Below the pieces are notes generated by a model. The model saw only the letters and a list, made by a program, of their open reading frames with translations, searched no databases and was not told the origin of the DNA. This document shows, one piece after another, positions 1-64,000 of a DNA stretch of 64,000 nucleotides. Location: assembly GCA_033442325.1 (NCBI GenBank), contig JAWQFM010000012.1:217899-281898 (forward strand). The letters are read 5' to 3'. This DNA comes from Salpingoeca rosetta. Lineage: Eukaryota > Protista > Choanoflagellata. The position numbers and the translations under genes were made by a program. How positions within the stretch are numbered: the first letter of the stretch is position 1; the number at the start of each line of letters is the position of its first letter.

Positions 1-235
1 CAACCAACCAGCGAGCCACTCCATCTATCATCCACACACGCACACATACATCCGCAGGCCCGCGCGAGCTGCCTCTTCCGTCTCCTTCTGCACGAGAACA
101 CGTAAAGGGACGGGCAGATAAGGGCACACAAGGACAGATCGCGGAGCGCACGCGTACGTCCTGCTCGACAACAAAGAAGGGTGTCCAGTCGCCTTTGACA
201 CAAGGCACAGATACATACCAATACAGCCACCAGCC

Positions 236-9093
<8,858 letters not shown>

Positions 9094-9523
9094 TGGCGCG
9101 CCATGGCCGACGATGATGGTGATGGTGATGGTGATGGTGAGAGAGGATGAAGATGGTGGAGTGTTGAGGAGGACATTATGCGTGGAGGTTGATGGAAGGT
9201 CCACACGACTGGATGCGTGTGCCGTTTTCCGTTTTGAGTGACAGGTGCCCTGGGGATGGTGTTTTCGTTTGGAGCATGCGTGTGTGCGCGCGAATGTGAG
9301 ACGGGTATTAAGTTGCATCATGATTGTGTTCGTGTGTCTTGCTGCCAGCACAGGCACGCGCGTGCTACTTGGCAGCACTCTGTGCACATGTAGTGTGTGT
9401 GTGTGCGTGTGTGTGCGTGTGTGTGAGCGTGTGTGAGGGTGAGGGTGAGTGTGAGAGAGAGAGCGTGTGTGAGTGAGCGTGCGTGTGTGTTCTTTCGTTA
9501 CCAGAGCATGCCAAGTGGTCGTT

Positions 9524-16288
<6,765 letters not shown>

Positions 16289-16329
16289 GGCTGGCTTTTC
16301 CGCGTCCAATGGAGCAAACAACGTCGTCC

Positions 16330-16360
<31 letters not shown>

Positions 16361-16476
16361 CCACCAGACCAAGCGTTACAGCAGCTTCCTGTTTCGTCTT
16401 CCACCACTGCCTCTGCTGCTTCCGGATTATGAGGATTCGTTGTATTTTCAACTGTTTTTCTCTCAGCCGCACGAAG

Positions 16477-17832
16477 ATGATGATGGCGACGAGGATGAGG
16501 CATGTGGCGATGGTGGCGGCCAGGGCGACGGCAGCGGTTTCGCCTGTTGCGCGTGCGCGTGTGAGCGTGGCGGCCCTGCGCCAAGCAAGCGCAGCACTGT
16601 CCACATCAACTAGGTCCATGTTTGCGCAGCCGCCAGGTGGTGGTGCAAGTGGAGGGGACGACGCCAGGGCGGCGCGCACGCGTGCGCCAAAACAAAACAG
16701 ACAGCAGCAGCAGAAACACAAGCAGCATCAGCCGCGTACGACTGGTGCACCTGGTCAGCGCATGAATGTTGCAGCTGCCACCAAGGGCATGCCGACGCCC
16801 GAGGACCAAATGGTGGATCTTGTGCGCAACGTGCTTCAGAGCCAGCAGCCGGCAGAGGCCAGCTCGCCGAAGCGTCTGCGTGAGGAGTTCAACGAGATGA
16901 AGGCGGAGCTGAAGAAGATCCAGCAACAGATTGCCGCAGCCGCGCCCATGGAGCCCGAGGAGGCAGCTGCCGAGGAGCCAGCACCAAGCGAAAAGCGTAC
17001 GTCAGGCTTGCAAGAGACCGAAGTCACGGCTGCGGATGTCTTTGCGAACGCAAAGGGCGACATCAACCCAGATACAGAGATTATTATGGACCGTACGGGC
17101 CACGTCCACGTTGAGAACAGCGGCCACGTCGACTACGACATTGAGGATCTGAAGGTGTGCACACGTGCTTTGCCAGGGTGTGTGTGTGTGACTGTGAGTG
17201 AGTGAGTGAGTGAGTGAGTGAGTGAGTGAGTGTGTGTGTGTGCATGAGGGTGGGATGGGAGGCAGCGGGATTCAGTCCACTGCTTCTGTGATGACTGAGA
17301 TTGACCTTTGGACCACCTGTGTTGCTTGCAGCCCATCACGTTCCAAGACCTGTCACGCATCAACATCCGCCACCACGCCCAACACTTGCGCGGTATGTAT
17401 GCGCGTTCGCAGACTCTTTGCGTGCAGCGTTTCGAGGGCACACGTCTTTGTTGTTTAATTCGCGAAGTGATTCATGCATGTTTTGCACTGAGCCTTCACC
17501 TCTGTTACATCCGTACTCACTCTCTTTTCCCTTTACATATCTGTACTACACGTCTGTGTTGTGTGTTGCGTGTGTGTGTGTGGTGTGTGTGTGTGTGTAT
17601 GTGTTCTCAGACCGCATGCGTGCGTGGCGTGAGCCGCTGCCCGAAGAATTTCTGCAGATTGAGACGCGCAACTACTACCATGTCGGCTCGCAGGGGTCGC
17701 ACATCCCAGAGGCCCGCAAAGTCATCCTCACGGTGAGGCAGACGTGTGCGGATTTCTCTGTGCGTGTGTGTATGAACAAGCGGCGGGGGAAGAGATGGGT
17801 GGACGTATGCATGGGTTTCTGTTGATGTTCAC

Positions 17833-17908
<76 letters not shown>

Positions 17909-18562
17909 CACACACCCCTCTCGCAGGCGAAGGTGTCGCAGCTTGGGCTCAATGCCGCCGAGCGGGAGAAGCTGTTGCAGCTCGTTGGTTCACGCTATCG
18001 TGCCGCCACGGACACGCTCAAGCTGGTTGGCCGGCGGTACCCGACACGCGAGATGAACCTCCAGTACGTCAAGGACCTCATCACCGTGCTCGTCGCAGAG
18101 GCTAAGGTGCGCCCGGGGCGGGGGATCGTTTATACACGGACGGATGGACGTGTGCGTGTGCGTGTATGGATGAACGTGTGTGGACGGGCTGGCTTTGGGT
18201 TGTGGTGATGTGGTGGTTTGCCGCAGTGTTGGGAGGTGGCATTGACTTGCTGCTGGTTGGACGAAGCGTTTACAACGGAGAGAGCGAAGCACTGAAGAGA
18301 GAACGCATGGATGAATGAAGCACGAAACGCATGTGCACACACATGCGCACACACCATACACGGCATCAGCAACAAAGGCGACAAGTCCACGGCATCCAAC
18401 TATGTTATTAACAATCACCGTCACGTCGTCAAGCTATCGGATAACAGCGGCCTTCTCACAACTGACCACACACACACATGCACACATATACATACATGCA
18501 CACATCAATGCACTGAACAGAACCCGGAGCTTCAGCTGGCGGAACTGCAAGAGAGCGCATGA
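16477..18562 (+). CDS. MRPS35: Mitochondrial small-subunit ribosomal protein mS35 (MRP-S28/Rsm24 family)
   Basis: Arg/Ala-rich presequence MMMATRMRHVAMVAARA. Spliced C-terminal domain: HIPEARKVILT-AKVSQLGLNAAEREKLLQLVGSRYRAATDTLKLVGRRYPTREMNLQYVKDLITVLVAEAK-NPELQLAELQESA*. Confidence 0.85.
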
Positions 18563-18841
18563 CGCAAGCAAGTGACCAGTGGTGGAGGACAAGTGCTCGA
18601 ACACACCACAAGCAGTACATATCGCAATCATGACAAGACAGTAAACACGCATGAACCTCGCCATCAACGTACGCTTTCGCACACACGTATACAGCCTGAA
18701 TCTTGACTATTCACAGCACGGAAGCACACAGGGGAAAGAGAAGAAGGGAGGTAAGGAAAGGAGGGGAGGGGAAGGAGGGAGGGGAGACAGAGCAGCAGCA
18801 CAACTCATGATGATGCGTTGGCGAGCAATGGCCCACGTCAC

Positions 18842-19694
18842 TTAGAAGCCTGTGTGTATGCACGTGTGTGATATGGCGAGATGAACGTGAGGAAACCAGT
18901 TTGTCATTTGCATAATGCATGTGCATGTGTGTGTGTGTGTGTGTGTGCCTCTCTCTCTCTCTGTGTGCCTCTGTGTGTGCCTCTCTGTGTGTGCCTCTGT
19001 GTGTGCCTGTGTTTGTTTGCACGAGAGGAGATAGCTGACAATTGATACCGGCCATCCATGCGAGACAGACAAACCGACACCAACTCACACCAACCCAGGC
19101 CAATCCAAGGCAACAAAGCACAACACAAAGAAGCAAACAAGCACAAGTACGCACCCCATTGCTTGAGTTTGTCTGAGAGCCACTGGGAGGTCGACGGTTG
19201 CTGCTGCTGCTGCTGCTGTTGTGTTCCATTTGGACGGCGCTGTGACATGGCCCTCTGCCGTTGCTGGCGGTGGTGATGGTGATGGTGATGGCGGTGGTGA
19301 TGGTGGTCCCACAAAGGAGGACAGTGAGGTGGTTGGTGAGAACGGAGCAGAGACATCGCCACAGCAACTGCAAGTGCTGTGCAACGCACGCACACACACA
19401 CACACACACAACACACACACACACACAGACAGACACACACACACACAAACGCAGTCACACACACACACACATACGCACTACACATACAGCCACAAGGCCA
19501 CACCGTCATTGCCTGCTGCTGCCGTGCCTGCGGTGACGCCCTCTGCTGTTGCTGTTGCTGCTGCTGTGCTGACCGCTGCCACCACCCGGTCGTTGTCCGC
19601 TGTCGTCCACCGTTCGCACCGCCCATCATGCCACGCTGCTGCTGCATCATACGCTGCTGCTGCATCATACGCTGCTGCTGTGGAGTCATTGTCC

Positions 19695-19728
<34 letters not shown>

Positions 19729-20943
19729 TGCTGGCGGCATGCGGCCGAGTGGCGTTGAGTACACCGATCCCGACGGTGATTGCCGTGACGCGGGCGTCCC
19801 AACACCACTCTGCACACCATCACGACGACGACCACCAACACCACTGCTGTTGCGATTGGCGGGAGTGTTCCCCCTCACGCCCCCTGCTGCTGCTGCTGCG
19901 GCTGCTCGCGGTGTGCTGCGTGTGCCGGGTGGTGGGGGCGTGACCTCTGCTGGCCGCTGTGGTTTCGGGGGCGGCGCGAGCGACGGGTGCATTGGCAGAG
20001 ACAGGTCTGGGTCACTGTCGTCCGTCGCACCGAGCAGATCTGCACACGGGTGGCCAGGATGGTGGTGATGATGATGGTGGCGGTGATCATGATATGATGG
20101 CCAAGAGATGAATGTGAGGGACACAAAGGAAGCACGAACGGGTATGGGCGTGCGTGCGTGTGGATGTACGTGAGAGGGCGTGCTTGAGGGGGCAAGGACA
20201 GCAACGCCGCACCGTCTGTCTGGGCGAGGAGGAGTGTACCATCTGTTGCAGATGCTTCGCCGAGACCTGAGCAATGCACAGCAGTGACACGTGAGCAAGC
20301 AGTCGATGCATGCATGCATGCATGCATGCATGTGTGTGTGCCTGTGTATATGCGCGCGTTTGTTTGCGAGCGCGCATGCGTTCACATGTGTGTATCTTAC
20401 CGTCTGCGCCCCTGAGGGAGATTGTTTTTGTTGGATCTGAACCGGAGGATGACGTCAAATCTGCACAGACACAAACGCGTGACAGGAAACAAGTGTCAAT
20501 CAGTGGGGCAGAAAGTAAAGTGCTTGCAGGCACAACTACAGCACACCACGCACATACAACCAACAAACAAACGCACAACCAACAAACGCACAACCAACCA
20601 AAACAAACAAACAAACAAACAAATGATGAACAACCAACCAACCAAACAAACAACCAACCAAAACAAACAAACAAACGCACAACCAACCAATCAAACGAAC
20701 AAGCCAGCAAACAGAGCAGGGCAGCAGCTTGTACCGAGGGCGTCATCGAGGGTGAGGATGCGTCTGCTGGTGCCGGCCTTGCCCGAGCGAAGTCGCTTGA
20801 CCTGCGCCATCAGCTCCTCGTTCATGGCCTGGAGATGCAGCAGTTCGTCCTCCGCCACGGTGTTGTCGTACTGCGCGTCGCTCAGCTGCTCCTTCAGCCT
20901 GACAGCGAGCACAGCCAAGGGGGGGGGGGTTTGGCAGTGAGGG

Positions 20944-21017
<74 letters not shown>

Positions 21018-23941
21018 AAGTGCGTGATGGCTCCAAGTAGCAGACAGCGTGTGCGCTCTAACACGGTGCTTACTTTGCGTTTTCTGCCCGAAGCGCCTTC
21101 AGCTCCGTGTCTGTGTGCAAATTAGACCCAGGATGCTGGCCCTGTTGGAAATGCACCATGAAAACATACCACGAGACAAGGAGGATGAATTCAAACCAAG
21201 AACCAAACACAAACACCAAATACGGGATTCTGTGCACAAAGACAGTCACTCCATACACAGTGTCTTTTCCTTGATCATCAGCACCGCTCAGCATCGCAGT
21301 CCGCACCTGGTTTGCGACGAGGTGGTTGTGCTTCGCCCACAGCTGCTGCAGTTCCGCAGACTTGACGGACAACTCGTCCTCTAATTGCGCAATCTTCTCC
21401 TCCTGCACACAATCGTTTTGGAGCCGCGCAGGTGGAGCATGTAACAGCATCGGTGAAATGCAAGGAATATAGAGGACAGAGGGGAAGGGTGATTGCACGT
21501 AGACAGGCAGGCACACTCACACAGACACACAGACACTCACACACACGCACGCACGCATGCATACACACGCACAGACACACACGCACACACAGACACGCAC
21601 ACGCACGCACGCATGCATACACACGCACAGACACACACACACACACACAGACACAGACACACGCACACACACACACACACACACGGGGAGGACGCACGGC
21701 TTTTCTAAGTTCTTGGCGGACGATTGTGGCTGGTTCGGGCTGGGCCATCTTGGCGAGCAGGTCGTTGTGCTGCCCGTCCAGCACCTTGTACTCGACGCGA
21801 AGGTTCGCAACGAGCGCTTCAGACTGTCGCAGACGGTCACGTAGCGCCGTCGACTCCTTCTTCAGCCGCGCGTTGTCGTCACGCAGCTCCACCATGGCGG
21901 GATCAGTTGTCCGCACGTGCACAGACGATCCACCGCTGCCACGTGGCCGCATGGACTGTGCACGATTGCGCTGAAGCGACGCAGCGCTTGCATCATGTCC
22001 GCTGTCCTTCGTGCTGTCCTTCGTGCTGTCCTTCGTGCTGTTGGTGCGCGGGTTTCGGGCCATGACAGACCCAGATGAGCGCTGGCGGAACGAGCGGGAG
22101 GACGATGTGTTGGCGTTGTCGTCATCGGTGGCGAATCGAACCGACCGTTGACGCTGCGGTGCTGAAGTGTTGTTGCTGTCCTGGTTCTTCTTCGCCTTGG
22201 CTGCTGCTGCTACTGCTGCTGCTTCTTCTTCCTTCCGCAGCCTCTCTTGCTCTTCCTTACGAGCGCGTTCTTGTGCCTCCCGCTGTTTCCGTTCTTCCTC
22301 CTCCTTCTTCAGCCTTTCCTCTTCTTCCTTCTTCAGCCTTTTCTCTTCTTCCTTCTTGAGTCTCTCTTCCTCCTCCTTCTTCAGCCTTTCCTCTTCTTCC
22401 TTCTTGAGTCTCTCTTCCTCCTCCTTCTTCAGCCTTTCCTCTTCTTCCTTCTTGAGTCTCTCTTCCTCCTCCTTCTTCAGCCTTTCCTCTTCTTCCTTCT
22501 TGAGTCTCTCTTCCTCCTCCTTCTTCAGCCTTTCCTCTTCTTCCTTCTTGAGTCTCTCTTCCTCCTCCTTCTTCAGCCTTTCCTCTTCTTCCTTCTTGAG
22601 TCTCTCTTCCTCCTCCTTCTTCAGCCTTTCCTCTTCTTCCTTCTTGAGTCTCTCTTCCTCCTCCTTCTTCAGCCTTTCCTCTTCTTCCTTCTTGAGTCTC
22701 TCTTCCTCCTCCTTCTTCAGCCTTTCCTCTTCTTCCTTCTTGAGTCTCTCTTCCTCCTCCTTCTTCAGCCTTTCCTCTTCTTCCTCCTTTTGCTTCCGTT
22801 CTTCCTCTTCCTTTCGCTTCCTCTCCTCTTCCTCACGCTGTTTCCTCTCCTCCTCTTCCTGACGCAAACGTTCTTCCTCCTTTCGCTTCCGTTCTTCTTC
22901 TTCTTTGCGAGCGCGTTCTTCCTCCTCCTTCTTGAGTCTCTCTTCCTCCTCCTTTCGCTTCCTCTCCTCTTCTTCCTGACGCAAACGTTCTGCTTCTTCT
23001 TCCTTTCGCTTCCTTTCATCCTCTTCTTTCTGCTTCTCCTCTTCCTCCTTTCGCTTCCGTTCTTCTTCTTCTTCTTTGCGAGCGCGTTCCTCTTCTTCCT
23101 TCTTCAGCCTTTCCTCTTCTTCCTTCTTGAGTCTCTCTTCCTCCTCCTTCTTCAGCCTTTCCTCTTCTTCCTTCTTGAGTCTCTCTTCCTCCTCCTTCTT
23201 CAGCCTTTCCTCTTCTTCCTTCTTGAGTCTCTCTTCCTCTTCCTTCTTCAGCCTTTCCTCCTCCTCCTTCTTCAAACGTTCTTCTTCCTTTCGCTGTTGT
23301 TCCTCCTCACTGCCACCTTTCCCTGCAGCCTCCGCCCCCTTTTCATCTGTCGTTGCGTCGTCAGCGCGAGACGCGTCCTTCTCATCGCCATCGCCATTGT
23401 CATCGCGGGCCCCGTTCGTGTCCTTCTTCGACGATGCTGGCGGCTTTGTCACCTGCTGGCTGTGCGAGCGGCCGCGCATTTGGGGTTGCGTGTCGTTGTC
23501 GTTACCTTCCTCGGTCTTTGGCGGTGCCTCACTCGCCTTGGCCGAGTTGTCCTGCTTCTTTGTCTCTTCAGCGGATGCTGCTGACGTCTTTGTGGCATTG
23601 CCCGCTGCGTCCCCTTTGCTCGACTCTGTGTGAATGAAACAAACACAAACCAAGATGAAACGAGTGAAAGGTCACTCACACACACATGCACATGCACACA
23701 CACACACTCACACACACACACACTGTGAAACACAAATACGCACACGCACACAAATACGCACACACACACACACAAGCACACAATCACAGAAATACGCACA
23801 CACACAATCACACAATCACACAACAAACGTACTGTGCTTTGCCTTTGGCTTTCGGCAGTTGGTGCAGATGTTGGGGCGTGATCGGTGCGGCACAAACTCA
23901 TCGCACGCCGATGTCGTCGCGGCCCTGCGACGACGATCCAT
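18842..23941 (-). CDS. Uncharacterised protein: N-terminal C3H zinc finger, long E/K/R single-alpha-helix repeat, coiled coil, Pro/Gln-rich tail
   Basis: Exon 1 reads [36 protein letters not shown]. The large exon (~21697-23626) carries (EEERLKKE)n. Coiled-coil exons include [14 protein letters not shown] and [22 protein letters not shown]. The C-terminus is [12 protein letters not shown], with TAA at 18842-18844. Confidence 0.7.
22295..23290 (-). repeat. Coding tandem repeat: 24-nt units (LKKEEEER) in a 48-nt higher-order repeat, two blocks
   Basis: Plus-strand units ttcttcagcctttcctcttcttcc and ttcttgagtctctcttcctcctcc alternate at ~22305-22780 and ~23090-23270. Confidence 0.92.
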
Positions 23942-24644
23942 GGTTCACACTACAACGCTGTGCGGACCCCTCTTCTTCCAACAAGAAGCAAAACCGACAA
24001 CAAAAACGCAGCAAGAAGGCAAGTTGTGGTTGTGCCGTGAATTGCTGCAAAATTGTGCACCAGTCACGTCCACGCAGAAACCAGTAGGCAAATGCGCCGC
24101 CGGGCAGCACAAGCGCTGACACCGCAAGCGCGTGCGCTTGCACGGACAGGCCGAGCAGTACACTGCCTGCTACTGCGATGGTGGAAGCATGAGCCCAGCA
24201 CTCTCGGCCCACCCACACGTCCTGCAAACAACAAATGGCGTTACCTGTAGTCGTTTGTTTTCGTGTCCTGATCAAAGCATGCACTGCCCTCCAATGCAAG
24301 CACTTCTTCCTTTCCTTGCTTGTGATGCGATGCGTCCTTCTTGCCTGTTGTGCCTGCCCTGCACGTTGTGCCTGCTCTCCCTCCTGCCAATCACGCAACT
24401 CAAGCGACGATGATTTGGCCTTTGTGTGTGCTGCCTTCTGCTTCCTTCTGCATTGATGTTGCGGAAATTCATTGAACATCTTCCATCAACTCTCCAGCCA
24501 ATATTTTGAGCAAGACCTTCCAACCAAATCGACTGACAGTTGCTTGTGAGACGGCAGTGTGTTTGAGACCTCCCCACATCCATCGCTTCCTTGCTCCCTT
24601 TCTCTCTTTCGTTCCAAGAAGCACAACAGGACGACCAGGCAGTC

Positions 24645-25862
24645 ATGAGTGGTATGTGCTGCACGAGCATGTGTGCGTGTGTGTGTGATATGCGTGTGAG
24701 AATTGATTGACCATGTTTGAGGCAGCGTGTGGTGATTGTTGTTTCGTTGCATGCATGGCAGACGCCCCTGCTTGAATCGTGTCAACGATGACTGACCCAT
24801 GCTCCTCATGTGTTTGTCCTCACCCCCAATCACAGGCGACATAGGCTTTGCCAACCTCCCCAATCAAATCCATCGTGAGGTCACGCTCAAGGGGTTTGAC
24901 TTCACTTTGATGGTCGTTGGTGAGTGCTTCTTCTCACTGGCGCTGTGTATGCGTGCGTGTTGGTGTGTGAGTGTGCCTGAGTACGTGTGTACATATGCTG
25001 GCTTGCATTCTTCGCGTTTGTGTGAGTCTTGGGCAACTGACGATGCTTATCAACGCTCCAATCACACACACACACACACACACACTCTCTCTCTCTCTAT
25101 ACTACAGGGCGGTCTGGATTGGGAAAATCGACGTTTGTCAACACCCTGTTCTCCACCGACATCTATGAAGAGGACAAGCCCTATCCCCCACCTTGTACGT
25201 CAAGTGTTGTGACTGGCTGAAGTCATGCGCCTTTTCCTGTACACGTGTACGTGTGCTCTTGTGTACATGCACTGCGTGATTTATGCTTGAGGTTACAGTT
25301 TTCATTGTTTGCTGCTGTTGGTCGTTGCGTACTTGTTTCTCACTCACCTTCTCTCTCACCCGGTGGTTGCCTCGTTTTCCTGCTTCCGCAGGTGCTCGCA
25401 TTCCCAGCACAACCTCTGTGCAGGAGAGCGTGACAACGCTCATTGAGAACGACGTGAGTTGGATTCACCTCTTGCTGTCTGCAACTGTATGCGACGTTTG
25501 CACGTGCGTTGAGGGCTTGCGGATGCATCGCATGTGCACACGCCCTTTCCTGCTCTTGGCTGATGCTGCCTTGTGGTTCTCGCTCCCCCGCCCCCCGCTT
25601 ACGCGTTCATTTCCCCTCTGCAGGTTCAGCTCACGCTCACGCTCGTGGACACGCCGGGCTTTGGAAACGGCATCAACAACACAGACTGGTGCGTTTGTAC
25701 TGCTTCACATGGGTCCTCCAAAAGCGTTTGTCTGAGCTTGAACACTGCTGTAATGTATTTATGGATGGACGCATGGGCGCATGGACGCATGGATGCACGC
25801 ATGGATGGATGGATGGATGGATGGATGGATGAATGAATGAATGGCGTTTAGCTTCCCAACTC

Positions 25863-25903
<41 letters not shown>

Positions 25904-26490
25904 ATCCAATGTTCTTCACATCACCCTAATGCCCCTTTCTTTCATGACTTCTACTGCTTCTACTGCGTCCCCTGCTGGTGCAGCTGGGTCCCCATTGAGG
26001 AGTATGTTGACAATGCGTTCTCCAAGTACGAGGGCGAGGAGTCGAAGATCAGCCGCACGGATATCCGTGATTGCCGCGTCCACTGCTGCCTCTACTTCCT
26101 CACTCCTTGCATCCACGGGTGCGTCCGCACATTCGCATGCTGCTGCCGTGTGAATGCATGCATATATGTGTGTGTATGTGTGCGTGTGTGCGTGCGTGTG
26201 TGCGTGCGTGTGTGTGTGCGTATGTGTGTGTGTGTGTGGTGCGCGTTTATGCTGTCTGTGATGACGAACCAGGTTTTGGTTCTTGTCTCCATGCTGCTCA
26301 TCTTCCATCGCTCTCTGATGTCGTGTTCCTCCGCTTCAGCGTCCGTCCCCTCGACATTGAAGTCATGAAGCGCCTGCACACGAAGGTGCATGCTCGTCTC
26401 AATTGCATGTGCTTTTTCACCAAAGACACACATCACACACACAGACACATACAAACACACACACACACAGGCACATACAAACACAGGCAC

Positions 26491-26549
<59 letters not shown>

Positions 26550-28324
26550 CACGAACACACACAGACACACACACACACACACAAAACCCCCCCCCCCATA
26601 CACACACACAAACACACACACCCAACTCATAACTGCTGCGCGTTGGACTGCGTGTTTTCTGTTCAGGTGAACATCATCCCCGTCATTGCAAAGGCGGATT
26701 CGCTCACAGTGGACGAGTGCCAGCTCCTCAAGGAACGCGTGAGTGCTTCGTTTTGTTGAAGGATTTGTTTGTTTGTTTGTTTGCTTACTTGTTTGCTTGA
26801 GTGTGTCTTGTCTGCGGTATGGCATGGCACGCATGCACTCGCTCATTTCTCACGCATCCCCACACACACAAACACAGGTGCGCGCCACGCTGGCGGAGCA
26901 CAACATCAACGTGTTTGAGTTTCCCGAAGATGACGATGATGATGAAGAGGTGCAAGACGACGTTGCAAACGCCAGGGTACGGTCATCATCACACCTGCAC
27001 ACGAAAGAGAAGAGCAAGGGGCCCGTTGTGGCGAACTCTGGTTACACGTGTGCACGTGTGTGTGTTCGTGCGTTTTCTTGTTTGGCGGCGCTGACTGGAC
27101 ACAGTCTTCGTGCGCATCTTCTCTCACAGTCCTCTCCTGTGTGTGTATGTGTGTGTATGTGTGTATGTGTGTCATTTCAGTCTGCGTGGCCGTTTGCTGT
27201 CTCGGCCTCAACACAGGTACTCTTCGCAGATGATAAGGAAATGCGTGGCCGCGCCTACCCCTGGGGTTACGTCGAAGGTGCGTGCGTGAGCGTGTCGTTG
27301 TGTGTTTATTTGCGTGTCGTTGTACTTCACTTTCTCGCAAACGTCTCCAACAACAGCATCATCAACCCACACCCTCTCCGTTCATATTGCACATCTTTTC
27401 GTATCTCCAGTCGACAATCCGCAGCACTCGGACTTCGTTGGCCTGCGCAACCTCATCATCAGGTCTGAACGCGCGCGCGTGTGTGTGTGCATGTAGGTGT
27501 ATGTGTATGTGTGTACGTGTGCGTGTGCGTGTGTGTGTGTATGTGTGTGCGTGTGCGTGTGCGTGTGCATGTGCGTGTGTGTTTCGCATGTGTGTGTATA
27601 CGCACCTGTATGCTTGTGTCTTGGGGTTTAGAATTGACCGCCAAAACCAGGTCTCATCCCTGACTTGACGCGTCTTGATGGTGTACTGCATTGTCTGTGC
27701 AGAACGTACATGCAGCAGCTGATTGACACGACGAACAACGTCCACTACGAGCGTTTCCGTCAGCAGCGCCTCTCCAGCCTCTCTCTTGACACATCCATCA
27801 GGTCTGTTTACACACGGGTGTGTGCGCATGTGTGTTGCTGATCCTCGGTTTTCTGACTTGCCCATTCACATGAGTTTTACACGCACACACACGCACACAC
27901 ACTTGCAGTGGAAGCCCCAAATCGGATCCCAACAGCCAAAACTTCATCGAACAGCTCGAAGGACAGCTCGTAAGTCACTCACTTTGACCGTTTGCACCGT
28001 TGCTGTTGATGACACAGACACATACACACCAATGTACATACATGCACATGCACACAAATCTCCACACATACACACACACACACAATCTCCACGCACACCC
28101 GCCCCTAACGCCTGCACCCCTGATTGTTCATGTCTTTCCCCCACAGAAACAACACGAGAAGAAGCTTGTGAAGATGGAGCGAGAGATGACAGAAGTCTTT
28201 GAGAAGCGCGTGCGCGAAAAACAGCAGAAAATCAAGACGTGCGTGGACTATTGTCTGCTCCAGCGATGCTTCTGCCCCCAATAACACAGACACACACACT
28301 TTCACACACACACTTTCACACACG

Positions 28325-28383
<59 letters not shown>

Positions 28384-28770
28384 TCACACACACGCTCACA
28401 CGACCACCCACAACACATTCCTTCGCGCGCGTGCCTGCAGGCAAGAGGCGCAGCTGCTGAAGGAGCACGAGGAGTTTGAAGAAAAGTTGAAGAAGCAGCA
28501 AAGGTGTCGTCAGCATCGCAGTTGTGTGTATGTATGCGTGTTTTCGCTTCTGTTCTGTACGCCCTTTGGAAGATAAGATGCTGAGCTCTGTTGCGCTGCA
28601 CACCTCACCGCCACACTGCCTTGCATCGTCGATGCTCGTGTCACCCATGCAGGGAGCTTGAGATGCAGCGCGAGCAGTTTGAGCGGGAGAAGAAGGAGTA
28701 CGAGGCCGAGGAGGAGAAGCGAAAGGCCGCACAGGCGCAGTCCACTGGCCGGCGCAAGAAGTTCTTCTGA
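24645..28770 (+). CDS. Septin, group 2B (SEPT2/SEPT7-like)
   Basis: Spliced [45 protein letters not shown] (P-loop); DTPGFG (G3); RVHCCLYFL; [11 protein letters not shown] (G4); GRAYPWG; [12 protein letters not shown]; VHYERFR; then a coiled coil ending GRRKKFF*. Confidence 0.95.
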
Positions 28771-29698
28771 GCACACACACACACACATGTGCACACATAT
28801 GTACGTGCTGTCACTGATTGGTCGTCAACGGTGTTGCCGTTGCACAATTCGTTGGTTGAGTTGACGCGTTTGTCTTGCTTGTTTGTTGTTTGAGCTCCCT
28901 TTTGTCGTTTGCGTCATCTTGTTGCTGTGGTCATCATGCACAGTTTATCACCGTGTTGTTTGAGAGTAAGTTATGCCATGGCAGCGTCATGGCGTCCACA
29001 TACACATACATCGCATATGGAAACTCTACAGCGGTCTTGCAAACCACATGTTTCACAGCAGACACTACGGACACGACACGACACGAAACAAACAAACAAA
29101 CAAACAAACAAACAAACAAAAACACACACATTCACGCTTGTGCGTTTTGACTTGCTTCTTGCGTTGGCTTTAGTGGGATGGGGTGACAAGGGTGTAACAC
29201 ACATATGTTCACACAGAGACGGCTGCCGAGGGCGAGCGAGTGAACAGCCACAGGTAGCGTGGCGCGACTACACGAACGAATCATGTCGCTATGGGCACAG
29301 GAGAGGGAAGGTGGTAGTGAAACAAGACGAAAGAAGACCAAGACACAAAGCAGCGGCAGGGGAGAGAGGCAGTGATGGGAAATGGACAGGGAGCAGACGA
29401 CAGGCACCAGCCAACGGCAGGACACTCCTGATCTGGCTTGGGGGTGCACCAACCATTTTCCAGTGCCACCATCGCACAAGTGTCAATGCCACTTCACCAC
29501 ATACCTCCCCTCTCACACAGACCAGCAGCAATCCCACTTGATGACACGAACACGATGCAACAGCAACACAACACACAGACAAGAATGACAGCAAAACCAG
29601 CAACGTCGAAAGCACTGGGACAAAAGGGTGTGCATACACACACGTGCGTTCATCAGCTCAGCAGAGTGACAGGAGCGCATGCGCACGGTCCGCGTCGC

Positions 29699-36452
<6,754 letters not shown>

Positions 36453-36952
36453 TGTCTTCTTGCGAGCGAGCACAGAGCGTTCAGTGGTGGCAGAGAGGGA
36501 AAAAAAGTGCAACGCAGAATGACGACATGCCCTTTATGAAGTCGTGAACGGCGATTTGGTGCCTGGTATCCACCGTTTCTCGGATTCTCCCAAGATTGTG
36601 TGCGAAACGTATATTGGGGACGCACTGCGCACGTCATGACTCATCAAGACAGGAGGCGACGACACGACAAGCCAAGAAGCGAAAGGAACACAACAGTCAC
36701 AACAACCAACATTCACACACACACACACACACAGAGCACACCAACAAAGGACCAACCAACCAACCAATCGTTCTTTCTCGCCCGCTCGCTCGCCTGCCTG
36801 CCTTGCGACCACCGATCAGACGTCAGCAGCAGCAGCATCAACACCTCCGCCTGTGTTTCTTTGAGGGCTGAACCTTCTTTTTGGAGACGCCTCTGCGAGC
36901 AAGGCAACAGGAACCAACACCAACACCAGCAACACCAACAACAGAGCACACC

Positions 36953-37970
36953 ATGTCTTCGGAGATCACCAAGAAGGGCATCGAGGTGGCCAAGAAGGCC
37001 ATCGAGCTTGACAGGAGTCAGGAGTACGAGCAGGCATTGGCGCTGTACAAGTCAGCCAGCGAGTACCTGCTCAAGGGCATGCAATGTACGTCTCGCTTGA
37101 GTGGTGGTGGAGGGGATAGCGCAAGGCCGAGTCCAAGCTGCTGCATGTGGGGCGAATGTGTTACCTGTGAGGGGCTGACGCAGTCAGAGGGGCTGCTGTG
37201 TCGAGGGCTTGCAGCGGGACCATGACTCATCACTGCCTCATGATCCTTCCTTGTGTGCCTGTGTGTGTGTGTGTGCCTGTGTGTGTATGTGCATGTGCGT
37301 GCATGTGTGTGCGTGTGTGTGCCTGTGTGTGTATGTGCATGTGCGTGCATGTGTGTGTGTGTGTGGTGTTGCAGATGAATCGTCGCAGGTGAAGCAGATC
37401 ATCGGCAAGAAGTGCAGCGAGTACTTGGAACGCGCGGAAAAGATCGATTCCATGTTGAAGGATGGCACGGTGCGTTTTTGCCCGAGTGCTTGCCCGCTCC
37501 CTGTGTTTGGCGTGCTGTCGTGCATCGTGCATTGCCACGGCATAGGAACAGGTTGCGTGCAGTCTCTGTGCTTGGCCCACGCAAACAAGCTCAACGCCAT
37601 TCATGCCATTGCAATGCCATTCATTACCAATGCGTCACCCCACCACCTACCACATGTGTATGGTGCAGACAAAGAAAGCGGTTGCCTCTGGTGGGGAAGG
37701 GACTGGAGAGGACGACGACGACGATGCAGACGCCTCGGGCCTGAACCCGGAACGCAAGCAGCTGCGCCAGGCGCTGGAGAGCGCGGTGGTCATTGAGAAG
37801 CCCAACATTGCATGGAAGGATGTGGCGGGCCTTGACTCTGCCAAGGAGGCCCTGCAAGAGGCTGTCATCCTGCCCATGCGGCTGCCACAGATGTTCAAGG
37901 GCAAGCGCGAACCGTGGCGCGGTATCCTCCTCTACGGGCCCCCAGGCACAGGTGCGCTGCTGCGTGGTTG

Positions 37971-38013
<43 letters not shown>

Positions 38014-38069
38014 TTGTTGTTGTTGTTGTTGTAGTAGTAGTAGTAGTAGTTGTTGTTGTTGTTGTTGTT

Positions 38070-38131
<62 letters not shown>

Positions 38132-38470
38132 AGTTGTTGTTGTTGTTGTTGTTGCTGTTGTTGCTGTTGTTGTTTAAGTTGTTGTTGTTGTGTGTATGGT
38201 GTGTTGTGTGCATGGGTGTAGGTGTGTTGACAAATGTGTTCTTGCTTGCATGTTTGCTCCTTGCTCGCGTGTGTTTTGCTCCATCCCAACACGTACAAGC
38301 GTTGCCGTTTCTTTACCTCAATGCTGCCGCCTCTAACCGCCCTCTCCCCTCTTCTCCTTGCCAGGTAAATCGTACCTTGCAAAGGCCGTTGCATCGGAAG
38401 CCAACAACTCCACATTCATCTCCGTCTCCTCCTCAGACCTCGTCTCCAAGTGGCAGGGCCAGTCCGAACG

Positions 38471-38512
<42 letters not shown>

Positions 38513-38820
38513 GTGTGTGTGTGTGTGTGTGCGTGCGTGTGTGTCTGTGGTATTCTCGCTAGCTCGTTGTTTCTCTGTGTCACGTGCTTCATCAATCCTT
38601 GCTCACACCGCCACCACCACCACCACCACCGCCACCACCACCGCCACCACCACCACCACCAGACTTGTGAAGGAGCTGTTTGAGATGGCGCGAGAGAAGT
38701 CGCCGTGCATTGTGTTTGTGGACGAGATTGACTCGCTCTGCTCCGCCCGCTCAGACAATGAGAGCGAGAGCTCCCGCCGCATCAAGACAGAATTCCTCGT
38801 CCAGGTGCGTCCTCTGTGTG

Positions 38821-38858
<38 letters not shown>

Positions 38859-38905
38859 ATCTTGTGTGTATGTGTGTGTGTGTCTGCGTGCGTGATCTTG
38901 TGTGT

Positions 38906-38944
<39 letters not shown>

Positions 38945-40219
38945 CGTGTTGTTCATGAGCTTCAGCATACACCAGGCTGTTCAGTGCCGTCATTCACCTC
39001 ACCATCAACCTACCAACCCCCCGGCCTTCCAAAACGCCCCCCCCCCTTGTGTCAACAGATGCAAGGTGTGGGCAGCCAGAACGACGGCATCCTGGTTGTT
39101 GGCGCGACGAACATTCCCTGGCAGCTTGACTCTGCCATCCGCCGCCGCTTTGAGAAGCGCATCTACATTGCGCTGCCGGACACGGAGGCCCGATGCAAGA
39201 TGTTTGAGCTGCACATCAAGGGCGTTCGCAACACCCTCCAGCCACACGACTACAACACCCTCGCCCACAAATCTGAAGGGTGCGCTGTTGTGTGTGTGTG
39301 TGTGTGTGTGTTGTGTTGTATGCTCACGTTGTGTGTTTGTGTTGTGTGTGTGTGTGCATGTGCGTGGATCCGTTGTGTGCGTGCTGTTTGTGTTCATTTT
39401 GACAAGTCAGCCTGCTCACAGAGCTCCATCACACGTGTGCTGCATCTGGCATGATCTTCTACACGGCCTCCACATTTCCCACCTTTCTGCCTGTACATGG
39501 CAGGTACTCGGGGTCTGACATCTGCAATGTGGTTCGCGAGGCAATTATGATGCCCGTGCGGAAGGTGCAACACGCCCAGGCGTTCAAGAAGGTTTGTTGT
39601 GTGATGCTCTTGTTGTCATGCAAGGGTTGACTTGGGTTGGGGGTGTATCTTGCATCCTTCAGCTTTGCCAATCGCGCGCGCGCACACACACATGCTCACA
39701 CACACACACACACACACACACATGCTTACACACACACACACACACATGCTTACACACACACACACACATGCTTACACGCACACAACCCCTCACACATCCC
39801 TTTCAACCCAACTTTAGTGTGACGAGAACGGGTATCCGACGCCCTCTGGAGCGTTCTGGACGCCGTGCTCCCCCAGCGACCGCGACCCAACAAAGCAGTT
39901 TATGTCGTGGCAGGATATGCCCGCAGAGGCAATTGTCGAGCCCCCGGTCGACATGGTGCGCTTCATGATGGTGATTTGTGGCGTGTATCGGGGTATCTTC
40001 TTGCATGAGGAGGCGCGTTTGCGTTGTGTACACGTGGGGGCACTGCACACACACACACACACACATTGCAACTCACGCCTGCGCCACGTAAACGTAACAC
40101 CACCCCACCAACTACAGCGAGACATGGTGCAAGCGCTTGAGCGAACAAAACGCAGCGTGGACCCGAAGGACCTTGGCAAGATTGAGGAGTTTACACGCAG
40201 CTTTGGACAAGACATCTAG
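36953..40219 (+). CDS. VPS4: Vacuolar protein sorting 4 AAA-ATPase (MIT, AAA and Vps4_C domains)
   Basis: MIT domain [20 protein letters not shown]...; [13 protein letters not shown]; [20 protein letters not shown]; VFVDEIDSL; [17 protein letters not shown]; [22 protein letters not shown]; TPCSPSD; ends FTRSFGQDI*. Confidence 0.98.
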
Positions 40220-40956
40220 TCGATACGCGGGTGATCAGCCAACACAACCATCGCTTTCTACAAGCTGTGTGCAAGGAGAGAGTGAGAGTCGTGTCTCGGG
40301 GCAACAGCCACACCACACACCTGTGTATTGAGGTTTGTTTTTGACTTGCCTGTTTGCCTGCGTACAAGTGTTGTGTGTGTGTGTGTGCTTTCGTTTCCCG
40401 GCCCTCCTTTCCGTCGTCATCGCTGCTGTTGGTGTAGTCGTCGTCACAACATTTCTCGTTGTATGTATGTATGTTTGTATGTGTGCACGTGTGCTGGGTG
40501 AACTCAGCATGTCCCTTTGCGTCTTGTGTTTGTGTTTGTGGGAATGATGGTGGTGGTGGTGTGAAGGCTCCCCGCTCCTTGTCCCCGCTCTCCTCTCCTT
40601 TGCCGCCTTTCTTGTTGCTTGCTTCTTATCTTTGCTCGTCTTGCCCTCGCCCTGCCTGTATCCTTGCTGTGCTGTGCTGCTGGCATCATCTGCTCTTGCT
40701 TGCTTCTTGCCAGCTGTGAAAATACAAGCACACAAAGCCAAAGCCAACAAATTTTTGTGGTGTCGTGACCTGATTTCGAATTTGGCGAATTTTGTTGGCT
40801 GCGACAACAACAACAACCGTCCGCCGTCCGTCTCAACAACCACCACCACCACCTTGCTTGCCCTTGCGCTTGCCCTATTCCTTCCCTATCCTGTCCCATC
40901 CCAAGTTCCACCCCTTGTTCCATCTCTACTCCTTTTCCGGTTGGTTGAACGGTGCG

Positions 40957-50718
<9,762 letters not shown>

Positions 50719-50787
50719 CTGAAGCACAGAGAGCTCGAGAGAGTGTGTACAAAAGTGCATGTATGTGTATGTGTATGTGTATATGTA

Positions 50788-50824
<37 letters not shown>

Positions 50825-51559
50825 GTGTTTAAACGCGTGTGTCTCGTGACATGAGTGCCCGTGAAGTGGTACGACTGCACAAGAAGAGGTGCCAGCGTGT
50901 CGAGAGAAGAAACATGGTTCTTGGCATTGCCATGTGACCGCGGGCGACACGCAGAACGAGGTTTGAACTGCGCACGACCGCGGTCTGCGCACCCATCGAA
51001 TCGCAAAAAGAAAAAAAAAAACGGGGGGAAGAAGGATAATCACCAGAGCAAGCAATGAAGGAGAGAAGGAGAGGCGACAAAGCAAGCAAGCAAGCAGACA
51101 ACGAATGGCCAGGCACGCGAATCGCACGGCCAGCAAGAGAGCAAGAGGACGACATGGAACACGCATCATTGTTATCATATCCAGCGCACGAACAGATGAG
51201 CGGAGAGACAATGAAGAGGGCGAAGGCGAGGGCAAGAGCAAGGCGGACGCCAGCACGCGGGAGACATCCGTTCCGGCGCAGTTCCACGAGTTTGTTGGTT
51301 GGAGCGTCCAGAGTCATGGAACGGTGCGAGTCGCAGTCCGTTCAACCAGGTGCGTCGTGTATGTGTGCGTGTGCATGTGTGTGTGTGTGTGTGCGTGCGT
51401 GTGCGTGTGCATGTGCATGTGCGTGTGCGTGCGCGTGCGCGCGCGTGTGCGTGTGTGTGCATGTGCGTGTGTATGCGTGAGCGACGAGTTTGGGTCCATT
51501 CTGATGCCATCGTTCACAACCACAACACAGGGCGTGACTGGCTGTCTGACTGACTGAAT

Positions 51560-51745
51560 GCATGGCACCCGAACCGACAACGAGTGGCGTGGTAACCCCC
51601 ACAACATACCTTCCTCCTGCCAGCCCAACGGACCGACAGGAAGGATGGCGACCTCATCCGGGTCCAGAAGAACGCGTGAGCCCTTCTGGAGCACCAGAGT
51701 GTGCCGCCAGACCATCCAGGCTAGAGGCCCAGATGGTGCCGATGC
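51560..51745 (-). ncRNA. Candidate omega-RNA scaffold (multi-hairpin RNA downstream of the Fanzor-like gene)
   Basis: Read on the minus strand: closing stem GCAUcGGCACC/GGUGCCAUGC; hairpin ACCAUCUGGGC/GCCUGGAUGGU (51711-51737); hairpin UCCAGAAGGGC/GUUCUUCUGGA (51663-51690); hairpin CUUCCUGUCGGUCC/GGGCUGGCAGGAGG (~51613-51643); extra helix UGGCGGC/GUCGCCA. The mismatches are G-U pairs on the minus strand only. It lies ~200 nt after the Fanzor stop. Confidence 0.55.
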
Positions 51746-51904
51746 TGTGTAAGGCAAGGTTCATCACACGTGCATGAGACTTGTGTGAGGGGCGTTAGTG
51801 TGGGGATTCTGCTTCAACAAGCAACGGCAGTCATCTGCAACAACACGACAACAAGAGCAGCAGCACGAAGATGAACGCAGCAGCAGCAACAACAACAACA
51901 ACAT

Positions 51905-51951
<47 letters not shown>

Positions 51952-51952
<1 letters not shown>

Positions 51953-54900
51953 CATCCCACGTTTGCTATGCTCCATTCGCGACACATGCGGCGCGACACT
52001 GTCACCAGCCCGTTATCCATATCAGGACGGTCCGGCTCGGAGGACCCACGCCACGGACCAAGCTCACCGTTTGCCTCCTCCACCAAGGACCTGCACACCC
52101 ACAAGGCACGGGCGCATCGATTGCGGTGAGATTGCGGAACAACACACACACACACACACGTGTGCACACATGCACTCGCACATGCACACACTTATATACA
52201 ATTTACACTCACTCATACGCATTTACACACACACATGCGCTCACGCACAAACTCATGCACTCACATGTACACACATGCACACGTGAACACTCGCATACAC
52301 ACGTGCACACACGCATACATACTGACACACACGCATTCACATACACACGCACACGCTCGCCTACATGGAACCATACCTCGCAGCGATGGTCTTTGCGGCA
52401 GCAACGTCTCGGTCAGCAGACGCACCGCAGTGCGTACACGTGGCAATCCTGTCAACCATTTGCGTACACACGTGCATGAGCACACACGCACATGCGCACA
52501 CACGCATATCCGCACCCTCTTCTCACATACATGCGCACACACACAACCACCCATATCCGCACCCTCTTCTCACATACATGCGCACACACACAACCACCCA
52601 TATCCGCACCCTCTTCTCACATACATGCGCACACACACAACCACGCATATCCGCACCCTCTTCTCACATACATGCGCACACACACAACCACGCACATTCA
52701 TGCACATACCTCGTTTGCTCGTCAATGCGGTTTGGCCAGGCACAGCAGAGGGAATACTTTGTCGTCCTGAACTCCTCCACAATTTTTGTGTCGACCCGGC
52801 AGCCGATGGCGCGGCGTAGCTCCAGGATGGGAGCCTTTGTCCCTCCGCCGCGACCCTTATGGACGCTGGGAGCAGGAGGCAAGAGAGGCAAGAGGCGAGT
52901 TCAGTTGGGCTTTTGTCGGTGTGGCGTGACCGTTGGATGTGGGCAAGGGTGCATTGTTGTGCGTGTGTATGTGTGTGCGTGTGTGTGTGTGTGTGCTTAC
53001 CAGTCTCCGAAGAACACCCGACAGTCGCGTCCAAAGCGTGTCGCAAGCTCGCCGGCGACTCTGCTTCGGAAGCGACAGTGCTTCAGCTTCTCATGAAGCC
53101 TCCACTTCAACTCTCGCCTGCTCACACCTTCCCTCAAACACTCCCTCGCAGACGCAACCACATCGTCCACGCTCCCTGGCTCCGCACCCCCGCCCTGCTC
53201 TTCCCGTTCTCGCTGCTCCCGCTCTTCCTCTCCCTTGTCCCTGCCTTCCTGCCCCTCTCCCTTGTCCCTGCCTCCCTGCTCCTCCTGCTGCTGTCGTCTC
53301 AGCTGCTCCTCCTTCTCAATCCGTGCCTTCTCTTTCCTGCGCCTGCTCCTCTCCCTCTTCGTCCGCTTGCCCCGCTCCCTCTTCTTCCTGCGTGACCCCG
53401 TCTCCCCCTTCCCCATCGCCCCTCCCTGCTCCCCACCCTCGTCGCTACCCCCTGACCTTGCTGGCACTGTCGCCGTTGGCTTGTGGTGTCGCCGTCCCCG
53501 CCCCGTATAAAGCTGGTTCACTATTCGCTTCTGCGACACAATCATTTTTTTGCCATCTTGGATCCGAACGCAGGCAAGCGGGATGCGGGTGCCTGGGTCG
53601 ACCCCAACCACGGGTGTGATGGGGCTGGTGTCGCAGACGGTGTCGCGGCGCGCGCTGGGCTCCACCAGGAGGTATGCCGTGTAGCCGTCCGTCCTGATGG
53701 ACGTGACGCGACGCTTCCGGAACTGCCTGGCCACGTCTGCTCCGAGGAAATCGAGGAGGGACAGAGCTTGCCTTGGCGGTGGCCGCACTGCGGCAGGCTG
53801 TCGGCACTGGCGCTGGGAGTGGCCGAGGCGGCCACACTTGAAGCAGGTCAGGTCCCGTAGTAGTCCTGCGTCTAGTTGTATGAAAGGGTGCTTGTTTGTG
53901 AATGTGGGGAATATCTTGAGCGAGGTCAAGTCGGTGTCGGGCGGTGCAAGGGTCCTCGCAAGATGCTGCGCGGCGCCGATGTAGAGGGCCAGCTCGGCCG
54001 TGTGCTCACATGCGAAGCGCGCGCCTTCGTCATGGTGCTCCGCCACCTTCTTCAGTTGCCGTTGAGCAGCTCTTGCCTTGTTCTTGAGATCCCGTTGGAG
54101 GAGCGGGGTGAACTCTTTGGACGCCAGGTTCAGGAGCTTGTATGCCTAAGTGGTGAGGATGAGCACATGCATGCGCGCGTGTGAGTTGGTTGTGTGTGCG
54201 TGTGTATGAGTTGGTTGTGTGTGTCGCGTTGGTCGAGCGGGGACACACACCGCGATGCATGATGTGGCAACAGCAGGCATGGGAGTAGGATCATCAAGCA
54301 GACAAGGCAAACACGCAAGCATTCGCACAGACATACCATGGTGGCCGTCATCCATTTCGGTGGGTCCGGTATCCCCACGCCGTGCTGTCGGAGGATTGAC
54401 AGCATCGGATGCTGGCTATGTTTTTTGTGGTTGCGCAGTGTGGTGAAGAGGTTGCTTAGCTTGTCTGCTGTCAGCTGTGGCGCCAAGTGCTGGAAGCAGT
54501 AGGCAGGTCTTGGGGATTTGCCTGTGGCTGCTGCTGTGACTGTTGTTGCAGTGGCGGGCGGTGTTGTTGCTGTGGCTGCTGTTGTTGCTGCTGCACCTTT
54601 TGCCCTCTTGCACGGGTTGTCAGACGGCGACGCCGCTCGGGACTTCTTGTGGTCCTTCTTCTTCTTCTTCTTCTTCTTGAGGTCCTCGACGCCTTCGGCA
54701 CGCTCCTGGGCCTCGCGGAAGGCGACCTTGCGCTCCACAATTTCCTTTCTTGTGGTCTGGGCGAGGTCCGCCAGAGTGGAGAGGATTTCCCGGTGGTGTT
54801 GTTCCGCAGTGCGCAGAATGTGTAGGTAGAGTGCCGTGGTTGCAGTGCACTTCATCTGCCCAGCATACCTGCGTCAAGCGTGGATGTGCGTGACAAGGCA

Positions 54901-57900
54901 GGGCGGGTGTGCGCATGCATGAGCGTGTGATTGCGCACGCGGGCACAAACCTCGCATGAAGTGCGAGAGTGGGATGAAGGGTGCATGGTGCAGTGAAGAG
55001 AGCAGTCAGGCAGTTCAGCGCATTGTCGGCCATACCTGCACATCTCCAGCACCTTTGAGCGCTCCAGCTCCACTCCAAGCCGCTTGAAGGGCATAAGGAC
55101 CGCCACCCTGTTGTGCACCAACATCGATAATTGCAGTTGGAAGAGGGCAAAGTGTGAGCGGGCGCAGGGCCAAGCGACAAGGGTTCAGTCACAGGTGCAG
55201 ACGGCAAGCGGTTCACGCAGCACAAACACAACGCATGCAACATAGCGCAGCAGGCAGGCTATGCAAGAGCAAACCTTGGGTTCTTGTTCTGATCTTGACC
55301 GCGTCGCTTCTGCCCACGTTTTCCCTGCTTGGTGCTCTTGCCACAATCGTCACGTCCATTGCGATCGTGAGGCTTGCGCCCTGGACGCCGCGTACGCTGC
55401 GTCACCATACAAAAAACGTCACCGGATGGTACATAAGTCCACAGCGGGAAATCTCAGGGTTTCAGGCACAGCAAGCGCGGCGCACCACACACGGGCGATG
55501 GCATACGTAACCATGTTGAGACTTACGTGTGATGTTGTCTCAAGTCGGCCATTCCGCATGTCGGATACGATGGCTTTGAGAGCCGGGCGAAGCCGCACAC
55601 TGTGGCAGGTGTGGCCCGTGTCAGGGTCTGCGCGTCCACGTGCGCGTTCCACGGCATTCTCCACGTGCACCACTCCGGCGACCGTGTGCCCCTAATGTGG
55701 TTGGTTGCAAACATGTCGGTGAGACGTGAGTGGCGCACAGTGGTTGTGCGATACAAATCAAAGCAGGGCCGTACAAGCAGGCGCACGCTCCGCGAGACAT
55801 TGCAACCCCCCACGCAAGGCATTCACGCAAGACACTGCAATATCATACCTCGTTTGCAGGGTCGCTAGTGAACTCAAACAGAGGGGTTGTGGCAGGATGG
55901 GCGCTGTCGCCGTCGTCGTCGGCCGGCTCTGGTGCAAGTGGTGGCAGCCTGCGCCTTGCCTTCTCAGTGTCGTCCCAGACGACCTGGCAGGCAAAGGCAA
56001 GCATAGCATGCCTTACCCTTGCGTCGAGGTCGTCGGTTATGATGTACTTCTGCCTGAGGTGCTGCATGATGTCGGTGTAGGTCTTGTATTTGTGTGTGAC
56101 GTACATCGCCGTGCGCATGCCGATCCCGTGAATGTGCGCACCTGGTGAGCAGGGGAAGGGGCAGCAATGCGTGAGTACTTGGCGCACACGAGCACACGAA
56201 GAGAGAGATAGAGACAGAGAGACAGAGAGAGAGATAGGGGAGGGAGAGACAGAGAGACAGAGAGAGATAGGGGAGGAGGGATGCAAGTGCACACGTGCAC
56301 ACAGACAGACACTTGCACGCTTACAAGCGCGCATACATGCAAGCATGCACAGACAGACGCGCAGGCATACACACAGGCAAACACGTAAGGCCAAGCACGT
56401 GCATAACTCATACCGGAGTGCTTTGGAAGGTAATCGCAACCGGACAGTACAGCAGCAAGCTGCAGCGTGTCCAGGCGAAGATCGCGAAGCGACAGGCGAA
56501 CGCCGTAGCGCGTTAACGTGAGCTCCTGCAGGTGGTGAAACTGGATCGAATCACAGGTCCTGCCAGGTGTGTGATGTGATGTGAGTGGGGCAAGGCAGCA
56601 GCAGGTCGCGCGCGGTGGGATCAAAACGCTTGTTACAAGGAGCATGGTGGGAAGTCGACGTGGCAAAGGCAGGTCAAATGCACTCAAAGGCATGCCAAGT
56701 GGCATGCACAAGCATGCACAAGCAAGCAAGCGGGACATCAACACGATGGCTCACCCGGAGCTTCGCAGGTTGCGGAGGACNNNNNNNNNNNNNNNNNNNN
56801 NNNNNNNNNNNNNNNNNNNNNNNNNNNNNNNNNNNNNNNNNNNNNNNNNNNNNNNNNNNNNNNNNNNNNNNNNNNNNNNNNNNGCCACCACGTACTCTGT
56901 GAGACCAAGCACAAACAAGCACAGCGGGTTCGTGAGGAAGAACGGTCTCCGTGCAAGCCACTCGGACACAAGATGGGGGCGGGACGGAGGAAGGGGCACA
57001 GAGGGCTCACAAAGATGGTCAAGTGTCACTGCCAGCGCGCGCACACACACGTGCACGCACAGCAGGGCAAATCAAGCGATCACATGCATGTACAGGAGGG
57101 CAAATCAAGCGATCACATGCACCAATGTTGAGGCGATCCAGCATGGCCATGAGGGTGCGTTGCATGTCACGGCTGACGTGCAATGCCCTTCTGCTGGCCT
57201 TTCTTGCTTCGTGGACTTTTCCTTGCTTGCGGAGCTTGAGCGCCTCCTCTCTCGCGGCCCTGTAACATCCACAATCCATGACAAAGAACGGTGCGTGAGC
57301 ATGACAAGCGTTGGCTGCAGGGCGGTTGCAGCTCTGCTCTTGAGCAATCACAGGCAGGTGTTCTTACTTTCGTTGGCGCTGACGGCGCGCGTTTTCCTCT
57401 GCTTTGGCGGCGAGGGGAGCGCCATCAAACACCACGACAGGTGTGATTCCGGCTGTCGTCAGGAGGGCGAGCCTCTTGAAGACAAATCTGCAGCGTTGAC
57501 ACGCATGTCACAGAGTGAGTAGTAGAAGCACGGAAGCAGCAGGCAGCAGGCAGCACAATGTGGCAGGGCTGGCATGCATGTACAGGCGTGGGGTGATGGT
57601 GTGTGTCGTACCTGTAAGGACGTACGTCCTCGGCGTTGCGCAGCAGTTCCAAGGACCTGGAATAGCATCCTGTCAAGTGCATCGATGTGAGTAGATAGAA
57701 AGGAGGAAGGGAAGGGAAGGGTGTTCGAGATCATGTTTGAGGGCGATCCAGGAGGGCGACGCAATCAAGCAGGCAGAGCAACCAAGCAGGCAGAGCAACC
57801 AAGCAGGCAAACCCCTTACCCTTATAGGCAAAGGATGATATGTCAATGTCAATGGCCACGCGTTGGCCAGTGAACCTTTCAAGGTTCACTGTCTGTACCA

Positions 57901-57924
57901 CGGGGCGTACCAGGTTGATCAGTC
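51952..57924 (-). CDS. EXO1-type (XPG/FEN1 family) 5'-nuclease fused to Fanzor1/TnpB-like RNA-guided RuvC nuclease, ~1,135 aa, 15 exons, start codon unresolved
   Basis: Exons: 57820-57924, 57612-57669, 57368-57487, 57123-57259, 56755-56896, 56414-56559, 55849-56141, 55527-55691, 55275-55396, 55036-55107, 54337-54868, 53001-54145, 52710-52865, 52377-52448, 51952-52090. All are GT-AG and all phases are compatible. EXO1 motifs: GLINLVRP..FTGQRVAID; VVFDGAPLAAKAEENARR; LSGCDYL..GIGMRTA. Fanzor motifs: SIRTDG; VVGVDPG; FFGD; VEEFRTTKYSLCC; CTHCGASADRDVAAAKTI. Confidence 0.85.
52505..52694. repeat. 47-bp minisatellite, 4 copies, intronic
   Basis: Unit catatccgcaccctcttctcacatacatgcgcacacacacaaccacc starts at 52505, 52552, 52599 and 52646. 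Confidence 0.95.
56781..56883. other. Assembly gap (103 N) inside an EXO1-domain exon
   Basis: N run between EYVVA and VLRNL, which lie in the same frame. Confidence 0.99.
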
Positions 57925-58642
57925 CTGGTCGCTCACACACACACAGGCAACAACGCAAGCACACGCGAAAACACGTGCGCAAGCTACCCAGACCCAGGCG
58001 TAAAACTGCTGAGTCAGCAAAAATGGAGAAGCGAGCACAATTTCGTGAGGACAACGATGATGAACGCAGCCGCGCGGCGCAACGGGTAAGCGAAAACAAG
58101 ATTGGAGATGGGCAAGGGGAGAGGGGAGGTGGGACAAGGGCGAGGAGAGAGGGGAGATGGGAGATGGGAGAGGGGAGAAGGGAGACGGGAGACGGGAGAC
58201 GGGAGATGGAGACAAGGCCCCGTGCCGTCACAAAATACGATGGCCGCAGAACACCGATGGGGTGCCAACGAACAGCAAACATCTGCAAGGTATGCTGTTA
58301 CAGGAAGGGGAGGGGGAAGAGGACATGGATGGATATTGGGATATTGGGCAAAGGCGTACCTTTTGTTGATGCTTGGGTGAGGCGGGGAGGGGGGAGGCGA
58401 GTGCGGAAGAAGAAACCGGGCGCTGCTGGAGATAGCTGAGGAGAGGGTGACGGGGGGGGGAAGCGAGAGAAGGAGAGAGGAAGATGGTGAGTCGAGGATG
58501 CATGATGCTGTCAGCGTACAGATGTGCGGGCGGTGCTCATGCGCTCTTTCACACACTCACACCACGCACACGCACGCTCACACACACACGCAGGTGCACA
58601 ACCATGCCTGGCGTCATCCTCACTCACACACACACACACACA

Positions 58643-58701
<59 letters not shown>

Positions 58702-58872
58702 ACACACACACAGGTGCACAATACAGGTGCACAATGACGACGGCGTCATCCTCACTTACACGCAGGCGCAGACGAGCGGGAAAATGAATGTGGCACAGGT
58801 GAGTGAGTGTGTTTGTTGTGTTGCAGTCTGTGCGATCGTTCGCACACGCACGTGTGTCTGCAATTGTATGTG

Positions 58873-59289
58873 TGTTTCGTCTCCCAGCCCCAGTTATGCA
58901 ACAGGCACGTGAGTGTTTCGTCTTCGTCTCCCCCCCCCAGTTATGCAACAAGCACGTGCGTGTTTCGTCTCCCCCCCCCACCAGTTATGCAACAAGCACG
59001 TGCGTGTTTCGTCTCCCCCTCCCCCATGTTTCGTCTCCCCCTCCCCCAGTTATGCAACAGGCACGTGCATGTTTCGTCTCCCCCTCCCCCAGTTATGCAA
59101 CAGGCACGTGCATGTTTCGTCTCCCCCTCCCCCAGTTATGCAACAGGCACGTGCATGTTTCGTCTCCCCCTCCCCCAGTTATGCAACAGGCACGTGCATG
59201 TTTCGTCTCCCCCTCCCCCAGTTATGCAACAGGCACGTGCATGTTTCGTCTCCCCCTCCCCCAGTTATGCAACAGGCACGTGCATGTTT
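58873..59289. repeat. 43-bp minisatellite, ~9 copies (first few degenerate)
   Basis: Unit tgtttcgtctccccctcccccagttatgcaacaggcacgtgca; the period of 43 was checked between 59047 and 59090. Confidence 0.93.
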
Positions 59290-59872
59290 AGCGCCACGCA
59301 ACACACACACACACACACAATCACACACACACACACACAATCACAGGTGCCACGCCGAGAAGTTGGCACGGCACGAGTAGCTCTGCGGTTCCGTGAGCGG
59401 CCAGCGGGCGGTTGCGCTGGACATTGTGTGCATGTACGAGCAGCCGCGATGGCTGACGGTTGAGGAGTCGCGGGAGCTGCTGGAGAAGGAGGCGGTGGCG
59501 CTGTCGCACACAAAGGCGGAAAAGGCGCGGAGCAAGGCACGCAAGGAGGCAGAGCAGGAAGAGGATGAGGATGATGAGGATGGAGATGAGGATGGTGAGG
59601 ATGATAAGAAGGACTCCAAGAAGACAGGGAAGAAGAACAACAAGGGCAAGACAAAGGGCAACAAGGTCAGGGGCAACAAGCACAGCAAAGACACCACCAG
59701 CACCAACGACGACGATGCAAATGGCGATGATGACGAGGATAAGAAGAGCGAAGGCGATGTGCTGGAAAGTGAGCACGACACAACTCGACGGCCCGTGTGA
59801 CATCATGCATCTCCTGCGAACAGCAGAGGCGCTTCCCCTCACTCTCCATGCCCACAGGTGAGCTTGTGCGTG

Positions 59873-59913
<41 letters not shown>

Positions 59914-60407
59914 NNNNNNNNNNNNNNNNNNNNNNNNNNNNNNNNNNNNNNNNNNNNNNNNNNNNNNNNNNNNNNNNNNNNNNNNNNNNNNNNNNNNNNN
60001 NNNNNNNNNNNNNNNNNNNNNNNNNNNNNNNNNNNNNNNNNNNNNNNNNNNNNNNNNNNNNNNNNNNNNNNNNNNNNNNNNNNNNNNNNNNNNNNNNNNN
60101 NNNNNNNNNNNNNNNNNNNNNNNNNNNNNNNNNNNNNNNNNNNNNNNNNNNNNNNNNNNNNNNNNNNNNNNNNNNNNNNNNNNNNNNNNNNNNNNNNNNN
60201 NNNNNNNNNNNNNNNNNNNNNNNNNNNNNNNNNNNNNNNNNNNNNNNNNNNNNNNNNNNNNNNNNNNNNNNNNNNNNNNNNNNNNNNNNNNNNNNNNNNN
60301 NNNNNNNNNNNNNNNNNNNNNNNNNNNNNNNNNNNNNNNNNNNNNNNNNNNNNNNNNNNNNNNNNNNNNNNNNNNNNNNNNNNNNNNNNNNNNNNNNNNN
60401 NNNNNNN
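59914..60407. other. Assembly gap (494 N)
   Basis: N run following a (TG)n tract. Confidence 0.99.
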
Positions 60408-61944
60408 GCATCGTCGACGACCGCTTGGACGTGCTGTCGTTCCGGTGTCTGGTGCACCCGCTGGAGCATCGCATCAACTTCTGCAGAAGCCGGACTGGGA
60501 CAACAATATGACGCAGGTTGCAGACCGGTTTGTCAACGCCGTGTGCCCGCAACCGCGCGTTGATGTGCTCAAGCTGATGCAAACCTTTGCCGAGCTCGCC
60601 AACACCTGGCCCCTCCTCACCGAGCAAAAGCACAGGTGCGTTGGTATGCTTGTTGTATGTGCATGCGTGTGTGTTTGTGAGATCGCCTGTGCGCGTGTGT
60701 GCGTGTGTTTGTGAGATCGCCTGTGCGCGTGCGCGTGTGCGTGTGCGTGTGCGTGTGTTTGTGCCTGCGAGATTGGTGCATTTGGTTTGATGTGTACCTG
60801 GGATTCAGTGCCATTGCTGCTCAACAGAGGGCTGCGCTTGAACGTTGTTGTATTGTATTCCCATTTCCCATCTCCGCTCGTCTTCATGCTCATGGCCATC
60901 CCTCCGTCCACCTCAACAGGACGCTGGTTGAGAAGTTCCTCCAGCTGCACGACGACTACCTGGTGGTTGAAGAGGGAGCAGGAAAACTGCAGGACATTTC
61001 CGTCGCAAACGCCGGCCTCGCGGGTGCGTTCACGCGCTGCTGTCGTGTCTTTTATTTTGCTCCAACATGTTATGTGATCTTGCTTCCACCTGCTGTGGCG
61101 ATTGCAGTGTGGTAATATGACACCTGTTGTTTGCACGGGTTGCTGTGCCGACCCCAGCGCTTGTGCTCAATACTTACCGTCGACTCCTCGCTTCACAATC
61201 TGCATGTTGTCGTGCGTGCCTGCAGGCATTTCGATGCAGTCGCTCGGCATTGAGGATCTTGGCGGCGACCTCGACAATCTCAGTGACGATGAGAGCGTCA
61301 GCAATGACGACGACGAGGAGGACAATGATGACCGGCGCCGGAAGCGCAGCGCGATGCAGCACGACGGCCGTGGTGGTCGTGGTGGTCGTGGTGGTCGTGG
61401 TCGTGGTGGTCGTGGCCGTGGTCGTGGTCGTGGTCGAGGACGTGGCCGTGGTCGTGGTCGTGGTGGTCGTGATAGCAAGCGCCCAAAGCGGGAGGATGAC
61501 ACTTCTAACGACAACGCTGACGATGATGACACGAAGCGCGATGGTGCCGACGCCACCAACGATGGCGACGATGCTGTGCAGGCGTATGATCCAACGGCGG
61601 CTGCGCATCGTCGCGTGTTCTGGCGGCGGCGGCGGCAGATGGTGCGCATGGTGCGCAAGCGGCGAAAGGTCGCGCTAAGCCAGATGGAGGCCATGCTCTC
61701 TGTGCTCGCCAGCTTCAACAACGGGAAGGCGCTGATGGAGTGGGAGCGCCTGCAGGCGATTGTGCTCAACTTCCTGCACCATTCTGACGCGAACATCCGC
61801 GCCAACGCCCTCAAGGCAAGCGCTTCGTTCAGCCGCATGGTGCGCAAGTACCTGGAGCCCATGATGGCTGTCAACACGGAGATGGGGCCCCAGCTCACAG
61901 AGCGCTTGAAGACATTCAACGTCGCCTCCCCAGCCGGTGTGTGT

Positions 61945-62021
<77 letters not shown>

Positions 62022-62121
62022 TGTGTGTGTGTGTGAACCTTGTAGCATTTTTTCGTGTGATTCCGTTCACACTCGCTGTACAACACTTACCCCCCCCCCA
62101 TACGATTCACCACCACCCCTT

Positions 62122-62740
62122 TCTACACGTGTGCAGTTGTAGAACCGGAGCACGTTGAAGAGGTGACGACCGTGTTCTTCCGGCTGCTACAGGCCAAGAT
62201 GTTTGCGCGCAAGGGCAAGTCCCAGAAGTACTCGCCCAAGTTCCAGCGCGCCCTCATTCTCCGCTACTTGGCCGACTGCCGCACAGAGGGCGGTGAGGGC
62301 TTTGTGCTGGATGCGTTCCTGCATCTGCTTGTGCTGCCGTTTGCGCAGTCGCCAACGCCACCCGTCTCCGTTGCGCCGGGCGCCGCTGTGGATGTGGACG
62401 CGCTGCTGGCGGAGTTCAACGTCGGCACAGACGTGCACGCAGCTGTTCCGCTCAACCGCCAAGTCGGTGCGTATCTTAAGCTGCTCGTGGTCTACACGTG
62501 TGCAGTCGTAGCACCGGAGCATGTTGAAGAGGTGACAACCGTGTTCTTCCGGCTGCTACAGGCCAAGATGTTTGCGCGCAAGGGCAAGTCCCAGAAGTAC
62601 TCGCCCAAGTTCCAGCGCGCCCTCATTCTCCGCTACTTGGCCGACTGCCGCACAGAGGGCGGTGAGGGCTTTGTGCTGGATGCGTTCCTGCATCTGCTTG
62701 TGCTGCCGTTTGCGCAGTCGCCAACGCCACCCGTCTCCGT
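62122..62740 (+). repeat. 369-bp tandem duplication of a UTP20-like exon with its splice acceptor
   Basis: Copy 1 starts at 62122 and copy 2 at 62491. They differ by about 4 substitutions near the start, then are identical up to the gap. Confidence 0.9.
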
Positions 62741-63026
62741 NNNNNNNNNNNNNNNNNNNNNNNNNNNNNNNNNNNNNNNNNNNNNNNNNNNNNNNNNNNN
62801 NNNNNNNNNNNNNNNNNNNNNNNNNNNNNNNNNNNNNNNNNNNNNNNNNNNNNNNNNNNNNNNNNNNNNNNNNNNNNNNNNNNNNNNNNNNNNNNNNNNN
62901 NNNNNNNNNNNNNNNNNNNNNNNNNNNNNNNNNNNNNNNNNNNNNNNNNNNNNNNNNNNNNNNNNNNNNNNNNNNNNNNNNNNNNNNNNNNNNNNNNNNN
63001 NNNNNNNNNNNNNNNNNNNNNNNNNN
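62741..63026. other. Assembly gap (286 N)
   Basis: N run truncating copy 2 of the duplication. Confidence 0.99.
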
Positions 63027-64000
63027 TGTTGTCGTGTGACCATTCCTTTAACCCTATGTTGCCCGTTGCCCTGATCTTCCCTTTCCACCACACTTCTCAA
63101 CACCCCCCCCCCCCCACCCGTCACAGGTTTCCTGATGCTTGCCGAGTCGCTGCTGAAGGTGTTTGACACGCGTCTGCAGCCGCACCTGCCGATGATGGTG
63201 GCCATCATGGTGCAGATGGCGCGCGAGGCCCACGCTCTGCTCGCCGTCGTGATGAGGTCGCCCCGCGCTACATCCGTGAACTCAGGATGTTCCGCAAGCT
63301 CAGCATCCGCCGCCTCTGCAGCCTCTACAACTTCTTCAACGCGGTGCGTGGCGTGTGTACGTGTGTGCGTGTGTGCGTATGTATGTGTGTGTAATAGGAG
63401 GGTGCACCGGAATTGGAAACATGCACGTGCGTCAATCAACCACACACGTGCATGCGGATCATGTGTTCATCCGTCATTGCGCCTGCTCTGTCCTCCTTCC
63501 TACTGTGCACGTGTGCAGAAATTGCTGGAGCCGTTTGCGAGCGCGGTGCACGAGCACGTGATTGGGCCGCAGGTGGCGTCGCTGTATCACGAATGCTCAA
63601 ATGCCGTCGTCCCCATCCTCCAACTCCTCATGTGAGCACACACCGCTGGGTGTAGATGAGGGCTACGCGGCTGGAGTTGTCATTGGGGGTGTTGTTTCGG
63701 CCTTGTCTGTTGTTTGTGTTTTGATTCGCCCTCCTCCATCTTTGCCTCACGCAACGTGGCAAACCTGCCCCAAACATCCATGAATGCACAACCGTTCTCC
63801 CCTGCCCACTCCTGCTTGTGATCCCTCTCAATACTCCTGTCCTTCTGCAGCACGTGGAGCGAGGATCCGAAAATGCACCGCATGAACAACAACGGGACGA
63901 TGGAGCGGTGGGACCAGCCCGAGGACATTCAAGAGCTGGCGAAATCGGTTCGTGCTCTGTGTACTGTCACGATGAGACGCACGGAAGCCGGGATGGGGGG

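Follow-up and report, generated by a model that had tools for sequence, protein, structure and literature searches.

Fanzors are eukaryotic proteins related to TnpB and Cas12. A bacterial-style guide RNA is normally cut directly from the tail of the mRNA; for the TnpB of ISDra2, the 3' end of its own mRNA is reportedly processed into the guide, and we know of no intron in a bacterial TnpB omega-RNA. Known Fanzor guide RNAs derive from the 3' non-coding region that abuts the right end of the element (PMC10530073). They measure 75 to 150 nt, and the guide RNA of GtFz1 is 150 nt long with four stem-loops (PMC11423790). Introns have been reported in Fanzor genes but not in Fanzor guide RNAs (PMC10530073), and in the IStrons the omega-RNA is in competition with a group I intron (PMC10690162). 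SAl-2, a Salpingoeca element, was catalogued in 2013 with three copies and with its right end alone defined (PMC3627910).

We analysed the 3' end of an SAl-2 gene of Salpingoeca rosetta, where an earlier note, made from the sequence alone, had described a single folded element of 186 nt lying after the Fanzor stop and had put it forward as a candidate omega-RNA. Both the Fanzor and the SAl-2 element have been known since 2013; what is new at this locus is the presence of an ordinary intron within the candidate scaffold. In the Fanzor and omega-RNA literature that we searched, we found neither a precedent for an intron inside an omega-RNA nor a description of a guide RNA for SAl-2.

The Fanzor gene and its right end

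The window, that is, the whole 64,000-nt stretch of DNA analysed, matched S. rosetta scaffold GL832970.1 of assembly GCA_000188695.1 and is identical to it in sequence. The 349-aa ORF upstream of the folded stretch is 98 to 99% identical to S. rosetta PTSG_12014 and PTSG_04012, and PTSG_12014 matches the SAl-2 protein as given in the accessible part of Bao & Jurka 2013 (PMC3627910). On sequence grounds, the Fanzor gene upstream of the folded stretch is the published element SAl-2 (Bao & Jurka 2013, PMC3627910). In the window the gene is a single spliced ORF to which an XPG/EXO1-like domain is fused in frame. Our own exon reconstruction gave a protein of 980 to 984 aa as against the 948 aa annotated and differs from the annotation at one internal junction at least; the end of the CDS at 51721 is unaffected by this mismatch. 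Coordinates of all features are collected in Table 1.

The protein contains, in order, VGVDPG, a spacing of about 230 aa, TTKY, a zinc ribbon (SLCC...CTHC) and DRD, and thus follows the Fanzor motif D-X(125-275)-[TS][TS]-X-X-C4 zinc ribbon-X(5-50)-RD defined by Bao & Jurka 2013 (PMC3627910). The zinc ribbon is atypical, with a Ser at the first Cys position and an extra Cys adjacent to it. Because of this substitution and the fusion to an XPG-like domain, the XPG-Fanzor may not behave as a classical homing Fanzor.

Searches with the full annotated protein matched PF07282 (Cas12f1-like TNB / OrfB_Zn_ribbon) with an E value of 1.3e-5 and 25.7 bits, the gathering score being 26.3. With the 349-aa ORF alone, Pfam and NCBIfam returned a CCHC knuckle and nothing else, so that identification as a Fanzor through Pfam needed the full annotated protein. 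The closest language-model clusters of the protein were PF07282+DUF8286 (score 0.93 to 0.94), and its RuvC motifs align with those of a Fanzor-like protein from the TARA metagenome. Among 1.8 billion protein representatives, phmmer returned the two paralogues and one TARA Fanzor-like protein (E 8e-4), and no diverged relatives with comparable 3' regions were found there. Sequence searches of the PDB with the protein gave no Fanzor or TnpB match.

The unit is present at three loci, on GL832970.1 (the window), GL832961.1 and GL832963.1. Homology of all three ends at the same base, 50935/50934, beyond which both the sequence and the neighbour genes are unrelated. The SAl-2 sequence published in the 2013 supplement terminates in the identical letters, CCCGCGGTCA (PMC3627910). 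DNA contigs and RNA reads have loose ends and a mixed consensus at 50934/50935. The shared unit is longer than 13 kb and includes a UTP20-like gene at all three loci; the comparison of the three loci did not reveal the left end of SAl-2.

Table 1. Features of the SAl-2 locus in window coordinates
Feature	Position	Strand	Basis and remarks
XPG-like-Fanzor gene, annotated	51721-56645	-	Public annotation, 948-aa product; 5'-truncated by N gap 56781-56883
RuvC-I motif VGVDPG	~53600	-	Sequence motif
RuvC-II motif VEEFRTT	~52780	-	Sequence motif
Zinc ribbon and DRD (RuvC-III)	exon 52447-52375	-	Sequence motif
Exon C, last Fanzor coding exon before the repeat intron	52088-51958	-	Annotated frame; RNA-supported intron 52374-52089 before it
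Intron between exons C and D, contains CTG repeat	51745-51957	-	Near-zero RNA depth; donor AAC|GT gives the annotated frame
Exon D, 135 nt, three hairpins, core of the folded stretch	51610-51744	-	RNA-seq donor; acceptor inferred
TAG stop of the 948-aa XPG-Fanzor, in the loop of hairpin 1	51721-51723	-	Annotation; first stop in phase 0 from 51744
Hairpin 1	51740-51709	-	13 bp, MFE structure
Composite hairpin	51708-51647	-	Outer helix of 6-7 bp around an 11-bp inner hairpin
Hairpin 3	51645-51612	-	15 bp, MFE structure
Closing helix of the pre-mRNA fold	51745-51737 with 51568-51560	-	Start of exon D pairs with intron
Intron after exon D, 625 nt, GT-AG, spliceosomal	50985-51609	-	RNA-seq joint 51610-50984
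Exon E, 50-nt terminal hairpin	50935-50984	-	RNA-seq joint; ends 1-2 nt before the right end
Right end (RE) of SAl-2	50934-50935		Sequence ends in CCCGCGGTCA, followed by flanks that differ between copies
Flank directly 3' of the candidate scaffold, putative guide of the window copy	50915-50934	-	By analogy with TnpB/Fanzor
Antisense transcript over the element and the 3' half of the Fanzor gene	50991-53551	+	Depth and joints; introns 52430-52739 (GT-AG) and 52895-53151 (GC-AG)
87-aa 'hypothetical protein'	51105-51679	+	Public annotation

Splicing and folding of the transcript

The RNA evidence comes from two stranded S. rosetta RNA-seq runs of 2026, mapped on 50400-56300, and from one set of spliced-RNA contigs. 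The libraries are of long RNA and their reads may stem from all the near-identical copies; mapping masked the repeat at 51870-51962, and the best-supported joints were listed. Over the Fanzor CDS (53552-56300) almost every read had its first mate on the plus strand, and this class of reads therefore reports minus-strand RNA. GT-AG introns of the minus strand were supported by RNA at 55847-55691, 55526-55397, 55273-55107, 55030-54864, 54335-54145, 52708-52448, 52374-52089 and 51609-50985.

The last of these introns separates exons D and E. Its joint, 51610-50984, was found in 39 and 28 reads of the two runs, all of the minus-strand class and with CT..AC ends, and also in one RNA contig with a depth of 1541. 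The intron is rich in microsatellite and pyrimidine tracts, and its splice sites are the same in the other genomic copies. Minus-strand depth inside it, at 51152, was 16 and 37, against the 39 and 28 junction reads; the 625-nt intron is thus only partly removed, and about one third to one half of the molecules keep it.

The intron upstream of exon D was located by depth. Minus-strand RNA depth was 108 and 69 at 51996, fell to between 0 and 3 at 51801/51815 and was again 56 and 44 at 51640, so that the intron ends lie in between. From this depth, the in-frame end of the annotated CDS and a polypyrimidine tract, we infer that the acceptor AG at 51746-51745 is real; the joint 51958-51744 itself is absent from the listed read joints, the reads being masked over the repeat at 51870-51962. 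The annotated gene end, 51721, is the last base of the first phase-0 TAG counted from 51744, which needs the donor AAC|GT at 51958|51957. About 24 nt of exon D are coding and the rest is non-coding. The AG near 51746 and the GT near 51609 had been suspected of being exon borders, and both turn out to be splice sites, the GT by reads and the AG by annotation and depth. If the intron 51957-51745 is retained, the ORF stops at TGA 51954-51952, 208 nt further upstream; this TGA is evidently the stop that the earlier note assumed.

The picture of one 186-nt element has to be divided accordingly. Positions 51744-51610 form exon D, and 51609-51560, including one of the two complementary arms, belong to the intron, as the joint 51610-50984 demonstrates. 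The placement of the element after the Fanzor stop held as far as the 3' end of the ORF and the Fanzor strand are concerned; the element proved to be an exon of the spliced mRNA, with the annotated TAG inside it. In genomic DNA, the folded stretch is 625 to 810 nt away from the right end and it adjoins the terminal 50 nt only in spliced RNA. Minus-strand reads traverse the right end, and more than 100 reads from other copies extend 35 to 44 nt into the differing flanks.

As a usual rule, a junction more than 50 to 55 nt past the stop codon marks an mRNA for nonsense-mediated decay (NMD). The D-E junction lies 111 nt downstream of the stop codon, and by this rule the spliced D-E isoform is a predicted NMD target.

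Folding of the 186-nt stretch was compared with that of dinucleotide shuffles. As RNA, the minus strand (51745-51560) has an MFE of -97.8 kcal/mol, which none of 200 shuffles equalled (z -5.38), and the plus strand (51560-51745) reached -67.6 kcal/mol (z -2.44). The folding energy is therefore far from unremarkable, and the three hairpins, the enclosing helix of 6 to 7 bp and the complementary ends described in the earlier note are all present in the MFE structure. The suggestion that the structure acts on the Fanzor strand is supported by minus-strand transcription together with these z values. G-U pairs make up 10 of the 53 pairs in exon D and 12 of the 71 (17%) in spliced D+E, and there are no A-C positions; as had been claimed for the wobble pairs, this asymmetry favours the minus strand. 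The simple repeats said to flank the element are likewise there, CTG/CAG at 51870-51962 and (TG)n at 51354-51483.

Taken by themselves, both exons fold strongly on the minus strand, exon D with -77.4 kcal/mol and z -5.8 (plus strand z -2.1) and exon E with -25.4 kcal/mol and z -4.9 (plus strand z -3.2). Spliced together, D+E is 185 nt long and folds into four successive hairpins with -107.1 kcal/mol and z -9.0. Exon boundaries coincide with helix boundaries, and the last helix bridges the exon junction: its first base is the G that closes exon D, and it stops one base before the right end. The adjoining intronic sequence, 51609-51480, shows no more structure than chance would give (z +0.1). 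In unspliced RNA, the 266 nt that lead up to the right end have a z of -3.0, nearly all of it from the terminal hairpin, and the remainder is pyrimidine tract.

The structure also stands out from its surroundings. In 135-nt windows along the reconstructed 3.1-kb spliced mRNA, the last two windows had z values of -5.5 and -4.8 and the others ranged from -3.1 to +1.7. Among 48 GT-AG combinations that yield a product of 60 to 330 nt, the real join was the best in energy per nt. When both strands of the 64-kb window were scanned in 135-nt windows (8313 in all), the folded segment had the lowest raw MFE and still ranked within the top 0.1% once composition had been regressed out; the higher-ranked windows that we inspected (~2760-2950, 1016-1150 and 29966-30100) consist of foldbacks of (GT)n/(AC)n microsatellites. 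An Rfam 15 scan of 50500-53000 at E<=1 gave no relevant match and thus no link to an unrelated ncRNA; weak miRNA and snoRNA matches, driven by microsatellites, were far below their gathering scores, and those of mir-297 type sit only on the flanking microsatellites. No similarity of the element to described omega-RNAs or to any Rfam family was found. Uninterrupted stems are about 11 to 15 bp long; 18 to 25 pairs are attained only across bulges and internal loops, in the composite second hairpin and in the terminal one. A miRNA-like precursor, which needs one stem of at least about 20 bp that yields a ~22-nt duplex, was rejected on these lengths.

The element is readable in two of the three copies, the third, on GL832963.1, having a 516-N assembly gap right over it. 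The GL832961.1 copy has 2 differences in 186 nt (99% identity), one in exon D and one in the intronic part. Its 51685 A>G turns an A-U pair into G-U and is therefore tolerated only on the minus strand. Exon E is the same in the GL832963.1 copy and has 1 nt changed, next to the loop, in the GL832961.1 copy. A variant at 51640 in the RNA-seq data (17 of 56 reads, one run) would, in some copy, break one pair of hairpin 3. Self-BLAST of the element found no second copy within the 64-kb window, and a search for further copies with the antisense ORF returned the window's own locus.

Possible functions of the spliced exons

Our preferred reading is that exons D and E form a candidate omega-RNA scaffold assembled by splicing, with the adjoining flank as guide, and we give it a probability of about one in two. 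The RNA lies on the strand of the nuclease gene and overlaps the 3' end of its ORF, the stop TAG being in the loop of hairpin 1, and it has a stable, strand-specific, multi-stem fold. In spliced RNA only, the scaffold abuts the right end and the RNA runs on into the flank. The earlier proposal of an omega-RNA is thus upheld as to strand, position at the end of the ORF, transcription and fold; it has to be amended in that the candidate scaffold is contiguous with the right end only after splicing.

The proposed sequence of events is as follows. RNA polymerase II would read the gene through the right end of the transposon into the flanking DNA. The spliceosome would take out the intron before exon D and, in a large share of the molecules, the 625-nt intron too, so that the three hairpins of 51744-51610 would meet the fourth at 50984-50935. 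The resulting four-hairpin RNA of 185 nt with its flank would be laid out like a TnpB/Fanzor omega-RNA, with a scaffold over the stop codon and a guide from the DNA adjacent to the right end. Released from the mRNA tail, D+E is proposed to serve as the guide RNA of this Fanzor. The Fanzor would bind this RNA, which would be processed at its 5' and 3' ends to a small RNA, and the flank would act as guide by analogy with the described TnpB and Fanzor systems (PMC10530073, PMC10432273). Splicing could, moreover, divide a guide-yielding isoform from a protein-yielding one, the spliced isoform being the one predicted to undergo NMD. That the spliceosome builds a Fanzor guide RNA from two exons around a 625-nt intron, and that splicing partitions transcripts between nuclease and guide, is a tentative proposal for which we would stop somewhat short of even odds.

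The alternative that survives best, and which we nevertheless consider unlikely, is that the element belongs to a structured 3' UTR and does not serve as a guide; its hairpins would act on the mRNA, for example through stability, translation termination, control of splicing or intron retention, or entry into or evasion of NMD, and their closeness to the right end after splicing would be incidental. The element is demonstrably part of a spliced, polyexonic mRNA in which its first 24 nt alone are coding. The start of exon D pairs with the intronic 51568-51560, which might affect how the 5' splice site is used, and partial retention of the 625-nt intron would suit such a role. What this account leaves unexplained is a terminal hairpin that ends exactly at the right end shared by the copies, as well as the fact that the real splice yields four hairpins without a break, one helix of which spans the junction. 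The remainder of the 3.1-kb mRNA is unstructured, and Fanzor and TnpB genes carry their guide RNA at precisely such a position (PMC10530073, PMC10432273).

The hairpins might instead be DNA-level signals, terminal and subterminal hairpins of single-stranded DNA that serve one-ended, rolling-circle-like or IS200/IS605/IS607-like transposition, with the RNA as a by-product. The right end alone is defined in the three SAl-2 copies, as in elements with fixed 3' and variable 5' ends, the terminal hairpin lies 1 to 2 nt from the element end, and as single-stranded DNA the minus strand of exon D folds better than chance (z -3.7) and better than the plus strand (z -1.35). In DNA, however, three of the four hairpins lie 625 to 810 nt inside the element and come next to its end only once spliced. 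Signals of this kind do not predict that exon boundaries should be helix boundaries, and the G-U pairs, 17% of all, would as G-T be much weaker in DNA. We therefore regard this alternative as improbable. Two observations argue against both the DNA-level signals and the 3'-UTR exon: helices and exons have coinciding limits, and structure is restricted to the last 185 nt.

Less probable still is a substrate for small-RNA silencing, in which the sense hairpins, or a duplex of sense and antisense RNA, would be diced and repress the transposon. A spliced antisense transcript does span the whole element, at a depth similar to that of the sense RNA over 50991-53551; stems of 11 to 15 bp are nevertheless too short for Dicer-type hairpin precursors, and a duplex has no need of strand-specific structure. 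Finally, it is hardly credible that the fold is a by-product of protein coding or an artefact of chance or composition: one open frame does span 51745-51610 and go on into exon E, but it would cross the transposon end into unrelated flank, the frame that enters exon D according to both RNA and annotation closes after 7 codons from 51744 at TAG 51723-51721, retention of the upstream intron would stop it at TGA 51954-51952, and chance is countered by the failure of all 200 shuffles to fold as well and by the lowest MFE among the 8313 windows. Constitutive splicing as a coding exon, which the earlier note had named among the findings that would overturn its proposal, is true of exon D only in part: it is spliced in, and it is almost wholly non-coding.

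The guide RNA reading makes this locus a concrete and testable case of guide RNA production in an intron-bearing Pol II gene of a genetically tractable choanoflagellate, a species in which CRISPR knock-in works (PMC7314544). If it is correct, D+E would be the first omega-RNA to depend on splicing and would constitute a natural switch between mRNA and guide. Pipelines that predict omega-RNAs from the unbroken DNA beside the right end would overlook three of the four stems, and the unusual XPG-Fanzor fusion nuclease would have been supplied with a likely guide. If it is not, no other RNA segment outside the repeats of the 64-kb window is as structured as this element, which lies within a known transposon gene.

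Comparison with known systems

The closest counterparts of D+E are the Fanzor omega-RNAs or fRNAs (Saito et al. 2023, PMC10432273; Jiang et al. 2023, PMC10530073; Xu et al. 2024, PMC11423790), which likewise lie on the nuclease strand and overlap the 3' end of the ORF. They share with it a multi-stem scaffold whose last stem is at the right end and a transcript that continues into the flank (PMC10432273, PMC10530073). In size D+E, with 185 nt and four stem-loops, comes near the same range as the 150-nt, four-stem-loop RNA of GtFz1 (PMC11423790). It differs from these RNAs in that its scaffold is split in the DNA by a 625-nt spliceosomal intron and is known here from long RNA-seq, and in that the nuclease has an XPG/EXO1-like domain joined to it in frame.

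The SAl-2 published from Salpingoeca sp. ATCC 50818 is the same element, with a protein 98 to 99% identical, three copies and the right terminus CCCGCGGTCA (PMC3627910). Its description presents a 498-aa protein of four exons ending in ...ARYGSM, without the XPG fusion, exons D and E or a guide RNA (PMC3627910). The 2013 description precedes the RNA-guided function. The second S. rosetta family, SAl-1, has in its published 3' region a (TG)n-rich stretch that begins with GT and lies a short way before the right end, so that an analogous intron may exist there as well.

CrFNuc-1 of Chlamydomonas reinhardtii, which is associated with Helitron2, offers an intron-containing Fanzor gene with an fRNA at the 3' UTR by the element end (PMC10530073). 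Both CrFNuc-1 and SAl-2 have a terminal hairpin, which is typical of an element end (PMC10530073). In CrFNuc-1, in contrast, introns are reported from the gene rather than the guide RNA, and the small RNA itself was directly observed (PMC10530073).

Among bacterial systems, the omega-RNA of ISDra2 TnpB also comes from the 3' part of the nuclease mRNA, with a scaffold that covers both the ORF end and the right end and a guide supplied by the flank, an arrangement that D+E would share by inference. The closest bacterial parallel for an intron and a guide together is the IStron (PMC10690162), whose intron is self-splicing and contains the transposon, unlike the spliceosomal intron that lies within the candidate scaffold of SAl-2.

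A probable XPG-Fanzor fusion

RNA joints, that is, splice junctions in the stranded RNA-seq reads and contigs, connect upstream exons of an XPG_N/XPG_I-type nuclease to the Fanzor exons in a single open frame, which runs for approximately 400 codons without a stop. A single 1.7-kb RNA contig extends across both, and the public annotation of the window's scaffold carries a 948-aa product. At a paralogous locus the XPG (531 aa) and Fanzor (485 aa) parts are annotated as separate genes. The RNA joints and the open frame point to one XPG/EXO1-like-Fanzor fusion protein.

Within the Fanzor part, a CCHC zinc knuckle lies N-terminal of RuvC-I, and a low-complexity Lys/Glu/Arg-rich insert of approximately 100 aa follows RuvC-I, before the conserved region that precedes RuvC-II. 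This insert is called an intron in the annotation of one paralogue, and no RNA joint in the reads and contigs aligned to 50400-56300 backs such an intron.

Features in and around the SAl-2 unit (window coordinates unless a copy is named)
Feature	Position	Strand	Details
XPG-Fanzor exons	51721-57924	-	joined at 54863/55031, 55106/55274, 55396/55527, 55690/55848, 56142/56415
CCHC zinc knuckle	~53850		
Lys/Glu/Arg-rich insert	53200-53520	-	
UTP20-like gene regions	57900-64000; L004:1-6337; L006:1-2104		L004, copy on GL832961.1; L006, copy on GL832963.1
Spliced antisense transcript	50991-53551	+	introns 52430-52739 (GT-AG), 52895-53151 (GC-AG)
PTSG_07211	51105-51679	+	87-aa hypothetical protein
(GT)n/(AC)n foldbacks	2760-2950; 1016-1150; 29966-30100		

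Extent of the repeated unit

Upstream of XPG-Fanzor, and oriented the opposite way, each of the three SAl-2 loci has a UTP20-like gene with the Pfam domains UTP20_N and UTP20_C, at 91-98% identity. Since this gene is common to all three, the repeated unit must exceed 13 kb, a lower bound, as its left end lies beyond the sequence reached. The UTP20-like gene has the appearance of a housekeeping gene, either the gene itself or a copy that was captured. Inside the unit, the DNA contigs from another run depart from the window, with loose ends at 51081, 52506, 54842 and 56051, which suggests either that more copies exist, incomplete or rearranged, or that strains differ.

Antisense transcription and other folds

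A spliced antisense transcript spans the 3' half of Fanzor and the entire candidate omega-RNA scaffold, with its depth peaking at 53158-53551. PTSG_07211, which is annotated on this transcript, is probably spurious.

Besides the candidate scaffold, the strongest predicted folds in the window were (GT)n tracts paired with nearby (AC)n tracts; these were rejected as specific structures, being microsatellite foldbacks.

The second S. rosetta family, SAl-1

In supplement file 2 of PMC3627910, the sequence of SAl-1, the second S. rosetta Fanzor family, which lies outside the window, has a GT-started, (TG)n-rich stretch near its right end, shortly followed by approximately 100 nt of unique sequence at the end itself. 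The (TG)n-rich stretch could represent a comparable intron, separating the end of the ORF from the terminal segment.
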